The translations under genes were made by a program, and so were the position numbers. A DNA stretch of 64,000 nucleotides from Methanobacteriota archaeon (GTDB lineage: Archaea > Thermoplasmatota > Poseidoniia > Poseidoniales > Thalassarchaeaceae), in contig WTHQ01000039.1 of assembly GCA_011523055.1 (NCBI GenBank), forward strand, positions 12,263 through 76,262. The letters run 5' to 3'. Positions 1 through 64,000 of the stretch are shown piece after piece. The notes under the pieces were generated by a model. That model did not search any database. It had not been told where the DNA came from and was given only the letters and a program-made list of their open reading frames with translations. Each line of letters starts with the position of its first letter. Positions within the stretch are counted from its first letter, which is position 1.

Positions 1-330
1 CGTTCCATCGAAGATCTCCTGATTTGCATCGACTAACGTCAGTATCGGGTCTTGAGCACAGATACCCTCGGCGCCATTGACCCCGATCTCAAAAGTCATG
101 TTTTCGATTGATGCACCAGGGGGATGTTCTACCAATGTAGTGGGCAGTCCAGTTGATTGGGAAGCAACGGTAAGCCAACCAGTGTCAACGCTACCTGAAG
201 TACCCCAGTTCAAGCTACTAGATTCCATTCTACGGGGCTCGTCGAATAGATCGGATGTTGTCGACCAAGGCATTGAGAACATCAGAAAAACGATGATTAT
301 CGATCGCAATGAGGCTCTCCCCCTCCTCAC
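1..330 (-). CDS. Secreted/surface protein, N-terminal part only (runs off window)
   Basis: Translated by hand, not in ORF track: GTG at 330, MRRGRASLRSIIIVFLMFSMPWS... is a basic-then-hydrophobic signal peptide; frame open to position 1. Confidence 0.6.
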   Translation of the reverse strand, partial: MRRGRASLRSIIIVFLMFSMPWSTTSDLFDEPRRMESSSLNWGTSGSVDTGWLTVASQSTGLPTTLVEHPPGASIENMTFEIGVNGAEGICAQDPILTLVDANQEIFDGT

Positions 331-501
331 AGCGTAGACCTGGTCCCTACCCATTGAGGCGGGTTCGATCTAGATTCCATTATTAAGAAGATGTGTTGAT
401 GTTCGTGAAGCGTCGTAGGACTGTAATCCGCTGTAAAACCGAATGTAGGATAGGATAGCATCATAGCGATGAAGGCGTCAGGTTTCAGTCGGTGGGCTGG
501 G

Positions 502-2784
502 ATGACAGACGATCAGTTGCGGAAAGAGGCCTTGGATTACCATGAGTTGCCTTCCCCTGGGAAGATGGCCACGAAACCGACTAAACCACACTCTACTGCA
601 CATGAGTTGGCGTTGGCATACTCCCCTGGAGTGGCATATCCGTGTCTGGAAATAGAGAAAGATCGGAATCTTGCCTTTTCATATACGTCGAAAGGAAATC
701 TGGTTGGGGTTGTAAGTAACGGGACCGCTGTTTTAGGCCTTGGGAACATTGGCCCCCTCGCTGGCAAGCCTGTAATGGAGGGCAAGGCGCTGTTGTTCAA
801 ATCATTCGCGGATATTGATGTGTTCGACATTGAGGTGGATAGGACTGGAGTGGAAGGTTTTGTCGAGGCAGTCAAGGCTATTTCTCCCACTTTCGGCGGA
901 ATTAATCTCGAAGACATAAAGTCGCCCGAATGCTTTGAGATTGAAAAAAGACTGAAAGAAGAACTGGACATTCCCGTGATGCATGACGATCAGCATGGAA
1001 CGGCAATAATAAGCGGTGCTGCACTGATCAATGGGTTAGAAGTTGTTGACAAGAAAATAGGCGACGTGACCGTGGTGATTTCTGGTGCAGGGGCTTCAGC
1101 CATATCTTGTGCGAGGCATTACGTCAGGCTTGGTGTTGATAGAAGTCGAATACTCATGTGTGACTCCAAGGGTCTCCTGACCAAGAAAAGGGGGGATGAT
1201 GGGGAGTTGAATGAGTATAAGATGGAGTTCGCACGGGACTTGCCTGAAAGTTCACTTGGAGAATTATTGGAAGGTGCTGATGTATTCCTCGGATTGTCGA
1301 AGGGCGGTCTGGTAGATGGAGACATGGTTGCTACAATGGCAAACAAACCTTTGATCTTCGCTTTGGCAAATCCAGATCCTGAGATTCTCCCTGAGGAGGT
1401 TCGAGCCGTTAGGGACGATGCTGTGATAGCGACGGGAAGAAGCGATTATCCAAATCAGATCAACAACGTCCTCGGTTTCCCCTACATCTTCAGGGGAGCA
1501 TTGGACGTAAGGGCTACAAGCATCACTGAAAATATGAAGATGGCCGCCACGATGGCCCTATCGGAACTTGCTAAGGAGACCGTTCCTGATGATGTTGTTG
1601 AGGCTTACGACGGTGCCAGGATTCAATACGGCCCGGATTACCTAATCCCAAAACCATTCGATGCAAGAGTCCTGATTTGGGAGGCCTCGGCGGTTGCAGA
1701 GGCTGCGGTGAATGATGGGGTCGCACGGATTGAAAGTGGATCATTTGATGTCAAAAAATATAGAGAAGAGCTGGAGAATAGGTTGGGACTTACCAGATCA
1801 GTAATGAGGTCAGTAATCAACAGAGCTATCTCTAACCCACAGAGAATTGTTTTTTCAGAGGGAGAGGACGAGACAATAATCAAAGCGGCAGCTCAATGTG
1901 CCCGAGAGGGCATTTGCAAGCCCATCCTGCTTGGACAAGTGAGGAGGATCAAAGCTGCAATCAGTGATCTAGCCCTAGATTTTGATTGTGAGATAATTGA
2001 CCCGAGGTATGATGCAAGAAGGAGGGGCGAATATGCTGAAGAGTTGCACGAGATAAGGGGAAGAAGGGGAATAAGTAAGTCAGATGCTGTCGAGTTGCTC
2101 AAGCAATCGACATGGTTCGCCCCAATGATGGTCCGAAAGGGAGGCGCAGATGGTTACCTAGGCGGAGTGAGTCACAATTATCCAGACATCGTCAAGCCCT
2201 GCTTGAAGATAATCGGAACGTCAGAAGACGCCCATCGAGTCGTTGGATCGTACATGATGACGGTTGGGGGGCAGGTGATGTTCATTGCTGATGCTACGAT
2301 CAACATCAATCCCGATGCTCGAACACTTGCGGAGATCGCAGTTAGGACGGCCAGAGTGGCTAAAAGATTTGGAGTTAAACCCAAGGTTGCAATGCTTTCA
2401 TTTTCCAACTTTGGCTCCAGTGGGGAGCTAAGGACGACGAGGATTGAGGACTCCATAAAAATGGCAAGAGAAATAGACCCTGAAATCATCATTGACGGTC
2501 CGATGCAAGCAGACACCGCTTTGGTTCCAGAGCAACAGAAAGACTATCCATTCATGACCTTCGAAGGGCCCGCAAACGTTCTGATTTGTCCTAGTTTGGC
2601 ATCTGCAAACATAGCATACAAATTACTCCAGAGGTTAGCAGGAGCGGAAATGACGGGACCCATACTCGATGGATTAGCTCGTCCAGCTCATGTACTCCAA
2701 CGCGGTGACAGTGTCAGGGAAGTGGTCCACATGGCTGCGATATGCTCAGTCGATGCACAGAGAATGGCCACTCAGAGGCTCTGA
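502..2784 (+). CDS. maeB: NADP-dependent malic enzyme with C-terminal phosphotransacetylase-like domain
   Basis: [51 protein letters not shown]; PTA-like C half ([15 protein letters not shown]); start taken at MTDDQ. Confidence 0.95.
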
Positions 2785-4400
2785 GTTTCGTGAATCATTG
2801 GTGCAGCTGCGATTACTTCGTCACTGCAGCCTTCGATGAAACTCTCGAAGTTCTCATTGAACATCTGGACGAGCAGGTTGGCCACATTGTCGTATCGATT
2901 TACGTCAGACCATGTAGACCGAGGTTGGAGTATTTCTGATGGCACTCCATCGCAGGTCACAGGAATTTTGAATCCGAATCTTTCGTCTGTTACGTACACG
3001 ACGTCATCTAAGGACCCTGAAAGGGCGGCGTTCAACAATGCACGTGTCCAGCTTATCCTGATTCGACTGCTCTCTCCATAGCCTCCGGCGATCCATCCAG
3101 TGTTGATCAACCAGCATGATGCGTTGTGATCTGCAATCTTCTTGCTGAGGAGATTAGCGTATTCACTCGGGTGACGTGGCATGAACGGAGCTCCGAAACA
3201 GGCGGAGAAGGTTGCCATCGGCTCGGTCACCCCAACCTCTGTCCCTGCCACCTTAGCAGTGTAGCCAGAGATGAAGTGATAAGCTGCCTGAGCGGGGGAC
3301 AATCTCGAGATCGGGGGCAGGACCCCAAAGGCATCACAGGTTAGGAATACCACATTGTCTGGATGTCCAGCCGTTGAGTCATCTGTTCGATTCTCAATCG
3401 ATTCGATGGGGTAAGAGGCCCTTGTATTCTGAGTGAGGGTTGAGTCATGGAAGTTGGGTATCCCATCTGCATCAAGAATTACATTCTCAAGAATCGTTGA
3501 TTCCATCTTAGTCGTTGCATAGATCGCTGGCTCATCTTCCTCAGAAAGTCCAATCATCTTCGCATAACAACCCCCCTCGAAATTGAATATGCCTTGGTCT
3601 GACCAACCATGCTCATCATCACCGACCAATGCCCTTCCTGGATCCGCGGAGAGTGTGGTCTTCCCTGTTCCTGAAAGACCGAAAAACAGGGCAGACGATT
3701 TGTCCGTTGTATTGGCGGAGCAATGCATCGGAAGAAGTCCGCGTGCAGGTAGGATGTGATTCATAATGGTAAAAATCGACTTCTTTATTTCCCCTGCATA
3801 CCGAGTTCCACCTATCAGAACTAGCCCCTTCGAAAGGGAGATAACGACGAAGGCTTCTGAGTTGACACCATATTCCTTCGGGTCAACCGTGAGGGATGGT
3901 GCGTGCAGTATTGTGAATTCAGGGATGTGCCCAAACAAAGAATCTCTGTCGGATCGAACAAACATATTGTGCATGAATGCTGAATGCCAGGCACTCTCAC
4001 TGACCAGTCTGACGGGCATAGAGTGAGACTTGTCAGCACCACAGTGCATGTCCTTGACAAATAGCGTGGCAGAGGAATTCAGATGGCCCTGGATTGTTTG
4101 GAGTAAATCTTCGAAGACTGCTTCGGAGATTGGACGGTTGACTTCGCTCCAGTGGACTTCCGAGGCAAGTCCGGGCTCGTCAACTATAAATCGATCATTT
4201 GGTGACCTCCCAGTACGGTTGCCAGTGGTGGCAAGCAGTGCTCCATGGGCCGTTCTTGTTGCCTCTCCTCGTTGAACCGCAAGTTCCCTGAGCTCCTCTC
4301 CTGTCAGGTTCCAGTATACTGATCCACTGGGATCGAGTCCGTGAGTCCCCAGAGGTGTCTTGTAAACAGTTGCAGCGTTGGACGGGGTCTGTTCGACCAT
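2772..4400 (-). CDS. pckA: Phosphoenolpyruvate carboxykinase (ATP)
   Basis: TGRSPNDRF, YAGEIKKSIF, MHCSAN, GLSGTGKTTLS, GDDEHGW, FNFEGGCYAK. Confidence 0.97.
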   Translation of the reverse strand: MVEQTPSNAATVYKTPLGTHGLDPSGSVYWNLTGEELRELAVQRGEATRTAHGALLATTGNRTGRSPNDRFIVDEPGLASEVHWSEVNRPISEAVFEDLLQTIQGHLNSSATLFVKDMHCGADKSHSMPVRLVSESAWHSAFMHNMFVRSDRDSLFGHIPEFTILHAPSLTVDPKEYGVNSEAFVVISLSKGLVLIGGTRYAGEIKKSIFTIMNHILPARGLLPMHCSANTTDKSSALFFGLSGTGKTTLSADPGRALVGDDEHGWSDQGIFNFEGGCYAKMIGLSEEDEPAIYATTKMESTILENVILDADGIPNFHDSTLTQNTRASYPIESIENRTDDSTAGHPDNVVFLTCDAFGVLPPISRLSPAQAAYHFISGYTAKVAGTEVGVTEPMATFSACFGAPFMPRHPSEYANLLSKKIADHNASCWLINTGWIAGGYGESSRIRISWTRALLNAALSGSLDDVVYVTDERFGFKIPVTCDGVPSEILQPRSTWSDVNRYDNVANLLVQMFNENFESFIEGCSDEVIAAAPMIHETQSL

Positions 4401-4499
4401 GCACTAACGAAATGAAACCGGAATATGAAAGATTGTGATGGCCTCACCATAACCGTCATTTGCGAACCTTTCATCTTCTTGTCCAATCAGGAGGGGATA

Positions 4500-7400
4500 A
4501 TGACGGAGGACGAGGATGCTATCCTTCGAAGAAAAAAATTTGACTCCGAAGGCTTGCTGGAACTTCGAAGCGAAGTTGGTTATCAAGCGGTTAAGGATGG
4601 TGACGGGGGAATAAAGGCGGGATACGACGAGGCTGTTGGCTCGTTACCAGAAATCTTCGTAGAAGATGGCGGAGATGGCGATCCCAAATCCATGAGGCTA
4701 GTTGAAGATTCTGAGCGAAGGGTAAACTGGATTCTTCTCTCGGTTATGGTCATAGCCTACAGCGTGCTCAGTCTCCTGGTTGGAATTGAGTTTGAGGCTG
4801 AGATTGCAATACCCACACTCCTGGTACTTTCCATTGTCGGGCTGATCCTGGGGGAGAGGTGGATAAAGAATGGTGATCTGCACCTCCTGGGCATCGCATG
4901 GGTCATTATTTCCATGAAGGTGCTTTACGGGGCATCGCTTGAGTTGGGCAACTGGCATCTTGGGGGTTTGCTCCCCTTGGACGCCGAGGGGGTCGGAATA
5001 GTCCTATGTGGGTTGGTTCTGTTCAATGTAATCCTATCCTACAGGTACGATAGTGATGCGGTCGCCGCTCAGGCCACACTTGTCCTACTCGCAGTGGGCT
5101 CAACCGCAGGGTCTGTTGCGGGGGAAGACGGAGTCATCATCATGCTCTTGATTTCGATATTCCTTCTTCACGCCATTGCGATTCACAAATCCTCTGGTAA
5201 CCTAGCATCTCTGGGGATCGCGTCTTCCAACATTTGGTTTGGAATGCACGTGGTAACGGGGGGCTTTGAGTTGGGGTCATTGAACGTCGTGGCCTTGCAG
5301 AATCCCCTCAAGTTGTTCATCGCTATTGCCATGGTAAACGTTGCGAATGCATACGTTGCGACAAGATTCGCTACATCGAAAAATTGGTTCTCAGACGGAC
5401 TAGAGGCGTTGGGGATAGGGAAACCGGGGCTTTGGGGAGTTTCCGTAATCCTGTCTATGTTGGGGGCTTTATTGGTTATTGGATCGGTTCGAGAAGAGAT
5501 CTCGTTCGCTTTCTCAATCATTGTCTTGCTAGCAGTATGTTATTTCTCGTCATACTTGGTTGTACGGAAATCTCCGAGAACAGAGGTATTCACGATCGCA
5601 GGAACGGCCATTACTCTGCTTTTGTTCGGAGTCATTCTGATTGAAACAGAAATTATTCAGGTCACACTGGATCCTTACTGGATATTTTCTGCCGGTGGTG
5701 CTATGTCACTGGGTTTGTTACTGATAAGGCACCAAGGCATAGTCAGCGACACAGTCCTTTGGACGGGCTCCATTGGGGCCACGTGTTTGATTCTGGTAAT
5801 GACCCCATTGGAGGGATCTAACAGCGATAGGGCCCTGCTCTTGATATTCGCTCTCTCATTTCTGCATCTCCTAGGTGGATACTTCTCGATCAAGAGGAGA
5901 TCTGCCTCGCTGGCTGGTGTGGCAGTTCTGACCCCATGGCTCTGGCCATTAGTGTTGATTATATTCAATGAGGTGCTTATGACTCTCTCAGCACGGGGTG
6001 GGAGTACAGGTATCACCCGCTTCGATTCGATCGGATTGGATTTGGAAGGATTCATGATTTATCTTGTCCTAAATTCGATCTTTGGAGCTTGGATGTGCTC
6101 GTCTTTCGGTCAAGCATCACTGAACATTTCCTCGGGGTTAGTCGGATCATCAGAGATGTCCTCCGCACTCAAGCAGGCTGAGGCATTCAATCTCTGGAAT
6201 CTTGCGTTGTGGATTCCATTGTTGGCCACAATTGTTCTAACGCTCGATGGGCAACTAAGCGGAGTGGATGGGGCGTTTGTATTTGGTAGCGTCTCTTTGG
6301 TACATTCGTCTTCCTCAGTAATTGGAATACGCAAGACTTCCACAACCTCGGTCCCAATATTGATTGGAGTAGGGGGGGTTCTCCTTCAGTGGGTCGGGGG
6401 AGATTCTTCGATCATTGTAATCTTGATCGGGGCCTCAGTATTCCTCCCGGTCTCGATTGGCAGTTGGAATCCGAAAGAGGATTGGATCAGCGTGGCTATA
6501 CAAACCGGGCCGGTCTTGATGCTACTCCCCAGAGCAGGAGGTGGTCTGAGCACCTCGGTACCATGGCTCCCCGATCCAGCACAGTGTGTGATTGCCATCG
6601 CCACAATCTCAGTAATTGTGGGGGCGATCAGAACGAAATTGCAGCAGAATATCCTCCCCCTGTCGACGGCCTCGATCTCACACTCGACTATTGTTTGCAT
6701 GCTATCCATTGTTGATGGCAGAAGCGAGATCTTCTGGATCTCGATACTACTCTTCGCCTTCAATTCTATTTGGTTCGTGACTAGAGGTGAGATACTCAGA
6801 GAGCTACGATCGTCCGCTGAAAAATCCAAACGAAGGCAAGAAGTGAATGATCTAGAGGTTAGGGGGGTCCAGCAAGGGGTCCACATGCCGGCTGTCGAGA
6901 GACACAAAGCCTCGAGTGATTCAACGAGCATCGGAGAGGCATATGTGGAAGAAGTTAGACATTATCCTGTGCTTGCGATCGTTGTCATTATCATAACGTC
7001 AGCTGCGCTGAGCCTGTACTCACTGATTCGTGGACCGGAGCCACTCTTAGTCATGGCAATCGGTGTGTTTCTGGCAACCATCATTACTCTGGAGGCTGAT
7101 AGATCCCGTCGAATTGAGGTACGAATTGCTAGCACACTCGGCTCCGAGATAACTCATTCGTTTGCAGTCGTTGGAGTGTGTTGTGCAGTTGTATTGGGCC
7201 ACATGAGCCCTTCATCGTCAGTAACTGATCTCACAGACTTTGGGATGGCTATTGCCGTTGTGCTCGTCCTTGGTGCCGCCAGGCTTGCTAGTGGCGAGAG
7301 GGGGTTTGATTCCAGGAGGTCCCTGGTTAACTGGGTAGTTTTCCCACTGCTCGCCACAAGATTGGCTGGATTTGTCGTGATTGGGTCTCTACCGGCTCCG

Positions 7401-8111
7401 CTGAGTGTCGATCCTTTTGACGGCTCACTTGTTACGTGGACTTTTCCGTTCGTTTTGCTGGAGGTAGTCTTACTTCTATCGATTGTCATGGATGTGGTAC
7501 TGGATCGCAAGGCTTCGAGAACCGGGGCAAGTGAGGTTGGTTTCGCTTGTGCTGTGGTCCTCCTGTCATGGGGGCCGGCTGGCATAATCGCGGTGATCAG
7601 GGGCATAGTAAGCTCAGTGCGTGGTGGACGGGGGAGTGAAGCTGGTGTTATCGCATTGTTTCTCCCAATCTCACTCATCTCTCTGGAGTCGGTACTCCCC
7701 GTGGCGGGCCCTCTCTCGGAAACGGCCATCTTGGTTGAACTAGCATTGTTCACTTTGATCCTGTTCATGGGGGTTCTAATCGACCTAGATAGTTGGAGTG
7801 TCTCCTCGGTCCAGAACGCCCACATACTAGTCGGCGTCTCCTCATTCTACATCCTCTCTGTGGAGGTTGGAGTGATTGTTCTAATCTGCATATCCACACT
7901 AGCGTGGTCACAGGGGATCACTAGGTTGAGGAGAGGTCTTCGCATCACTGGTTTGATTGATTTCTCGCTTGCAGCTGTAATTGGGATAATGATCTGGCTG
8001 TCCACGATGAGCAGTTCCTGGCTACTCGCACTCACTACCTTCCTTTCGGCGGAACTGGCTGTGGTCCTATGGCTAAGTCAGAGAAGTATGAAACAAATAG
8101 AAATCGATTGA
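4500..8111 (+). CDS. Very large polytopic membrane protein of unknown function (about 1200 aa)
   Basis: GGAGG before ATG 4500; acidic N-terminus followed by roughly 30+ hydrophobic segments (estimated by eye). Confidence 0.85.
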   Translation: MTEDEDAILRRKKFDSEGLLELRSEVGYQAVKDGDGGIKAGYDEAVGSLPEIFVEDGGDGDPKSMRLVEDSERRVNWILLSVMVIAYSVLSLLVGIEFEAEIAIPTLLVLSIVGLILGERWIKNGDLHLLGIAWVIISMKVLYGASLELGNWHLGGLLPLDAEGVGIVLCGLVLFNVILSYRYDSDAVAAQATLVLLAVGSTAGSVAGEDGVIIMLLISIFLLHAIAIHKSSGNLASLGIASSNIWFGMHVVTGGFELGSLNVVALQNPLKLFIAIAMVNVANAYVATRFATSKNWFSDGLEALGIGKPGLWGVSVILSMLGALLVIGSVREEISFAFSIIVLLAVCYFSSYLVVRKSPRTEVFTIAGTAITLLLFGVILIETEIIQVTLDPYWIFSAGGAMSLGLLLIRHQGIVSDTVLWTGSIGATCLILVMTPLEGSNSDRALLLIFALSFLHLLGGYFSIKRRSASLAGVAVLTPWLWPLVLIIFNEVLMTLSARGGSTGITRFDSIGLDLEGFMIYLVLNSIFGAWMCSSFGQASLNISSGLVGSSEMSSALKQAEAFNLWNLALWIPLLATIVLTLDGQLSGVDGAFVFGSVSLVHSSSSVIGIRKTSTTSVPILIGVGGVLLQWVGGDSSIIVILIGASVFLPVSIGSWNPKEDWISVAIQTGPVLMLLPRAGGGLSTSVPWLPDPAQCVIAIATISVIVGAIRTKLQQNILPLSTASISHSTIVCMLSIVDGRSEIFWISILLFAFNSIWFVTRGEILRELRSSAEKSKRRQEVNDLEVRGVQQGVHMPAVERHKASSDSTSIGEAYVEEVRHYPVLAIVVIIITSAALSLYSLIRGPEPLLVMAIGVFLATIITLEADRSRRIEVRIASTLGSEITHSFAVVGVCCAVVLGHMSPSSSVTDLTDFGMAIAVVLVLGAARLASGERGFDSRRSLVNWVVFPLLATRLAGFVVIGSLPAPLSVDPFDGSLVTWTFPFVLLEVVLLLSIVMDVVLDRKASRTGASEVGFACAVVLLSWGPAGIIAVIRGIVSSVRGGRGSEAGVIALFLPISLISLESVLPVAGPLSETAILVELALFTLILFMGVLIDLDSWSVSSVQNAHILVGVSSFYILSVEVGVIVLICISTLAWSQGITRLRRGLRITGLIDFSLAAVIGIMIWLSTMSSSWLLALTTFLSAELAVVLWLSQRSMKQIEID

Positions 8112-8164
8112 ACGGGGGGTCACGTCGGGCGAATGTTGATTGCAGCGGTTGCTCACAAGGTACT

Positions 8165-9124
8165 GTGGCAGGACCTTGGATCTCGGACACGGCCGAGGAA
8201 ATCGAGCATCCAACAGTCCCACTTGGTATCAACAGAATGGCAATTCCAAGGGCTGCGATTTTTCTCTCCCTTTCGATGGTGGCGCTGATATTCCTCTCCA
8301 CTGTGATAGTCGGGTACAGTGCTTGGAAATTTTTAGAGATGAATCAAGACGCATTCGATGCCACCGATAAATCATTGATTCGGGACCCGGAAACAGATAG
8401 GTGGTATTGGGAGGCAACTCTCCTTTACGACACCTGCAACCCAAGGCTCGATGATTGGAATTGGCCTGATTCCCTCTCTGATCAGGATGATCTTTTCCTA
8501 TTGCCGGGAGAAGTCCGTTGTGACTGGGAGCACCAAGGGGAAGGAGACAGGGCCTCATTGGCGATCCACAACCGCGGGAACCAATCCCTCGATCTGGTCC
8601 TCGAGATCATAGGGGGGTCGATTGTATTTGGAGAGAGCGGAGAGGCTGATCTATCAATCATTGATTTGCAGGGGAATGACTCAATCGTGTTGGAGCTCCA
8701 ACTCCTTGAGGATGTAACTGAGCACGATGTTCAGATCATTGTCTCGCATTTACAGGTGATGGATGCCCGGGTTTTTCTTGACCTCAACGTGTTTGCTGGG
8801 GCAGAGCCGAGGGACATCCATGTTGGTGACGGTGACCAAGTTGAGGTGCAATACACAGTTTGGGATGCAGACACAGATGAGCAACTGGATGATGGCAATC
8901 TTGTAGTTACCGCAGGAGAGGACCCGGCGTGGATCGAAGGATTCGGTTGGTCGGCAATCGGACTGGATATAGACAGCGACAGGGGTTTGATACCGGGGAT
9001 AAACTCCGGAACTTCCCACATAACCTTGCTTCCACCGTCGCTGGCATATGGTGAGAGTGATGGGGAGCTGAGGGACCGATGGCTCCGATTTGAGCTGGAA
9101 GTCAATCGCGGGCCCTTAACTTGA
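8165..9124 (+). CDS. Membrane-anchored protein with C-terminal FKBP-type PPIase-like domain
   Basis: One N-terminal TM segment; GDQVEVQYT...WIEGF...IG...LPPSLAYGE...LRFELEV resembles FKBP fold; start uncertain (GTG 8165 or ATG 8237). Confidence 0.6.
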   Translation: MAGPWISDTAEEIEHPTVPLGINRMAIPRAAIFLSLSMVALIFLSTVIVGYSAWKFLEMNQDAFDATDKSLIRDPETDRWYWEATLLYDTCNPRLDDWNWPDSLSDQDDLFLLPGEVRCDWEHQGEGDRASLAIHNRGNQSLDLVLEIIGGSIVFGESGEADLSIIDLQGNDSIVLELQLLEDVTEHDVQIIVSHLQVMDARVFLDLNVFAGAEPRDIHVGDGDQVEVQYTVWDADTDEQLDDGNLVVTAGEDPAWIEGFGWSAIGLDIDSDRGLIPGINSGTSHITLLPPSLAYGESDGELRDRWLRFELEVNRGPLT

Positions 9125-9139
9125 TGAGGGGTTTCGCGG

Positions 9140-10363
9140 ATGTCCACAGAAAGAGGCCACAGTCTGGTGGAAATCTCTGAACTAGGGCTGGACCCTGGCG
9201 TTCCAAAGCAGGAATTGCGAAGGCTGATCACCCCCAAATCAGTATGCGAATACCGGGCCTTGCTCGCATCCAAGGCAAGTTTGCCAGAGGGGCTCATTTT
9301 GGATCCAGCTGCTGGTTCGGGCGGACAGCTCCTCGCCTATGGCAAATACATCAGCAAGCACTGTGTAGGGGTAGAATTGTCGCCTGAGCGCGCAAAGTAT
9401 TGCGGTTATGTTCTATCTCGAGCTAATTCAACGGGATCGTTCATGACGATATGTGGGGACGGGATTGATGCACATGGTGTAATGGCAGCCGTGAAAACCC
9501 AGATTGGAGTCTCTTCTGTCAGCATGTTGCATGTTGATCCCGCTCGTCCGATGGATACCCAGAAACACTCGGTGTCTGAGATGCAACCACCACTGGCTAA
9601 GTTGCTAGAATCATGGTCAGAATACATCTCTTCGGGGGAACAAGGGCCTGCTATGGCATTGGATCTCTCCCCAAGGCTGGCCGGACAACAAATGTCCGAG
9701 ATAGAACACATAGTCACGACCATATTCCCTGGGACAGCCATGACATGGGAATGGCTCAGTAGGGGCGGGGGTCGAGTTGACAGGTTGTGTCTTCACACCG
9801 GGCCCCTTGCACACACTCCTTCAGTGTCGAAATCTGTCCGTCTTTACAACGACGGTAGTTTTTCAGTATTGCACGCCAGAGAGGAGGAGCTTGACTCGGA
9901 AGACTCAGGTTGGCCGAATTATGAGGTCATGGAGGGGGACACGGTGGCCTTGGTCGACCCGGTCGTAACCAAATCTCGGTTGAGGGGCGTTTTCGAAGAT
10001 CGCTTGGGGTACAATCGTGGAGAACTGATCTGGGCGAAGAAATCTGATAGGCGCCCATTGGTTGTTCTCCGAGAGGAGATCCGACCAGGATCAGAAGCCA
10101 GACCATTCGTTATGGCCCAAGGTAAGGCAGTAGGAAGATTGGAATCGGATCTGAGCATGATGTCAATCGACTCGTTGGCAGCGTTGGCGATGGAGAATGG
10201 GATAAGTAACATTCAGATTCGATGTTCCTGCGAGCCTCGGCTCCACAAGAGAATTACAAACAGACTGAGTAAAATAATGGGCAGTGTAGATGGGATGTCG
10301 GGCTTTTTGATCGAGGATGGAGGGACAAAAGACCTCATGCTGTGCAGAGATGTGGAAAAATAG
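9140..10363 (+). CDS. Class I SAM-dependent methyltransferase with probable C-terminal THUMP-like domain
   Basis: ILDPAAGSGG motif I, VGVELSPER, CGDG, HVDPAR motif IV. Confidence 0.7.
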   Translation: MSTERGHSLVEISELGLDPGVPKQELRRLITPKSVCEYRALLASKASLPEGLILDPAAGSGGQLLAYGKYISKHCVGVELSPERAKYCGYVLSRANSTGSFMTICGDGIDAHGVMAAVKTQIGVSSVSMLHVDPARPMDTQKHSVSEMQPPLAKLLESWSEYISSGEQGPAMALDLSPRLAGQQMSEIEHIVTTIFPGTAMTWEWLSRGGGRVDRLCLHTGPLAHTPSVSKSVRLYNDGSFSVLHAREEELDSEDSGWPNYEVMEGDTVALVDPVVTKSRLRGVFEDRLGYNRGELIWAKKSDRRPLVVLREEIRPGSEARPFVMAQGKAVGRLESDLSMMSIDSLAALAMENGISNIQIRCSCEPRLHKRITNRLSKIMGSVDGMSGFLIEDGGTKDLMLCRDVEK

Positions 10364-10451
10364 TCGTCCGGTCCTTTCATAAATGGTATGTAGGTCGCAG
10401 GACCGCTCGAGAGGGCCACTGGGATACCAGTGAACACGGGGGAACCGATAA

Positions 10452-10919
10452 ATGGCAAAAATAGACGAAAGCCAACTTGGAGATGATTTCTCCTACATAA
10501 TCAGAATAGCAGACAGCGATATCGACGGCCTAAAGCAGGTAAAACAAGGGCTTACTTCGATAAGGGGTATTGGGGAACGCAGTGCGGAACAGATCTGTAA
10601 AATTGCTGGAGTTGACCCGGGAATGCTCTCAGGGCATCTCAGCGACGATGACCAGAACAAACTCAGATCTGCCATAGACGAGTTTGCAACCAAGGTCCCA
10701 TGGTGGATGGTTAATCGCCAAAGAGACCTGATGACCAACGAGGATGCCCACCTCGTATCAATGGACATAAGGCTAACCAAGGATGAGGATGTCGCTAGGC
10801 TAGCCGCAACAAAGAGCTATCGAGGAATCAGGCACAGATCAGGTCACAAGCTCAGAGGCCAGCGACTCAGATCAAATGGGAGGCGGGGTGCTACACTCGG
10901 CGTCGAGAGGAAGAAGTGA
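10452..10919 (+). CDS. rps13: 30S ribosomal protein uS13
   Basis: IIRIADSDIDG, LTSIRGIG, SYRGIRH, RGQRLRSNGR. Confidence 0.97.
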   Translation: MAKIDESQLGDDFSYIIRIADSDIDGLKQVKQGLTSIRGIGERSAEQICKIAGVDPGMLSGHLSDDDQNKLRSAIDEFATKVPWWMVNRQRDLMTNEDAHLVSMDIRLTKDEDVARLAATKSYRGIRHRSGHKLRGQRLRSNGRRGATLGVERKK

Positions 10920-10930
10920 GGTGATCAAGT

Positions 10931-11596
10931 ATGGGACATCCAAAATTTGCTCGTTCGAAGACTGACCGACCTACTCACCCATGGAAAGAGGCTAGAATCG
11001 AAGAAGAGCACAAGTTGAAAGAGCAATTCGGCCTCAAGAAAGTCGGCGGAATGAAAGAGATATGGAGAGAGAAGTCCGCACTGCGAAGACATAGGAACCA
11101 AGCCATGAAGCTAATTGGTCGTGTGGACTCGACCGAGGGCCATTACGCCAGGGAGAAACAAGACCTTCTTGTCTCCCTGAATAACAAGGGGCTCTTGCAG
11201 GAGGACTCAAGTCTGGATGATGTGCTGTCGATAACCGTCGAACAAATGTTGTCAAGAAGGCTTCAATCAGTTGTCTACTTCAAAGGACTAGCTCCATCCA
11301 TGCGATCGGCAAGGTCTCTCATTGTTCACGGCCACATTTCCATCGGAGACCAGAGGATGACTGTGCCTGGTTACAAGATCCTGAGATCCGAGGAAGAGGA
11401 ACTGGGCTACTCCCCCGGATCACCCTACATAGACCCACAGCATGCCTTCCGGAAGGAAATGGAGGAGCGGAGGATGCCAGGATCGTCCACGGATTCAGAT
11501 CAGGTCGATGACGATGCTGAGTTTGTTGAACAAATCAAGGCTGATGCCGAGGCAGCCCCCACAGTAGAAGACACCATTCCAAAGGAGGGAGATTGA
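10931..11596 (+). CDS. rps4: 30S ribosomal protein uS4 (archaeal) with acidic C-terminal tail
   Basis: [28 protein letters not shown]; GAGGTGA SD. Confidence 0.96.
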
Positions 11597-11976
11597 TGGG
11601 AAGGAAAGCCGTTCTCCACATCTTCACAACTTACAACAACGTCCTGATGACGGCCACCGACCTCACAGGGGCCGAAACCATCGGAAAGGTGTCAGGTGGT
11701 ATGATCACAAAGAAAGGGAGCGACAAGAGCAGTCAGTTCGCTGCAATGAGGTCTGCTGAGAGGATGGCGGAACTGCTCTTTGAGAAAGAATTCGATCAAG
11801 TCATCGTAAAGTACCGGGGAGCAGGTGGAAACCGATCCCCCAACGCGCCTGGTGCAACAGCTGCCATCAGGGCACTAACTCGCGCCGGGGTCCAGGTCTC
11901 TAGAATCGAAGACGTTACTCCAATCCCGACAGATGGAACGAAGAAGAAAGGAGGACGTCGTGGACGTCGAGTTTGA
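11596..11976 (+). CDS. rps11: 30S ribosomal protein uS11
   Basis: [37 protein letters not shown]. Confidence 0.96.
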
Positions 11977-11985
11977 GGTGATAAA

Positions 11986-12975
11986 ATGGTATCAGTTGAC
12001 GTAATTTCTGAAGAAGATGACATGATGACTGTTCTGTTCAAGGACTCTGACAGAGCACTCTTGAACGCTGTGAGGCGAAATCTAATGGGGCACATACCCA
12101 AAATGGCGATCGATACGGTCAGGTTCCAGATGGGCACTTATGACCAGTGTACAAAGTGTGAGCACCTAAATCCCGCCGGCGTAGCAAGGCGAACGGCTGG
12201 AGGGACTGGATGCATGAAATGCGAAGCTGCGTTTGAGAAGGAGGGGGATGATTATGTAGTCTGGGAGACCAACTACGCGATTCCAGATGAGATGATTGCT
12301 CAAAGGGTCGCAATGATCCCAATTCCAACTGACCCAGAAGCATATTATTTCGAGGGCGACTGCCCCGACTGCAAAGATCTGGTTGAGGAAGACAGGGGCT
12401 GTCCCACATGCAACATGATCTATACCCTACGCGCCTTTGGGGCAAAGGGCGGAAAAACAATCACTGCCCGTGACCTAACTTTCCTCGGTGATGACTCAGG
12501 CAACGTTCCAGAAGCCTACAGGGACATACCCATCACGGTGCTACACGAAGGTCAGATGATCGAGTTCTGGGCCACGGCTAGGATGGGATACGGCGTCAAT
12601 CACGCTAAGTGGTCACCAACCGCAGGTGTCACGTTCGAACCGAGACAGACGGCATCCATAGCCAATGACAAGAAGGCCAAGACCCTCTTCGATATGGGAC
12701 TTAGAGTTTCAAAGAAGGACTTCAAAGATGGTAGGCTCGATGACGTAAGCAAGGTCTCAGCATTGAAGAAAGACCTACACAACGTAGGGGCTGGCACTGG
12801 TATGTCTGAAGATTTCGATGATGCGATTACCTTAGAGAATGTCGAGGGAGAGTTCCTTTTGAGTTTCGAGACCGATGGATCAATGACTCCCAAAGCCGCT
12901 TTAAACGCCTCATTCAGCAAGCTCGAACAGCGTTTCGCATCCATCAAAGAAGACATAGAGCATGTAATTGGATGA
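11986..12975 (+). CDS. rpoD: DNA-directed RNA polymerase subunit D (Rpo3) with extra Cys-rich insertion
   Basis: NAVRR, PKMAID, DEMIAQRVAMIPI, GYGVNHAKWSP, FETDGSM; canonical position after rps11. Confidence 0.92.
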   Translation: MVSVDVISEEDDMMTVLFKDSDRALLNAVRRNLMGHIPKMAIDTVRFQMGTYDQCTKCEHLNPAGVARRTAGGTGCMKCEAAFEKEGDDYVVWETNYAIPDEMIAQRVAMIPIPTDPEAYYFEGDCPDCKDLVEEDRGCPTCNMIYTLRAFGAKGGKTITARDLTFLGDDSGNVPEAYRDIPITVLHEGQMIEFWATARMGYGVNHAKWSPTAGVTFEPRQTASIANDKKAKTLFDMGLRVSKKDFKDGRLDDVSKVSALKKDLHNVGAGTGMSEDFDDAITLENVEGEFLLSFETDGSMTPKAALNASFSKLEQRFASIKEDIEHVIG

Positions 12976-13017
12976 TGACCTGCTCAGTTCAAAGACTAGT
13001 TCTCGATGGTTAGTTCC

Positions 13018-13992
13018 ATGGGCATACCATGCATGGGCCATGCGACCTGCGGGGGGCACATCACGTTGATGTTCACCGTGGAAGACAGTTCGTCGGAACC
13101 GTACCTCCAAGGTAGCAGGGGAGCCGGTCTATGCCTCGAAACTGGTTGTGAGGTGTCATTAAAGGGGGTCCGGGGGGAATGGGGCATAGACGTGATGTTC
13201 AGAGGCTTCGAGGGTTCAAAGGAAATCGTCAATGTTATTTTTGACGTTGTTTCAATGGATCTTCCCCAGATAAGAAACATGAGTTGGGCCGTCGTGGTGA
13301 ACAATCACCTTCCAACCTCACAGGGTTTCGGCATGTCAGCAGCCCTTGCTATCGCGACATCAAGAGCAATCCAACGAGCAATGGGGGAGGAATATGAACT
13401 CTCACTCAGAAGATCCTTGCTACATGCGCACATAGCCGAGCGTCAAAGCTCCTCTGGTCTAGGGGACGTAACCGGGATATCTGTAGGAGGAGTCGAAATT
13501 AGGACTCGACCTGGGTCTCCATTCCATGGAAAAGGAATGCAAAAGGGCCCTGGTGTCGCGACAGGATGGTTCGCAGACATGGAAATGACTCTTGTCTGGC
13601 CAGAGGAGATTGGGCACCACACTAGTGAGTACATTGACGACGACGACTGGAAGAAGAGAATCAGCGATTCCGGTGAATCTTCGATCCACTCCTTATTGGA
13701 AGGATGGGGGCCGGGGTGTTGGCCAACTCTTCTTTCATCCTCACGAGCGTTTGTGGAAAATAGCGGTTTGTTGGATGATGGGGGACGTGGAAACATACTG
13801 AACAAGGTAGAATCTGCGATCTCCAAGACAGGGGAAGGGGCTATCGCATCCCTATGCCTACTTGGTAACAGTGTAGTAATTACACGGAGAGAGTTAGTGG
13901 TACCCGTTGACCTAGATCATATTGAAAAGGCTCTTTCCGGGTCGGGCCTGAGGGTCAAAAGAGTCAGGTTAGCTGGCCTATCAGGATTCTGA
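13018..13992 (+). CDS. pok: Pantoate kinase (GHMP family)
   Basis: GHITLMF, GSRGAG, GFGMSAA, AHIAE...SGLGDV; start uncertain. Confidence 0.85.
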   Translation: MGIPCMGHATCGGHITLMFTVEDSSSEPYLQGSRGAGLCLETGCEVSLKGVRGEWGIDVMFRGFEGSKEIVNVIFDVVSMDLPQIRNMSWAVVVNNHLPTSQGFGMSAALAIATSRAIQRAMGEEYELSLRRSLLHAHIAERQSSSGLGDVTGISVGGVEIRTRPGSPFHGKGMQKGPGVATGWFADMEMTLVWPEEIGHHTSEYIDDDDWKKRISDSGESSIHSLLEGWGPGCWPTLLSSSRAFVENSGLLDDGGRGNILNKVESAISKTGEGAIASLCLLGNSVVITRRELVVPVDLDHIEKALSGSGLRVKRVRLAGLSGF

Positions 13993-15051
13993 GTCTCGAT
14001 TCTTCTCGTGAAAGAGATCCAGTTCAGAGAGATCTAGTGGGGACGAGTCAAGGAGAATTGCCCCTCTAAGCCTCAGGGATCTACAGAATCCATGGCGATA
14101 GACTATTGCACCTTGGCCGTATTCTGAAACATAACGATCCACTTGTTTCTGAGTCTTCTTTCGTGGGAATCCCAATGCAGCTCCGAAGAAATGCTTTGCG
14201 TCAATCCAAGCGCATGGAGTTCCGTTTATCCTCACATCATCGAGAAGCAGCAAATCTGGGGTGATAATCGCACGTCCTTCGCTTCTCTTCTGCTCGATTT
14301 CCAGGTCACTCTGCTTTCGATAACGGACTCCGAGCTCTGTGAAGTGCGAGCAAAGTATGTCCTCAAAGACCTCTGCTGCTGATTGGGTTTCGCTTTGATT
14401 TACGGAGCTGACTCGATCTGCTTCCTCAGCCATTTGGAACTGCTCATAGTCTCTATCTTTCAATTTGGACTTGGGTGATTTCAACGACTCTTTGATTCTG
14501 TTTTTCGACCATCCTCTTCCGGTCAAAATTGCCCGGAATGTGTTCACGGGGGGTGCGTCGAACCGCTTTGACAGGGACAAAACAGATTCTCCGTCGTCGT
14601 ACCTCCTTCTGAGCTCATTCGACCTTCGCATTAGTCGGCTGTGTGAATAGACGCTTTTTTCTTGGTTCAAAGCAGCCCTGAGTGAGAGTGCTTGTTCCAG
14701 GGTGATGTTCATTTCTGATATCTGATTGGCAATCTCATCGACCCTCTCCTGGGGGAGGTACCCGAACTCGCCCTTTCGAGTGACAATGTCCCCGACTTTG
14801 TCCTGTACTGACTTCGACACGCCCTTGACTTGCCAATCTATCTCTATCTTCATTGGCGGGGGGTCGATAGACTCGGGGATGCCTGTGGGAGGCGGGGAAG
14901 AAGAGAATCTATCCAGAGCACGCCGTATGGGCTCAGAGTCCTCCTTAGGAAGGGTTTTTTCCCTATATGGAGATCTCTGAGTCCGGCCTTTTCTCCCCGG
15001 GGATCCGTTCTCTTTCGACTTCAACGACACTCCGTGTGGGGTACACTCCAT
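13981..15051 (-). CDS. TPD-domain (CDIN1/C15orf41-like) PD-(D/E)xK nuclease
   Basis: FEDIL...ITPDLLL...INGTPCAWIDAKHFFG...QVDRYVSEYGQGAIVYRHGF. Confidence 0.8.
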   Translation of the reverse strand: MECTPHGVSLKSKENGSPGRKGRTQRSPYREKTLPKEDSEPIRRALDRFSSSPPPTGIPESIDPPPMKIEIDWQVKGVSKSVQDKVGDIVTRKGEFGYLPQERVDEIANQISEMNITLEQALSLRAALNQEKSVYSHSRLMRRSNELRRRYDDGESVLSLSKRFDAPPVNTFRAILTGRGWSKNRIKESLKSPKSKLKDRDYEQFQMAEEADRVSSVNQSETQSAAEVFEDILCSHFTELGVRYRKQSDLEIEQKRSEGRAIITPDLLLLDDVRINGTPCAWIDAKHFFGAALGFPRKKTQKQVDRYVSEYGQGAIVYRHGFCRSLRLRGAILLDSSPLDLSELDLFHEKNRDSES

Positions 15052-15069
15052 GAACCCAACGTATGAATT

Positions 15070-15411
15070 CTACAGAGCAGGACCTCGGAATCTCCTCTTT
15101 GCATATGAATCATACACATAATCCCTGATCGGCCTTGGAATTAGCAGGCCGAGGATGAAAATTGGCCATGGAAAACTAAGCTGCATGGCGATTCTTAGGG
15201 CTGCCGTGGACTTAGAGTGCCAATTGCCCTGCTTATCCACCAAGAATACGGAATCCACTCCCTCGAGATTTTTCGGTTTGGTGCCTAGAAATCTCCGACC
15301 TTCTTCGGTTTCCTGTCCAATGAGTCTGACCTTTCCCTTGGACCTTTTTTTTATGAATCCAGCCCAGCCTTTGCATGACTCGCAAAGATCATCGTAGAGG
15401 ATGGCTGGCAT
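15070..15411 (-). CDS. DCC1-like thiol-disulfide oxidoreductase (DUF393)
   Basis: ILYDDLCESC (DxxCxxC), KSTAALRI, IPRPIRDYVYD. Confidence 0.85.
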   Translation of the reverse strand: MPAILYDDLCESCKGWAGFIKKRSKGKVRLIGQETEEGRRFLGTKPKNLEGVDSVFLVDKQGNWHSKSTAALRIAMQLSFPWPIFILGLLIPRPIRDYVYDSYAKRRFRGPAL

Positions 15412-15420
15412 CTTTTAACC

Positions 15421-18276
15421 TCAAACAAAAGCTATGCCTGGCTCTAATGGCATTGCGAACCTTGCCTTGCCACCAACATCTTCTCCCAACCCTGCCTCAT
15501 ATACATCGACTTGTTTGATACCAAGGCTCGTGGCAATAAAATGGCGGTCTGCATCGAGTATGCTGAGTTCCATCTCTGGAATTGAAATCAAAGCTTTTTC
15601 ATCCTCTGACCATGTTTGTATTTTTCCACGCTTTTTCTTTGCCCCAGTCGTGATCATTGACCAGGTTTGCATGACCTTCCCTTTGTCCTCTGAAGTGGTG
15701 AAAGTAGGGTGTGACTTTATGTGGTCCAGTCCCGAATTAGGGAAGTCAAAGCCCACTCTCGAAAGAGAAACTGCTTCTGATGCCAAATCCTGCGCCCATG
15801 AGGGGGCTGTTTGGATTACCATTCTCTCTAGTGGTCTGTCTGAGTGCCTCTGAGCCAATGTCAATAGGTTGCGCGAGGTGTCTATCACTGACTTGAGGTA
15901 GGTCTCAGTTGCAAGTAGGACCTTGTCATCCTGCGTTACCTCTTCCGGCTTAGCAATCTTGTTCGCTAGCATGCCCTTACCACCGATGCTCATCCAAAGC
16001 TCCTCAGCGATATGTGGAGTGGCAGGTGCGATCATCTGAGCCCATATCGACATGTAACTCAATGCTGCGTTCCTGTCGGAACCGCCCCTTCTCTGATACC
16101 ACTGCCAATCTGAGAGCATCTCATAGTGGCTGATCATCACCCCTTCCCTTAGGCTGACATTCTCCATGGATTGCATCCACCTGATCATATTGTACCTTCC
16201 TTTTGCGAGAAGCCAATTGTCAATATTCTGCTTTGAATCGCCAAAGGATAGGGGGGCCTGGAAAGCGTCGATAATGCTCACAAGATGACGGTGATTCGAG
16301 TCTATTGCCGTGTCAGACCATTCCATTCCAGCCTCTGGATTTGCTCCGAAGAGAATGAAGAGTCTGACTGTGTCAGCGCCATATCTATCAATCATCTCAA
16401 CAGGACTTACTGTGTTGCCTAGTGATTTGCTCATTTTCGCTGACCTAGTTCCCAGCACATCGCCGCAACTCGGGCATGATTGGCCGTCAAGGTCAACATG
16501 ATACTCAGCATTACATGACTTACAGTAGGGAGCGGGTGCGTTTAACATCCCTTGACAGACCAACCTTTCAAAGGGCTCCCCAACTGAATTCATCCCCATG
16601 TCACGCGTTGCCTTGGTGAAGAACCTGGCATAGAGTAGGTGCATGACAGCATGCTCGATACCACCGATGTAAAGGTCGACGCCGTCCCCCATCCAATAGT
16701 CGACAGCCTGCCTTGAGAAAGGAGATTCGGAATTCTTGGCATCGCAAAATCTCATGAAGTACCAGGAGGAATCGTAGAATGTGTCCATGGTATCCGTCTC
16801 ACGTGTGGCTTCAATTCCGCATTTAGGACAATTCACACTGCAAAATTTCTCATGGCTGGCCAGGGGATTTCCTCCTTGATCCTCTGAGAATGTCAAATCC
16901 AGTGGCAGTGTGACTGGAAGTTCCTCCTTGGGGACTGGGACTGTGCCACAAGACGAGCAATGGACCATTGGTATTGGTGTGCCCCAGAATCTTTGTCTGC
17001 TCAGAAGCCAGTCTCGAAGCCTATACTGGGTCTTCCCTGAACCCGAGTTCTCGGATTCCAACAGGGAGATCACAGCGGATTTGGCCTCGTCTCCGGCGAG
17101 CCCGTCCAATTCCATCCTTGTCGACCCGAACATGGGACCGTATCCGGTGAAAGCCGAACTAGCACTTTCTTCCGAATTTGAATTTGACCCGTCTTCAAGG
17201 ACTGTGCGAATCTCTAGTCCGTACTTGGTTGCGAATTCAAAATCCCTTTGATCGTGCCCGGGGACTGCCATGACGGCACCTGTTCCATATCCAGCGACTA
17301 CGAAGTTCCCTGCATAGATTGGAATTCTCTCTCCGCTTAGTGGATTCAATGCATAGCGACCGAGGAAGACGCCCTTCTTTTCTTTGAGGAGGTTAATTCG
17401 CTCGAATTCTGAAAGCTTCGCGCATTCATCCTTGAGTTCAAGCCAGCCGTCCTCCCAACTAGACCCGCTGCAGAGGATAGGACATAGCTCATGCTCAGGG
17501 GATAGGGTGAGAAATGTGACTCCGAAGATAGTGTCTGGCCTAGTCGTAAAGCATGCAATCTCGTGATTGGATCCCTCGACGGGGAATCGGATTTCAGCAC
17601 CTTTCGATCTGCCAATCCAATTCCTCTGCATCGCCTTCACGTTCTCCGGGAATCCTATCTGATCGAGGGAGTCGAGAAGCTCGTCTGAGTATTGTGTCAT
17701 TCGCAGGAACCATTGAGACATGTCTCGTTGGACAACCTCCAACCCACATCTCCAACACCTATTGTTCTTGACCTGCTCATTCGCAAGTACGGTGTCACAG
17801 TCAACGCACCAGTTCACCGGGGCGGACCTTCTTTCCACGAGCCCCTTTTCATACAGATCGAGAAACATGGATTGATTCCATTTGTAATAGTCTACCTCTG
17901 AGGTGGCGAATTGCCGTCCCCAGTCGTAAGAGTACCCCATCCTTTTCTGGTCTGACATGATACTAGAGATATTCCGATTGGTAACATCTGCAGGATGTCC
18001 TCGTTCCTTCTTAGCAGCATTCTCAGCTGGCATTCCGAATGAGTCGTACCCCATTGGATAGAGTACGTTTTTACCCATCATTCGTTGAAACCTAGCCATT
18101 GCATCACCAATTGAGTAGTTTCGTACGTGGCCCATGTGCATGTTCCCAGAGGGGTAGGGGAACATCTCAAGGCAGTAGAACTTGGGCTTGCTGTGGTCAA
18201 CCTCTGCCAGAAACACGTTTTTCTTATCCCAGGTATCCTGCCAACGGAGTTCGATTTCGGTGTGATCGTACTTCAT
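15421..18276 (-). CDS. leuS: Leucine--tRNA ligase
   Basis: MFPYPSGNMHMGH (HIGH), FTTRPDT and GTGAVMAVPGHD (editing domain), KMSKS. Confidence 0.97.
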   Translation of the reverse strand: MKYDHTEIELRWQDTWDKKNVFLAEVDHSKPKFYCLEMFPYPSGNMHMGHVRNYSIGDAMARFQRMMGKNVLYPMGYDSFGMPAENAAKKERGHPADVTNRNISSIMSDQKRMGYSYDWGRQFATSEVDYYKWNQSMFLDLYEKGLVERRSAPVNWCVDCDTVLANEQVKNNRCWRCGLEVVQRDMSQWFLRMTQYSDELLDSLDQIGFPENVKAMQRNWIGRSKGAEIRFPVEGSNHEIACFTTRPDTIFGVTFLTLSPEHELCPILCSGSSWEDGWLELKDECAKLSEFERINLLKEKKGVFLGRYALNPLSGERIPIYAGNFVVAGYGTGAVMAVPGHDQRDFEFATKYGLEIRTVLEDGSNSNSEESASSAFTGYGPMFGSTRMELDGLAGDEAKSAVISLLESENSGSGKTQYRLRDWLLSRQRFWGTPIPMVHCSSCGTVPVPKEELPVTLPLDLTFSEDQGGNPLASHEKFCSVNCPKCGIEATRETDTMDTFYDSSWYFMRFCDAKNSESPFSRQAVDYWMGDGVDLYIGGIEHAVMHLLYARFFTKATRDMGMNSVGEPFERLVCQGMLNAPAPYCKSCNAEYHVDLDGQSCPSCGDVLGTRSAKMSKSLGNTVSPVEMIDRYGADTVRLFILFGANPEAGMEWSDTAIDSNHRHLVSIIDAFQAPLSFGDSKQNIDNWLLAKGRYNMIRWMQSMENVSLREGVMISHYEMLSDWQWYQRRGGSDRNAALSYMSIWAQMIAPATPHIAEELWMSIGGKGMLANKIAKPEEVTQDDKVLLATETYLKSVIDTSRNLLTLAQRHSDRPLERMVIQTAPSWAQDLASEAVSLSRVGFDFPNSGLDHIKSHPTFTTSEDKGKVMQTWSMITTGAKKKRGKIQTWSEDEKALISIPEMELSILDADRHFIATSLGIKQVDVYEAGLGEDVGGKARFAMPLEPGIAFV

Positions 18277-18341
18277 CGCATACCTCCTATGTGCCTCCGA
18301 TCACAGGTCACCTCTTTGAGGTGCCGTCCGGACGGGGAGTC

Positions 18342-19046
18342 ATGCTTGGAGATGGAGAGTTCGACAAAACCTTGCTCGACGATGGCATAGAGGTATGGGT
18401 GACTTTGATGGGTCCCTATCTAAACATGAACACCGCGTTCATCGACAGGAATGCGGGCCTCGTTGCGATAGTGGATCCCTACGATGCCTCGCGATGGGAG
18501 GAAGGGCTTCGCGAGGAAGGCTTGAAGCCCACACACCTGCTTTACACTCACACCCACAGAGACCATGTCGCTGGCTACTCCGAAATGTGCATCATGTTCC
18601 CAGATCTGGAAGTATGGGGGCATGAAGACGCTCGTGTTCCACATCTGTTGGGACATCCTGTTTTTGGGAGAGTTGACTTCACCAACACATGGATTCAGCC
18701 ACCATTAGAGGAGGTAAATTGGAGGGCAGGGGGCATTAACCTCACTGTAACGCACACCCCCGGCCATGCCCCCGGTCATGTCACCCTTCATGGGCACGGG
18801 GTTTTTCACGCGGGAGACCTGCTTTTCACCAACGGAATGGGTAGAGTCGACTTGCCGGGATCAGATCCCGAATCCCAGTTCAAAAGCATCCGAAGGGGAA
18901 GGCAGACCCTCGAGAAGCTTCCAGGGAGCTGGAGAATGATTCCCGGGCATCGATATGATTGGATAGACGGGACGACCCCGGACTGGGTAAGCGTCAAAGA
19001 GGCGCTTGAACACAACTACGCGTTGAATTCTATAGATGGTATGTGA
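18342..19046 (+). CDS. Metallo-beta-lactamase-fold hydrolase (glyoxalase II-like)
   Basis: THTHRDH, HTPGHAPGH, AGDLLF, GRVDLPG, PGH; upstream part of ORF-track call overlaps leuS. Confidence 0.88.
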   Translation: MLGDGEFDKTLLDDGIEVWVTLMGPYLNMNTAFIDRNAGLVAIVDPYDASRWEEGLREEGLKPTHLLYTHTHRDHVAGYSEMCIMFPDLEVWGHEDARVPHLLGHPVFGRVDFTNTWIQPPLEEVNWRAGGINLTVTHTPGHAPGHVTLHGHGVFHAGDLLFTNGMGRVDLPGSDPESQFKSIRRGRQTLEKLPGSWRMIPGHRYDWIDGTTPDWVSVKEALEHNYALNSIDGM

Positions 19047-19238
19047 CTACTCTACCTTACTCACCTTGACGGCGTTGAGCCCCTTGGGGCCCTCAGCGAC
19101 CTCAAATTCAACTGAGTCGCCGTCACGAATTGTGCCGTCCACCTCTGAGATGTGCACGAATAGGTCCTCCGCCCCTTCTCTCTCTATGAATCCATACCCC
19201 TTTTTTTGATTGAACCACTTTACAGTCCCTTGCTCCAT
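19047..19238 (-). CDS. cspA: Cold-shock protein
   Basis: GTVKWFN, KGYGFI (RNP1), LFVH (RNP2), GPKG. Confidence 0.95.
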   Translation of the reverse strand: MEQGTVKWFNQKKGYGFIEREGAEDLFVHISEVDGTIRDGDSVEFEVAEGPKGLNAVKVSKVE

Positions 19239-19352
19239 GATATCGACCGGCAATCCCTAGTTATTCATCTTGGCCATTCAAAGATCGAAAAAGGGTCGGG
19301 TTAATTGCAATGGACGGCAGGGTTCACTAGGTGCAGAAAAACGAGATTCTCC

Positions 19353-19841
19353 TTAATCTCCACGGGTTTTGACTTTTTTTGTCACATACCATATCCCAAT
19401 AACTCCAACGGCGAGTATCGTAGCAGCACCATAGCCGGGATCAGCGCCATTCCAACTTGAGAGGTCGAATAAGTTCCCGTCGCCCTTCGTTGATACAGCC
19501 CAAACGGCATATGATGACAATAAAGTCATGGAGGCGATCATGAGTGCTATTCCTACTTTGGCGTGCCCTGGAATGGTCTTTCCGGTAGCATAATACTGAA
19601 GCAATGCTGCTCCAAAAAACCTGTTTGTTAGGCTCCATCTGAACAGTCTCGGGCTTGACAGAGAGAATAAGAAAGCGGCTGGGACAGCCCAAGACACCGT
19701 GGGCCAGCCTGGAATCCAAATCCCTGCTATGGCAAAGCCAACGAACATACTACCGAGACCAATGTAGATCTTGCTTTTGAGGGGGGAGTTCTGAACCGAA
19801 TACCGATTGACTATCTCGTCAATGGAATCTGAGTAGTCCAT
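19353..19841 (-). CDS. YbaN/DUF454 family membrane protein
   Basis: GIWIPGWPT...F..SSPRLFRW.LTNRFFG...IP..AK pattern. Confidence 0.75.
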   Translation of the reverse strand: MDYSDSIDEIVNRYSVQNSPLKSKIYIGLGSMFVGFAIAGIWIPGWPTVSWAVPAAFLFSLSSPRLFRWSLTNRFFGAALLQYYATGKTIPGHAKVGIALMIASMTLLSSYAVWAVSTKGDGNLFDLSSWNGADPGYGAATILAVGVIGIWYVTKKVKTRGD

Positions 19842-19920
19842 GATAGTCCGCGCAATTATTTGGTCATAAAATAGAATGTTTCAACCATGGATATTTTTTG
19901 GTCGACCATTTCGGATGCGC

Positions 19921-20574
19921 ATGGAAGGCTCATTCGTCCTCCCACGAAAGGGTTCCATTAGCGATCCTCTTAGGATAGCTGTGTTGATTTCTGGAGGGGG
20001 TTCTGGCCTTGCGTCGATCATTGCCCATGAGAAGTCTGGTTCTCGATTTTTCCGAACTGTCCTTGTCTTGGCTGATTCAAACGAGGCAGGTGGCTTGAAA
20101 CATGGGGAGATGGCAGGGGTTGAATCCGTGGGCGTACCGTTGCCTGACATAGAGAGCAAACGGGAACAGCGTCTGTTTCATGAGAAATTAATTCAGACTT
20201 TTCTAGAAAGGCGCGATGTCGAGTTTATCGCACTTGCAGGTTACATGCGAATTCTCACACCAGGTTTTGTAGCCAAATGGAATGGTCGATTGGTCAACAT
20301 TCACCCATCATTGCTCCCCAAGTATCCCGGGGCCCATGCGCACAGAGACGCTCTCGCGGATGGGGCGATGATTTCAGGATGTACGGTTCACTTTGTCGAC
20401 GAAGGCGTGGACACAGGTCGAATAATCGACCAAGCCGAGGTACCTGTCTTGTCCGGAGATAGAATAGAGGATCTTCAAGAAAGAGTGAAGAATGCCGAGC
20501 ACAAATTGTACCCTAGGGTCATCGACGGGCTTGCTATGAATCCGAGCTCATTCTTAGGTCGCTCGGGGAATTGA
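19921..20574 (+). CDS. purN: Phosphoribosylglycinamide formyltransferase
   Basis: VLISGGGS, LAGYMRIL, NIHPSLLP, GCTVHFVDEGVDTG. Confidence 0.95.
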   Translation: MEGSFVLPRKGSISDPLRIAVLISGGGSGLASIIAHEKSGSRFFRTVLVLADSNEAGGLKHGEMAGVESVGVPLPDIESKREQRLFHEKLIQTFLERRDVEFIALAGYMRILTPGFVAKWNGRLVNIHPSLLPKYPGAHAHRDALADGAMISGCTVHFVDEGVDTGRIIDQAEVPVLSGDRIEDLQERVKNAEHKLYPRVIDGLAMNPSSFLGRSGN

Positions 20575-21112
20575 CGTTCTGTAATCCCTGCCCGGTGCAA
20601 TCTACGGCTTTCCACCTCATTGCTTTGATTTGATTCTTGAGAGGTCCATCTCCTGGGTTGATGGCTTCATTCAGGGGATCTACTCTGACTAACGAATGCA
20701 ATGGATGCGGGGTTTTGCAATAAGGAACCACGATATCGATATTTTTGCCCATACTCATCCGCAATTTGGAGTACAGCTTACTTTGGAGCCATGGTGAATC
20801 AACCGAAGAAATCTGGAGGGGCTTGGTAGCATCTATGGCCCCATCCCTGATGCCAGTAAGGAGTGCCTCGATCATTCCAGAATGGGGCTTATCGTCCCTT
20901 CGCCAGACCGCGGCCTTGGCCAACTCCCCGACGCTCGACTTCTGTCTGAATTCTTGAGCCTCATCAGAGGCCATAACCAAAATCACAGAGTGACCAGAAT
21001 CAATTAGTCTCTCCAGTGTGATTCTGATTAGGGATTTTCCGTCAATCTGCATCAGAGATTTATCCCTGCCCATCCTGGATGAGCGACCACCAGCAAGGAC
21101 CAGTGCCTGCAT
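20534..21112 (-). CDS. MobA-like NTP transferase
   Basis: LVLAGGRSSRMGRDK, VDSP, HPL, NVNSPSDL. Confidence 0.8.
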   Translation of the reverse strand: MQALVLAGGRSSRMGRDKSLMQIDGKSLIRITLERLIDSGHSVILVMASDEAQEFRQKSSVGELAKAAVWRRDDKPHSGMIEALLTGIRDGAIDATKPLQISSVDSPWLQSKLYSKLRMSMGKNIDIVVPYCKTPHPLHSLVRVDPLNEAINPGDGPLKNQIKAMRWKAVDCTGQGLQNVNSPSDLRMSSDS

Positions 21113-21116
21113 GTCC

Positions 21117-21326
21117 TCACCGAAGCTCGTCAAGTCTTCCTATTGCATGGAGCATCTCGTCAATGAGGTCTTTTGCCCTCGACATCAGGAGCAACCTGTC
21201 CCTCCTTCCATTGGTTTGTTCGAGCCAATGCATGATCTGAGCAATGTCACGGGCGTCCTTGGCAATCGTCCATTCAAGTACCTCCTCTGCAACAGGATCA
21301 TCTGATGGTAGTAGTCTGTCAGACAC
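21117..21326 (-). CDS. Small hypothetical helical protein
   Basis: 69-aa ORF tiling between neighbours on same strand. Confidence 0.6.
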   Translation of the reverse strand: MSDRLLPSDDPVAEEVLEWTIAKDARDIAQIMHWLEQTNGRRDRLLLMSRAKDLIDEMLHAIGRLDELR

Positions 21327-21352
21327 AATACTCTGCTGGTGACACTCGGTGA

Positions 21353-21994
21353 TTAGACTTGATCCCTGTTTAGTATTCGGTGCCTAACTCTCCTCACAAA
21401 ATCTGGAGCCTTGCTGTAATCTCCCTCGACGATGAGTTGTAATTCGGCCTCCTTGGGAGATCTTCCTCTGGACATCGATGCGTGAATGCAGAGCAGGGAA
21501 AGGGTCTCAGCCACCCCACCTTGATGGAGCCAACTACAGAGAATAACCTCATTTGGGCATGGACGCCCAGCCCTCAGGATTTCCTCGACGCATAACAACA
21601 GTCCCTCGATGGGCTCCTCTGGTTTGAGGAGCCCTTCAAGGAGGAGCCATGGATCTGTGCCCATCCTGGCATGGTCCATGTTTGCAAGAAGCAAAGCCGC
21701 TATTGCCAAATCCTCACGTCCATGTCTGCTCCAAAGCGGAATTAGGACGGATGCCAAAACTTCCGGTGTCCCAGAGTTTTTGGTTATCATCCAAGATGCT
21801 ATTCTTCTCAGAGAAGCATCTGGCGTCCCCAGGAAAAAGGAGTATGTTCCATCGGCACTAAGTCTGTCTGTGTTCGACTTCATGATAAGTGCGGGGACGT
21901 CATAGGTGTAGGCTTCCCGGAGAATCCTGGGCAGGACTCTGACAGACCTTGACTTCCTCTCAGATATCGAAAAAAGATATTCATCAAGGCCCAT
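21353..21994 (-). CDS. Hypothetical all-helical protein
   Basis: 213-aa ORF, GAGG before ATG; weak resemblance to HEAT/AlkD-like repeats (LW..GRED..IA..LL). Confidence 0.7.
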   Translation of the reverse strand: MGLDEYLFSISERKSRSVRVLPRILREAYTYDVPALIMKSNTDRLSADGTYSFFLGTPDASLRRIASWMITKNSGTPEVLASVLIPLWSRHGREDLAIAALLLANMDHARMGTDPWLLLEGLLKPEEPIEGLLLCVEEILRAGRPCPNEVILCSWLHQGGVAETLSLLCIHASMSRGRSPKEAELQLIVEGDYSKAPDFVRRVRHRILNRDQV

Positions 21995-22003
21995 GGCGGA
22001 ACC

Positions 22004-22468
22004 TCATTTCCTTATCCTCAGCTTTTGGAGTGGGTTCGAAACGAGTTCTATTGCGTCATCGATTGTAGTTCGTAGTTGGGCTGCGACATTGCGATGAACC
22101 ACCTGCTCTAGGTGCCGGTCTACGCTCCTCACAAACTCACGATGCTCAGTCTCATTGATATCAAAGACTGTGCGCATATAAGACAGCAGCAGTGCTGTTT
22201 CTGGGGTGGGTTCGGAAATCGTGCAATATGCTTCTAATACCTGACCGTAAACGATCATTGCCTCGGATCTTGATAGTTTTCTCCCGGGGTCACTCTCCCC
22301 CTCGTTGAGAATATCGTCGTAAATTTTCACAGGGACAGCCTCAGGCAGCCTCAGTGCGTGGGATAGGCGTGCTAGAATCCTCATCTCCTGGTCGTCTAAG
22401 TGGCCGTCCTTCAATGCGAGTGTTGTCGCCCCGCGAAAAACAGCCACAGCATCAATAGTGTCTTCCAC
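22004..22468 (-). CDS. TerB-like fold protein
   Basis: ALKDGHLDDQEMRILARLSHALRL matches TerB-type A.xDG.xxxE pattern; second degenerate copy follows. Confidence 0.55.
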   Translation of the reverse strand: MEDTIDAVAVFRGATTLALKDGHLDDQEMRILARLSHALRLPEAVPVKIYDDILNEGESDPGRKLSRSEAMIVYGQVLEAYCTISEPTPETALLLSYMRTVFDINETEHREFVRSVDRHLEQVVHRNVAAQLRTTIDDAIELVSNPLQKLRIRK

Positions 22469-22585
22469 GATGCCCTTTGAGATACAATAAGATATGGATT
22501 TGACCCATAAATGGACTTTGAATTCGTTATGAATTCCCCGAATTACCCTTGCAAAGCGTTCAAATGCAAGACGGGTTAGGCCTAG

Positions 22586-22700
22586 ATGAACAGGTCACTG
22601 TCCCACTCGCGGGTGCAATGCGCCCATCCAAGCCTAAATTGGCGACCATGAGTCGCAATCCCCCGTTTGAGGGACATGTGATAGTTCGGAGGAAAACTAC
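22586..22700 (+). promoter_or_regulatory. Structured 5' leader of dnaG
   Basis: TTCAAAT at 22559; closing helix 22595-22604/22671-22681 enclosing hairpins 22611-22625 and 22642-22656; GGAGG at 22688. Confidence 0.45.
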
Positions 22701-23870
22701 ATGTCAAAAAATGAAGGAAAATACATAATTCACGCTACGATAAGAATAGATGGTACTGTCCAAAGGAAGGACGTTGTTGGGGCAATATTTGGCCAGACTG
22801 AGGGACTTCTAGGAGAGGATTTGCAGCTCAGAGATCTGCAAAGAAATGGCCGAATTGGTCATGTCGATGTTTCGCTCAACCAAAGAAAGGGCAGTGTAAA
22901 TGGAGAGATATCGCTCACAACCTCAATGGATCAAGTCTCCACATCGGTAATTGGCGCATCGCTCGAGACCATTGATAGAATCGGTCCTTGCAAGGCTTCG
23001 ATACGAGTGCAGAAAATCGAAAATGTGGTATCTGCGAAAAGAGACGTAGTCATTGATCGAGCAAAGAGGTTGCTAATGGAACTGATTGGCTCGGGAGCTG
23101 ATGAATCCAAGAACATCCTAGATGAGGTTCGATCCGTCCTGACCGTTGACACCGAAGTCAATTTCAGTGGAATGACAGCAGGACCCAACGTAAAAAAGAG
23201 TGATGGCATAATCATCGTCGAGGGTAGGAATGATGTTAGAAACCTACTGAAGTACGGAATCAAAAACGGAATTGCGATGATGGGGTCGGGTGTTCCCGAC
23301 GAACTTGTTGAGCTGGCTTCCACAAAAAAGAACGTCACTGCTTTCTTAGATGGTGACAGAGGTGGTAGCCTATTGTTGATGGAACTAGCGGGATCGTTGG
23401 AAAAATCCCTGACCCATGTCGCGTTCGCGCCCAAGAGCCTCGAAGTTGAGCATCTTGAGGGTAAAACGATAACAAAATGCCTTAATCAGAAGGAAAGCGC
23501 AACAAAGGTTGTACAGAGGATTAGAAAGCAAATGGAAGATGACGACAATGCGATTCTAGGCCACGAGAAGACTGACGTTCAGGCCCCAGAGGTCATGGCG
23601 AATTGGGGACAGCACCTAGATGGGCTCAAGAGGAACCAAGCGGTAATCATTCTAGAAGATGGTTCGGGGACTGACCCATTGGGCGCCGCTGCTCTAGGAA
23701 AAGCCTTGGAAGACGTAGAAGGTGCTGTAGGCCTAGTCTTTGCAGGGAAGATGAGTGATCGGATTTTTGATCTCGCCAATAAAGCCGGCATCGATAATGT
23801 ACTCGCCAGTTCCATTGGGGAAACGGCCAGGAAAGGCAGCGTCTCTGCATATGCTCCCTCAGACCTGTGA
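22701..23870 (+). CDS. dnaG: Archaeal DnaG-like protein (TOPRIM; exosome-associated)
   Basis: DVVGAIFGQTEGLLG, LETIDRIGPC, IIVEGRNDV, FLDGDRGG. Confidence 0.95.
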   Translation: MSKNEGKYIIHATIRIDGTVQRKDVVGAIFGQTEGLLGEDLQLRDLQRNGRIGHVDVSLNQRKGSVNGEISLTTSMDQVSTSVIGASLETIDRIGPCKASIRVQKIENVVSAKRDVVIDRAKRLLMELIGSGADESKNILDEVRSVLTVDTEVNFSGMTAGPNVKKSDGIIIVEGRNDVRNLLKYGIKNGIAMMGSGVPDELVELASTKKNVTAFLDGDRGGSLLLMELAGSLEKSLTHVAFAPKSLEVEHLEGKTITKCLNQKESATKVVQRIRKQMEDDDNAILGHEKTDVQAPEVMANWGQHLDGLKRNQAVIILEDGSGTDPLGAAALGKALEDVEGAVGLVFAGKMSDRIFDLANKAGIDNVLASSIGETARKGSVSAYAPSDL

Positions 23871-23958
23871 TCGAAGCACAAAAGAGGGTTCCATAATCAC
23901 CTCTTGGTAACCAAATTTCACAGAAGGCATCAAAGCCTCAGAGAGTTCGATCACCCTC

Positions 23959-26214
23959 ATGGTTGAGGCTTCGCATGCTGTCATAGGGGCATACGCTCTG
24001 TTGATTCTGGCCTATGCCTCAGCGTACATGCGCCAAAGATACAACAAGAGGAGAGCGCTTGAGATTAAATCAGAACTTGAGACAATGTCATTTGCATTTA
24101 CCGATATCCAAAGAGAATTAACATATGTTAATGATGGCTTAGATTCTGTTCTAGATAAGGAGGACCCTGTTCATGATAGGCTTGCGGCGCACTCAGCAAT
24201 TGACTCGGCTGAGAGGATGCTCGATAGGCTTGAGGGGGAGGGCGCAAGTAGGCTGTGTGACGTAGTCTCACACCCTGCAGCGCTGCTTGCAGCAGCCTTG
24301 GAGAATGATGAGGCTGACCCAAAGGATTCTCTGATCGCAATGGGGAGCCTTACCAAAAGACTCAGTGCTATGTTGGACTCGATTGGTATCAGGCCTGACG
24401 ATCTTTCTCTGAGTTCTTCGCAATTCGAGCGGCTCGGATCCTTGTTTGAAGAGCATGACAGGCATAAACATGCTCGTGATGCCTATGAGGCATCTCTTCG
24501 ACATGGACATAGGTTGGATTCGATGTCCGGACTCTTGAGAATCGTTAGAGCATTCGGTACCCGGAGTGAGTTGATTGAAACCCTGGAAGTGCACTTGAGC
24601 ACTGATCCTGATGACATGGCGGCTCTCATCGAACAGCTTTCTCTACTGCCGGAGAGCGACTCAAGATCTTCTCGGAATCGACGCAGATTAGACTCATTAG
24701 ATTGGGACGGAGAAATGGAAGTTGAGGTTGTTGGCTCGATTCGCAACCTAAGATCAAGAGCGATGGGCCCGGATATCGTTGAGATGTCGCCTGAGGTCAA
24801 GGTCAAACGGGCTCGTCATAAGATATCCTCGGGGAAGTTAGATGAGGGACTCGAGTTATTGGATGGGTTGGCTCTGGAGGATAGGAATTCAGACGAGGTC
24901 CTTCTACTCAGGGCTGATGCCGCACAGCAGAAGGGGCAGTACGAGTTGGCTCTAAAGCTGATTAGGGACTCGAAGTCTGTTTCCAAAGATGCAATTCTAA
25001 TGGAGGTATCCTTGTTGGTGTCAATGGGCTTGGCTGACCAAGCAATGACTTACCTCAACTCGCAGGTAAGTCTCCATGGGGGGGCTGCCCTTCACGAGGC
25101 TGCAATGAAGCTCGCGATTGCCCTAGGTGACCTGAATAACGCCCGGAGAACACTAGGACAATCATCCGGAATAGAGCCGACTCTCGGATTACTTGAGGCA
25201 GAGGTCATGGTTCTGATGGAGGAAAGTAAGCTAGAGAAGGACGCTTCTGGGTTGGTGGTAGAGGAGCGGATCGATCGTTTGAGAGAGTGCAGTTCGGATA
25301 TGAAGAGCTTGGACAGAGAAGATCACCGAGGCTGGCTATCATCGTCCTATTGGAATAGGCTGACAGGAGAGTTGGAAGAGGCCTTGACTTGTGTAATTCG
25401 GGCTAGGAGAATTGCTGAGAGAGATCCTGTAGTATTGCTGGAGGAAGCGCGTGTCAGAATCGAGATCATGGATTTCGATGAGGCTAGGTCGATTCTCAGA
25501 GAATGTGACAAGCTTCGCGCAGACAAGGTCGACTTGAATTTCCTGAATGGGCTAGCATTCGCCAGAGAGGGTCGAATTGAAGAAGCAGAGAAGCGATTTT
25601 TGAACGTCTTGGAGCTTGACCCAGATCACGTCTCCAGTCGTTTGAACCTGTCAATGTTATATCTTCTACAGGACAAGTATGACTTGGCGATCCAGCAATC
25701 TTTGAGGGTGATGGAAACCCGCCCCAACAACCCCACTGCAATAAAACACAGTGGCAAGGCCATGATAGGCCTATCAATGTGGGATGAGGCTATAGATATG
25801 CTTGAGAGGGCTCTGTGCTTACAAAAAAATGATGTCGAAACCATGGCCATTCTGGCATCCTGCCTCTTGAGGACCGGGAGGGGTGAACAAGCTGAGTCAC
25901 TCCTAAACGAGGCTATCAGAATAGATTCGATTTCAAGTGAACCCTGGGCATGCAGGGCTAAGTTGTACATCGAGTTCAGTCGAATCGAGGAGGCCATATC
26001 TGACCTGGAAAAGGCATTGGAATGTGATCCTAAGAGAAGTGACGTGTTAATGATGCTTGCAGAATTGGAGGAGCGAACAGGGGACTTCAGAGCCGCATCC
26101 CGAAGATGGCGTCAAGTCTTGGATATTGATCCTGGTGACCAGCATGCTAGATCTCGACTGCGGTTGATGAAGTCCATGGCGGGCATATCGACAGAAAGGG
26201 TTCATGTCAGGTGA
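23959..26214 (+). CDS. Membrane-anchored tetratricopeptide repeat protein
   Basis: N-terminal TM then repeated TPR units (GRIEEAEKRFLNVLELDPDH, EEAISDLEKALECDP). Confidence 0.85.
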   Translation: MVEASHAVIGAYALLILAYASAYMRQRYNKRRALEIKSELETMSFAFTDIQRELTYVNDGLDSVLDKEDPVHDRLAAHSAIDSAERMLDRLEGEGASRLCDVVSHPAALLAAALENDEADPKDSLIAMGSLTKRLSAMLDSIGIRPDDLSLSSSQFERLGSLFEEHDRHKHARDAYEASLRHGHRLDSMSGLLRIVRAFGTRSELIETLEVHLSTDPDDMAALIEQLSLLPESDSRSSRNRRRLDSLDWDGEMEVEVVGSIRNLRSRAMGPDIVEMSPEVKVKRARHKISSGKLDEGLELLDGLALEDRNSDEVLLLRADAAQQKGQYELALKLIRDSKSVSKDAILMEVSLLVSMGLADQAMTYLNSQVSLHGGAALHEAAMKLAIALGDLNNARRTLGQSSGIEPTLGLLEAEVMVLMEESKLEKDASGLVVEERIDRLRECSSDMKSLDREDHRGWLSSSYWNRLTGELEEALTCVIRARRIAERDPVVLLEEARVRIEIMDFDEARSILRECDKLRADKVDLNFLNGLAFAREGRIEEAEKRFLNVLELDPDHVSSRLNLSMLYLLQDKYDLAIQQSLRVMETRPNNPTAIKHSGKAMIGLSMWDEAIDMLERALCLQKNDVETMAILASCLLRTGRGEQAESLLNEAIRIDSISSEPWACRAKLYIEFSRIEEAISDLEKALECDPKRSDVLMMLAELEERTGDFRAASRRWRQVLDIDPGDQHARSRLRLMKSMAGISTERVHVR

Positions 26215-26229
26215 TGGCTTCGGGTAATC

Positions 26230-26784
26230 ATGCGAACAGTCAATGGTATTGAACCGGGCAATAAGGCTCCGTCATTCAACTTGCCGAATGCTAATGAAGA
26301 GCATGGTGATTCTCAAGTAAGCCTGACCGAAGCCATTGGAGAAAAGGGGGGGATTGTTATGTTCACCTGCAATCACTGCCCATATGTTGTAGCATCAGAG
26401 AGCAGGATAGAGGCCATGGCAACAATGGCGAGGGAGCTTGGATTTGGATTCGTGGGGATCAACTCAAACGACCCCGTAAGGTACACATCGGATGACTGGG
26501 AGCACATGGTAGAAAGGGCCTCCAAGGGCATGTCTTACCCATATCTTCATGATTCCACTCAAGAGGTAGCCATAGCCTATGGAGCTGAGCGGACCCCGGA
26601 GTTCTATCTGATTTCAGGGGATCTGGACGTATTATATCGCGGCCGTCTCGATGATTCCCCCAGAGATCCGTCCAATGTCACGACCTCGGACCTAGAAGTT
26701 GCGTTGAGTCAATACGTCGCAGGGGAGAGGATTAAGATTCCAAGAACTGAAAGCATTGGATGCTCAGTCAAGTGGATAGAGTGA
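26230..26784 (+). CDS. Thioredoxin-fold (AhpC/TSA-like) redoxin
   Basis: APSFNLP, FTCNHCPYV, GINSND, YRGRLDD, SIGCSVKW. Confidence 0.9.
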   Translation: MRTVNGIEPGNKAPSFNLPNANEEHGDSQVSLTEAIGEKGGIVMFTCNHCPYVVASESRIEAMATMARELGFGFVGINSNDPVRYTSDDWEHMVERASKGMSYPYLHDSTQEVAIAYGAERTPEFYLISGDLDVLYRGRLDDSPRDPSNVTTSDLEVALSQYVAGERIKIPRTESIGCSVKWIE

Positions 26785-26827
26785 CAGTCCTGAGTCGATT
26801 TGGTGAATTAATTTCAGCAACAACATT

Positions 26828-27250
26828 TCAGTATTGCTCCAAGACGAGTTCTGTCCTTGTTGAAATTATGCTTCCGGGGGCACTTAACCAAATTCTATCC
26901 AAGAGTTCACGGAGAGCGACTGTGTCATCGACATGGGCCAATACTATCAAGTCTGCATCTCCGCTGATCTCGTAAACTGACTCAATCCCATCCCAGGAAG
27001 CGTACTCACCTGCCAAGGTTCCAATCTCGATGCCAGGACCGACGCTCAGTCGAACCAATGCGGATAGTCCAATTCCGGTCTCCCTGATTGTGTAGCCTCT
27101 GATTATTCCAGCGTCCTCTAACCTTCTCATTCTTGCCCTTACAGTCCTCTCAGTTACACCGGTCATTGTCGCAATCTGGACAAAAGACGATCTCCCTTGA
27201 TCTCTCAATACGGAGAGTATGGCTCTGTCAAGTGAGTCAACCTTGGTCAT
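26828..27250 (-). CDS. Lrp/AsnC family transcriptional regulator
   Basis: DSLDRAIL..L..QGR, TVRARMRRLEDAGIIRGYT, EISGDADL. Confidence 0.92.
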   Translation of the reverse strand: MTKVDSLDRAILSVLRDQGRSSFVQIATMTGVTERTVRARMRRLEDAGIIRGYTIRETGIGLSALVRLSVGPGIEIGTLAGEYASWDGIESVYEISGDADLIVLAHVDDTVALRELLDRIWLSAPGSIISTRTELVLEQY

Positions 27251-27371
27251 GATATTGACTTAATACGTTCTCTTTTTATTATATTGTTTCATTATTATGT
27301 AATAATAATTAAAATTATAGATGTTTTATGATGTTTTTTTTTACCTTATTCGACTGGTTGGCTTCATATGA

Positions 27372-27827
27372 GTGCGTGAACATGAGTTCCCGATGCGAGG
27401 CGTCGATGGATCCAGTCAGGGTAAAATCCAAGAGTATCTTGACGATTTATCGAATTTGCAGCTCTCAAGGGAGGAGTTTGATTGGTACAACATAGACGTC
27501 GCTTCCATGCTTAGCCACATTCAACTCCTGGGACATGAGATCAATGAGTCTGATGGCTCTTCCTTACTATTCTTGGAGAAGAGTGCCATTCTATGTTCCC
27601 CAGAAGAATCTGCGATACACCATTTTCCCAAGAATATGCTCCATTGTTTCGTCGATGATTTCCGTAGGCTAGGCTCACAGGACGATGGGATTCTCTTCAA
27701 GGCCGAATTGTTCTCAATCTCTCCCTCTCAAGAACAACTTTGCTGGGAAAGGTGCTGTCGATCAGAGTTGGAGGTTCCTTCGCTCCAGTCCGCAGTTTCA
27801 AAATGGCTTTGGTGGTTGAACTCCTAA
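27372..27827 (+). CDS. Hypothetical protein
   Basis: 151-aa ORF filling gap between Lrp gene and eno. Confidence 0.65.
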   Translation: MREHEFPMRGVDGSSQGKIQEYLDDLSNLQLSREEFDWYNIDVASMLSHIQLLGHEINESDGSSLLFLEKSAILCSPEESAIHHFPKNMLHCFVDDFRRLGSQDDGILFKAELFSISPSQEQLCWERCCRSELEVPSLQSAVSKWLWWLNS

Positions 27828-27868
27828 TTCTCGGGAAACTTGACAGGTCGCGCCCTTTACAAGGCTTC

Positions 27869-29122
27869 ATGGGAAGTAGGATCACTGACCTCCATGCTCG
27901 TATGATACTCGATTCAAGAGGGCGTCCGACAGTTGAGGTTGATTGCTTCGTGGAGGGGGCTTTCTCAGCGAGAGCTTCAGTTCCTTCCGGTGCGAGCACA
28001 GGGTCGCATGAAGCAATGGAGATTAGGGATGGGGGGCCCATGTGGATGGGGTCAGGTGTTGAAAAATCCGTAGAGAATGTGAATACAATCCTCAAGGGCG
28101 AACTTGTGGGAATGAGTGTGCATGATCAGGCACTCATCGACGAGAGGTTGTTATCAATAGATGGTACATCGAACAAAAGTCGACTCGGAGCCAACTCGAC
28201 CTTAGGTTGCTCACTGGCGATTCTTAAGGCATCAGCCAATGAAAAAGGGCTTCCGTTGTGGAAGTCGATCCCAGGGGATTGGGCGAACGCGACAATGCCT
28301 GTCCCTCTGATGAACATTCTGAATGGCGGGGCTCATGCGGCCACGGATGTCGACGTACAGGAATTCATGGTAGTCCCATATGGATTTCCAGACTTCAAAA
28401 CCGCTCTCAGAGCAGGAGCCGAAACATATCACTGGCTGAAGATAGCTCTGAAGGAGAGGGGCTTGCTATCCGGTATCGGCGATGAAGGAGGGTTTGCTCC
28501 GGCCCTGGAAAAAAATGTGCACGGATTGGAGTTATTGGTCGAGGCGATTGAAAAGGCCGGTTATTCAATTTCAAATCAGATCGGGATAGCCCTGGATGTT
28601 GCCGCCACAGAATTCTTCCGCTCAGACAAATATCTATTCGACGGAAGAGAAATTGCAGGTGAGGAGCTTTCATCGATATACTCTTCCTGGATTGAGAAAT
28701 TTCCGATAGTGTCCATTGAAGATCCCTTCTCGGAGGACGATTGGGATTCATGGATATCCTTCACTGACAAAGGCCATGACGTGCTTGTTATTGGCGATGA
28801 TCTCTATGTTACGAACAAAGTTAGGTTGAATCGGGGTATCTCTGATCGAGCATCCAACTCAATATTGATCAAGCCGAATCAAATTGGCACCGTCACCGAG
28901 ACTCTAGAGGTGATGCAGGTTGCGAAGGAGGCTGGTTTTGATTGCATCATATCCCATAGATCCGGGGAGACCTCAGACAGCTCTATCTCTGATCTGGCAA
29001 CAGGAACTGGTTGTGGTTGGATAAAGACGGGCGCTCCGGCTAGATCCGATAGGACCTCCAAATACAATCAATTGCTCAGGATCAATGAACATGGACTCCG
29101 ATACTCAGGCCTGGATCATTGA
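27869..29122 (+). CDS. eno: Enolase
   Basis: ILDSRGRPTVEV, VPSGASTG, GDEGGFAP, LIKPNQIGT, SHRSGET. Confidence 0.97.
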   Translation: MGSRITDLHARMILDSRGRPTVEVDCFVEGAFSARASVPSGASTGSHEAMEIRDGGPMWMGSGVEKSVENVNTILKGELVGMSVHDQALIDERLLSIDGTSNKSRLGANSTLGCSLAILKASANEKGLPLWKSIPGDWANATMPVPLMNILNGGAHAATDVDVQEFMVVPYGFPDFKTALRAGAETYHWLKIALKERGLLSGIGDEGGFAPALEKNVHGLELLVEAIEKAGYSISNQIGIALDVAATEFFRSDKYLFDGREIAGEELSSIYSSWIEKFPIVSIEDPFSEDDWDSWISFTDKGHDVLVIGDDLYVTNKVRLNRGISDRASNSILIKPNQIGTVTETLEVMQVAKEAGFDCIISHRSGETSDSSISDLATGTGCGWIKTGAPARSDRTSKYNQLLRINEHGLRYSGLDH

Positions 29123-30091
29123 TCAGCTTTCGACCAATGACTGAAGAATCAGAGGCAGGACTATTGTAGCATCAGACTCAATGACGAATCTTGGCGTATC
29201 TATACTGATCTTACCCCAACTGATTTTCTCATTTGGAGGAGCCCCTGAATAGCCCCCGTATGACGGCTTGGATTCTGAAATCTGTGCGAACCAGGACCAC
29301 AGTGGTACATTTATTCCAACATCTTGCCTAAGCATTGGGACCACGCACATCGGAAAATCACCTGCGATTCCTCCGCCTACCTGTAGGAGTCCCGTGGGAG
29401 AGTCGTCCTCTCTATACCAATCAGCTAGTTCTTGCATTGAATGAAGTCCACTCAACACGATATCTTGTGATGAGATTGATAGATCGATCACTCGGGCAAC
29501 TAGAATATTGCCCAGCGTAGAGTCCTCCCATCCAGGAGTAAAGATTGGAAGATTGGCGTCTGCAGCGGCCATTAGCCAGGAATCCCTGGGATCCCCGTCG
29601 AGCTCTATGTCGCCATGCATCAATAGATCGTAGATGTACTCGTGGGGGAATCTCCTGTCTCCTGCAGCCTCCGCATCTTTCCATAGGGGGAATATTTTCT
29701 CCTCCACGTATCTTATCGCTCTCTCTTCTGGTATTCCGACGTCCGTGACACGATTCAGCCCTCGATCATGGAGATCGAGATCATCATGGGGCCCCAGCTC
29801 TCTCCAATTTGTTATCTTCTCGTAATCTGAGTATGCAACTAGATTGAACAGGTCCTCCTCTAAATTGGCGCCTGTACAGCATATTGCATGTATTTTCTGG
29901 GCTCTGATAGCTGGTGCGAGGGTCTTTCCAATCTCCGCCGTGGACATAGCCCCAGCGAGGGTTATCATCAAACGGCCACCATTATCCAAGAATTTACTAA
30001 GTGAGTCTATGCACCTCGATAGCTCTCCGGCATTGAAGTGATTGTAGTTCCGTGCTATGAATTCCCTCATTGGAATAGGCTCTCTTCTCAA
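29123..30091 (-). CDS. Deoxyhypusine synthase-like protein (bacterial-type; possible homospermidine synthase)
   Basis: LAGAMSTAE, TGANLEEDL, NRVTD, GGGIAGDF, YSGAPPNEKISWGK, ESDAT. Confidence 0.85.
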   Translation of the reverse strand: MRREPIPMREFIARNYNHFNAGELSRCIDSLSKFLDNGGRLMITLAGAMSTAEIGKTLAPAIRAQKIHAICCTGANLEEDLFNLVAYSDYEKITNWRELGPHDDLDLHDRGLNRVTDVGIPEERAIRYVEEKIFPLWKDAEAAGDRRFPHEYIYDLLMHGDIELDGDPRDSWLMAAADANLPIFTPGWEDSTLGNILVARVIDLSISSQDIVLSGLHSMQELADWYREDDSPTGLLQVGGGIAGDFPMCVVPMLRQDVGINVPLWSWFAQISESKPSYGGYSGAPPNEKISWGKISIDTPRFVIESDATIVLPLILQSLVES

Positions 30092-30489
30092 GTGATCACA
30101 GCTCCATCGATGTCGTTGTGAAGGAACCTCGGGACTGTGTCCCTGCGCATTTGTTGGAGACCTGGCATCTTTGTTCTCAGATTTTCGACAATGTAGTCAG
30201 CAATTATGTCGGGATTTCCAACACCACATGTAAATGCATCAAATGCCAACCAACCCTGGTTATAATAGCAATGTGCTGTGATGTGGGACTCGTCCAAAAG
30301 AACCACAGCAGCGAATCCTGGTGGTGATTTGTGACCATCAAATTCCTCAACATGAGAAAAAACAGGCCGTATGTTGGCAAGCTCAGTGGATTGAATCATG
30401 ATCTCCAGCATTTCTTTCCCGTCATTTGATCCATCATATTGGTATCCGATGTAGTCGACATATACGTGTTTTCCGTGGGCATTGACCAT
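30088..30489 (-). CDS. Pyruvoyl-dependent SpeD-family decarboxylase proenzyme
   Basis: GKHVYVD, F...PGFAAVVLLDESHITAHCY, FDAFTCG; E-S self-cleavage site intact. Confidence 0.88.
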   Translation of the reverse strand: MVNAHGKHVYVDYIGYQYDGSNDGKEMLEIMIQSTELANIRPVFSHVEEFDGHKSPPGFAAVVLLDESHITAHCYYNQGWLAFDAFTCGVGNPDIIADYIVENLRTKMPGLQQMRRDTVPRFLHNDIDGAVIT

Positions 30490-30615
30490 TCAATCGACTC
30501 CAAAATCGGGCCCCTAAGCGTTGAATTTTGTTTATGAACCATTCTAATCTCGAGTAATTATTGAGACACGAATTGTTGACGAGGATTGAATGTCTGAATT
30601 ACCCCTTTTTGTTGA

Positions 30616-31773
30616 TCACAAGAGCCACGATTTCAATCTCCTAATTCCTTCGATAATGTCCTCCTCAGATGCGGCATAAGATACTCGAATGAAGCCCTCC
30701 CCCCCTGTGATAAGAGAAGCCGGAATAAGTTGCACTCCAGCCTCCATTGCCCCCTCTGCAAACTCGACATCCGATAACCCTGTTTCAGTTACGTCAATGA
30801 ACAAGTAAAATGCTCCCTCAGGATTCACAATTCTCAAGCCAGGTATATCGCCGAGCCCTCGTAGCATCAAGTCTCTTCTATGCCTGTAAGCATCAGAAAA
30901 TCGCTCCACGTGATCATCACAATCGAGTGCAACCCTAGCTGCTTCCATCATAAATGTAGGAATGTGGGATGCCGAGTTCGCCTGGCATTTAACAGCCGCT
31001 CGGACTATAGGGTCCGGACCAGTGAGGAAACCTATCCTCATGCCAGTCATTGCCCATGTTTTTGACCATCCGCTTACAACAATAGTACGGCCCTCCCCTC
31101 CATCCACGGTTGCTGGCGAAACGTGTTCAGTGCCATTCCAGATGAGCCTAGAATAAATCTCATCAGAAATTATCCAAAGATCATGTTGAATTGCGATTGA
31201 GACAATTTCCTCGATCTCCTCACGGGTATAAACGGCGCCTGTCGGGTTGCACGGAGAGTTGACCATGATCACACGTGTACGATCCGTAATCGAGGATCGA
31301 AGGGCATCCATGTCTGGATGAAAATTCGTTCGATTAACTGGGACATTGACTGGAATGCCCCCAATAATGGAGATCATTGGTTCGTATGACGCCCAGGCAG
31401 GGGAGAGTAAGATTGCTTCGTCACCCGGATTGAGAGTTGACATATACGAATACAGGAGGGCTTGTTTGGCACCTGGTGTAATCAGGACATTCTCCGATTT
31501 GGCCTTTATTTTGCTAGTTTTCAAAAGATGATTAGCAACTGCTTCGCATAGTTTCGGCGACCCTTGGCCCCGTGTATATTTCGTCTTCCCTGCCATCAAC
31601 TCTGAAACCGCCGTGGAAATCACTGGTTCGGGAGTCGGGAACCCTGGTTCACCCACGGTCCATCTGATCACACCATCCGGAGGTGGTTGGAGGTAGGGGG
31701 CAAATCCGACTCCGAGGTTGTCAAATCTGTTTGCGACTGCCGGCATGTTTGCTTGCTTTGGCTTGGCGTCCAT
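30616..31773 (-). CDS. Class I/II PLP-dependent aminotransferase (aspartate aminotransferase-like)
   Basis: VGEPGFPTP, GAKQAL, NSPCNPTG, SDEIY, SKTWAMTGMRIG. Confidence 0.93.
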   Translation of the reverse strand: MDAKPKQANMPAVANRFDNLGVGFAPYLQPPPDGVIRWTVGEPGFPTPEPVISTAVSELMAGKTKYTRGQGSPKLCEAVANHLLKTSKIKAKSENVLITPGAKQALLYSYMSTLNPGDEAILLSPAWASYEPMISIIGGIPVNVPVNRTNFHPDMDALRSSITDRTRVIMVNSPCNPTGAVYTREEIEEIVSIAIQHDLWIISDEIYSRLIWNGTEHVSPATVDGGEGRTIVVSGWSKTWAMTGMRIGFLTGPDPIVRAAVKCQANSASHIPTFMMEAARVALDCDDHVERFSDAYRHRRDLMLRGLGDIPGLRIVNPEGAFYLFIDVTETGLSDVEFAEGAMEAGVQLIPASLITGGEGFIRVSYAASEEDIIEGIRRLKSWLL

Positions 31774-31847
31774 GAAGGTATTCTAGGATATTATCAAAAT
31801 CATGACTCGGGAAGCGTTGAAATCGAAATGTTGGGTGGGAGGTACAA

Positions 31848-31921
31848 GCACGAGTGGCAGAGTAGCTATGCAACGGACTGCAGATCCGTGTACCCGGGTG
31901 CAAATCCCGGCTCGTGCTCCA
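31848..31921 (+). tRNA. tRNA-Cys (GCA), intron-less, CCA encoded
   Basis: Acceptor GCACGAG/CTCGTGC, anticodon arm ACGGA-CTGCAGA-TCCGT, T arm CCGGG-TGCAAAT-CCCGG, U73 then CCA. Confidence 0.95.
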
Positions 31922-31965
31922 CAATGACCCCAAGGTTTGCATTTAGAGCTGCACTATTATTGGGA

Positions 31966-32385
31966 TCATATTCTAGCATAGGTTGCCTGAGCCACTGCCA
32001 CCTTCCTACCTTGTTCATCCAGAAGATCTGCCTCGGCTACACACAGTCGATTACCGATTTTTATGACCCTGGCCTTACAGGTCGCATCTGTCAGGCAGGG
32101 CCTCAGAAATCTGATGTTGAAATCCGTGGTGGCCACCTGCTCATCCGCTCCGATGAGAGTTAGAATTGCCCAGCATGTAACGGAATCTGCGATTGTTCCC
32201 AATATTCCGCCGTGCATCGTTTTGTAGATGCCATCCCACTTTTCTTCCCTTGGGACGATCGCGTCACACTCTCCATGATCCAGCCTCAAGATCTCGAGTC
32301 GAAGTGTGTCCATCATCGGAACACTATTCACCCTCGACATCATGTTTTTGATTTCTAAATCTTTCATTGTACTTGTTTCTACCAA
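31966..32385 (-). CDS. PaaI family thioesterase
   Basis: MHGGILGTIADS, TTDFNIRFLRP, hotdog-fold pattern. Confidence 0.9.
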   Translation of the reverse strand: MVETSTMKDLEIKNMMSRVNSVPMMDTLRLEILRLDHGECDAIVPREEKWDGIYKTMHGGILGTIADSVTCWAILTLIGADEQVATTDFNIRFLRPCLTDATCKARVIKIGNRLCVAEADLLDEQGRKVAVAQATYARI

Positions 32386-32387
32386 AA

Positions 32388-32846
32388 TTAGGCCTCCTCG
32401 ATTGTCTGTTGGTCAGGATTCCATTGAACTCTGTAATGCAGTCCAACTTCCTCAATCTCAAACAGATCTGATTGAATTGTGAAGCCTGACCTTTGGTACA
32501 TTGAGATTGCCTTTATCCTTGCATTACACCATATGCCTGTATTCATCTCAGATGCAAAGTCTTGGAGTATTTTTACCAGATCGCTTCCAATTCCCTTCCC
32601 TCTGAAATCTGAGTCTACTGCCATGCCCCTAATCCTTAGTTTGGCTGATCCTTTTTGATCGAACTGAAGGGTCGAACAACCAACGAGCCTGTCACCGGAG
32701 AATGCTCCAAGGAACTTGGTCCGGGGATCATCATCCACGCCAGGGTAATTTGCGGTTTCCCGTGGCCGTCCAACTCTTAGGACCCTATGTCGTAGGTCCA
32801 AATGTTCAGAATCCATTTTGTCCAGCCATCTGAAATCTACCATCAT
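32388..32846 (-). CDS. GNAT N-acetyltransferase
   Basis: LRHRVLR, IRGMAVDSDFRGKGIG, WCNAR, YQRSGF. Confidence 0.9.
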   Translation of the reverse strand: MMVDFRWLDKMDSEHLDLRHRVLRVGRPRETANYPGVDDDPRTKFLGAFSGDRLVGCSTLQFDQKGSAKLRIRGMAVDSDFRGKGIGSDLVKILQDFASEMNTGIWCNARIKAISMYQRSGFTIQSDLFEIEEVGLHYRVQWNPDQQTIEEA

Positions 32847-32852
32847 GTCGGT

Positions 32853-33131
32853 TCACTCCGATTCATCGGTTTCAGACATCCGGATTATGGCCGATGTTAG
32901 GGCTATGGGTGCTCTATTTTCCCCCACCGTGTTCAGGATCAGCCAACCTATGTTGAGCAGTATTGTGGCAATAGTCAATCCGCACGCGGCTCCAATCACA
33001 ATATTACCCGCTGCATAAGCCTGCCCACCCGCTAAACTGGCGATTATAACCAACAAGAACCATGCTCGAGATGCCTCACTTGGCGTCCTGCGACCCTTAT
33101 GATCATGCAGTGGTGCCAACAGGTCTCGCAT
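32853..33131 (-). CDS. Small 2-TM hypothetical protein
   Basis: 92-aa ORF with two hydrophobic stretches, tiled upstream of GNAT gene. Confidence 0.6.
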   Translation of the reverse strand: MRDLLAPLHDHKGRRTPSEASRAWFLLVIIASLAGGQAYAAGNIVIGAACGLTIATILLNIGWLILNTVGENRAPIALTSAIIRMSETDESE

Positions 33132-33217
33132 AACTGCGGTTCCGAACAGTGACCTATGAATGTCCGTTAAGGCTCTTTGACCCGTATTCTCATCTAGTGA
33201 GACTACTACCGGACCCT

Positions 33218-33622
33218 ATGGGCCTAACTGTGCCAGCATGGGCTGCTCCCATTAGCATTGGCTCAATCATAACCATCGATGTTCTATTCATCGGTTGGGC
33301 TCCATCTGGTCCTTGGGAGGACCGTTCCTTTTCACTGGGTATTCTGGGTATTTTTGGCCTATTTTTGATCTATCTAGGATGGTTTAGATGGAAGTTCGGA
33401 GACACTGGGTTCGTACCCTGGATAAGCCTATGGAGCGATGTTCCCCGTAGTGGGAGGTTGTTGTTGATGTCTGGTCTGATGACCATCTTGATAACCTGGT
33501 CTGTCATTGCTGATTCGGCTTTTCCACCTGCAGGTGGGCTCATTCTGAATCTGATTGGGTCTTTGCTCATGCTTCAAGGTGCATATGCTATTTTGACTAC
33601 AAGTTGGCTCAGTGAGGCTTGA
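33218..33622 (+). CDS. 4-TM hypothetical membrane protein
   Basis: Four hydrophobic segments; start taken at MGLTVP. Confidence 0.65.
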   Translation: MGLTVPAWAAPISIGSIITIDVLFIGWAPSGPWEDRSFSLGILGIFGLFLIYLGWFRWKFGDTGFVPWISLWSDVPRSGRLLLMSGLMTILITWSVIADSAFPPAGGLILNLIGSLLMLQGAYAILTTSWLSEA

Positions 33623-34153
33623 CTAACGGATACCAGGCTTCCAAAATTGCAATGGTTCTGGGTTCCTACCCTCCATGGCCCTGTACGCCAAATGATCAGC
33701 TCTCTCGTTCCAGCGGTGTCCCCTGTGTGCTCTTACGTGTTCTACACTTACGTCCCTGTTCAACTGGCATTCCAACCAAAGCGACCTGATACGTCGTACT
33801 AGCTCTTTGTTTGCCTTTGGTTTCCAATTTCCGTTTGCAAGATTAGAGGCATATAGCGAGTCTGATCTGATTGTGAGTGGGTCATCCCCCCCTTCTATGA
33901 GGGCCCATCTGAGAGCATGTCCTATTGCGGTCAATTCGGCTGTGTTATTCGATCCCACAGTTGCTCCAAGATAATCTGCCGATTCGGGGTTTGTCATGAC
34001 TCGCCCACTTATCTCTTGCACTACTTCACCTTGGCCCCGGCCAGTTCCAGAGTCTCCTCTGACTATGCAGACGCCCCATCCAGCAATTGTCTCACTTCCG
34101 ACATTACGGTTATCTCCACATGAGCCATCCACGTACAGATGAAGAGGGGGCAT
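33623..34153 (-). CDS. rnhA: Ribonuclease HI (type 1)
   Basis: YVDGS, SNNTAEL, SDSLY, HVRAHRG, NERADHLA. Confidence 0.92.
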   Translation of the reverse strand: MPPLHLYVDGSCGDNRNVGSETIAGWGVCIVRGDSGTGRGQGEVVQEISGRVMTNPESADYLGATVGSNNTAELTAIGHALRWALIEGGDDPLTIRSDSLYASNLANGNWKPKANKELVRRIRSLWLECQLNRDVSVEHVRAHRGHRWNERADHLAYRAMEGRNPEPLQFWKPGIR

Positions 34154-34156
34154 TAG

Positions 34157-34537
34157 TCACTCACCGAGCAAGGATCTGTATCCCTGATGGGTCAATAATT
34201 CTGAGAGATCCTCGGTATCCAACTTAATTTTGCATATCCATCCTTCACCGTAGGGGTCGCTGTTTACAGTCTCCGGCGCGGCTTCAAGGTCTTCATTGAC
34301 CTCTACAATCTCCCCCGACAAAGGAGCGTATATCTCAGAAACGGACTTCACTGATTCCACACTTGCAAATGGCTCCATTGACTCTACTTTGTCACCAATC
34401 ATTGGCAGTTCAACCCATACCACGTCTGTCAGGGCATCTTGAGCATAATCTGTAATCCCGATTGTGGCTATGCCGTTTTCGATGCTGACCCACTCGTGTT
34501 CAGCAGTATAACTGAGGTCCTCTGGTATGGATGACAT
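34157..34537 (-). CDS. gcvH: Glycine cleavage system H protein
   Basis: YTAEHEW, GITDYAQ, VESVKSVSE (lipoyl Lys), NSDPYGEGW. Confidence 0.96.
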   Translation of the reverse strand: MSSIPEDLSYTAEHEWVSIENGIATIGITDYAQDALTDVVWVELPMIGDKVESMEPFASVESVKSVSEIYAPLSGEIVEVNEDLEAAPETVNSDPYGEGWICKIKLDTEDLSELLTHQGYRSLLGE

Positions 34538-34580
34538 GATTACCATGCGGGAGTAGACGGAGGGTGAAGGTTTCGCTTTT

Positions 34581-34955
34581 TCATTTCGTTTCGTCTTCGA
34601 TGATTCCAACTTCCAATTTCGCCCAAGCATCGGATATTCGTTCCACATCATTCGATTCCAGTCTCTCTTGTTCGAGCTTGCTCCACAGCTCATCCTCGGT
34701 GAGATTATCGAAAATCTCCGATATCTTGTCTGAAAAGGGGGCTTTTGGCGACCTGGTCAGTATCCACCAAGAATAGAATGAGAGGGCGCATAAGGATCCC
34801 AGCAAAACAAGCTCTGTTGACGCATAGCCACAGCCGAGTCGGTTACATTCAGTAATCTGTACCCAATCACCACGAATGCCAAGAGCAAGCACAATCAACA
34901 AGGCGATAGTAAACCCGATGAGGACCCTTGAGGCACGTTGCGCAGGACTCGTCAT
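34581..34955 (-). CDS. 2-TM hypothetical protein with acidic C-terminus
   Basis: Two TM segments flanking CNRLGC loop. Confidence 0.6.
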   Translation of the reverse strand: MTSPAQRASRVLIGFTIALLIVLALGIRGDWVQITECNRLGCGYASTELVLLGSLCALSFYSWWILTRSPKAPFSDKISEIFDNLTEDELWSKLEQERLESNDVERISDAWAKLEVGIIEDETK

Positions 34956-34993
34956 GTAGAGTTCGAGGTGGAGGAGGTTCTCAATTGATGAGG

Positions 34994-35578
34994 TCAATAT
35001 GTCTCCCTTACCAGCTTGTGGACCTTGTATGGCAGCAATGCACGATTGACTGGTGTGACTTCAAGTATCCTTGCATCGTCTCTTCTCCTTATGTCTTGTA
35101 GCAGTGGGTGCCTGGATTTCTTGTGGAGCGTCAAAACTGTCGGCATGTCGAACTCAAGTGCTGCGCGCACTGACTTGACAAATGCCTCTGATTCCACTGA
35201 GAATTTTCCTATTTCGTCGATCACCAGCATCTCGCAAGTCTCAATGGTGCGTTCGATTGCTGGAACGGCTACTCTATCCAGTCCAGTGGGGTCGATTCCC
35301 AAGCCCAAAATCGTGGTTCTGGAGTCTATGTCCCTGTGTGCAATGACAGCGCGATCTCCTGTGATGATGTCGACGCACTCGAAGCCGATCCTTGCCCCGT
35401 CCTCAAGTATCGGTTCGGTCCTCATTCCTCCAATAATCGGCATACCCTGAGAACGATCATTACGCGATTTTCTCTCATTTTTCCGCTCATTAGTTATCAT
35501 ATCTACGACTTTTTCCATGACCGCGGATTTTCCTGATTTCGGCAAACCTGTAATGCCAATTTTTGGATGAATGCCCAT
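34994..35578 (-). CDS. THEP1-family nucleoside triphosphatase
   Basis: GITGLPKSGKS, GGMRTE, RIGF, VIDEIGKF. Confidence 0.9.
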   Translation of the reverse strand: MGIHPKIGITGLPKSGKSAVMEKVVDMITNERKNERKSRNDRSQGMPIIGGMRTEPILEDGARIGFECVDIITGDRAVIAHRDIDSRTTILGLGIDPTGLDRVAVPAIERTIETCEMLVIDEIGKFSVESEAFVKSVRAALEFDMPTVLTLHKKSRHPLLQDIRRRDDARILEVTPVNRALLPYKVHKLVRETY

Positions 35579-35716
35579 CTTCTTTACTCCTCGTGCCTAT
35601 GCCAAACTATGCGTTATAGGTGCCACTGGAGGAAGTTATAGATCATAACATCTTCCATCAAATCAAATATCTATTTTCCTTATCCTAGACATTTGGTTCC
35701 GGTTTCAGTATTGGGT

Positions 35717-36319
35717 TTAATCCATAGCTAAACAAAATTGTCCATACTTAAACTCAATTATTTTGGCCCTCTGAACAAGGTGTGCGATCGCCTCGTCTAC
35801 CTCTTCTTCCTGAAGTCCAGAAGGAATCAATTCGCTAAGGATAGCTTCCCAAGTAATGAATTCTGAACCCTCTGCATCTGCCATCTCTGCCATCTCTAGT
35901 ATTCTTGCAGAAATCATCGCAAGCATCGGATCATCATCTGATAGGCGGACGTCATTGCCTCCTACGAATTCAACTGGCGGCATAGGGTTGCTTTCCACCA
36001 CAACATTTTCTTCATCATAAACATCGAAAAGATTCCTCTGGGATGGGTCCTGTCTGTGCAATGCATTGGCCTCGTTCAATCTATCCATGTATCTGGCTAT
36101 GTCATCGATTCTGGATAGTCTCTGTTCCAATCTCAGCTTCTCTCTTCCCAAATGAGACGCAGTCAGCTCGAGTTCTTCTGTGGCGCATTTGTCCAACCAT
36201 TGCATTAGGCTCCAATTTGGATTCATTTTCATCATGGCGTCGCACAATGTTGTAACTGAGTCTGGTAACCCTGTTACATCCATTGGATTCTCCCTACCTG
36301 TTGATTCATCACCACTCAT
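35717..36319 (-). CDS. Hypothetical protein with coiled coil and C-terminal winged-helix-like domain
   Basis: C-terminal ITWEAIL...GLQEEEVDEAIAHLVQRAKIIEFKYGQF; internal QRNLFDVY. Confidence 0.7.
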   Translation of the reverse strand: MSGDESTGRENPMDVTGLPDSVTTLCDAMMKMNPNWSLMQWLDKCATEELELTASHLGREKLRLEQRLSRIDDIARYMDRLNEANALHRQDPSQRNLFDVYDEENVVVESNPMPPVEFVGGNDVRLSDDDPMLAMISARILEMAEMADAEGSEFITWEAILSELIPSGLQEEEVDEAIAHLVQRAKIIEFKYGQFCLAMD

Positions 36320-36418
36320 GGCTGATGATTTTCGTATGGACGTCTATGAACAATGCGCCTCACGAGGTTAAAGTCAATTGGGGTTTGCTTGATGTAGGAT
36401 TCCATTCTGCGAAGTACG

Positions 36419-37615
36419 ATGGCCGCATATCGCATTATCGCTCTTCCTGGAGATGGGACTGGCCGAGAAGTGATGAATGAGGCCCTGAAAGTACTGGGGG
36501 TCTTCCAAGAAAATGGTCCCATTGACTTCGAAATCAAGGTTATTCCATGTGGTGGACAACACTACCTAGAAACCGGCGAACAATGGCCGGAAGGTTCTTT
36601 CGAGATCTGCAGGGATGAAAGTGACGCGATTCTCCTTGGTGCGATTGGATGGCCAGAGGCCAGGCTGCCAAACGGTGATGTGGCAGGTGGCGAGGTGATT
36701 CTCGGCTTGAGGTCTGGACTTGACCTGTACGCCAATGTAAGGCCTGTGAAACTCTACAAAGGTGTTAATCACAAGGTCCATGGTGTGCACAAGGAGATTT
36801 GGGACTCCTCGTTGGTTGACTTGGTTATGGTGAGAGAGAATACTGAAGGCCTGTACCATTCTCTTCTCAGGAGAATGGCCCAATCCGCAGTCGGGAAGAA
36901 GGACGAGAAGTTGGTTATCGAGAAATTTCCTGGCTTGGAGGGGGAGTTCCGATGGGATCCGCGGCCGATTTCAAGGAACGGAAGCGAGCGTATTCACAAG
37001 TTCTGTTTTGAGCTGGCTGAACGAAGATCGATTAAATTGGGAGTGCCGCAAAGTGTGACTTGCGTGGACAAATCCAATGTCCTCAGAGGCTGTCAACTGT
37101 TCCGTTCCATTTTCCGTGAAGTCGCAGAATCATACCCGGGAATAGAGGCCAAGGAGGCTTACATTGACGCTTTCACTATGTGGCTGGTGAGGGATCCGGA
37201 GGATCTTGACGTAGTGGTTCTCCCTAATATGTTCGGAGACATAGCTACTGACCTTGCCTCGGTACTGCAAGGGGGGATGGGCATGGCTGCATCTGCGAAC
37301 CTCGGAGACCACCACATGATGTTCGAGCCCGTGCATGGTTCGTCGCCCAAGCACGCCGGGAAAAACAGGGTAAATCCAATCGCAATGCTGTCTTCGCTTC
37401 AACTGATGTTGGAAAATCTCGCAATCCGGCATAATGACTCTGTTCTGGAAGAATTTGGCAACGTCCTTCAAGAGTCAATCTCCCAACATCTTTCCTCGAA
37501 CGGGCCGAAGACCTACGACATTGGCGGTCAGGGTACCACCTCAGAAGTCGGGGATGCAATTGCGTCGAGGGTTGCACATCTATTGACCGCGGACGAGAAA
37601 GGCTCTCAACGTTGA
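36419..37615 (+). CDS. Isocitrate/isopropylmalate dehydrogenase family protein
   Basis: LPGDGTGREV, DLYANVRP, VRENTEG, DKSNV, NMFGDI, FEPVHGSSP. Confidence 0.92.
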   Translation: MAAYRIIALPGDGTGREVMNEALKVLGVFQENGPIDFEIKVIPCGGQHYLETGEQWPEGSFEICRDESDAILLGAIGWPEARLPNGDVAGGEVILGLRSGLDLYANVRPVKLYKGVNHKVHGVHKEIWDSSLVDLVMVRENTEGLYHSLLRRMAQSAVGKKDEKLVIEKFPGLEGEFRWDPRPISRNGSERIHKFCFELAERRSIKLGVPQSVTCVDKSNVLRGCQLFRSIFREVAESYPGIEAKEAYIDAFTMWLVRDPEDLDVVVLPNMFGDIATDLASVLQGGMGMAASANLGDHHMMFEPVHGSSPKHAGKNRVNPIAMLSSLQLMLENLAIRHNDSVLEEFGNVLQESISQHLSSNGPKTYDIGGQGTTSEVGDAIASRVAHLLTADEKGSQR

Positions 37616-38400
37616 AGTTGCTTTACTGCTGTTGCTATCTCACTTAGAGCATCCTCTAGAATTGTTCGGTTGTTCCAATCTGATAGGTCATGTGATGGAC
37701 CATGCAGTGCCATCCTAACCATTTGTCGGATTGCTCGACTGACTTCATCAACGATTGTGACAGAGGCCCTCATCGAAGTCCTTGAGAGTGGATTTAGGTC
37801 TATGACGAGGACTTGTTTGCCCATAGCGACCAGTGCCTCGCATCTATCTCCGTCCTCCAATGGCACCATGACAACGTCTGCTTGAAAAATCCCCAATGAG
37901 GAGCATGAAGCTCTTGGTCCGTGAAGACCGGGTATCTCTGCATCGGGATTCTCGCCGTAGATCCTTACCGATTCCACCATTTCCCTCCATGTCTTGATTG
38001 CTATTTTGGGGGAAGGTGGGGTTTCAATGACCTTGTTCCTCTTCTTTTGGATGTCAGCCAGCAATAAGCGCATTCTATCGTCCGTTCTGTAAAATATGTT
38101 GACCTCGATGTTACTCTTGGTCAATGCTGCGAGGCAAATGGCCTCCTCACCAGCGAGTACTGTGGAGTTTCCATTGAGAGAGATGACTGGTGATTTGGCA
38201 TGAAAAAGGCGGTTCAATGCCTCTCGTTGAGCTGCCTTTGCGGAATCCGTTGTCCTTTCGCCAATGAGGTAGTCGAATGCCTCTCCCCTTCCATGGGCGA
38301 TTAGAGCTGAATCGGCCAGTAGCCCTGCTGCTTGCGCGTCCACTATTCTCTGTCTGGACAGCAAAGAGTCTCTTCTTGGATGGTCGTCTGGAATTGTCAC
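37606..38400 (-). CDS. pps: Phosphopantothenate synthetase (4-phosphopantoate--beta-alanine ligase)
   Basis: IPDDHPR, IAHGRGEAFDYLIGE, EVNIFYRT, VPLEDGDR, DLNPLSRT. Confidence 0.93.
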   Translation of the reverse strand: MTIPDDHPRRDSLLSRQRIVDAQAAGLLADSALIAHGRGEAFDYLIGERTTDSAKAAQREALNRLFHAKSPVISLNGNSTVLAGEEAICLAALTKSNIEVNIFYRTDDRMRLLLADIQKKRNKVIETPPSPKIAIKTWREMVESVRIYGENPDAEIPGLHGPRASCSSLGIFQADVVMVPLEDGDRCEALVAMGKQVLVIDLNPLSRTSMRASVTIVDEVSRAIRQMVRMALHGPSHDLSDWNNRTILEDALSEIATAVKQLQR

Positions 38401-39302
38401 TGTAGGGCCTCCACAAGCATTGTCATGTCTACAATGTCAGGCTGCATGGTGATGGATCCTGATGAAACCAAGTCTGCGCCTGAGAGTGCCCAGTGCTCCA
38501 GGTTTTCCTGTCTAACTCTGCCCGAGCCCTCCAGAATGAAGAGTTTCCTAACTCCCATCTCTATGAGTTTATCCGAGAATTTTCGACATACAGAGGGCCC
38601 TAGATTATCCAACATCAGAGTGATTCGTCCATCTCCAGATGAGTCTCTCTGCAAGTCGATCCACGCGTTGGCTACTTGGAGTGCGTGATCCATCGAAACC
38701 ACTTCAACTACCGGAAAATCAGTTGATTCACCACAAATCAAAAGGATTTCTCTCAATGTTAATTTTGACGATGAAAAATCATTTTCCTTTATCATCAGCC
38801 CATCAGATCGATCTAGACGATGTGTTAGTCCGCCGCCAACATGTACCGCCCACTTGTCAAGGACACCCCAATTTGTTTTCCTTGTTGCTGCGAGAGAGAC
38901 ATTGCCCAATTCCTCGCACCACCTTGACGTCGTAGATGCTATTCCACTCATTCTAGTGATTAGATTCATACAAATTCTTTCGATTTGTAAAATCTCTATT
39001 GAGTTGGCGTCTATTGTCACTATTTCCTGACCTTGATCAAATCTATGGCCTTCTGAAAAGAACCATTGCATTGTCCAATTTTTGCAGTGTTTTTGTATTA
39101 GGTACTCTAGGACAGGCCTCCCTGAAAGGATTCCACTTTCTTTGGCAATTATCCTAGATCGGGATCGACCGTGTGAAATCATATCCGAGGATGTTTGGTC
39201 ATCAAGGTACATAGCCGTGGCCCAATTATTGATCGAGCTGGCGAACCTTTCGGTGGGGCCCTGGTTCCACAACAAGTGAGATCTGTCATGGGGCAGGTCC
39301 AT
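38397..39302 (-). CDS. nadC: Nicotinate-nucleotide pyrophosphorylase (quinolinate PRTase)
   Basis: ER..N...MSGIAS, ATRKT, KWAVHVGGG..HR, MIKEN, MLDN. Confidence 0.9.
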   Translation of the reverse strand: MDLPHDRSHLLWNQGPTERFASSINNWATAMYLDDQTSSDMISHGRSRSRIIAKESGILSGRPVLEYLIQKHCKNWTMQWFFSEGHRFDQGQEIVTIDANSIEILQIERICMNLITRMSGIASTTSRWCEELGNVSLAATRKTNWGVLDKWAVHVGGGLTHRLDRSDGLMIKENDFSSSKLTLREILLICGESTDFPVVEVVSMDHALQVANAWIDLQRDSSGDGRITLMLDNLGPSVCRKFSDKLIEMGVRKLFILEGSGRVRQENLEHWALSGADLVSSGSITMQPDIVDMTMLVEALQ

Positions 39303-39362
39303 GCATTAGCCTCTGCAGAGCCGGATATAACCGTCGCTGATGTATCATCTGAATTTACATTT

Positions 39363-39452
39363 TCACGCTACCAAAGGCGTGACAGCCATGACGGCGATAG
39401 CAAATGACGCATATGTCCCAATCAGGAATGCTAGTATCGTTCCAATATTCAT
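39363..39452 (-). CDS. Candidate 29-aa single-TM peptide (below ORF-track cutoff)
   Basis: MNIGTILAFLIGTYASFAIAVMAVTPLVA*; TTCATAT 30 nt upstream of ATG; fills gap between pcc1 and nadC. Confidence 0.5.
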   Translation of the reverse strand: MNIGTILAFLIGTYASFAIAVMAVTPLVA

Positions 39453-39528
39453 AACATGGTCCATCAACGTGTGTAATATGAAGGAGTGTATTTCGAATTC
39501 CTTCCAAAAACATCCCCACTCGCGGCCA

Positions 39529-39765
39529 TTACTGGAGTATGTCTAGCGCCATGGAAGCCGCACCAAGGCAAGCGAGGATGTCATCTGCAGTTTCCTTGGC
39601 TGAAGAGAGTGATCTTGAATTGATCGTGATGGATGCGAGAAATTCGGTTCCTTGGGTGATGTATTCGATAGTGAAAGATTCAGTATCATCTGGCATGATG
39701 GATTCAATAGTCCTTGTAATCTGATCTTGGTCCCCCTTCAATTGAATCACTATAGTTGATTCCAT
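39529..39765 (-). CDS. pcc1: KEOPS complex subunit Pcc1-like protein
   Basis: 78 aa; beta-alpha(ESIMPD)-beta-beta(ITINSRSL)-long C-terminal helix layout. Confidence 0.6.
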   Translation of the reverse strand: MESTIVIQLKGDQDQITRTIESIMPDDTESFTIEYITQGTEFLASITINSRSLSSAKETADDILACLGAASMALDILQ

Positions 39766-39848
39766 GTCCTCACGATGATGTTTTCATTCTTTGACTCATC
39801 GGACATCTAGACCGATGGCCACATCAACCCCATTGCCCTCGGAGTGTT

Positions 39849-41504
39849 GTGGCCAGAGAATTAATTCGATTGGAAGGGGTGCACAGGTCCTTCGGCCCAA
39901 CAACAGTTCTTGAAGGTGTAAACGTTAGGATAGAGGAAGGAGATAGGATTGGAATTGTCGGTCACAATGGTGCGGGAAAAACAACCTTACTGAGGACCAT
40001 CTCACAGCAGGATCAAGATTTGGGAGAGATCTCACTTGCGCCCGGATTGAGGATTGCATTCCTAACTCAAGTAAGGGATATTGCCGAAGGTGCGACATTA
40101 CAGGAAGAATTGAGTCGAAAGGGGCGGCAATTTGAGGAAATAGACGTAGAGCTAGCCAATATTGAGGAGAGGATGGCAGACCCGTCCTTCTACGAAGGAG
40201 ATTGGCAAGCAGATATCGATCGTTACCAGGAGTTGCAAAGCATGAATGCTAAATCGGGCGGCGCGAACGTCGCGAGTAGGGCCCAGGAAATTCTCCGGGC
40301 TCTCGATCTGTCGCAACATCCAATGGACACACAACTCGACCTCCTCTCTGGTGGGGAGAGGGCTAAAGTAGCACTCGCTAGGCAGCTGGTTGGTCTGTCT
40401 GAGATCGAAGTTTTCTTCCTGGACGAGCCAACCAATCACCTGGACCTTGAAACACTAGACTGGCTTGAGCAATTTTTACTCGAATTTGACGGAGCAATCG
40501 TCGTTGTCAGTCATGATAGATATTTTCTGGATAGGATATGCAACGCGATACTCGAAGTACAGGACGCCCATGTGAAGGGATACGTGGGTGATTATTCCTC
40601 CTACCTAAGGCAAAAGGCCCTTTTCCTTCAGACCCTTGACGATCGTATCGAGAAGACGCAGAAGGAGCTTCGCCGGCTTAAAGGGGCGGTTCAATCGATG
40701 AAGTCAGCCAATAAGTACGACAAGTCCATCTCTCAGAAGCATGTGATGATCAATCGCGCGCAGCGCGAATTGAAGTGGCTTAGGTCACTGAAACCAAAGT
40801 CTCGACGTGGCCTGAAGTTCTCACTAGAGTCGAGTGAGAAGTCCAGTCTTGAGGTTCTTGACATCAAGAATGGAAAGTTGACTTTCAGTGAGTTGGATCG
40901 CCCTATTTTTGACTCGATTGAGATCGGAGTTAGGAGAGGTCAGAAAATAGGGGTTGTAGGTGGGAATGGAGCGGGTAAAACCACGCTTCTGAGGACTATA
41001 ATGGGGGAATTGAAGTTGGACGAGGGAAGTGTCGATGTGAGGCCGGGTGTGAAGGTCGGTTACTTCCACCAAGATCACAGATCATTAGATTTCAATCTAA
41101 CACCAATCGAACAGATTAGGTTTTTGAAGCCGAGGATGGAATATGGGGAAATTAGGGCATTATTGGGGCAATTCCAATTTACAAAGGACATGGTGGAAAC
41201 GAAACTCAGTTCCTTGAGCGGAGGAGAGAGGGCGCGCATTGCTTTGCTCAAATTGTTGCTGGAGGAAAATAATCTACTACTGCTGGACGAGCCCACTAAC
41301 CACCTCGACACGGATGCAAAAGAGGCTTTGGAGGAGGCCTTGGTCGGATACGATGGGAGTATTATCACGGTTAGTCACGACCGGTGGTTCCTCGACAAAG
41401 TGTGTGATACCATTTGGGAAGTTCCCGGAGACGGTCGTGTGGTTGTGTGGCCCGGAAACTACAGTAGATACATGGAGAGGGTTCGCAGAAGAAAAATCGG
41501 TTAG
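39849..41504 (+). CDS. ABC-F family ATPase
   Basis: Two NBDs (GHNGAGKTT, GGNGAGKTT; LSGGE x2; LDEPTNHLD x2; SHDRxFLD x2), interdomain linker, no TM. Confidence 0.93.
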   Translation: MARELIRLEGVHRSFGPTTVLEGVNVRIEEGDRIGIVGHNGAGKTTLLRTISQQDQDLGEISLAPGLRIAFLTQVRDIAEGATLQEELSRKGRQFEEIDVELANIEERMADPSFYEGDWQADIDRYQELQSMNAKSGGANVASRAQEILRALDLSQHPMDTQLDLLSGGERAKVALARQLVGLSEIEVFFLDEPTNHLDLETLDWLEQFLLEFDGAIVVVSHDRYFLDRICNAILEVQDAHVKGYVGDYSSYLRQKALFLQTLDDRIEKTQKELRRLKGAVQSMKSANKYDKSISQKHVMINRAQRELKWLRSLKPKSRRGLKFSLESSEKSSLEVLDIKNGKLTFSELDRPIFDSIEIGVRRGQKIGVVGGNGAGKTTLLRTIMGELKLDEGSVDVRPGVKVGYFHQDHRSLDFNLTPIEQIRFLKPRMEYGEIRALLGQFQFTKDMVETKLSSLSGGERARIALLKLLLEENNLLLLDEPTNHLDTDAKEALEEALVGYDGSIITVSHDRWFLDKVCDTIWEVPGDGRVVVWPGNYSRYMERVRRRKIG

Positions 41505-41542
41505 AGAAGAAGATGGTTGAATCCATTTGTTGGGCCATCTAC

Positions 41543-42661
41543 TCATATGCCCCAATGACGATTTGCATTGGGATCATCTTCCTCATTCCGGAGAGAGTCG
41601 ACTACGACCCTCAAAAGGTAGTAGAAGACCACCGACATGAAGGGCAAGCCCCAGTCATCAACTACGGTTGAAACCGAGGGCTGATAATCCGGCCACTCTT
41701 GAAAAAGTTTGACTGTCGCATTGATGAATGCGTAGGCCACCAGTCCAAGTCCTATCATGAGTATTGACTGGCCACGGAATGTCCCCTCCTTCCAGCGTAA
41801 TACCCCTAAGGATAGTGAGAAGCATACGCCTGCAATTACAAGCCACTGCAAAGCCTCATCTATTGCACGTGCCCAAATCCATAGGTTTGATTTGTTGCCA
41901 TAAGCTGCGTTGTCGGTAAATATATCGAAGGCCGCAAGTATGCTGAAAAGGACAGATACTACGGATACCGCCCAGAGAAGGGAGGAGAATAGACCTCCAG
42001 AGGCACTGCTACGCATATCGTCAAACAATCGTTCCAATTGTTGTTCCCATCCTAGTCCCTTCGCTAGAATCCATCCTCCGATAATTAGTGGGAGTGAGCC
42101 AATTAGGATATTTCCATACTTCGGCATGATCAGACCGAGGCCAAGAATAAGCAGGAATGTCGCTATGGGAACCAGTAACCTTGCTCTCCATCTTGGGTCC
42201 TCTATTGCCTTGGCGATGTAATAGTAGGTGCTTTCAATTCCCTTTGATTGTCTTACAATGATCTTCTCTATGTGATCAATTCTTACTCGTGATGATATGA
42301 TTGGTATCGAAGCTTCATCCTCCGCGCCATCTGTAACAAGAACGGCTGTATCTGGTTGGAAGAGGCGTATAACTTCGTCTAATTGGCTCGCTATCGCTCG
42401 ATCGCTCCTTGGACCCACGCGGACATCCCCTGTGAGAATCGCCACTTCTACCCCGTCACTGGTGTCGGATTTCTCTACCAGCCTGTCATGGTGGTGCAAT
42501 GCTCCCATAATTGCATTGGTGTCGCTTTCCTCAGGATCGGCAATTCCCAGTCTCAGAGCGGCAGTTAACGTTGCCTTGCGCCCGATTACGGGCCCCCGGA
42601 CTCCAGCTTTCACGCCGAGGTCATTATCTCGGTCGACCGTGATGACAAGTGTCCTGACCAT
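41543..42661 (-). CDS. DUF373 family membrane protein
   Basis: LVITVDRDNDLG, DPEESDTN, VTDGAEDE, VRQSKGIESTYY, C-terminal TMs. Confidence 0.9.
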   Translation of the reverse strand: MVRTLVITVDRDNDLGVKAGVRGPVIGRKATLTAALRLGIADPEESDTNAIMGALHHHDRLVEKSDTSDGVEVAILTGDVRVGPRSDRAIASQLDEVIRLFQPDTAVLVTDGAEDEASIPIISSRVRIDHIEKIIVRQSKGIESTYYYIAKAIEDPRWRARLLVPIATFLLILGLGLIMPKYGNILIGSLPLIIGGWILAKGLGWEQQLERLFDDMRSSASGGLFSSLLWAVSVVSVLFSILAAFDIFTDNAAYGNKSNLWIWARAIDEALQWLVIAGVCFSLSLGVLRWKEGTFRGQSILMIGLGLVAYAFINATVKLFQEWPDYQPSVSTVVDDWGLPFMSVVFYYLLRVVVDSLRNEEDDPNANRHWGI

Positions 42662-42735
42662 GTCGCCTCGTTTTACAGAAGTTGGATCGAGGATTTGAAC
42701 TGTTTGTTCGTACGATTATCACCACTATGTTCGAT

Positions 42736-43857
42736 CTATGTGGTGACTGGCCCAATCTTCGATCGAGAACGCTGCTTGGCCCTCATATACTTGAGTGGGT
42801 GAGTCAGCCACTCCTGATCACACAGGCGGTCATCACCAGGTCCAACAGGGCATCTAGCCGCTGCCTTGAGAGCCGCGCAACCATGGGGAGTGTATTCGCG
42901 CTCATACACATGACCGACTTGGTACGAGGTTGTCTGGGGATCATAATCTGGCGCACCCTCAAAAAAGGAACATGTCATTTCGACCGGGATACCCATGCTC
43001 TTCCCCATAGCTGCAACGAAAACCCGACCAACATGATTCACGTTTACGCCAGAGGCGAGCTCCTCTATCGAGGAAGAAAAGCAGGGGGGCCAGTCTTCTC
43101 TCGTGGCGGCAGAGATCGGAACCTCAGATCTAATTTGTGATCCGAAGAGGTCCATTATGCGAGTGACCTCTTCTCCCAACCTATCTGCTAACTCTTCTGA
43201 TATCTTCATCATGCTCTCCCTACTCCTTGAAATCAAATCTTCTCTGATTCTTTCCTTCACCAATCTCGCAACACGTTGGGCACTAGTTTCTCCAGAGGCA
43301 GGATCTAGGGTGACCCAACCCCCAATCACCGGTCTGTTTACAAGTCTCCAGTACGAACCAGAGATTCTTGGGCATAGCTCCAAGAAATCGCTAAGTGGGA
43401 CCGAATAGACCTGACGGCCATCTCGAATTTCCCTCTTCAAGGAGGAGATATATGTCATCACAATATCCTCGAAAAATGTCTCATCTAATCCTATGTTCTT
43501 ATCCGCTAGGCTCGATTCGCCCTCCGCCCACCTGGAGATTAGCCTCTCATCATGGGATGCGCACACAACCAAGAATGCATACTGATAGGCTGCGAGCGAG
43601 AAGAGTCTTGATGCCTCGTTGGCAAGGTCTACGGTTGCCATGGGCTCGGCTTCTGACTTGTGTAAGATTGACTCCACTAGCCTCAAGCGACCCAGTGACC
43701 TGGCCTCCTCCAACCATCCCTGTTCTAGAATCGCATCAATATCGATACCGTTCTCATCGAATATGGTCCGCATATGAGATCTGGCTTGGGGAAGGAATGG
43801 ATATCTTGCCAGAGCACTGTGGTTCGAAAGTTCCGGAGGGACTCCAGGCATGGGCAT
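42736..43857 (-). CDS. priL: DNA primase large subunit
   Basis: ARYPFLP, WPPC, NHVGR, PDYD..TTSYQV.H, YTPHGC...C...C, HPLKY. Confidence 0.9.
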   Translation of the reverse strand: MPMPGVPPELSNHSALARYPFLPQARSHMRTIFDENGIDIDAILEQGWLEEARSLGRLRLVESILHKSEAEPMATVDLANEASRLFSLAAYQYAFLVVCASHDERLISRWAEGESSLADKNIGLDETFFEDIVMTYISSLKREIRDGRQVYSVPLSDFLELCPRISGSYWRLVNRPVIGGWVTLDPASGETSAQRVARLVKERIREDLISRSRESMMKISEELADRLGEEVTRIMDLFGSQIRSEVPISAATREDWPPCFSSSIEELASGVNVNHVGRVFVAAMGKSMGIPVEMTCSFFEGAPDYDPQTTSYQVGHVYEREYTPHGCAALKAAARCPVGPGDDRLCDQEWLTHPLKYMRAKQRSRSKIGPVTT

Positions 43858-43910
43858 GGTGCCTTACGATACCCGGCAGGGTTCTTGAACGCTCATGGCG
43901 ACCATGCATC

Positions 43911-44651
43911 ATGATCAGGGACGGTAATCTGTTGGTAGATGAGAAACTGATCCAGTTTCAAGATGATATAAGGGCTGAATTTAGATGGTCCTTGGATCGA
44001 GACTTTAATGTTGCTAACTGGCTAATAACCGAATTGACTTCTAATGTTCCTAAAAGGCGAACTGTCGATGACTTGTACAGCACATGGGCCAGCATAAAAA
44101 ATGAAATCTGCTCGCATGAGGGCACCATTGCGATCGTTGGAGCAGCGGTAGAGATTGCTGAGATTGAAATTGCCATGGGCCAAGGATGTAAATTTATTCT
44201 CGCAGATGGATCTGGTGAAATCTTCAGTGAGCTTGAACACCCCCAAGAGGGATGGGGATCTGTGGCTGGGGTTGTATCTGACGGAGATGGAGGCAGAGGT
44301 CTCTCAATGTCCATACAGAATGGGATTCCGATGATTATTCACGCTCATGGTGACAATCGGAAAGCATTGGAGGAATTGATCCCCAGAGTGGGCAATCTAC
44401 CCATTGCAATTACCCACCAAACACCATTTTCAATTGATGGCATGATGAATCCCGGGGGTTTCACCGACGGAGATAGGGCCGTTTGCATTGCTGTCTCGAT
44501 GGGGGTCGATGTAGGGAACATCATTCTTTTAGGGACGAGGTCCGATATTGTTGGGCGGTTCTCAGGAGTTACTGATCCCGAAAGAAAAATTAGGAAGCTA
44601 AGGTGGATGAAGAAAATTCTGAATGAGCTTGGGTTTTCGAAAGTCAGATGA
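43911..44651 (+). CDS. mptE: 6-hydroxymethyl-7,8-dihydropterin pyrophosphokinase (MptE/DUF115)
   Basis: ADG, VSDGDG, HAHGDN, NPGGFTDGDRA, K.RKL.W; true start about 43911. Confidence 0.85.
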   Translation: MIRDGNLLVDEKLIQFQDDIRAEFRWSLDRDFNVANWLITELTSNVPKRRTVDDLYSTWASIKNEICSHEGTIAIVGAAVEIAEIEIAMGQGCKFILADGSGEIFSELEHPQEGWGSVAGVVSDGDGGRGLSMSIQNGIPMIIHAHGDNRKALEELIPRVGNLPIAITHQTPFSIDGMMNPGGFTDGDRAVCIAVSMGVDVGNIILLGTRSDIVGRFSGVTDPERKIRKLRWMKKILNELGFSKVR

Positions 44652-47600
44652 AGTCTCCCAATGTCATTACCGTGACCTTGTCATTTTCTAGCAAGGATTC
44701 GACACTTTCTTCCATCCACTTGACCCTTTGCTCTGTGTATAGGTCGATTCCGTACTTCTCCATGACCCTGTTTGTGACACCAATGTACTTCGTGACCGCA
44801 CCTGGTGAAACGGTCAATGTGAGGTTTCCTCCACAGAACATTCCATTGTCATGGTCGGATGAGCCTCCCAATCGTCGCGTGGAGGCATGCCTAGCTACCT
44901 TGGCCATACAGGAGCCACTCAATGGTATCCTCCTGTAAGAGGCATTGCACTTCACACATCGTATCTTTTGTCTTGTAAATGCTACAAGATTGCCCCGTAT
45001 ATCCCTCAGGAAATGAGATTCAATCACTTGTTTTGCTACCCTCTTAACAGAGACTGCCCTGAGTTTGGATGCCAATGTAAGTTGGGCGTCCATCTTCTCT
45101 TCCATTGTTGGTAGTAGCTTGTATTGTGAGTTAGTTGGGCCAGAGCTCAATCCAGCTGAGTCATGAGTCCACCCGTATCCTCGGACATCTCCAATGCCAC
45201 CAAGGCGATTTTCTACAATGTCGATCAGTTGTTTCACCTCAGATGAGTGAGGCTGAGTAAGGCTGGCATTATAGAATTCTGGGGGGTATGCCCAGGAGCA
45301 ATCAACATTGAGAGCTTCCTTGTCTATCTGATTGGGTAGCAGGCAAGTCGTCAATACCAACGGGGCGTCCATCTGGCCGCCCCGATTAGCTGGTAGTATG
45401 TCCCTTGAAAAATTCAACAACCCCTCCAACAACAACATCACACAGTCTTCGTCTCCATCGCAATTACGTCTCTTCGCTGCATGGAAGAGTGGATGAGCAT
45501 ACCCCGCGGAGGCGTCAGTCCATCCGATTATTCTACAGAGTACACCACCTGAGGTATGTGGTGCAAGCCCTATACCAAGGTGTCCAACCAGGTCTTTCTT
45601 CGATTTGTAATTGAAGAAGGGTTCCATACCGTAAATCTTAGTCAGCTCGTCGTCAACGAACTTACATGTTCTGGAGAGGTGTGATTCTGCATTTGATGAC
45701 AGAATGATGTCTTGGGGGAAGATTTCCACAACTTGCTCGTCTGAGTTCAGTGCATTTCCATCCATATCCGTTTTGTACCCCATCTCAACTAATTCTCTCC
45801 AGGGCGTGCCTATCTCGATTGGTCGGAAATGAGTCAATGGCACATCAATCATGTCGAATCTCGAAGTTCCGTCTTTGTTCACTGAAACGTCATGTAATGC
45901 TCTCAGAATCCCCTTTTCCAACGGCTCGGGGGTCTGCAGCCTTGACTCCAGTTGCCTCGTCGCCTTGATTGGGCGTGGCAGGGAATTGAGGTTCAGGTTT
46001 CTTCTGGCAGACTCCAGAAGGCTGGTAAATTGAACGCTTCTTTTCTCCCCCAGCCTTCTATCTGTGCTTTTTTTCCTCCTGATTTCTGTCCTTCCATTGC
46101 ATGTAGGGGAGCCGTCACCGTAATCGTGACGACAGCGTATTTCGTGTGTATCTCTACCGCAAATTGTGCAACGTCTGATACTTACGTCGACGCTTAATGC
46201 CCCTTTTCCTATCTGATCTAGCAATCTTTGGGGGCCGCCATTGTTGCCTATTGGGTAGAGTGCATGTGTGTATTGTTTCATTTCTCTTCTCTCGGCCTTC
46301 TCCGGCCTTCCCATCCTAGCGCCGATTCTAGTTGGAACAGCATCCTCCCATCGATGTTTTGAAACACTTCTAACTATGTACAGTGATTTCTCGACCTTGT
46401 CATCATCCAGGGTTTTCTTCGCATTCTCTAGTTCTGTATTGTTTTTTGGACCGGGGTCATGTATCTCGGACGCCGCGGCGACCCCAATGGCCTCAGTCTC
46501 CTCGACGCCAAGATTTCTTTGCCTGGCCTCAGTTTCGGCCCTAATTCTTCTTTCCGTCCTCAAGTTCTCTATCTTCGCGAGTCGGTTGTCCTCTGAAAGC
46601 ACAATCGCCTTTGCTGCATCTATCTTTTGCAATCTCAGTTCTGTTTGCTTCAAGATCAATGGGTTCCCAGTGTGCCCATGGCCAGGGATGAAAACCTCGC
46701 ACAAAGGTTCCCAATACCTTTCAATTACAATGTTGTTGCCCTCTAGTTTATGCTCGACGCCCAACAACATCAAGCAGTATCTAACTGCCCCGTATTCTCT
46801 GATTTGCTCGTCTTGATCTTTTTCAATGCCTTCGATAGCCTCATCAGCATCCTCTATGGGTATTATCATCTTCCCGTGCTTTCTGACGGAGTTTTGTACT
46901 GCGTGGAACAACATGGGAAGCAGGGGAACTGGCAGGTCCGACCACCATAGATTCCAGGGGGGAGGGATTGCCGTGCCAAATTCCTCGGTTATCTCAATTG
47001 CTTGCTCCCAAGATAGTTCCAGGTTCCTCAGCCTCCAGTTCCAGTCTCTCTTTCGAGTTTGTCGTTCATACCTTGGTTCTCCTCCCCTAGTGATCGCACC
47101 ATTAAACGGGAGTCCTTCTGGGAATGAGGAAGAGTCGGCCTCGAGTATTTTGAAAAGCAATTCCAACTTTTCTGGCATGTCGATTTTGGAAGCTAACTCG
47201 CTAGCCCACCAATCACGATTATACCCTGACGGCACTAGATTCTTGTTGTTTTCAAGGAACTCTCCAAAACCAATGAGTATCTCGCCCGCATCCCAGATCT
47301 GGTGGATTTGACTGCTCAATTCATTCCATTGATCCTCATCATTGATCCTGATGAAGTCTCCATTTTCTAACAGAACGAGGGGGCCATCTATCCCAGAGGT
47401 CGGTGTCACGGCACATGCCTTTCCTGGGCGCTCGATCTTCATCTGGGTGCCCACCGAGAGGAAGCCCCCCATGGCATGCATACTTGCAGGGTTGAGTCCT
47501 GCAGCGGCAAGCCCTGTTGTTCTACTTCTGCCGTACCTGAGTCTGAATCCACCTGGTTTCGAGGGTTCCCCGAAAACAGGTCTACCTGCAATTATGTCCC

Positions 47601-48573
47601 CCATATATCGAGAGTCTGGTTTTACATATCTCTGTTTCAACTTCGATTCTTTCTGATCTTCGTTCTTGCCTTTTGAGGCTAGTGTGTCGATGAATTCCCA
47701 GCCCTGGACACCCAATCTGTCAGTGTGTTTCTTTATCTTCGGGGCTTTCAAACATAGGCCCTCTGCAATGACCAGCAGAACACCCTGTCTGATTCTGGAG
47801 CCCTCTATGTTGGGAACCTCGCGATATCCTGCTACCTCAATCCTTTCCGTTCCCTCGCCATTGACCATTACCGGACATGCACGGACTATCATGTCCACCT
47901 CCTCGGGAGGGGGCTTGTATTGCAGGCCACCTCTGTACAATCCAAATTCTTCTTTGACGCGTTCCACTTCTCCCTCACTTGGTTTGTACCTATCTATACC
48001 GAGTTCTCGACGTATCACGTCACCGATCAGAACTCCCATCGCTTGTGCCGTGCCGCCTGCTGCCCTAATCGGGCCACAGAAATCGATTGAAAGAAAGGAG
48101 GAGCCGTCTTCTTGATTGGTCAGGATTCTTACTTCACCGATCCCCTCCAACGGAGCAACTAGAACTGCCTCGGTCAGGACGGCTAAGCCTACCCTTAGGC
48201 CTGTGTCTATGGACTTCTGTAATTCTCCCGTTAGTTCATGCATCACCTTCGCAGATTCTGTTGCTATTGTGATGGATGCTGATTCTCGATCTACTGAATC
48301 TAATAGGCTCCGTAACCGCTCTTCAATTTGGATCGGGCTACTATCTGGTTCTGGCCTGAGGTACCTATCCAACAACCTAACTGTTCTGCTTGCGAGATCT
48401 TTCGCCCTTGGAATTTCTACCTCTGTCTTGAAATCCATTCCCTTCGACCTTGCTTCATTCGCTATGTTGTAGATTGTCTCCGTTTTGGCTTCGATTAGGT
48501 CCAAATAAGCCTCATACTCGTCTGATAAAAGACCAACATCTCTCGTCGACTCGAATTCGTTCACCGCATCCAC
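44644..48573 (-). CDS. polC: DNA polymerase D large subunit (DP2), no intein
   Basis: GPIRAAGGTA, GGFRLRYGR, IGARMGRPEK, GLAPHTS, HAAKRRNCDGDED, C-terminal Zn finger and PIP-like TLGDFI. Confidence 0.97.
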   Translation of the reverse strand: MDAVNEFESTRDVGLLSDEYEAYLDLIEAKTETIYNIANEARSKGMDFKTEVEIPRAKDLASRTVRLLDRYLRPEPDSSPIQIEERLRSLLDSVDRESASITIATESAKVMHELTGELQKSIDTGLRVGLAVLTEAVLVAPLEGIGEVRILTNQEDGSSFLSIDFCGPIRAAGGTAQAMGVLIGDVIRRELGIDRYKPSEGEVERVKEEFGLYRGGLQYKPPPEEVDMIVRACPVMVNGEGTERIEVAGYREVPNIEGSRIRQGVLLVIAEGLCLKAPKIKKHTDRLGVQGWEFIDTLASKGKNEDQKESKLKQRYVKPDSRYMGDIIAGRPVFGEPSKPGGFRLRYGRSRTTGLAAAGLNPASMHAMGGFLSVGTQMKIERPGKACAVTPTSGIDGPLVLLENGDFIRINDEDQWNELSSQIHQIWDAGEILIGFGEFLENNKNLVPSGYNRDWWASELASKIDMPEKLELLFKILEADSSSFPEGLPFNGAITRGGEPRYERQTRKRDWNWRLRNLELSWEQAIEITEEFGTAIPPPWNLWWSDLPVPLLPMLFHAVQNSVRKHGKMIIPIEDADEAIEGIEKDQDEQIREYGAVRYCLMLLGVEHKLEGNNIVIERYWEPLCEVFIPGHGHTGNPLILKQTELRLQKIDAAKAIVLSEDNRLAKIENLRTERRIRAETEARQRNLGVEETEAIGVAAASEIHDPGPKNNTELENAKKTLDDDKVEKSLYIVRSVSKHRWEDAVPTRIGARMGRPEKAERREMKQYTHALYPIGNNGGPQRLLDQIGKGALSVDVSIRRCTICGRDTHEIRCRHDYGDGSPTCNGRTEIRRKKSTDRRLGEKRSVQFTSLLESARRNLNLNSLPRPIKATRQLESRLQTPEPLEKGILRALHDVSVNKDGTSRFDMIDVPLTHFRPIEIGTPWRELVEMGYKTDMDGNALNSDEQVVEIFPQDIILSSNAESHLSRTCKFVDDELTKIYGMEPFFNYKSKKDLVGHLGIGLAPHTSGGVLCRIIGWTDASAGYAHPLFHAAKRRNCDGDEDCVMLLLEGLLNFSRDILPANRGGQMDAPLVLTTCLLPNQIDKEALNVDCSWAYPPEFYNASLTQPHSSEVKQLIDIVENRLGGIGDVRGYGWTHDSAGLSSGPTNSQYKLLPTMEEKMDAQLTLASKLRAVSVKRVAKQVIESHFLRDIRGNLVAFTRQKIRCVKCNASYRRIPLSGSCMAKVARHASTRRLGGSSDHDNGMFCGGNLTLTVSPGAVTKYIGVTNRVMEKYGIDLYTEQRVKWMEESVESLLENDKVTVMTLGDFI

Positions 48574-48681
48574 CAGCCCTTAGGTATCTCGGACACGAAC
48601 AAGACGACAAAAGAACATTCGGAATTAGTTTCCATAAATTGCTGCCAAGGTTCATTGATCAGTCTCTGTCAGTGCGTGCTG

Positions 48682-49266
48682 ATGGCGCACAACCCGAGTG
48701 AGGTCAAACTTCAGCTTTCGGAAAATGTGAAGCGGCTAGCCTACCTTTATTCGCCAGATGATCAATTCACACTTGCCAGTGGCAGGAGAAGCTCACATTT
48801 TTTCGATATGAAACCGGTGATGATGGATCCTGAATCAGCTCATCTGATTGGAATAATGGCCCATGAGATACTGAAAGGCTTGGGTGAGGTAAATGCAGTG
48901 GGCGGATTGGAGTTGGGGGCTGTACCTCTGACTGGAATTGTGATTGCAAAGTCCGGTAAAGGTAGCAAACTAAGAGGATTTATTGTCAGAAAGGAGCCTA
49001 AGGGGAGAGGGGGGAGGAAAACAGGCAATCCCCCTGGAATAGAGGGCTCAACCGTGCAAGAGGGAGATCGAGTGGTTCTCTTGGAAGATGTCACAACAAC
49101 AGGTGGTTCTGCGATAAAATGTGCTGACGTTTTGGAGGAGGTTGGCTGCCATGTGATTGGTTGCATAACCATACTGGACAGAGAGGAAGGTGGAGTCACC
49201 GCTTTTAGAGAAAGGGGCATACCCCTCTTCCCGCTGCTTAGGAAGTCAGATATCGCAGGTAATTGA
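48682..49266 (+). CDS. pyrE: Orotate phosphoribosyltransferase
   Basis: FTLASG, GGLELGAVP, VRKEPK, LLEDVTTTGGS, LDREEG. Confidence 0.95.
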   Translation: MAHNPSEVKLQLSENVKRLAYLYSPDDQFTLASGRRSSHFFDMKPVMMDPESAHLIGIMAHEILKGLGEVNAVGGLELGAVPLTGIVIAKSGKGSKLRGFIVRKEPKGRGGRKTGNPPGIEGSTVQEGDRVVLLEDVTTTGGSAIKCADVLEEVGCHVIGCITILDREEGGVTAFRERGIPLFPLLRKSDIAGN

Positions 49267-49662
49267 ATGTCCGAAGACTTGATTCGTCGAAGTGAACCCT
49301 TCCATCCGAAGAAACTCAGAAGAAAAGCGAACGTTAGTCCTGAGTCTTTTTTCGAATTGGACCTTAGGTCGGGTGTTATAACAAGTGTAGAGTCGTTTCC
49401 AGAAATGAATAAGCCCTCATACAAAATTGAGGTTGACTTTGGGCCTGTAACCGGGCGTCTCTGGAGCTCTGCTCAGATCTGCAATTATGAGCCAGAAGAG
49501 TTGATTGGAAAAAGTGTAGTTGGAGTTTTGAACATAGGTCAGAAGTCCCTCCCAACGGGCTTCTTGAGCCATTTTTTAATCTTAGCAGCACTGGACCCAG
49601 ATGGAACAGCGCGCCTTTTGGAAGTACCTGATGGGATTGAATGCGGCTCCAAAATTGCTTGA
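49267..49662 (+). CDS. csaA: CsaA/Trbp111-like tRNA-binding OB-fold protein
   Basis: FFELDLRSG, KPSYKIEVDFG, SSAQI. Confidence 0.85.
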   Translation: MSEDLIRRSEPFHPKKLRRKANVSPESFFELDLRSGVITSVESFPEMNKPSYKIEVDFGPVTGRLWSSAQICNYEPEELIGKSVVGVLNIGQKSLPTGFLSHFLILAALDPDGTARLLEVPDGIECGSKIA

Positions 49663-49706
49663 GGGGCAGCGTTACCATATTGGACTAGTTCATCCTCGTG
49701 AGATGC

Positions 49707-50192
49707 ATGCCAACCACTGTGAGGATGACGACAAGCGCTGGAGATATCGATATCGCATTGTATACTGAGGACTGTCCTGAAACAGCAGGAAATTTCCTGA
49801 AACTAGTGGATGATGGATTTTACAATGGTTTGCACTTCCACCGGGTAATCAAGGGTTTCATGATTCAAGGAGGATGCCCAAGGTCGAAGGACCCCTTCGA
49901 CGGCAGGGCTGGCACCGGTGGCCCTGGATGGAAGATTCCCTGTGAAACATCTGCTCTGGCTAAAAAGCACGATCGAGCTGGGTTATTTTCCATGGCCAAT
50001 GCTGGGCCAAATACTGGTGGTTCCCAATTCTTCCTTACGACGGTACCAACGCCATGGTTGGATGGAAATCATGCAATTTTCGGGGAGGTCGTATCAGGCA
50101 TGGAAGCCGTGTACAAGATTGAGGGCGCTGAAACTCGACCCGGGGACCGTCCAATAGACCCTCAAAAAATCGTGAGCGTGCAACGTTTGTAG
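49707..50192 (+). CDS. Cyclophilin-type peptidyl-prolyl isomerase
   Basis: FHRVIKGFMIQGG, SMANAGPNTGGSQFF, WLDGNHAIFG. Confidence 0.96.
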   Translation: MPTTVRMTTSAGDIDIALYTEDCPETAGNFLKLVDDGFYNGLHFHRVIKGFMIQGGCPRSKDPFDGRAGTGGPGWKIPCETSALAKKHDRAGLFSMANAGPNTGGSQFFLTTVPTPWLDGNHAIFGEVVSGMEAVYKIEGAETRPGDRPIDPQKIVSVQRL

Positions 50193-50213
50193 TAGCGGCT
50201 CGGAAGTTAGATG

Positions 50214-50243
50214 CATTTGATTAATTTTATTAATAATTAAATG
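50214..50243. promoter_or_regulatory. Inverted repeat straddling the fumC TATA box (candidate operator)
   Basis: CATTTGATTA-N10-TAATTAAATG (9/10 match) around TTTTATTA at 50225, 30 nt upstream of ATG 50255. Confidence 0.45.
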
Positions 50244-50254
50244 AGTTTAGCCAC

Positions 50255-51847
50255 ATGGCAAAGCATAGAGCAGGGGACCGTAGGATAATTAGCATCAGTA
50301 TACCTGAAGATCTCGCATTGAAACTTGACAGGAAAGTCGGCAGAGGACGTAATGATGGTAGATCGGCCACCATAAGCAAGCTAATCGAACAAGGCCTGAA
50401 CAATACTCCTCCAAAGCCGGTTTCATCTCCACCTAAACCCGTGAATGATAATGGGCACAAGGGACTCCGAGAAGAGGTTGACTCCATCGGCATAGTAAGT
50501 GTGCCAGAGAATGCATACTATGGTGCACAAACTGCTAGGTCCCTTGAAAATTTCAATATCGGAAGGGACATCATGCCAAGATCCATGATCAGGGCTTTTG
50601 GAATCTTGAAAAAATCCACTGCACAAGCTAATGTGAAACTGGGAAATCTAGAGGAGGGTATCGGTGCGTTGATCTGTACAGCGAGTGAGGAGGTTGTTTC
50701 TGGGTCATTGGACTCTCATTTCCCCTTGCGGATCTGGCAAACTGGTTCCGGAACGCAAACGAATATGAATGTAAATGAAGTGATTTCGAACCGTTCAATT
50801 GAAATCGCGGGTGGAATCATTGGAAGTAAGGATCCTGTGCACCCAAACGACCATGTGAACAAGTCACAATCAAGCAACGACACATTCCCCACCGCTATGC
50901 ATATTTCAGCAGCAGAGGAAATTCATCATGACCTATTGCCATCTTTGGCATTACTTCGAAATGAGTTACAAAATAAGCGACAGGAGTTCGATGGGATAGT
51001 CAAAATTGGGAGGACTCATCTCATGGATGCAGTGCCCCTAACTTTGGGCCAGGAATTTTCAGGATACGTGGCTATGTTGGACGCGGATATCTCACGGATT
51101 GAGCGTGCACGAGATGGTTTGTTTGCGCTCGCCATCGGGGGCACGGCAGTTGGCACTGGCCTGAATGCCAAAGTGGGTTTTTCGGATCTGGTATGCGATT
51201 ATATAGCCGAGCATACAGGATTGCCCTTCTATTCAGCTGAGAACAAATTCTCTGCTTTGGCCGGTCATGACGCATTATTGGAGGCTTCAAGCTCGATGAA
51301 TGGATTGGCAACAAGTCTGATGAAGATAGCGAATGATATCAGATGGATGGGTTCTGGACCGAGATCTGGGTTGGGGGAGCTTTCATTGCCAGAAAATGAG
51401 CCAGGTTCTAGCATAATGCCAGGAAAGGTGAATCCGACTCAAGCCGAGGCCATAACCATGGTTGCTTGTCAAATCATGGGCAACCACACCGCGGTCACAA
51501 TAGGGGCTAGCCAAGGCAATTTTGAACTAAATGTGTACAAGCCCATGATCGTACACAATGTCCTACATTCGATTGGTCTGTTGTCAGACTCATGCAGATC
51601 CTTCTCGAAAAGGTGCGTATCTGGTTTGAAGGCTAATGAGAGCAGGATTTCTGATCTAGTGAGTAGATCATTGATGTTGGTGACGGCTCTAAACCCTCAC
51701 ATAGGTTATGACCTGGCTGCCAAAGTTGCGAAACACGCGCATGTTAATGGGACTACTTTACGTGATGCAGCGACAGAACTAGGGATTAATGGAGAAGACT
51801 TCGATGACTGGGTTGACCCCAAGGAAATGACTGGGCCTTCCAGTTGA
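50255..51847 (+). CDS. fumC: Class II fumarate hydratase with N-terminal ribbon-helix-helix domain
   Basis: [40 protein letters not shown]; N-terminal [15 protein letters not shown]...[14 protein letters not shown] plus Pro-rich linker. Confidence 0.93.
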
Positions 51848-51874
51848 CGTCGAGATGAACCTTACTGAAACCCA

Positions 51875-52540
51875 ACAAAACGAACGTTCGGAGGGAAATG
51901 ATTGATAGTCTGCTTGAGAGGACCACAATTTGTCCGATTGGACAGGTGGGAGCAACAGGGGGCTGCCTATGGGGGAGCGACCCCCTGCTGACTCCGCGGT
52001 TGGGGTTCACCCGGGCCCGAGGGCCCGGGTGTTCCCGGGTAGATGATTAGGGCGCTACTTGTCCGCCTTCACCGTTTGTCGATTGTATTAGGGTCTCCCC
52101 CATTACTCCCGCTTACGTGTTTAGTTGGTCGATATTATCTCGACTTTCCTCAACGTCCGATGCCAGTCCTCCACGGATTCCTCCGCTCTTGTTCCTGGTG
52201 CGTTTCTCTCCTGATTTTTACTCCAGGTCTTCCCCGCACTACGTTTCTAGGATTGTCTCCTCCCCCTTTCACGTCGCACCTCTGTGGGATAGTCCTCTGG
52301 TTCGGTTTTGTTTTCCCCTCGAAAGGTTCGGTTTTGTTTTCCCCAGTGTTCTCCAAGAGTAGCTTGTCTTTCTTGCGTCCGATTCGCTACCACTTGGTTC
52401 TCCCACTGTCTTAACACCCACATGTGCTAAGACTTGTCCCCGGCAATAAATTGCCGGTTTCACCGCTCCGATCATTTAGATCGGTTGTTGTGGCCCGCGG
52501 AAGGAGCCGAAGCCCTCCCACACCACTCCACCGGAGCGGC
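51875..52540 (-). ncRNA. Candidate large structured non-coding RNA, family not recognised
   Basis: No credible ORF; many helices with G-U pairs and UUCG/GNRA loops only on minus strand; purine-rich loops; TATA-like TTTATG 31 nt upstream; ends approximate. Confidence 0.6.
52299..52344. repeat. Perfect 20-nt direct repeat x2 (GGTTCGGTTTTGTTTTCCCC), 6-nt spacer
   Basis: Copies at 52299-52318 and 52325-52344. Confidence 0.9.
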
Positions 52541-52645
52541 AAAGTTCTCAGGGTCATGGGTAGTCCATAAATGTTTCTACAATATTAGAGCAGTCCACTG
52601 GAAATGAAGGTAAATACACCTATATTTCTATTCCAGAAAAAACTG

Positions 52646-53716
52646 TTATTCTTCAAATCTTAACATCCTCAACCTTGCCCTGATATTGGAGTCATCGTGA
52701 TTGGGGAATTCACTACTTTCTACTCTATTCTCGATAACGCCTGTTTCTAACAGCATTGTTTCACCAGTTGAGAAGCCAACAGACATGATGTTTCCGTGAC
52801 CGCAGTATGAGGTGACTTCGCCTTCATGTGACCAATTTATTTTCGAATTGCCAAAATCTAAGATCCCCTCAGTTGGGTTGTAATCCGTTGTGATTAATGT
52901 CATATCATCAGAGGATACCACATCACGCGCCTCAACGATCCGGATCTCAGTTTCCCCCCTCCCCTGGCCATAAATTTCCTTTATCCGAGCCGAAGTGAGC
53001 CATTGTCCGTCGTGCCTATACCCAACACACGTTGCATTGTGCTCTGTATTGTGAAGATAGCCGTCGGGATTGATCTCAAAAGCGACCTCGGATGCAGTGA
53101 GGAAGGAGATGTATCCGTTGCCTGAAGCGACAGATCGAACAATTGGTAGATTCGGTGTTCCGGTGACCGATGTGAGTTTTCCGTTCTGACTTAGCACAGA
53201 ATATACGCCAGGCTCCGGCCTTCCCAAGCCAACAATGCAATCAAATCCCCTTCCTTCCAGTGACCATGCTTTAGATGGCAACTCGATACTTTGGATTATT
53301 TTTCCATCCTTGTTTTGTAATTCATGTACTTTGCAACCAACAAAGTGACCAATTTCAATCTCGTAGACCGATGATGTTACCCAAACTGTCTTTTGGTTGA
53401 GGGTCACTAAGTCACATGCCCCATCAAAATCAACTGACCAAAGAACCTCTCCATCTTCAGATGCGAGGCAAGAGAGATATCGCCCATTGGCGACCATTAT
53501 CACTTTTTGTTGGATGCATATATCTGATATCGAGGGGTCTAGATTCTTCGACCAGGATCGATTGCCATCCGAAATGTTCCATTTAGTCAATGTTCCATTC
53601 TTGTCCCCTGCGAGGAAACTGGTGTCATTGTGAATTACAGAGGTCACTGGAGCTTCAAGAGACCTAACTATAGAGGCTATTTGGGTTAGTTTATAGTGAC
53701 CTGCCATCGGGACCAA
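52646..53716 (-). CDS. WD40/PQQ-like beta-propeller protein
   Basis: AGDKNGTLTKWNISDG..W, CL.SEDGEVLWS, VGFSTGE blade motifs. Confidence 0.7.
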   Translation of the reverse strand: MVPMAGHYKLTQIASIVRSLEAPVTSVIHNDTSFLAGDKNGTLTKWNISDGNRSWSKNLDPSISDICIQQKVIMVANGRYLSCLASEDGEVLWSVDFDGACDLVTLNQKTVWVTSSVYEIEIGHFVGCKVHELQNKDGKIIQSIELPSKAWSLEGRGFDCIVGLGRPEPGVYSVLSQNGKLTSVTGTPNLPIVRSVASGNGYISFLTASEVAFEINPDGYLHNTEHNATCVGYRHDGQWLTSARIKEIYGQGRGETEIRIVEARDVVSSDDMTLITTDYNPTEGILDFGNSKINWSHEGEVTSYCGHGNIMSVGFSTGETMLLETGVIENRVESSEFPNHDDSNIRARLRMLRFEE

Positions 53717-53719
53717 ATC

Positions 53720-55219
53720 TCATACTTTTATGCCATAGAGTCTGCTAACCTTGGAGGCGAGGTAACTCACAAATGGTTCTGGAGTTGGGGGTCTTCCGGT
53801 TGCCTCCTCGATCAATTCAGCAGGTTCGAGGATGCTTCCCCTTGTGTGAATCTTTTTCCTCATCCAATCGAGAAGGGGCCCGAACATGCCATTTCGAATA
53901 TTTTCATCGTGATCTACAATATCATTCCTCGCACTCTCCAATAATTGGGCTGCATATAAATTTCCGAGTGTGTAAGTTGGGAAGTATCCTATTGCACCCA
54001 TGCACCAATGAATATCCTGTAGTACGCCCAGCTTTCTATTAGGAGGTGATATGCCAAGATATCTATCATAATATTCATTCCAAATATCTGGTATTTGATC
54101 AACTTCTATGTCCCCCTCGATCATCATTTTTTCCAATTCATAACGTATCATAATGTGGAGGTTGTAGGTGGCTTCATCGGATTCAGTCCGAATGAAACTC
54201 GGTTGGATTTGATTGACGCTCCTCCACAGCATTTCTGGAGTAACATCATCCATTTTTCCAGGGAAAAATTCTCTCCAAAGAGGAATGACCCATTCGCAGA
54301 ATTCTAGCGATCGGCCGATTTGATTCTCCCATAGTCTGGATTGACTTTCGTGAATTCCCAAGCCACAGGCCTTTCCTGCTGGTTGATAGGCGAGGCTTTC
54401 TGGGCGTCCCTGTTCGTATGTTCCATGGCCGGTTTCGTGCATTGAACCAAACAAGGAGCCGAAGGGCTCGGATTCATCGTAACGAGTAGTCCACCTGACG
54501 TCAAAGGGATTTGGTCCCCCGCAAAAGGGATGGACAGATGAGTCTCTTCTGCCTGAGTTGAAATCGAAACCAATTGATTCTGAGACTTTTTGACTGAGCA
54601 TTTCCTGAGATTTCTTCGGCCAATTTACTCCATTGACCCATTTGTTGTCCGGAGTAACTCCGCTTTCCGAGACTAATCTGACCAACGGCGAGACGCTATC
54701 GCGGAGGCCATTGAAGAGGGGATCTAACCTCCCAACTGTCAATCCTGTTTCATATTGATCCAGAAGTGCGTTGTACGGCGAGTCTGTGTATCCAAAATAC
54801 TCGGCCTTCCTTCTAGTCATGTCCAAGATCTTGGATAGATCGTCGCGAAAAAGGGAGAAGTCATCTTTCTCGCGTGCTTCAGCCCATGTGTGATGTGCCT
54901 GGGACCTTAGCCTCGCGAAATCCTCGACGAAGTCTGATGGAAGGCACGTTGCTCTTTGGTGCGCTTTTTTTGAGATTCTCACGTTTGCCCGTTGGATCTC
55001 ATCCAAATCTTCTACTTCCAGTGATGTGATCAGCTCACCAATCCGTGGATCGGTAATCTTCTCATGAACTGTTTTTGAAATCCAAGCTAGATGTTCTGCC
55101 CTACTTTCTGCCCCATTTTTAGGCATGATGACCTCTTGGTCCCAGCCAAGCAGGCTACCTATCTGGTTCGCTAAATCAATCTCTCTGAGATGACTCAGAA
55201 GATCCGAATAGTTCTGCAT
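53720..55219 (-). CDS. Carboxypeptidase, family M32
   Basis: WDQE, HPF, HETGH, HESQSRLWEN, QDIHW, GYFPTYTLG. Confidence 0.96.
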   Translation of the reverse strand: MQNYSDLLSHLREIDLANQIGSLLGWDQEVIMPKNGAESRAEHLAWISKTVHEKITDPRIGELITSLEVEDLDEIQRANVRISKKAHQRATCLPSDFVEDFARLRSQAHHTWAEAREKDDFSLFRDDLSKILDMTRRKAEYFGYTDSPYNALLDQYETGLTVGRLDPLFNGLRDSVSPLVRLVSESGVTPDNKWVNGVNWPKKSQEMLSQKVSESIGFDFNSGRRDSSVHPFCGGPNPFDVRWTTRYDESEPFGSLFGSMHETGHGTYEQGRPESLAYQPAGKACGLGIHESQSRLWENQIGRSLEFCEWVIPLWREFFPGKMDDVTPEMLWRSVNQIQPSFIRTESDEATYNLHIMIRYELEKMMIEGDIEVDQIPDIWNEYYDRYLGISPPNRKLGVLQDIHWCMGAIGYFPTYTLGNLYAAQLLESARNDIVDHDENIRNGMFGPLLDWMRKKIHTRGSILEPAELIEEATGRPPTPEPFVSYLASKVSRLYGIKV

Positions 55220-55283
55220 GTTTGTGGGTAGAGGGGGTCAGCACATAATCGATAGCATGAGGACGCACTGTGAATTAGTTGCA

Positions 55284-55703
55284 TCACTTCAACATCATTC
55301 GCAACTCTTCTACAGATCTCATCTCATCGAAGTATATCACCTCGAGTGAGTCGTACAATTCATCATCACCCAGTTCTTTTACCATGGGTAGTATTGACTG
55401 GTAGGTTTTACTTGCGGCCTTCTCGGTCTTGTGCGCTTCCTTGAGCATTAGCAAGTAATCATTTGTGTGAATTATTTCGTCTGGAGCACGCTCGGTTGTT
55501 GCCTTACCATCTAGCTTGACGATCGCCGACCTTACTGTTGATGCATGGGTTATTGACTCTGTAACTTCATTTGAGAAGTGAACGGAAAGATGTGGTCTGT
55601 GAATTCCGGAGACATATGCTGAATAGTGAGCATACATGGCAACAGCTCTCAATTCCCACGCTAAGGCTTTGTTCAATGCATCAATGATCTCGTCTTGTCC
55701 CAT
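55284..55703 (-). CDS. Ferritin-like (bacterioferritin-related) diiron protein
   Basis: LNKALAWEL.A..MY, ESITH, I.KLDG, E..A..TY, DEMRS (second His absent). Confidence 0.82.
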   Translation of the reverse strand: MGQDEIIDALNKALAWELRAVAMYAHYSAYVSGIHRPHLSVHFSNEVTESITHASTVRSAIVKLDGKATTERAPDEIIHTNDYLLMLKEAHKTEKAASKTYQSILPMVKELGDDELYDSLEVIYFDEMRSVEELRMMLK

Positions 55704-55825
55704 GGTACCACTGATCCTACTAATGGTGCGGAGGTTCATGAAACCATTGAATTGTTTATTGTATCATGTTGACTCAATCCCTTGAAGGGAACCATTGATG
55801 TTTACCCTATTGGTGTAAGTTTACA

Positions 55826-57325
55826 ATGCGGAAGGGTCCTAGGGTAAGCATAGCAGTCGCAGATAGGATTCTGATTCACCTATTGAATCATCACTCTCAA
55901 GCTGACATGCATACAGTGAGCGATGAAATAACTCGTCGAGGAATTGCGAGGGCCTGCGCTGTTCACCCCCCCAATGTTTCAAGGAGCATTAGAGACTTGC
56001 TGGCGACCGGGATTGTTCGACAGAACACATGTCAGGTTAGAGGGGAGCTCAAGAGGCAACGTGTATGGCACCTTACGCCTCTTGGTCTTGAGATGGCGAC
56101 CGCAATCAGCCAGCGTTTAGGGAAGACAATGGTGTTATTGAGGAACAAGCAGGGTAGTGTGCTTGAGGTTCAAGCTTCTGAGGCTTCTGATAGGTTGAAT
56201 GCAGAACTTGACCTGCTGTCTGTGTTGATGCACGCTCAACACGAGGGGGCCCTAAACTACGGTGACATTAGATTCGGACCTGTACAAAACAAGGTCCGAA
56301 CCCCGGGTTCGATTAAAATGATGGCAGGAGCCCATGCCACGTACCATACGGAACCCCCCATTGGCCGGAAGACTCACGGTAGGAAAATAGAGAGAGCGCG
56401 GCTAGACTCCTGGTATTCCGGCAAAAAATCGATCTGTGTCGTCACTGGCATCGCAGGCTGTGGAAAAACCACATTGGTCTCTGATTGGTTTCAATCAAAA
56501 AAAGGGAATTTTGAAGATTTCTCGACGATGTATTATCCGTGCCAGACATGGGACACTGCAACCGGCTTGGCAACAAGCATCATCCACAGAATATTATTTG
56601 ATCACAGTCATGATATTCTAGACCCTTATGACCTTATTGCGACACTACCGTCACCTGGGAATATTTTTGATTATGATCGATTTAGGAGAAGATTGACAGC
56701 AACCCTGCTAGATGAAGATCACGAACTTGGTCGGGCGACAAAATTCTTGTTGATACTGGACGATATTCACAACTTGGACAATGATGGCATACGTCTCATC
56801 GGAGCATTGGTCCAGATTGCTGAGGCATGCAAGTCAAAGATAATCGGCATATCAAGGAGTTCGCCTGAGTTTTACGACAGGAGGGATGTTCTGACCCGTG
56901 GTAGGGTGACTGAGGTCCCTCTGAAAGGACTGACCGAGCATGAAATAGGTGAGTGGATACGTCATATCGGACTAGATGAAGAGGTTTCTCCTGAAATACT
57001 TCACGAGAAAACCGGTGGCCACCCCTTGGCAATTGAGTTATTGGAAATGTACGGTGAGATCGAGCATCGTGATTGGGTCAAATTCCTAGATTCCGAGATC
57101 GTAGAGGTTCTCCCTCCCGAGGAGAAGAAGTTACTGTTGAAGCTAGCTAATCATGATAGGCCACTACCGTGGGTAGAATTGGCGAAGGCTGCAGGGGTTT
57201 CTGGTGGTCCCCCAAAGGATCTCATATCAAAGGGGCTTATGGTCGAAATTGGAGGAGGCTTGTGGCTGCACGAAGCACTCAGAAGCCGATTGAGAATGTA
57301 CGTAGAGAATATCAAAAACTCGTAA
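55826..57325 (+). CDS. wHTH + STAND-class (NB-ARC/MalT-like) P-loop ATPase without C-terminal sensor repeats
   Basis: GIARACAVHPPNVSRSIRDL wHTH; GIAGCGKTT; LLILDDIH; TGGHPLAIEL; ends at LHEALR. Confidence 0.82.
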   Translation: MRKGPRVSIAVADRILIHLLNHHSQADMHTVSDEITRRGIARACAVHPPNVSRSIRDLLATGIVRQNTCQVRGELKRQRVWHLTPLGLEMATAISQRLGKTMVLLRNKQGSVLEVQASEASDRLNAELDLLSVLMHAQHEGALNYGDIRFGPVQNKVRTPGSIKMMAGAHATYHTEPPIGRKTHGRKIERARLDSWYSGKKSICVVTGIAGCGKTTLVSDWFQSKKGNFEDFSTMYYPCQTWDTATGLATSIIHRILFDHSHDILDPYDLIATLPSPGNIFDYDRFRRRLTATLLDEDHELGRATKFLLILDDIHNLDNDGIRLIGALVQIAEACKSKIIGISRSSPEFYDRRDVLTRGRVTEVPLKGLTEHEIGEWIRHIGLDEEVSPEILHEKTGGHPLAIELLEMYGEIEHRDWVKFLDSEIVEVLPPEEKKLLLKLANHDRPLPWVELAKAAGVSGGPPKDLISKGLMVEIGGGLWLHEALRSRLRMYVENIKNS

Positions 57326-57333
57326 ATTGTTCT

Positions 57334-57651
57334 TCATTCCATGTGACGGTTGAGCCAGTTGTCGAAGAATGGCTTTGGAGCAGCCCCTGTATGCTGATCA
57401 ACTGGCTCTCCGTTGTGAAATAGAACAAGGTACGGAATGCCCCTTACACCGTATTTTCCTGGCGTGACCGGATTAACATCTGTGTTCACCTTTGCTATCG
57501 TTATCTCACGCTCCTCTGCTATCGAGCTCAATACCGGAGAGATCATCTTGCATGGTCCACACCAAGGAGCCCAGAAATCGACCAAAACCCATTCAGATTC
57601 GCTAACTACCGTCTGAAAATTAGAATCCGAGGCTTCAACTACCTGTCCCAT
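57334..57651 (-). CDS. trxA: Thioredoxin
   Basis: VDFWAPWCGPCK, GIP. Confidence 0.96.
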   Translation of the reverse strand: MGQVVEASDSNFQTVVSESEWVLVDFWAPWCGPCKMISPVLSSIAEEREITIAKVNTDVNPVTPGKYGVRGIPYLVLFHNGEPVDQHTGAAPKPFFDNWLNRHME

Positions 57652-57763
57652 GGTCCATATTGTAACCCCCTCATGTATGAATCCTTGCCGAGTGCCGTGA
57701 ATCTAAACTGACCAATTGAATGATAAGATTTGACAACAGGGTTACCACCGGAGGATCTGAAAC

Positions 57764-58438
57764 ATGGACATCGCGCCCTCAATATTGACCGCGGATTTCA
57801 CCGAACTTGGCCAAGTATTGGATGAAGCCATAGATGCTGGAATTACCTGGGTTCACCTCGATGTGATGGATGGAAACTGGGTCGTCAACAAGACAATTAC
57901 CTTTGGTCCAGCCGTTGTTCGTTCAATCCGAGAAAGGCTTGGAGAGGACGTGTTCATCGATTGTCACCTGATGATAACGAATGCTGAGGAGACGTGGGAG
58001 CAGTACGCAGATGCAGGTGCCAACCTCATCATTGCTCACATTGAGGCTATTGAGGATCCCGAAGAGATCATCGATGAAATTAGGCGAGCCGGAAAAGAAG
58101 TGGGCCTGGTACTGAACCCAGATACGGATGTGGGTGAAGTACTACCATATCTTGCAGATCTAGATTTGGTACTAGTTATGTCAGTGGTACCGGGCAAAGG
58201 TGGGCAATCCTTCATGCCAGAGGTCGAGGACAAGGTCCGACGTCTCAGATCTAAAATTGACCATCAAGTTGCGAATGGTGGCAGGAGAACAAAGCTCATG
58301 ATCGATGGGGGTGTAAAAGCAAACAATGCAAAGCTGGTATCATCATGGGGAGTGGACATAGCCGTAGTTGGTAGTGGATTGATCAACAAAGCTGGCTCGA
58401 TCAAGGACAACCTCGAAGAAATAACATCCTCGCTGTGA
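57764..58438 (+). CDS. rpe: Ribulose-phosphate 3-epimerase
   Basis: IAPSILTADF, HLDVMDG, DCHLM, MSVVPGKGGQSF, IDGGV. Confidence 0.96.
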   Translation: MDIAPSILTADFTELGQVLDEAIDAGITWVHLDVMDGNWVVNKTITFGPAVVRSIRERLGEDVFIDCHLMITNAEETWEQYADAGANLIIAHIEAIEDPEEIIDEIRRAGKEVGLVLNPDTDVGEVLPYLADLDLVLVMSVVPGKGGQSFMPEVEDKVRRLRSKIDHQVANGGRRTKLMIDGGVKANNAKLVSSWGVDIAVVGSGLINKAGSIKDNLEEITSSL

Positions 58439-58485
58439 GTGCATCCATCGATAGCCTTCAAATCTGTCCACCGTGTGTTACCCTC

Positions 58486-58809
58486 ATGGCAGGAGCGGAC
58501 TGGATCAAGACGGAAGTCGAAAATTTAGTTCCACATGCGACCGTGGAGGTTAGTGACCTTCATGGGACAGGAGATCATTTCCATGTCAGAGTGATTTCTG
58601 ATTCCTTTGAAGGCATGCTTCCGCTTGAACGCCAAAGACCCATCCTAGATTTTTTTACACCTCACATCAAATCTGGTACAGTACACGCTTTGGATCTGAA
58701 GTGTATGACGACAAGTCAGGCTGAGGCTGCTGGCGAAACGGTCTTTGACCCACATGGAGAAGGGGAAAAACAATTTTTGGGAATTCACATACGCAGGCCA
58801 AAGGAGTAG
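58486..58809 (+). CDS. bolA: BolA family protein
   Basis: DLHGTGDHFHVRVISDSFEG...RQR...VHAL. Confidence 0.9.
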   Translation: MAGADWIKTEVENLVPHATVEVSDLHGTGDHFHVRVISDSFEGMLPLERQRPILDFFTPHIKSGTVHALDLKCMTTSQAEAAGETVFDPHGEGEKQFLGIHIRRPKE

Positions 58810-58814
58810 TAAGC

Positions 58815-59147
58815 ATGTCAGAGTTTAATTGGACACCGGACGAGTTGCAAAAGATTGTCGAAGAAAATAGTGTTGTTCTTTTCATGAAGGGAACGCCCGA
58901 GGCCCCACAATGTGGATTTAGCAACAGGGCGGCTTCTGTTGTCTCCCAGCTCGGAGTGCCTTTCGCATCGGTCAATGTTCTGTCAGATGCCAGAGCCAGA
59001 AATGCACTCAGGGACTGGTCTGGTTTCCCGACCATGCCACAATTGTTCATTGGTGGCAAGTTGATAGGAGGTTCCGATATCGCGCTTGAGCTTTTCCAGA
59101 GTGGCGAACTTCAAACACTCGTCAACGATGCGACAGGCAATGACTGA
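58815..59147 (+). CDS. grxD: Monothiol glutaredoxin (Grx4 type)
   Basis: LFMKGTPEAPQCGFS, PTMPQLFIGG, GGSDI. Confidence 0.93.
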   Translation: MSEFNWTPDELQKIVEENSVVLFMKGTPEAPQCGFSNRAASVVSQLGVPFASVNVLSDARARNALRDWSGFPTMPQLFIGGKLIGGSDIALELFQSGELQTLVNDATGND

Positions 59148-59775
59148 ATATAGCTTGAAGGCGAAGCTTTCTGCGGAGTTCATAGGTACATTCTTTCTTT
59201 GCTTTGCAATAAATATCACTGCCATACACGGCATTGTATCTGAATATGCTCCTTATGTCATTTCCTTTGTCCTGATGTCAATGATTTACACAACGAGTTT
59301 TATCTCAGGCGCCCATTTCAATCCTGTCGTAACTCTCGCTTTGTGGCTCAGGGGTGCCTGCCACGGAAAGGAGGTCCTGCCGTACATCGTGACCCAGATG
59401 ACTGCTGGCGTATTTGCGTCTACTCTTTCTGGACATCTGATGATGGTTCAATCAACTACTGTTGAATTGGTTATTGAGGCATTGCCTGCATTCTCTGCGG
59501 AGTTATTCTTCACATTCGCACTTGTGTCGGTAATCCTTGGGGTTGCAACCGTTGAGGCAACTTCCGACAATGTATACTTCGGTGCTGCCATTTCCCTTGT
59601 AGTACTTGTAGGGGCGCTGAGCGTGGGAGATATCTCATGGGCTTCATTCAATCCCGCTGTTACCGGTGCCCTGGTAATCTCTGGGGCAATGAAGATGGGT
59701 GACTCCTGGGTGCATATAGTCCCCCAGATCATTGGGTCGCTTTCTGCAGTCTATCTTTTCAGAGACATAAAATAG
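59140..59775 (+). CDS. MIP-family channel (aquaporin) with NPV/NPAV motifs
   Basis: AEFIGTF, ISGAHFNPVVT, AELFFTF, SFNPAV. Confidence 0.92.
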   Translation: MTEYSLKAKLSAEFIGTFFLCFAINITAIHGIVSEYAPYVISFVLMSMIYTTSFISGAHFNPVVTLALWLRGACHGKEVLPYIVTQMTAGVFASTLSGHLMMVQSTTVELVIEALPAFSAELFFTFALVSVILGVATVEATSDNVYFGAAISLVVLVGALSVGDISWASFNPAVTGALVISGAMKMGDSWVHIVPQIIGSLSAVYLFRDIK

Positions 59776-59889
59776 CCGATTTGGTCCTTGGGTCGACTTT
59801 CAAATCAATTTAGTAATGACATGTTTTGACATGGGACAAGTGTTTCATACCCATATACCAGGGGGCATTTGATGCAACAGGCTCATTCA

Positions 59890-60786
59890 ATGAGGAAGCT
59901 AATGGGTTTGGCACTGGCGGGTGCGACATTAATCTCCTTTGCGCCGATGATGTATTCACTATCAAACACAAATCCGCTGACTGGCGCATTTTTCAGAATG
60001 CTCTATGCGTTGCCTTTCTTGTGGTTCCTAACCGTTGTTTGGACCTCAGAGGACAAGCGAGTGGGGCGCGAGAAATGGTTTGCATTTGCTGCTGGCATTA
60101 TTTTAGCATTCGATTTTATCTCATATCACAGTGCAATTGACTGGGTTGGGACGGGAATCGCGACACTAATTGGGAACTCACAGGTCATCATCGTGACCAT
60201 TGCTAGTTGGTGGTTATTCGGGGAGAGGCCGAACAAAGCCATACTTTTTGCCCTGCCCGTGGTAATATTTGGCCTATTTTTTATCTCAGGTCTTACTGAT
60301 TCGTCCGCATACGGGACCAATCCTCGCTTGGGGGTCATCGCAGGAGTTTTCACCGCTTTGTTCTACTCCTTGTTTCTAATTGCATACAGATATGCGAATA
60401 AGTCACTTTCTCCCGCATCCAGCCTTCAACTGGAGGCAACTGCAGGTGGTGCGTTGGGCCTCCTCGTCATGGGTCTCCTCCCACTACAAGGACTGGAGAT
60501 AGAGCCGATTGATTTCTCCCCCAGCTATCCATCTCACGCATGGTTACTATTGCTTGCAATCTTATGTCAGTCAGTTGGATGGGTAGCAATTACCTACTCT
60601 TTGCCTCGCCTACCTGCAGCTCATACCTCCTTCGCCATTCTTGTTCAGCCAGTACTAACGATTGTCTGGGGTGTATTGCTATTGGGGGAGGATCCGTCTT
60701 TTCAGCAAAAAATCGGAATGGCCCTAATTCTATTGGCTGTTATCTCTGTCACAGTAATGGGTGCGGTCGAGGCTGAAACAGAGTGA
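59890..60786 (+). CDS. DMT/EamA family transporter
   Basis: About 10 TM in two repeats; AFFRM, LFGERP, QPV...LLGE. Confidence 0.9.
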   Translation: MRKLMGLALAGATLISFAPMMYSLSNTNPLTGAFFRMLYALPFLWFLTVVWTSEDKRVGREKWFAFAAGIILAFDFISYHSAIDWVGTGIATLIGNSQVIIVTIASWWLFGERPNKAILFALPVVIFGLFFISGLTDSSAYGTNPRLGVIAGVFTALFYSLFLIAYRYANKSLSPASSLQLEATAGGALGLLVMGLLPLQGLEIEPIDFSPSYPSHAWLLLLAILCQSVGWVAITYSLPRLPAAHTSFAILVQPVLTIVWGVLLLGEDPSFQQKIGMALILLAVISVTVMGAVEAETE

Positions 60787-60926
60787 ATATCAGGGTGTAC
60801 AGGGTGGAGACACAAGCGAGGGGATGGGATGCACTCAGCGAGAACCTCCGTTCCCTGTACGGTTACCGAACTTGTTCAGACATTCATAACTCTTGTGAAT
60901 AGCATGGGGCGGGGAGATAACCGAAA

Positions 60927-61937
60927 TCATTCCACGGTAAGGACCTCGGCACCACTCTCACTCATCCAAACAGTGTGTTCAAACTGTGCCACATTTCCTC
61001 TGTCAACACATCTCAGAGCCGAATAGGATTCCAGGAACCTAATGCTAGTCAGTTTTCGAATGAGTGCATTCCATTTTTTCCTTATTCCCTCTGGGTCCTC
61101 TCCCGGGAATGGCTTCTCGAGCAGGGAATAAGCCCACCTCTCTGCGAAAGGAAGTGTTGAATATCGCTCTTCGATATATCTTGCCATAGTCGCGCCCAGG
61201 GGTTTGAGTTTCTTCTTTGCTACTGCCTTCCGAATGCTGATGTTGCCCGTTACTCTGTGTATGTTTGAAGATGTTGAGGGTTGTATGTCCTCTATCTTTC
61301 CAGACTTTCCAGTTGTATTGAATGGTTCGATGGCATAAAATGCGCCTACTTCGGGGCCCCCCTTAAATGCCTGATTCGCCTTACCACAATCGTATGATGG
61401 GACTGAGACTCCGGCGTGTAGGTTCCATTTCTCCAATTTATGCCCGCATAAATTTGTCACAGGTTGAAAACCTGCGTCGGAGTGAACTTGATCTGCGGCA
61501 GCTCCGATTTCAGTCCACGTGTTTCCGGGTGTCATAGCTTCAATTTGCGCGTCTCTCGCTTCTCTAGCCGCGCGAATTTGATCGGTATGGTCTCCACCAC
61601 CGCCGACTTCTACAGTGAGGGCATTGTCAGCGAGAGCACCTTTGATGTGGACTCCAACGTCCAATTTGACAAGGTCTCCTTTCTTGAATACCATGTCTTC
61701 CTCATAGCCCTCCGGTTTTGTGAGGATTGAGTTCGTAGTGTAGTGCGCTGCGATATCGTTTACTGATATTGTAACTGGGAATGCAGGAGTTCCCCCATGT
61801 CGTCTGATAAACCTCTCAGCGGAGTCAATCAGGTCATCCCAGGCCTTGCCAGCAACTATCTCTCCCTTTATCCCCTCAATAGTCCTGCGAGCGACGTGTC
61901 CTGCGTCTTTCCAGAATTTTATGTCAGCTTCTTCCAC
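60927..61937 (-). CDS. map: Methionine aminopeptidase type II
   Basis: AFPV, AAHYT, KLDVGVH, DNA, NLCGH, AIEPF, QFEHT. Confidence 0.95.
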   Translation of the reverse strand: MEEADIKFWKDAGHVARRTIEGIKGEIVAGKAWDDLIDSAERFIRRHGGTPAFPVTISVNDIAAHYTTNSILTKPEGYEEDMVFKKGDLVKLDVGVHIKGALADNALTVEVGGGGDHTDQIRAAREARDAQIEAMTPGNTWTEIGAAADQVHSDAGFQPVTNLCGHKLEKWNLHAGVSVPSYDCGKANQAFKGGPEVGAFYAIEPFNTTGKSGKIEDIQPSTSSNIHRVTGNISIRKAVAKKKLKPLGATMARYIEERYSTLPFAERWAYSLLEKPFPGEDPEGIRKKWNALIRKLTSIRFLESYSALRCVDRGNVAQFEHTVWMSESGAEVLTVE

Positions 61938-62521
61938 GCTTCAATCACCCTATTCTCTGGAATAATTCCCTCTCTCAATATCTCTGGCCGCCGAGGCCCA
62001 CTTGGTATGATCTCAGAGGGATAAGATATCAAAGTACTGGGTGCTCCTCCCTTGCACAAGCCATCAATCCAGTGCACTCCCTCAGCCAACCCGCCTAATT
62101 CCTTGGCAGCCAATTTGGATGAATTATGGGGTTTTTTTCCGCTTTCGTTTGCGCTAGTTGCGGTCAGAGGTCCTGTATGATTGACGAGTTTCCTGGCCAG
62201 GGGGTGGTCAAGTATCCTAATTGCGATCCCATTCGATCCAAGTCGGTCGTCGTAAGTTCTCTTCGGTGGTAGTACGACAGTTATAGAGCCTCTTGGGAAG
62301 TATTGCAAGAAAATTTGGAGGTTTTCCGGGATGACTACGAACTCCGACGCTTGCATTAGTGATGAGACTCCCAGCGATACTGGCTTGTCAGCTGACCTCT
62401 TCTTCAGATTGAAAAGTAGGTCGAGTGCATTCTTATTGGGCAGACTTCCAACGGCCGGTTGGGTTGATGTGGGATATACGCATAGTTTGCCTGACTTAAT
62501 CCAGTCTACCTGTTCCAGCAT
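61919..62521 (-). CDS. tsaC: Threonylcarbamoyl-AMP synthase, short TsaC/YrdC type
   Basis: YPT, LKKR..DKP, IAIR, TATSANESG, PST, ILREG; no SUA5 C-terminal domain. Confidence 0.82.
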   Translation of the reverse strand: MLEQVDWIKSGKLCVYPTSTQPAVGSLPNKNALDLLFNLKKRSADKPVSLGVSSLMQASEFVVIPENLQIFLQYFPRGSITVVLPPKRTYDDRLGSNGIAIRILDHPLARKLVNHTGPLTATSANESGKKPHNSSKLAAKELGGLAEGVHWIDGLCKGGAPSTLISYPSEIIPSGPRRPEILREGIIPENRVIEAWKKLT

Positions 62522-62525
62522 TTAT

Positions 62526-63107
62526 TCACCTCAGATGGCGCCTTAGTGCCGGTGGGAGTGAATTGGAAATGACCACTATCGAGCCGATTCGTCTGTCCAG
62601 ATTAGACTGATGGGTGTGTCTTTGCCTTATTCTCTGGATTTCATACGCTGCGTGGTATAGATTGTAGAGGGGGATTAGGAATAGTAACTTCCCCATGCTT
62701 CTCTTGTCCCACATGTTGCTGGTCATCTCTGAACCATCCTCCGCAACGATGGCAATTGAGAACATCCTCTGGCCGAGGGATCTTGAAAATATGATGCCTG
62801 TTGCCCTAAAATACAACCATGTCGAGAATGAAAGTATCAGGAGCATCGCAATCCAATAATGGACATCGGGACTTGGGATTAGCCTTAGGTTCCACGCATC
62901 GAATATTCGACCCCTTGTAGCGATAGTTAGTATTGCCAACAACAGCGTCATGTCTATGACAAGTGCTCCCGCTCTCCTGCCTGCACCTGCCAGAATAGTG
63001 CCCTCTGGCATCGGCCAGTTTGATTTTTCTTGCTCTGCCAGTGCTTGCTTTGCTGGATTTGTTCCGGAGTTATGTATCCTAATCGGACTGGAGTGAGTGT
63101 CGGACAC
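62526..63107 (-). CDS. RDD family membrane protein
   Basis: AG.GRRAGALVID, SLGQRMFSIAIV..DG, Q..LDR.IGSIV. Confidence 0.8.
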   Translation of the reverse strand: MSDTHSSPIRIHNSGTNPAKQALAEQEKSNWPMPEGTILAGAGRRAGALVIDMTLLLAILTIATRGRIFDAWNLRLIPSPDVHYWIAMLLILSFSTWLYFRATGIIFSRSLGQRMFSIAIVAEDGSEMTSNMWDKRSMGKLLFLIPLYNLYHAAYEIQRIRQRHTHQSNLDRRIGSIVVISNSLPPALRRHLR

Positions 63108-63221
63108 GTTTGAATGCTAACGCCATTTGTCTCTGAAGGTTTGGTTGCGGCCACGCTCCAATTCGCAAACGACCATGAATAGACATTAAACCAACAATAA
63201 GTTCGGTTAGGTTCGGTTGCT

Positions 63222-64000
63222 ATGTTCTTTGGGCGTGGTAAGAGGTCCAAAGCAAAGGTAGCGTGTCCCCTTTGCGAGCAGCAAAATGACGAGGGTCACA
63301 CAGACTGCATTAGGTGTGGATACAAGCTAGGACGCAGTGGGAATCATCAGCAGGGATCTTATGTCGAACAACAGACCAGTGACATATTTTCAGCACTTAT
63401 GGAGGAAGACGAGGAGGAGCTCGAGAGTCCCATGGTAGATTGGAGCCAGACAACGTTCACCATGGATGACGTGACGATCGAGGTTTCACAGTACAATGAT
63501 GATGGAGAAGTAAGCCTCTCCTCGACTCCTAAATTTGCCTCAAAGTATGATGAAATGCCTGATGATGCAAAGAATATCATTCCATCAAATTTCAACCATG
63601 GAACAAAGGAAACCGGAGTGATTGAAGAGTTGGAATCGGAAGGTAATCTGCAGAAGTCGGAAGAAGAAGTCGTGGAAGGGGGCCCACCCCTGGTGGAGGT
63701 CCATGAGGAAGAGGAAGATGAGGAGCTGGACACGTCTGAGGAAGAGGCCGTGGAAGAGGACCTGCCCCTGGTGGAGGTCCATGAGGAAGAGGCCATTGAA
63801 GAGGACCTGCCCCTGGTGGGGGCCATCCCAGATGAGGACCTGCCCCTGGTGGGGGCCATCCCAGATGAGGACCTGCCCCTGGTGGGGGCAGTCCCTGATT
63901 ACAGCGAATCTATAACCCAGGTGGAACATGGTAAAGATGGTCCGAATGACACAGAAAACGAGTTGTTGAAAAGAACAGAGCTAGATCCGACACCGGACAT
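63222..64000 (+). CDS. Zinc-ribbon protein with long acidic low-complexity region (runs off window)
   Basis: Translated by hand: MFFGRGKRSKAKVACPLCEQQNDEGHTDCIRCGYKL... then E/D-rich; not in ORF track because no stop in window. Confidence 0.75.
   Translation, partial: MFFGRGKRSKAKVACPLCEQQNDEGHTDCIRCGYKLGRSGNHQQGSYVEQQTSDIFSALMEEDEEELESPMVDWSQTTFTMDDVTIEVSQYNDDGEVSLSSTPKFASKYDEMPDDAKNIIPSNFNHGTKETGVIEELESEGNLQKSEEEVVEGGPPLVEVHEEEEDEELDTSEEEAVEEDLPLVEVHEEEAIEEDLPLVGAIPDEDLPLVGAIPDEDLPLVGAVPDYSESITQVEHGKDGPNDTENELLKRTELDPTPD
63756..63899 (+). repeat. In-frame coding tandem repeat (33-nt unit, EDLPLVGAIPD)
   Basis: Two identical units at 63801 and 63834, near-identical at 63867, 45-nt variant at 63756. 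Confidence 0.9.

What the first reader, a model, noticed from the sequence alone, without database searches (positions are those of the whole stretch)
51875..52580. Unrecognised ~600-660 nt structured RNA gene in an 800-bp ORF-free gap
Seen: this is by far the largest gap in a window whose genes abut or overlap. Read on the minus strand it gives a 5' helix GCCGCUCCGGU/AUCGGAGCGGU (52530-52540 with 52462-52472) enclosing a cUUCGg hairpin; CCGGCAA/UUGCCGG (52440-52457); GUCUUAGCAC/GUGUUAAGAC with a G-U pair (52408-52433); a long irregular hairpin (CAGUG, CCAAG, GGUAGC arms); GCGGA-GGAA-UCCGU and GGGG-GAGA-CCCU GNRA hairpins; an 11-bp perfect inverted repeat (52008-52031); a GC-rich hairpin (51953-51990); and a possible long-range helix GACAGUGGGAG (52400-52410) with CUCCCAC-C-UGUC (51941-51952) closing about 450 nt. 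G-U pairs, tetraloops and A/G-rich linkers all favour the minus strand. GAAACA-TTTATGG sits 31 nt upstream of 52540, the same spacing as for tRNA-Cys, and a U-run follows near 51877. Established: it lacks the diagnostic motifs of RNase P, SRP, rRNA and group II introns. Inference: a stand-alone large ncRNA in the size class of OLE/ROOL/GOLLD, which I do not know from this archaeal lineage.
Basis: partly seen in the sequence, partly recalled or inferred. Interest (0 to 1): 0.85.

Follow-up and report, generated by a model that had tools for sequence, protein, structure and literature searches.

The report
Abundant large structured RNA, marine archaea
The gap holds a real gene for a roughly 600-base, intricately folded non-coding RNA that is found in many marine Poseidoniales archaea, turns up in ocean RNA samples, matches no catalogued RNA family, and has no known function.

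Summary
Window 51848-52645 has no conserved ORF. On the minus strand it carries a stand-alone RNA gene: a conserved archaeal BRE/TATA promoter (52578-52565), a start near 52540 and a core ending at 51944. RNA contigs run on to about 51924, giving roughly 617 nt. Rfam 15 gives no match. The genome's RNase P and SRP RNAs lie on other contigs. Across 43 homologues, a 139-pair structure is 89.9% paired, against 32-42% when partners are slid. 98 of the 139 pairs change on both sides. In four marine metatranscriptomes from four studies, contigs cover only the RNA, with none on the upstream gene. The family spans the order. By one method or another it was seen in all 13 sampled genera of the window's family and in 4 of 12 genera of a second family. 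It was not found outside the order. Length runs from about 330 to 1250 nt between a conserved 5' hairpin and a conserved 3' element. Function is unknown. My best guess is a stable trans-acting scaffold or RNP RNA. It may be the full-length form of 'Tan1', a 229-nt RNA reported in 2016, whose sequence I could not obtain.

The parts
51924..52540 (-). The RNA as best delimited here (about 617 nt). The 5' end is inferred from the promoter and from where RNA contigs stop. The 3' end is one contig end with adapter, so it is tentative.
   Evidence: RNA contigs cover 51924-52540. No contig lies on 52618-53800 in any of the 4 runs. Adapter-like loose ends sit at 52539, 52536, 52520 and 51924.
52565..52578 (-). 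Archaeal promoter: a purine-rich BRE (AGAAACA) followed by a TATA box (TTTATGG), centred about 27 nt upstream of 52540.
   Evidence: The GAAA-N-TTTA(T/A) element is conserved in the 21 of 22 aligned loci that reach this far. It is also present in 7 of 11 loci of the second family.
52601..52628 (-). Conserved inverted repeat (GGAAAT ... ATTTCC) between the propeller gene's stop and the promoter. It could be a regulator-binding site or the 3' hairpin of the upstream gene.
   Evidence: Conserved at the sequence level across genera and seen in second-family loci. Its function was not tested.
52522..52540 (-). 5'-terminal hairpin H1 (nt 1-8 with 12-19: GCCGCUCC-GGU-GGAGUGGU), the signature of the family.
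   Evidence: 98.5% of cells paired in 43 sequences. Among the 128 pattern matches, positions 8 and 12 read C-G 109 times, U-A 16, U.G 2 and C.A 1. One divergent genus has U2-A18.
52490..52526 (-). P2 hairpin with the cUUCGg tetraloop (nt 15-51). The upper part covaries and the base is invariant.
   Evidence: helix 2: 93.6% paired. Pair 23-41 reads GC 36 times and AU 7.
52462..52472 (-). It can pair either with nt 1-11 or with nt 57-66 nearby.
   Evidence: P1 is 93.3% paired, with pair 3-77 reading CG 35 and UA 8. The alternative local hairpin also shows compensatory changes.
52408..52457 (-). P3 (nt 84-101) and P4 (nt 108-133; conserved UGUGG loop).
   Evidence: helices 3-5: 11 of 13 pairs change on both sides.
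52284..52406 (-). Domain closed by P5 (nt 135-140 with 252-257). It holds P6 with a GA-rich GNRA hairpin module (nt 159-174) and P7, whose two GGAAAAC-containing strands are the 19-nt direct repeat.
   Evidence: helices 6-15. Module count is 0-5 per RNA. The motif occurs once in the window against 0 expected.
52164..52280 (-). Central helices (nt 261-382), including the near-invariant CAAGAGCG-hairpin-CGUGGAGGA motif (nt 350-374).
   Evidence: helices 16-22. The hairpin at nt 355-368 is 100% paired, with 3 covarying pairs.
52000..52156 (-). Four further hairpins or helices (nt 385-426, 439-452, 468-496, 503-541), including the 11-bp inverted repeat.
   Evidence: helices 23-29. Each is 78-87% paired, with compensatory changes.
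51946..51997 (-). Conserved 3' element: GCGGAG, a long G+C-rich hairpin with a C-rich loop, then CUCCCA.
   Evidence: helices 30-33. The cross-family alignment A8 is 97.2% paired, with 6 of 16 pairs compensatory. Model R3 finds it in 9 of 41 genomes of the second family.
51932..51943 (-). Small hairpin GUCC-AAUC-GGAC just after the core. In other genera a hairpin or a U-tract sits in this position.
   Evidence: Tails of the alignments. Its role as a terminator is inferred.

Best explanation
The gap holds a stand-alone gene for a large, highly structured non-coding RNA. It is about 617 nt here, read on the minus strand from about 52540 to about 51924.

Shown. The DNA is conserved far above its surroundings and has no conserved reading frame. 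A conserved archaeal BRE/TATA promoter sits at the right distance. More than 30 helices are kept by compensatory changes. Marine RNA libraries hold contigs that cover this stretch and not the upstream gene. The RNA belongs to a family found across the order Poseidoniales, defined by a 5'-terminal hairpin (GCYGCUCY-NNN-RGAGUGGUG) and a 3' element (GCGGAG, long hairpin, CUCCCA). Between these, the body varies from about 330 to about 1250 nt through inserted and tandemly duplicated modules.

Inferred. The strand, from five invariant G.U pairs, the promoter and the fold energy. The exact ends. That stable hairpins at both ends protect the RNA from exonucleases and so help it accumulate.

Guess at mechanism (about 40% of my belief). 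It works in trans as a long-lived scaffold or RNP RNA. A conserved core holds together a variable number of purine-rich, GNRA-capped hairpin modules that are bound by protein, or by other copies of the RNA. This is how OLE, ROOL and GOLLD behave in bacteria. I think a cis regulator or an mRNA-targeting small RNA is less likely.
For: Conservation. The RNA stretch was hit in 11 of 11 same-genus genomes. Nine of them align over at least 668 nt at 80-85% identity. The upstream propeller protein is only 35-55% identical in amino acids. A control gap (39303-39848) is 64-72% identical and was found in 7 of 11 same-genus genomes.

Synteny. The order propeller gene, RNA, convergent fumarase gene is kept in all 23 loci that hold both flanks.

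Known families. Rfam gives 0 matches at E<=10 on the region and nothing relevant on 8 homologous loci. RNase P RNA scores 236 bits on contig C37 and SRP RNA 118 bits on C25.

Structure. The 139-pair model on 43 sequences has 89.9% of cells paired, against 76.6% for shuffles and 32-42% for slid partners. 98 pairs change on both sides, against 72 (shuffled) and 37-43 (slid). The covariation score is 0.384, against 0.173 and 0.06-0.09. The 3' element holds across families.

Not coding. ORFs differ in strand, frame and place from sequence to sequence. Four of the 43 sequences have none over 75 aa. Indels within the genus are 1-2 nt long.

Expression. 12 RNA runs from 7 studies hold at least half of the sampled words. 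When 3 kb was laid on 4 runs from 4 studies, contigs covered 51924-52540, none covered the propeller gene, and adapter-like loose ends lay at both predicted ends.

Distribution. Model R1 hit 52 of 74 and R2 55 of 74 genomes of the window's family. The exact 5' motif was in 124 of 401 genomes of the order, against 1 for the reversed control. Outside the order, hits were at chance level. The RNA is usually single-copy: 4 of the 124 genomes have two motif hits.

Modular growth. The GA-rich module occurs 0-5 times per RNA. Tandem duplications were seen in two genera.
Against: Nothing here tests any function, so the scaffold/RNP mechanism rests on analogy. No protein partner was identified. The neighbouring propeller gene also occurs in four genera where no RNA was found, so it cannot depend on the RNA.

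Contigs carry no strand, start or level information. The tool itself warns that its depths must not be used to rank genes. One RNA contig in run X2 runs from the 3' domain 280 nt into the fumarase gene (51568-52053). So read-through, or an overlapping fumarase 3' UTR, exists.

The 5' domain has two mutually exclusive folds, each with some covariation. Several invariant G/C-rich stretches can pair in more than one way. The drawn structure is therefore not final.

The alignment and the structure were derived from the same sequences, and kin are not independent. The shuffle statistics therefore overstate the support.
Confidence: 0.8

Rival explanations
1. It is the same gene as Tan1 ('Thalassoarchaea ncRNA 1'), the abundant 229-nt RNA of marine group II archaea reported by Hou et al. 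2016. Under this reading the 229 nt are one well-conserved part of the longer RNA. This is compatible with the best explanation and bears only on novelty.
For: Passages of PMC5069720 describe Tan1 as an unknown ncRNA ranked 5th in their RNA-Seq. It had five homologues at 75-79% identity, all in 'Ca. Thalassoarchaea' metagenomes, and a 'complex secondary structure'. Between genera, the conserved blocks of the present RNA are 70-84% identical. It too is found in marine RNA libraries. Tan1 and this RNA are both absent from Rfam as far as one search shows for this window.
Against: The lengths differ: 229 nt against about 617 nt. The Tan1 sequence is given only in a figure and in supplements that I could not read, so no comparison was made. 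A genome can hold more than one abundant ncRNA.
Confidence: 0.45
2. It acts in cis on the convergent fumarase gene. Transcription reads into the 3' end of that gene and controls it by antisense pairing or by transcriptional collision.
For: The convergent arrangement with fumarase is kept in all 23 loci with both flanks and in 9 of 11 loci of the second family. One RNA contig bridges the 3' domain and the fumarase 3' end (record 12).
Against: About 600 nt of conserved, covarying structure is not needed for antisense control. In 2 of the 11 second-family loci no fumarase was found within 1.5 kb. Fumarase sits beside the propeller gene with no RNA between them in one genus. The bridging contig's stated depth is far below that of contigs over the RNA body, with the caveat that depths are unreliable.
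Confidence: 0.07
3. It is a divergent member of a known RNA family, such as RNase P, SRP, a group I or II intron, OLE, ROOL, GOLLD or IMES.
For: The size class fits. A GAGGAAAGUC string at nt 390-399 looks like RNase P CR-I (that motif is my recall; the string is).
Against: There are 0 Rfam matches at E<=10 and none in 8 homologues. Bona fide RNase P and SRP RNAs lie elsewhere in the genome. The GAGGAAAGUC string is not conserved in other genera.
Confidence: 0.03
4. It is the long 3' UTR, or a processed 3' fragment, of the upstream beta-propeller mRNA.
For: It has the same strand as that gene, lies directly downstream of it, and this order is kept in most genomes.
Against: It has its own conserved BRE/TATA at the right spacing. 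No RNA contig lay on the propeller gene in any of the 4 runs. In 3 of 11 second-family loci no propeller was found within 1.5 kb. The propeller gene exists without the RNA in four genera.
Confidence: 0.03
5. It encodes one or more small proteins.
For: ORFs of 48-123 aa exist on both strands in the window.
Against: No ORF is kept in place, frame or strand across the 43 homologues. Indels are 1-2 nt long. Base-pair covariation runs throughout.
Confidence: 0.01

Closest known systems
Tan1 (Thalassoarchaea ncRNA 1), Hou et al. 2016, Sci Rep 6:35470 (passages read)
   Same: An unknown-function ncRNA of marine group II archaea. It is abundant in marine metatranscriptomes, its homologues are about 75-79% identical, and it is said to have a complex structure.
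   Different: It was reported as 229 nt with six sequences. The RNA here is about 617 nt (330-1250 nt across the order), with hundreds of homologues, a defined promoter and defined synteny.
OLE RNA (bacterial 'ornate, large, extremophilic' RNA); features recalled, plus the abstract of PMC12286853 in the listing
   Same: About 600 nt, many conserved helices, chromosomal, usually one copy, vertically inherited within a lineage, function long unknown.
   Different: No sequence or structure match in Rfam. The present RNA is archaeal, no oap-like partner genes were examined, and its length is far more variable.
ROOL and GOLLD RNAs (large ornate bacterial and phage RNAs that form RNA-only multimers; abstract of PMC12286853 seen)
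   Same: Size class, ornate structure, modular expansions. Self-complementary invariant stretches such as CCGCGG could in principle allow self-association.
   Different: No Rfam match. This RNA is not in a prophage or tRNA-rich context, since the only tRNA in the window is 20 kb away. It is syntenic and single-copy rather than mobile. Oligomerisation was not tested.
Archaeal RNase P RNA and SRP RNA
   Same: Abundant, structured, stand-alone archaeal RNA genes with TATA promoters.
   Different: Both are present elsewhere in this genome with strong Rfam scores. The present RNA matches neither model.
Protein-sequestering RNAs with repeated modules (CsrB/RsmZ type); recalled
   Same: A variable number (0-5) of a repeated purine-rich hairpin module per RNA.
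   Different: This RNA also has a large invariant core. No CsrA-like partner is known in archaea. Binding was not tested.

Membership tests
Archaeal RNase P RNA (RF00373) | Match to the covariance model (P4 and the CR-I to CR-V core) | tested here: not met
   No match at E<=10 on 51700-52800. The model finds the real gene at G000:C37:50428-50725 with 236 bits.
Archaeal SRP RNA (RF01857) | Match to the covariance model | tested here: not met
   No match. The real gene is at G000:C25:53561-53868 with 117.6 bits.
OLE / ROOL / GOLLD / IMES and all other Rfam 15 families | Match to any of the 4227 covariance models | tested here: not met
   The only hit in the window is tRNA-Cys. Homologous loci gave one chance-level snoRNA hit (E 0.066).
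Large ornate ncRNA (working class, not a homologous family) | Over 300 nt, many helices supported by covariation, non-coding, own transcription unit | tested here: met
Large ornate ncRNA (working class) | Forms homo-oligomeric RNA assemblies | not testable with these tools
   No RNA 3D or complex tool was available.
Tan1 | Sequence identity to the published 229-nt RNA | not testable with these tools
   The sequence is not in the held text and supplements are closed.
Tan1 | Marine group II origin and presence in marine metatranscriptomes | tested here: met
   One matching public record is titled Candidatus Poseidoniales. RNA runs hold the stretch.
Tan1 | Length of about 229 nt | tested here: not met
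   About 617 nt here. The distance between the 5' and 3' domain hits is 567-1043 nt.
Group II intron or other mobile RNA | Multiple copies, an intron-encoded ORF, a domain V match | tested here: not met
   One copy in the genome, no conserved ORF, no Rfam intron hit, fixed synteny.

The most novel reading that the evidence does not exclude
This is an order-wide archaeal counterpart of the bacterial giant ornate RNAs and is distinct from anything described, Tan1 included. On this reading it is a very stable RNA of one of the ocean's most abundant archaeal groups. Its conserved 5' and 3' elements clamp a body that grows by module duplication from 330 to 1250 nt. It works as an RNA-only or RNA-protein nano-assembly rather than as a regulator.
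Probability: 0.2. Interest if true: 0.9.

Novelty: new member of a known kind. Interest (0 to 1): 0.75.

Why it matters
Large structured RNAs without a known job are rare, and each one solved so far has revealed new RNA biology. I know of none established for Archaea beyond RNase P, SRP and rRNA; that statement rests on recall and on the searches. Poseidoniales are among the most abundant archaea in surface oceans and are uncultured, so a conserved RNA that appears in marine RNA libraries is likely to matter for their physiology. It is also missed by gene-centred metatranscriptomics. In addition, it may explain why assemblies break here: 5 of the first 30 loci end inside the RNA. The family gives a ready data set for structure work: hundreds of natural variants, a 4-fold length range and clear modules.

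Tried and rejected
RNase P or SRP identity: rejected.

The genome contigs pattern scan with the 3' motif was too loose. Nearly all 120 rows were chance hits in unrelated bacteria, and only one Poseidoniales record (L077) was a true match.

A naive all-against-all covariation scan was too noisy, because clade-wise co-variation swamps it, and I dropped it.

RNAalifold on the full 43-sequence alignment proposed a 5'-3' closing helix, nt 20-24 with 591-595. I rejected it because 13 cells break it with no compensation, while the local partner of nt 23 covaries. The same fold proposed nt 41-47 with 542-547. That helix is 100% pair-compatible but shows only wobble changes, so it stays undecided.

I looked for a K-turn in the CAAGAGCG...CGUGGAGGA motif by eye. 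It has no canonical 3-nt bulge plus tandem G.A arrangement, so I make no claim.

I considered a pseudoknot between the C-rich 3' loop and the G-rich run at nt 274-278. The G-run is not conserved in one genus, so I dropped it.

A functional link to the propeller gene is weakened.

Depth figures (up to about 2.6e5 over the RNA against 0-3 on the flanks) are not used as a measure of expression, following the tool's own caution. Parts of the stretch without cover are not used as evidence, apart from the plain statement that no contig lay on the propeller gene.

Literature searches that found nothing relevant. Shi et al. 2009 and Weinberg et al. 2009 are not held, so whether their marine RNA groups include this RNA is unknown.
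Full report
WHAT IS THERE. The finding sits in a 798-nt stretch (51848-52645). It lies between a fumarase-class lyase gene (50255-51847, +; Lyase_1 E 1.9e-105) and a beta-propeller gene (52646-53716, -; weak PQQ_2 and WD40 matches). It is the longest stretch of the window without a long ORF; the next is 546 nt. I number the RNA from G1 = window 52540 on the minus strand.

NOT A KNOWN RNA. Rfam 15 at gathering scores finds only tRNA-Cys in the whole window. At E<=10, with lax filters, it finds nothing in 51700-52800. The genome's RNase P RNA (236 bits, contig C37) and SRP RNA (117.6 bits, contig C25) lie elsewhere. Eight homologous loci from other genera also give no relevant Rfam match.

CONSERVATION AND SYNTENY. 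The stretch occurs once in its own genome. BLAST against 60 relatives hit all 11 of 11 same-genus genomes. Nine of them align over at least 668 nt at 80-85% identity, and the other two are cut by contig ends. It also hit 16 further genomes of the same family, as several collinear blocks. The upstream propeller protein is only 35-55% identical within the genus. A control gap (39303-39848) is 64-72% identical and was found in 7 of 11 same-genus genomes and in no other genus. So the non-coding stretch is under stronger constraint than its neighbours. In all 23 loci that hold both flanks, the order is propeller gene, RNA, then the convergent fumarase gene.

PROMOTER AND ENDS. About 27 nt upstream of G1 lies AGAAACA-TTTATGG (52578-52565). 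A GAAA-N-TTTA(T/A) element stands at the same place in the 21 of 22 aligned loci that reach this far and in 7 of 11 loci of a second family. This is the form of an archaeal BRE/TATA promoter, by established knowledge. Further upstream, an inverted repeat GGAAAT...ATTTCC is conserved in sequence. The conserved core ends with GCUCCCACCU at 51944. It is followed by a small hairpin, and in most other genera by a U-tract 20-35 nt later.

EXPRESSION. Twelve runs on record as RNA, from seven studies, hold at least half of the sampled words of 51870-52600. I laid window 50800-53800 on four of them, from four studies. All four gave contigs over 51924-52540. None gave any contig over the propeller gene (52618-53800). 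Only X2 gave thin cover of fumarase. Loose ends reading as Illumina adapter (my reading, from recall of the adapter sequence) lie at 52539, 52536 and 52520 on the 5' side and at 51924 on the 3' side. Once adapter letters that match the reference by chance are allowed for, the cDNA ends fall 6-21 nt inside the predicted start. One X2 contig runs from the 3' domain into fumarase (51568-52053), so some read-through or overlap exists. Contigs carry no strand and no reliable level, so I do not use the depth figures as a measure of expression. Because the flanks are bare in the same libraries, contaminating DNA does not explain the cover.

STRUCTURE. The minus strand folds with z = -7.18 and the plus strand with z = -3.41, on 20 shuffles each. 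RNAalifold on MAFFT alignments of the two halves gave 31 of 55 and 24 of 44 predicted pairs with compensatory changes. I then aligned 43 full-length homologues from 8 genera (A5). I dropped two sequences cut by contig ends, and the set contains only loci where both domain models hit. I counted a 139-pair, 33-helix model on this alignment:
- Cells paired: 89.9%, against 76.6% for shuffled partners and 32-42% for slid partners.
- Pairs with changes on both sides: 98 of 139, against 72 (shuffled) and 37-43 (slid).
- Covariation score: 0.384, against 0.173 (shuffled) and 0.06-0.09 (slid).
- No shuffle out of 500 reached any observed value.

The structure was derived from these sequences and kin are not independent, so these figures overstate the case. 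The margin is nevertheless large. Five invariant or nearly invariant G.U pairs (for example 1-79, 19-47, 21-43, 355-368 and 550-588) would be A.C on the other strand, which supports the minus strand.

All of the following are confirmed with covariation: P3, P4, the CCAAG/CUUGG arm, the two GNRA hairpins, the 11-bp inverted repeat and the GC-rich 3' hairpin. The proposed long-range helix (52400-10 with 51941-52) is not supported. Nt 135-140 pair with 252-257; for example pair 158/362 reads GC 25, AU 12 and GU 5. The 3' CUCC pairs with the GGAG of GCGGAG. That pairing is kept across families, including a U.G to G.U switch and a U-A variant at the flanking pair, which I read by eye. A competing 5'-terminal hairpin (1-8 with 12-19) is 98.5% paired. 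That hairpin is the only option in the second family, where I saw no partner strand in the sequences printed. Among the 128 matches to a pattern that left positions 8 and 12 free to be Y and R, the combinations were C-G 109, U-A 16, U.G 2 and C.A 1. The two folds may alternate, but that is not resolved.

NOT CODING. Across the 43 sequences the longest ORFs differ in strand, frame and place. Four sequences have none over 75 aa. Indels between same-genus sequences are 1 or 2 nt long: 114 and 14 runs respectively, with none of 3.

DISTRIBUTION AND SHAPE OF THE FAMILY.
- Covariance models of the 3' domain (R1) and the 5' domain (R2) hit 52 of 74 and 55 of 74 sampled genomes of the window's family. 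They hit 1 and 0 of 74 in a second family.
- With filters off, and on inspecting the syntenic loci, the four genera without strong hits show weak hits in the right place and order, plus the 5' and 3' signatures. One of these I saw only by its 3' element.
- One genus carries a version of about 1250 nt in which the 3' element and about 325 nt are tandemly duplicated. Another carries an internal duplication of about 200 nt.
- The exact 5' signature GCYGCTCYNNNRGAGTGGTG occurs in 124 of 401 genomes of the order, against 1 for the reversed control. By family that is 112 of 199, 11 of 199 and 0 of 2. Four genomes have two hits.
- In the second family the RNA measures 334-775 nt from the 5' motif to CUCCCA. 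Propeller is upstream in 8 of 11 loci and fumarase downstream in 9 of 11.
- A third model, of the 3' element (R3), finds it in 9 of 41 genomes of that family. All nine lie in 4 of 12 genera.
- In four of the genera without it, the propeller gene is present but nothing like the RNA follows it. In one of them the propeller gene abuts fumarase directly.
- Across the phylum (301 genomes, one mismatch allowed), hits outside the order number 7, which is no more than the reversed control gives. The sister order of the same class has 0 of 8.
- I take the order to be Poseidoniales from the title of one matching public record. Families and genera are unnamed in the tools.

MODULES. A small hairpin recurs 0-5 times per RNA. 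It has a CC/GG stem, a GGA/GAA purine loop, a C-G pair and a GNRA loop. It covaries, including a C-G to G-C swap in one genus. The window has one copy of its core motif where none is expected by chance. The 19-nt direct repeat that I noticed in the window forms the two strands of a symmetric A-rich internal loop in P7.

WHAT IT DOES. Nothing here tests function. The features are a strong conserved promoter, stable hairpins at both termini, a conserved core, a body that expands by module duplication, one copy per genome with vertical inheritance, and presence in many marine RNA libraries. Together these fit a long-lived trans-acting scaffold or RNP RNA better than a cis regulator. I give that reading about 40%. 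The rest is spread over an RNA-only assembly, a ribozyme, a protein sponge and cis effects on fumarase. The conserved synteny with the propeller gene does not show partnership, because that gene persists without the RNA.

PRIOR WORK. Full-text searches for Poseidoniales or marine group II together with non-coding or structured RNA returned one relevant paper. Hou et al. 2016 (PMC5069720; I read passages only) report Tan1. It is an unknown 229-nt ncRNA of marine group II archaea that ranked fifth in their RNA-Seq. It had five homologues at 75-79% identity and a 'complex' structure. No other held paper mentions Tan1. Its sequence is only in a figure and supplements that I could not read. I put the chance that Tan1 is part of this RNA at about 45%. 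Either way, the full length, the promoter, the structure, the order-wide spread and the 4-fold length range are not in the text I could see.

VERDICT. This is a real stand-alone large structured ncRNA gene. It is a new family within the known kind 'large ornate ncRNAs of unknown function', and may overlap a briefly described RNA. Interest is 0.75.

Noticed in passing
window 52646-53716 (-), and loci L006, L014, L015, L023, L025, L223, L226, L228, L231, L240-L243: The upstream beta-propeller protein is conserved across the order and ends in an invariant basic motif, R-L-R-x-L-R (alignment A6). It also occurs in four genera where no RNA was found, so it does not depend on the RNA.
   Followed up: partly
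window 52601-52628 (-): A conserved inverted repeat, GGAAAT-N-ATTTCC, lies just upstream of the RNA promoter. It is conserved in sequence rather than by covariation, which suggests a DNA-binding site for a regulator.
   Followed up: no
window 52295-52345 (-): The 19-nt direct repeat GGGGAAAACAAAACCGAACC occurs twice. The two copies are the two strands of a symmetric A-rich internal loop in helix P7, and GGAAAAC is conserved on both sides in most genera.
   Followed up: partly
L218 and L219 (one genus) and L221 (another genus): Expanded versions of the RNA. One is about 1250 nt, with the 3' element and about 325 nt tandemly duplicated. Another is about 660 nt, with an internal tandem duplication of about 200 nt.
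   Followed up: partly
L011, L016, L020, L028, L029, L153: Several metagenome-assembled contigs end inside the RNA gene. This may reflect assembly breaks at a highly conserved or multi-strain region.
   Followed up: no
window 51568-52053: One metatranscriptome contig (run X2) bridges the RNA's 3' domain and the last 280 nt of the fumarase gene. This is either read-through antisense to fumarase or a long fumarase 3' UTR. The strand is unknown.
   Followed up: no
window 52043-52414 (+): A 123-aa ORF lies antisense to the RNA. It is not conserved in homologues and is likely to be mis-called as a gene by annotation pipelines.
   Followed up: yes
window 39303-39848: This is the second-largest stretch without a long ORF. 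It is only 64-72% identical within the genus and was not found in other genera. I used it as a conservation control, and it is not an RNA candidate on this evidence.
   Followed up: partly
G000:C37:50428-50725 and G000:C25:53561-53868: The genome's RNase P RNA and SRP RNA genes. Hou et al. 2016 note that RNase P RNA of this group is often covered by a mis-annotated ORF on the opposite strand.
   Followed up: no
window 52084, 52089, 52452: RNA contigs from several runs read C where the window has T on the + strand. This is most simply strain variation. No DNA run of the same sample was laid.
   Followed up: no
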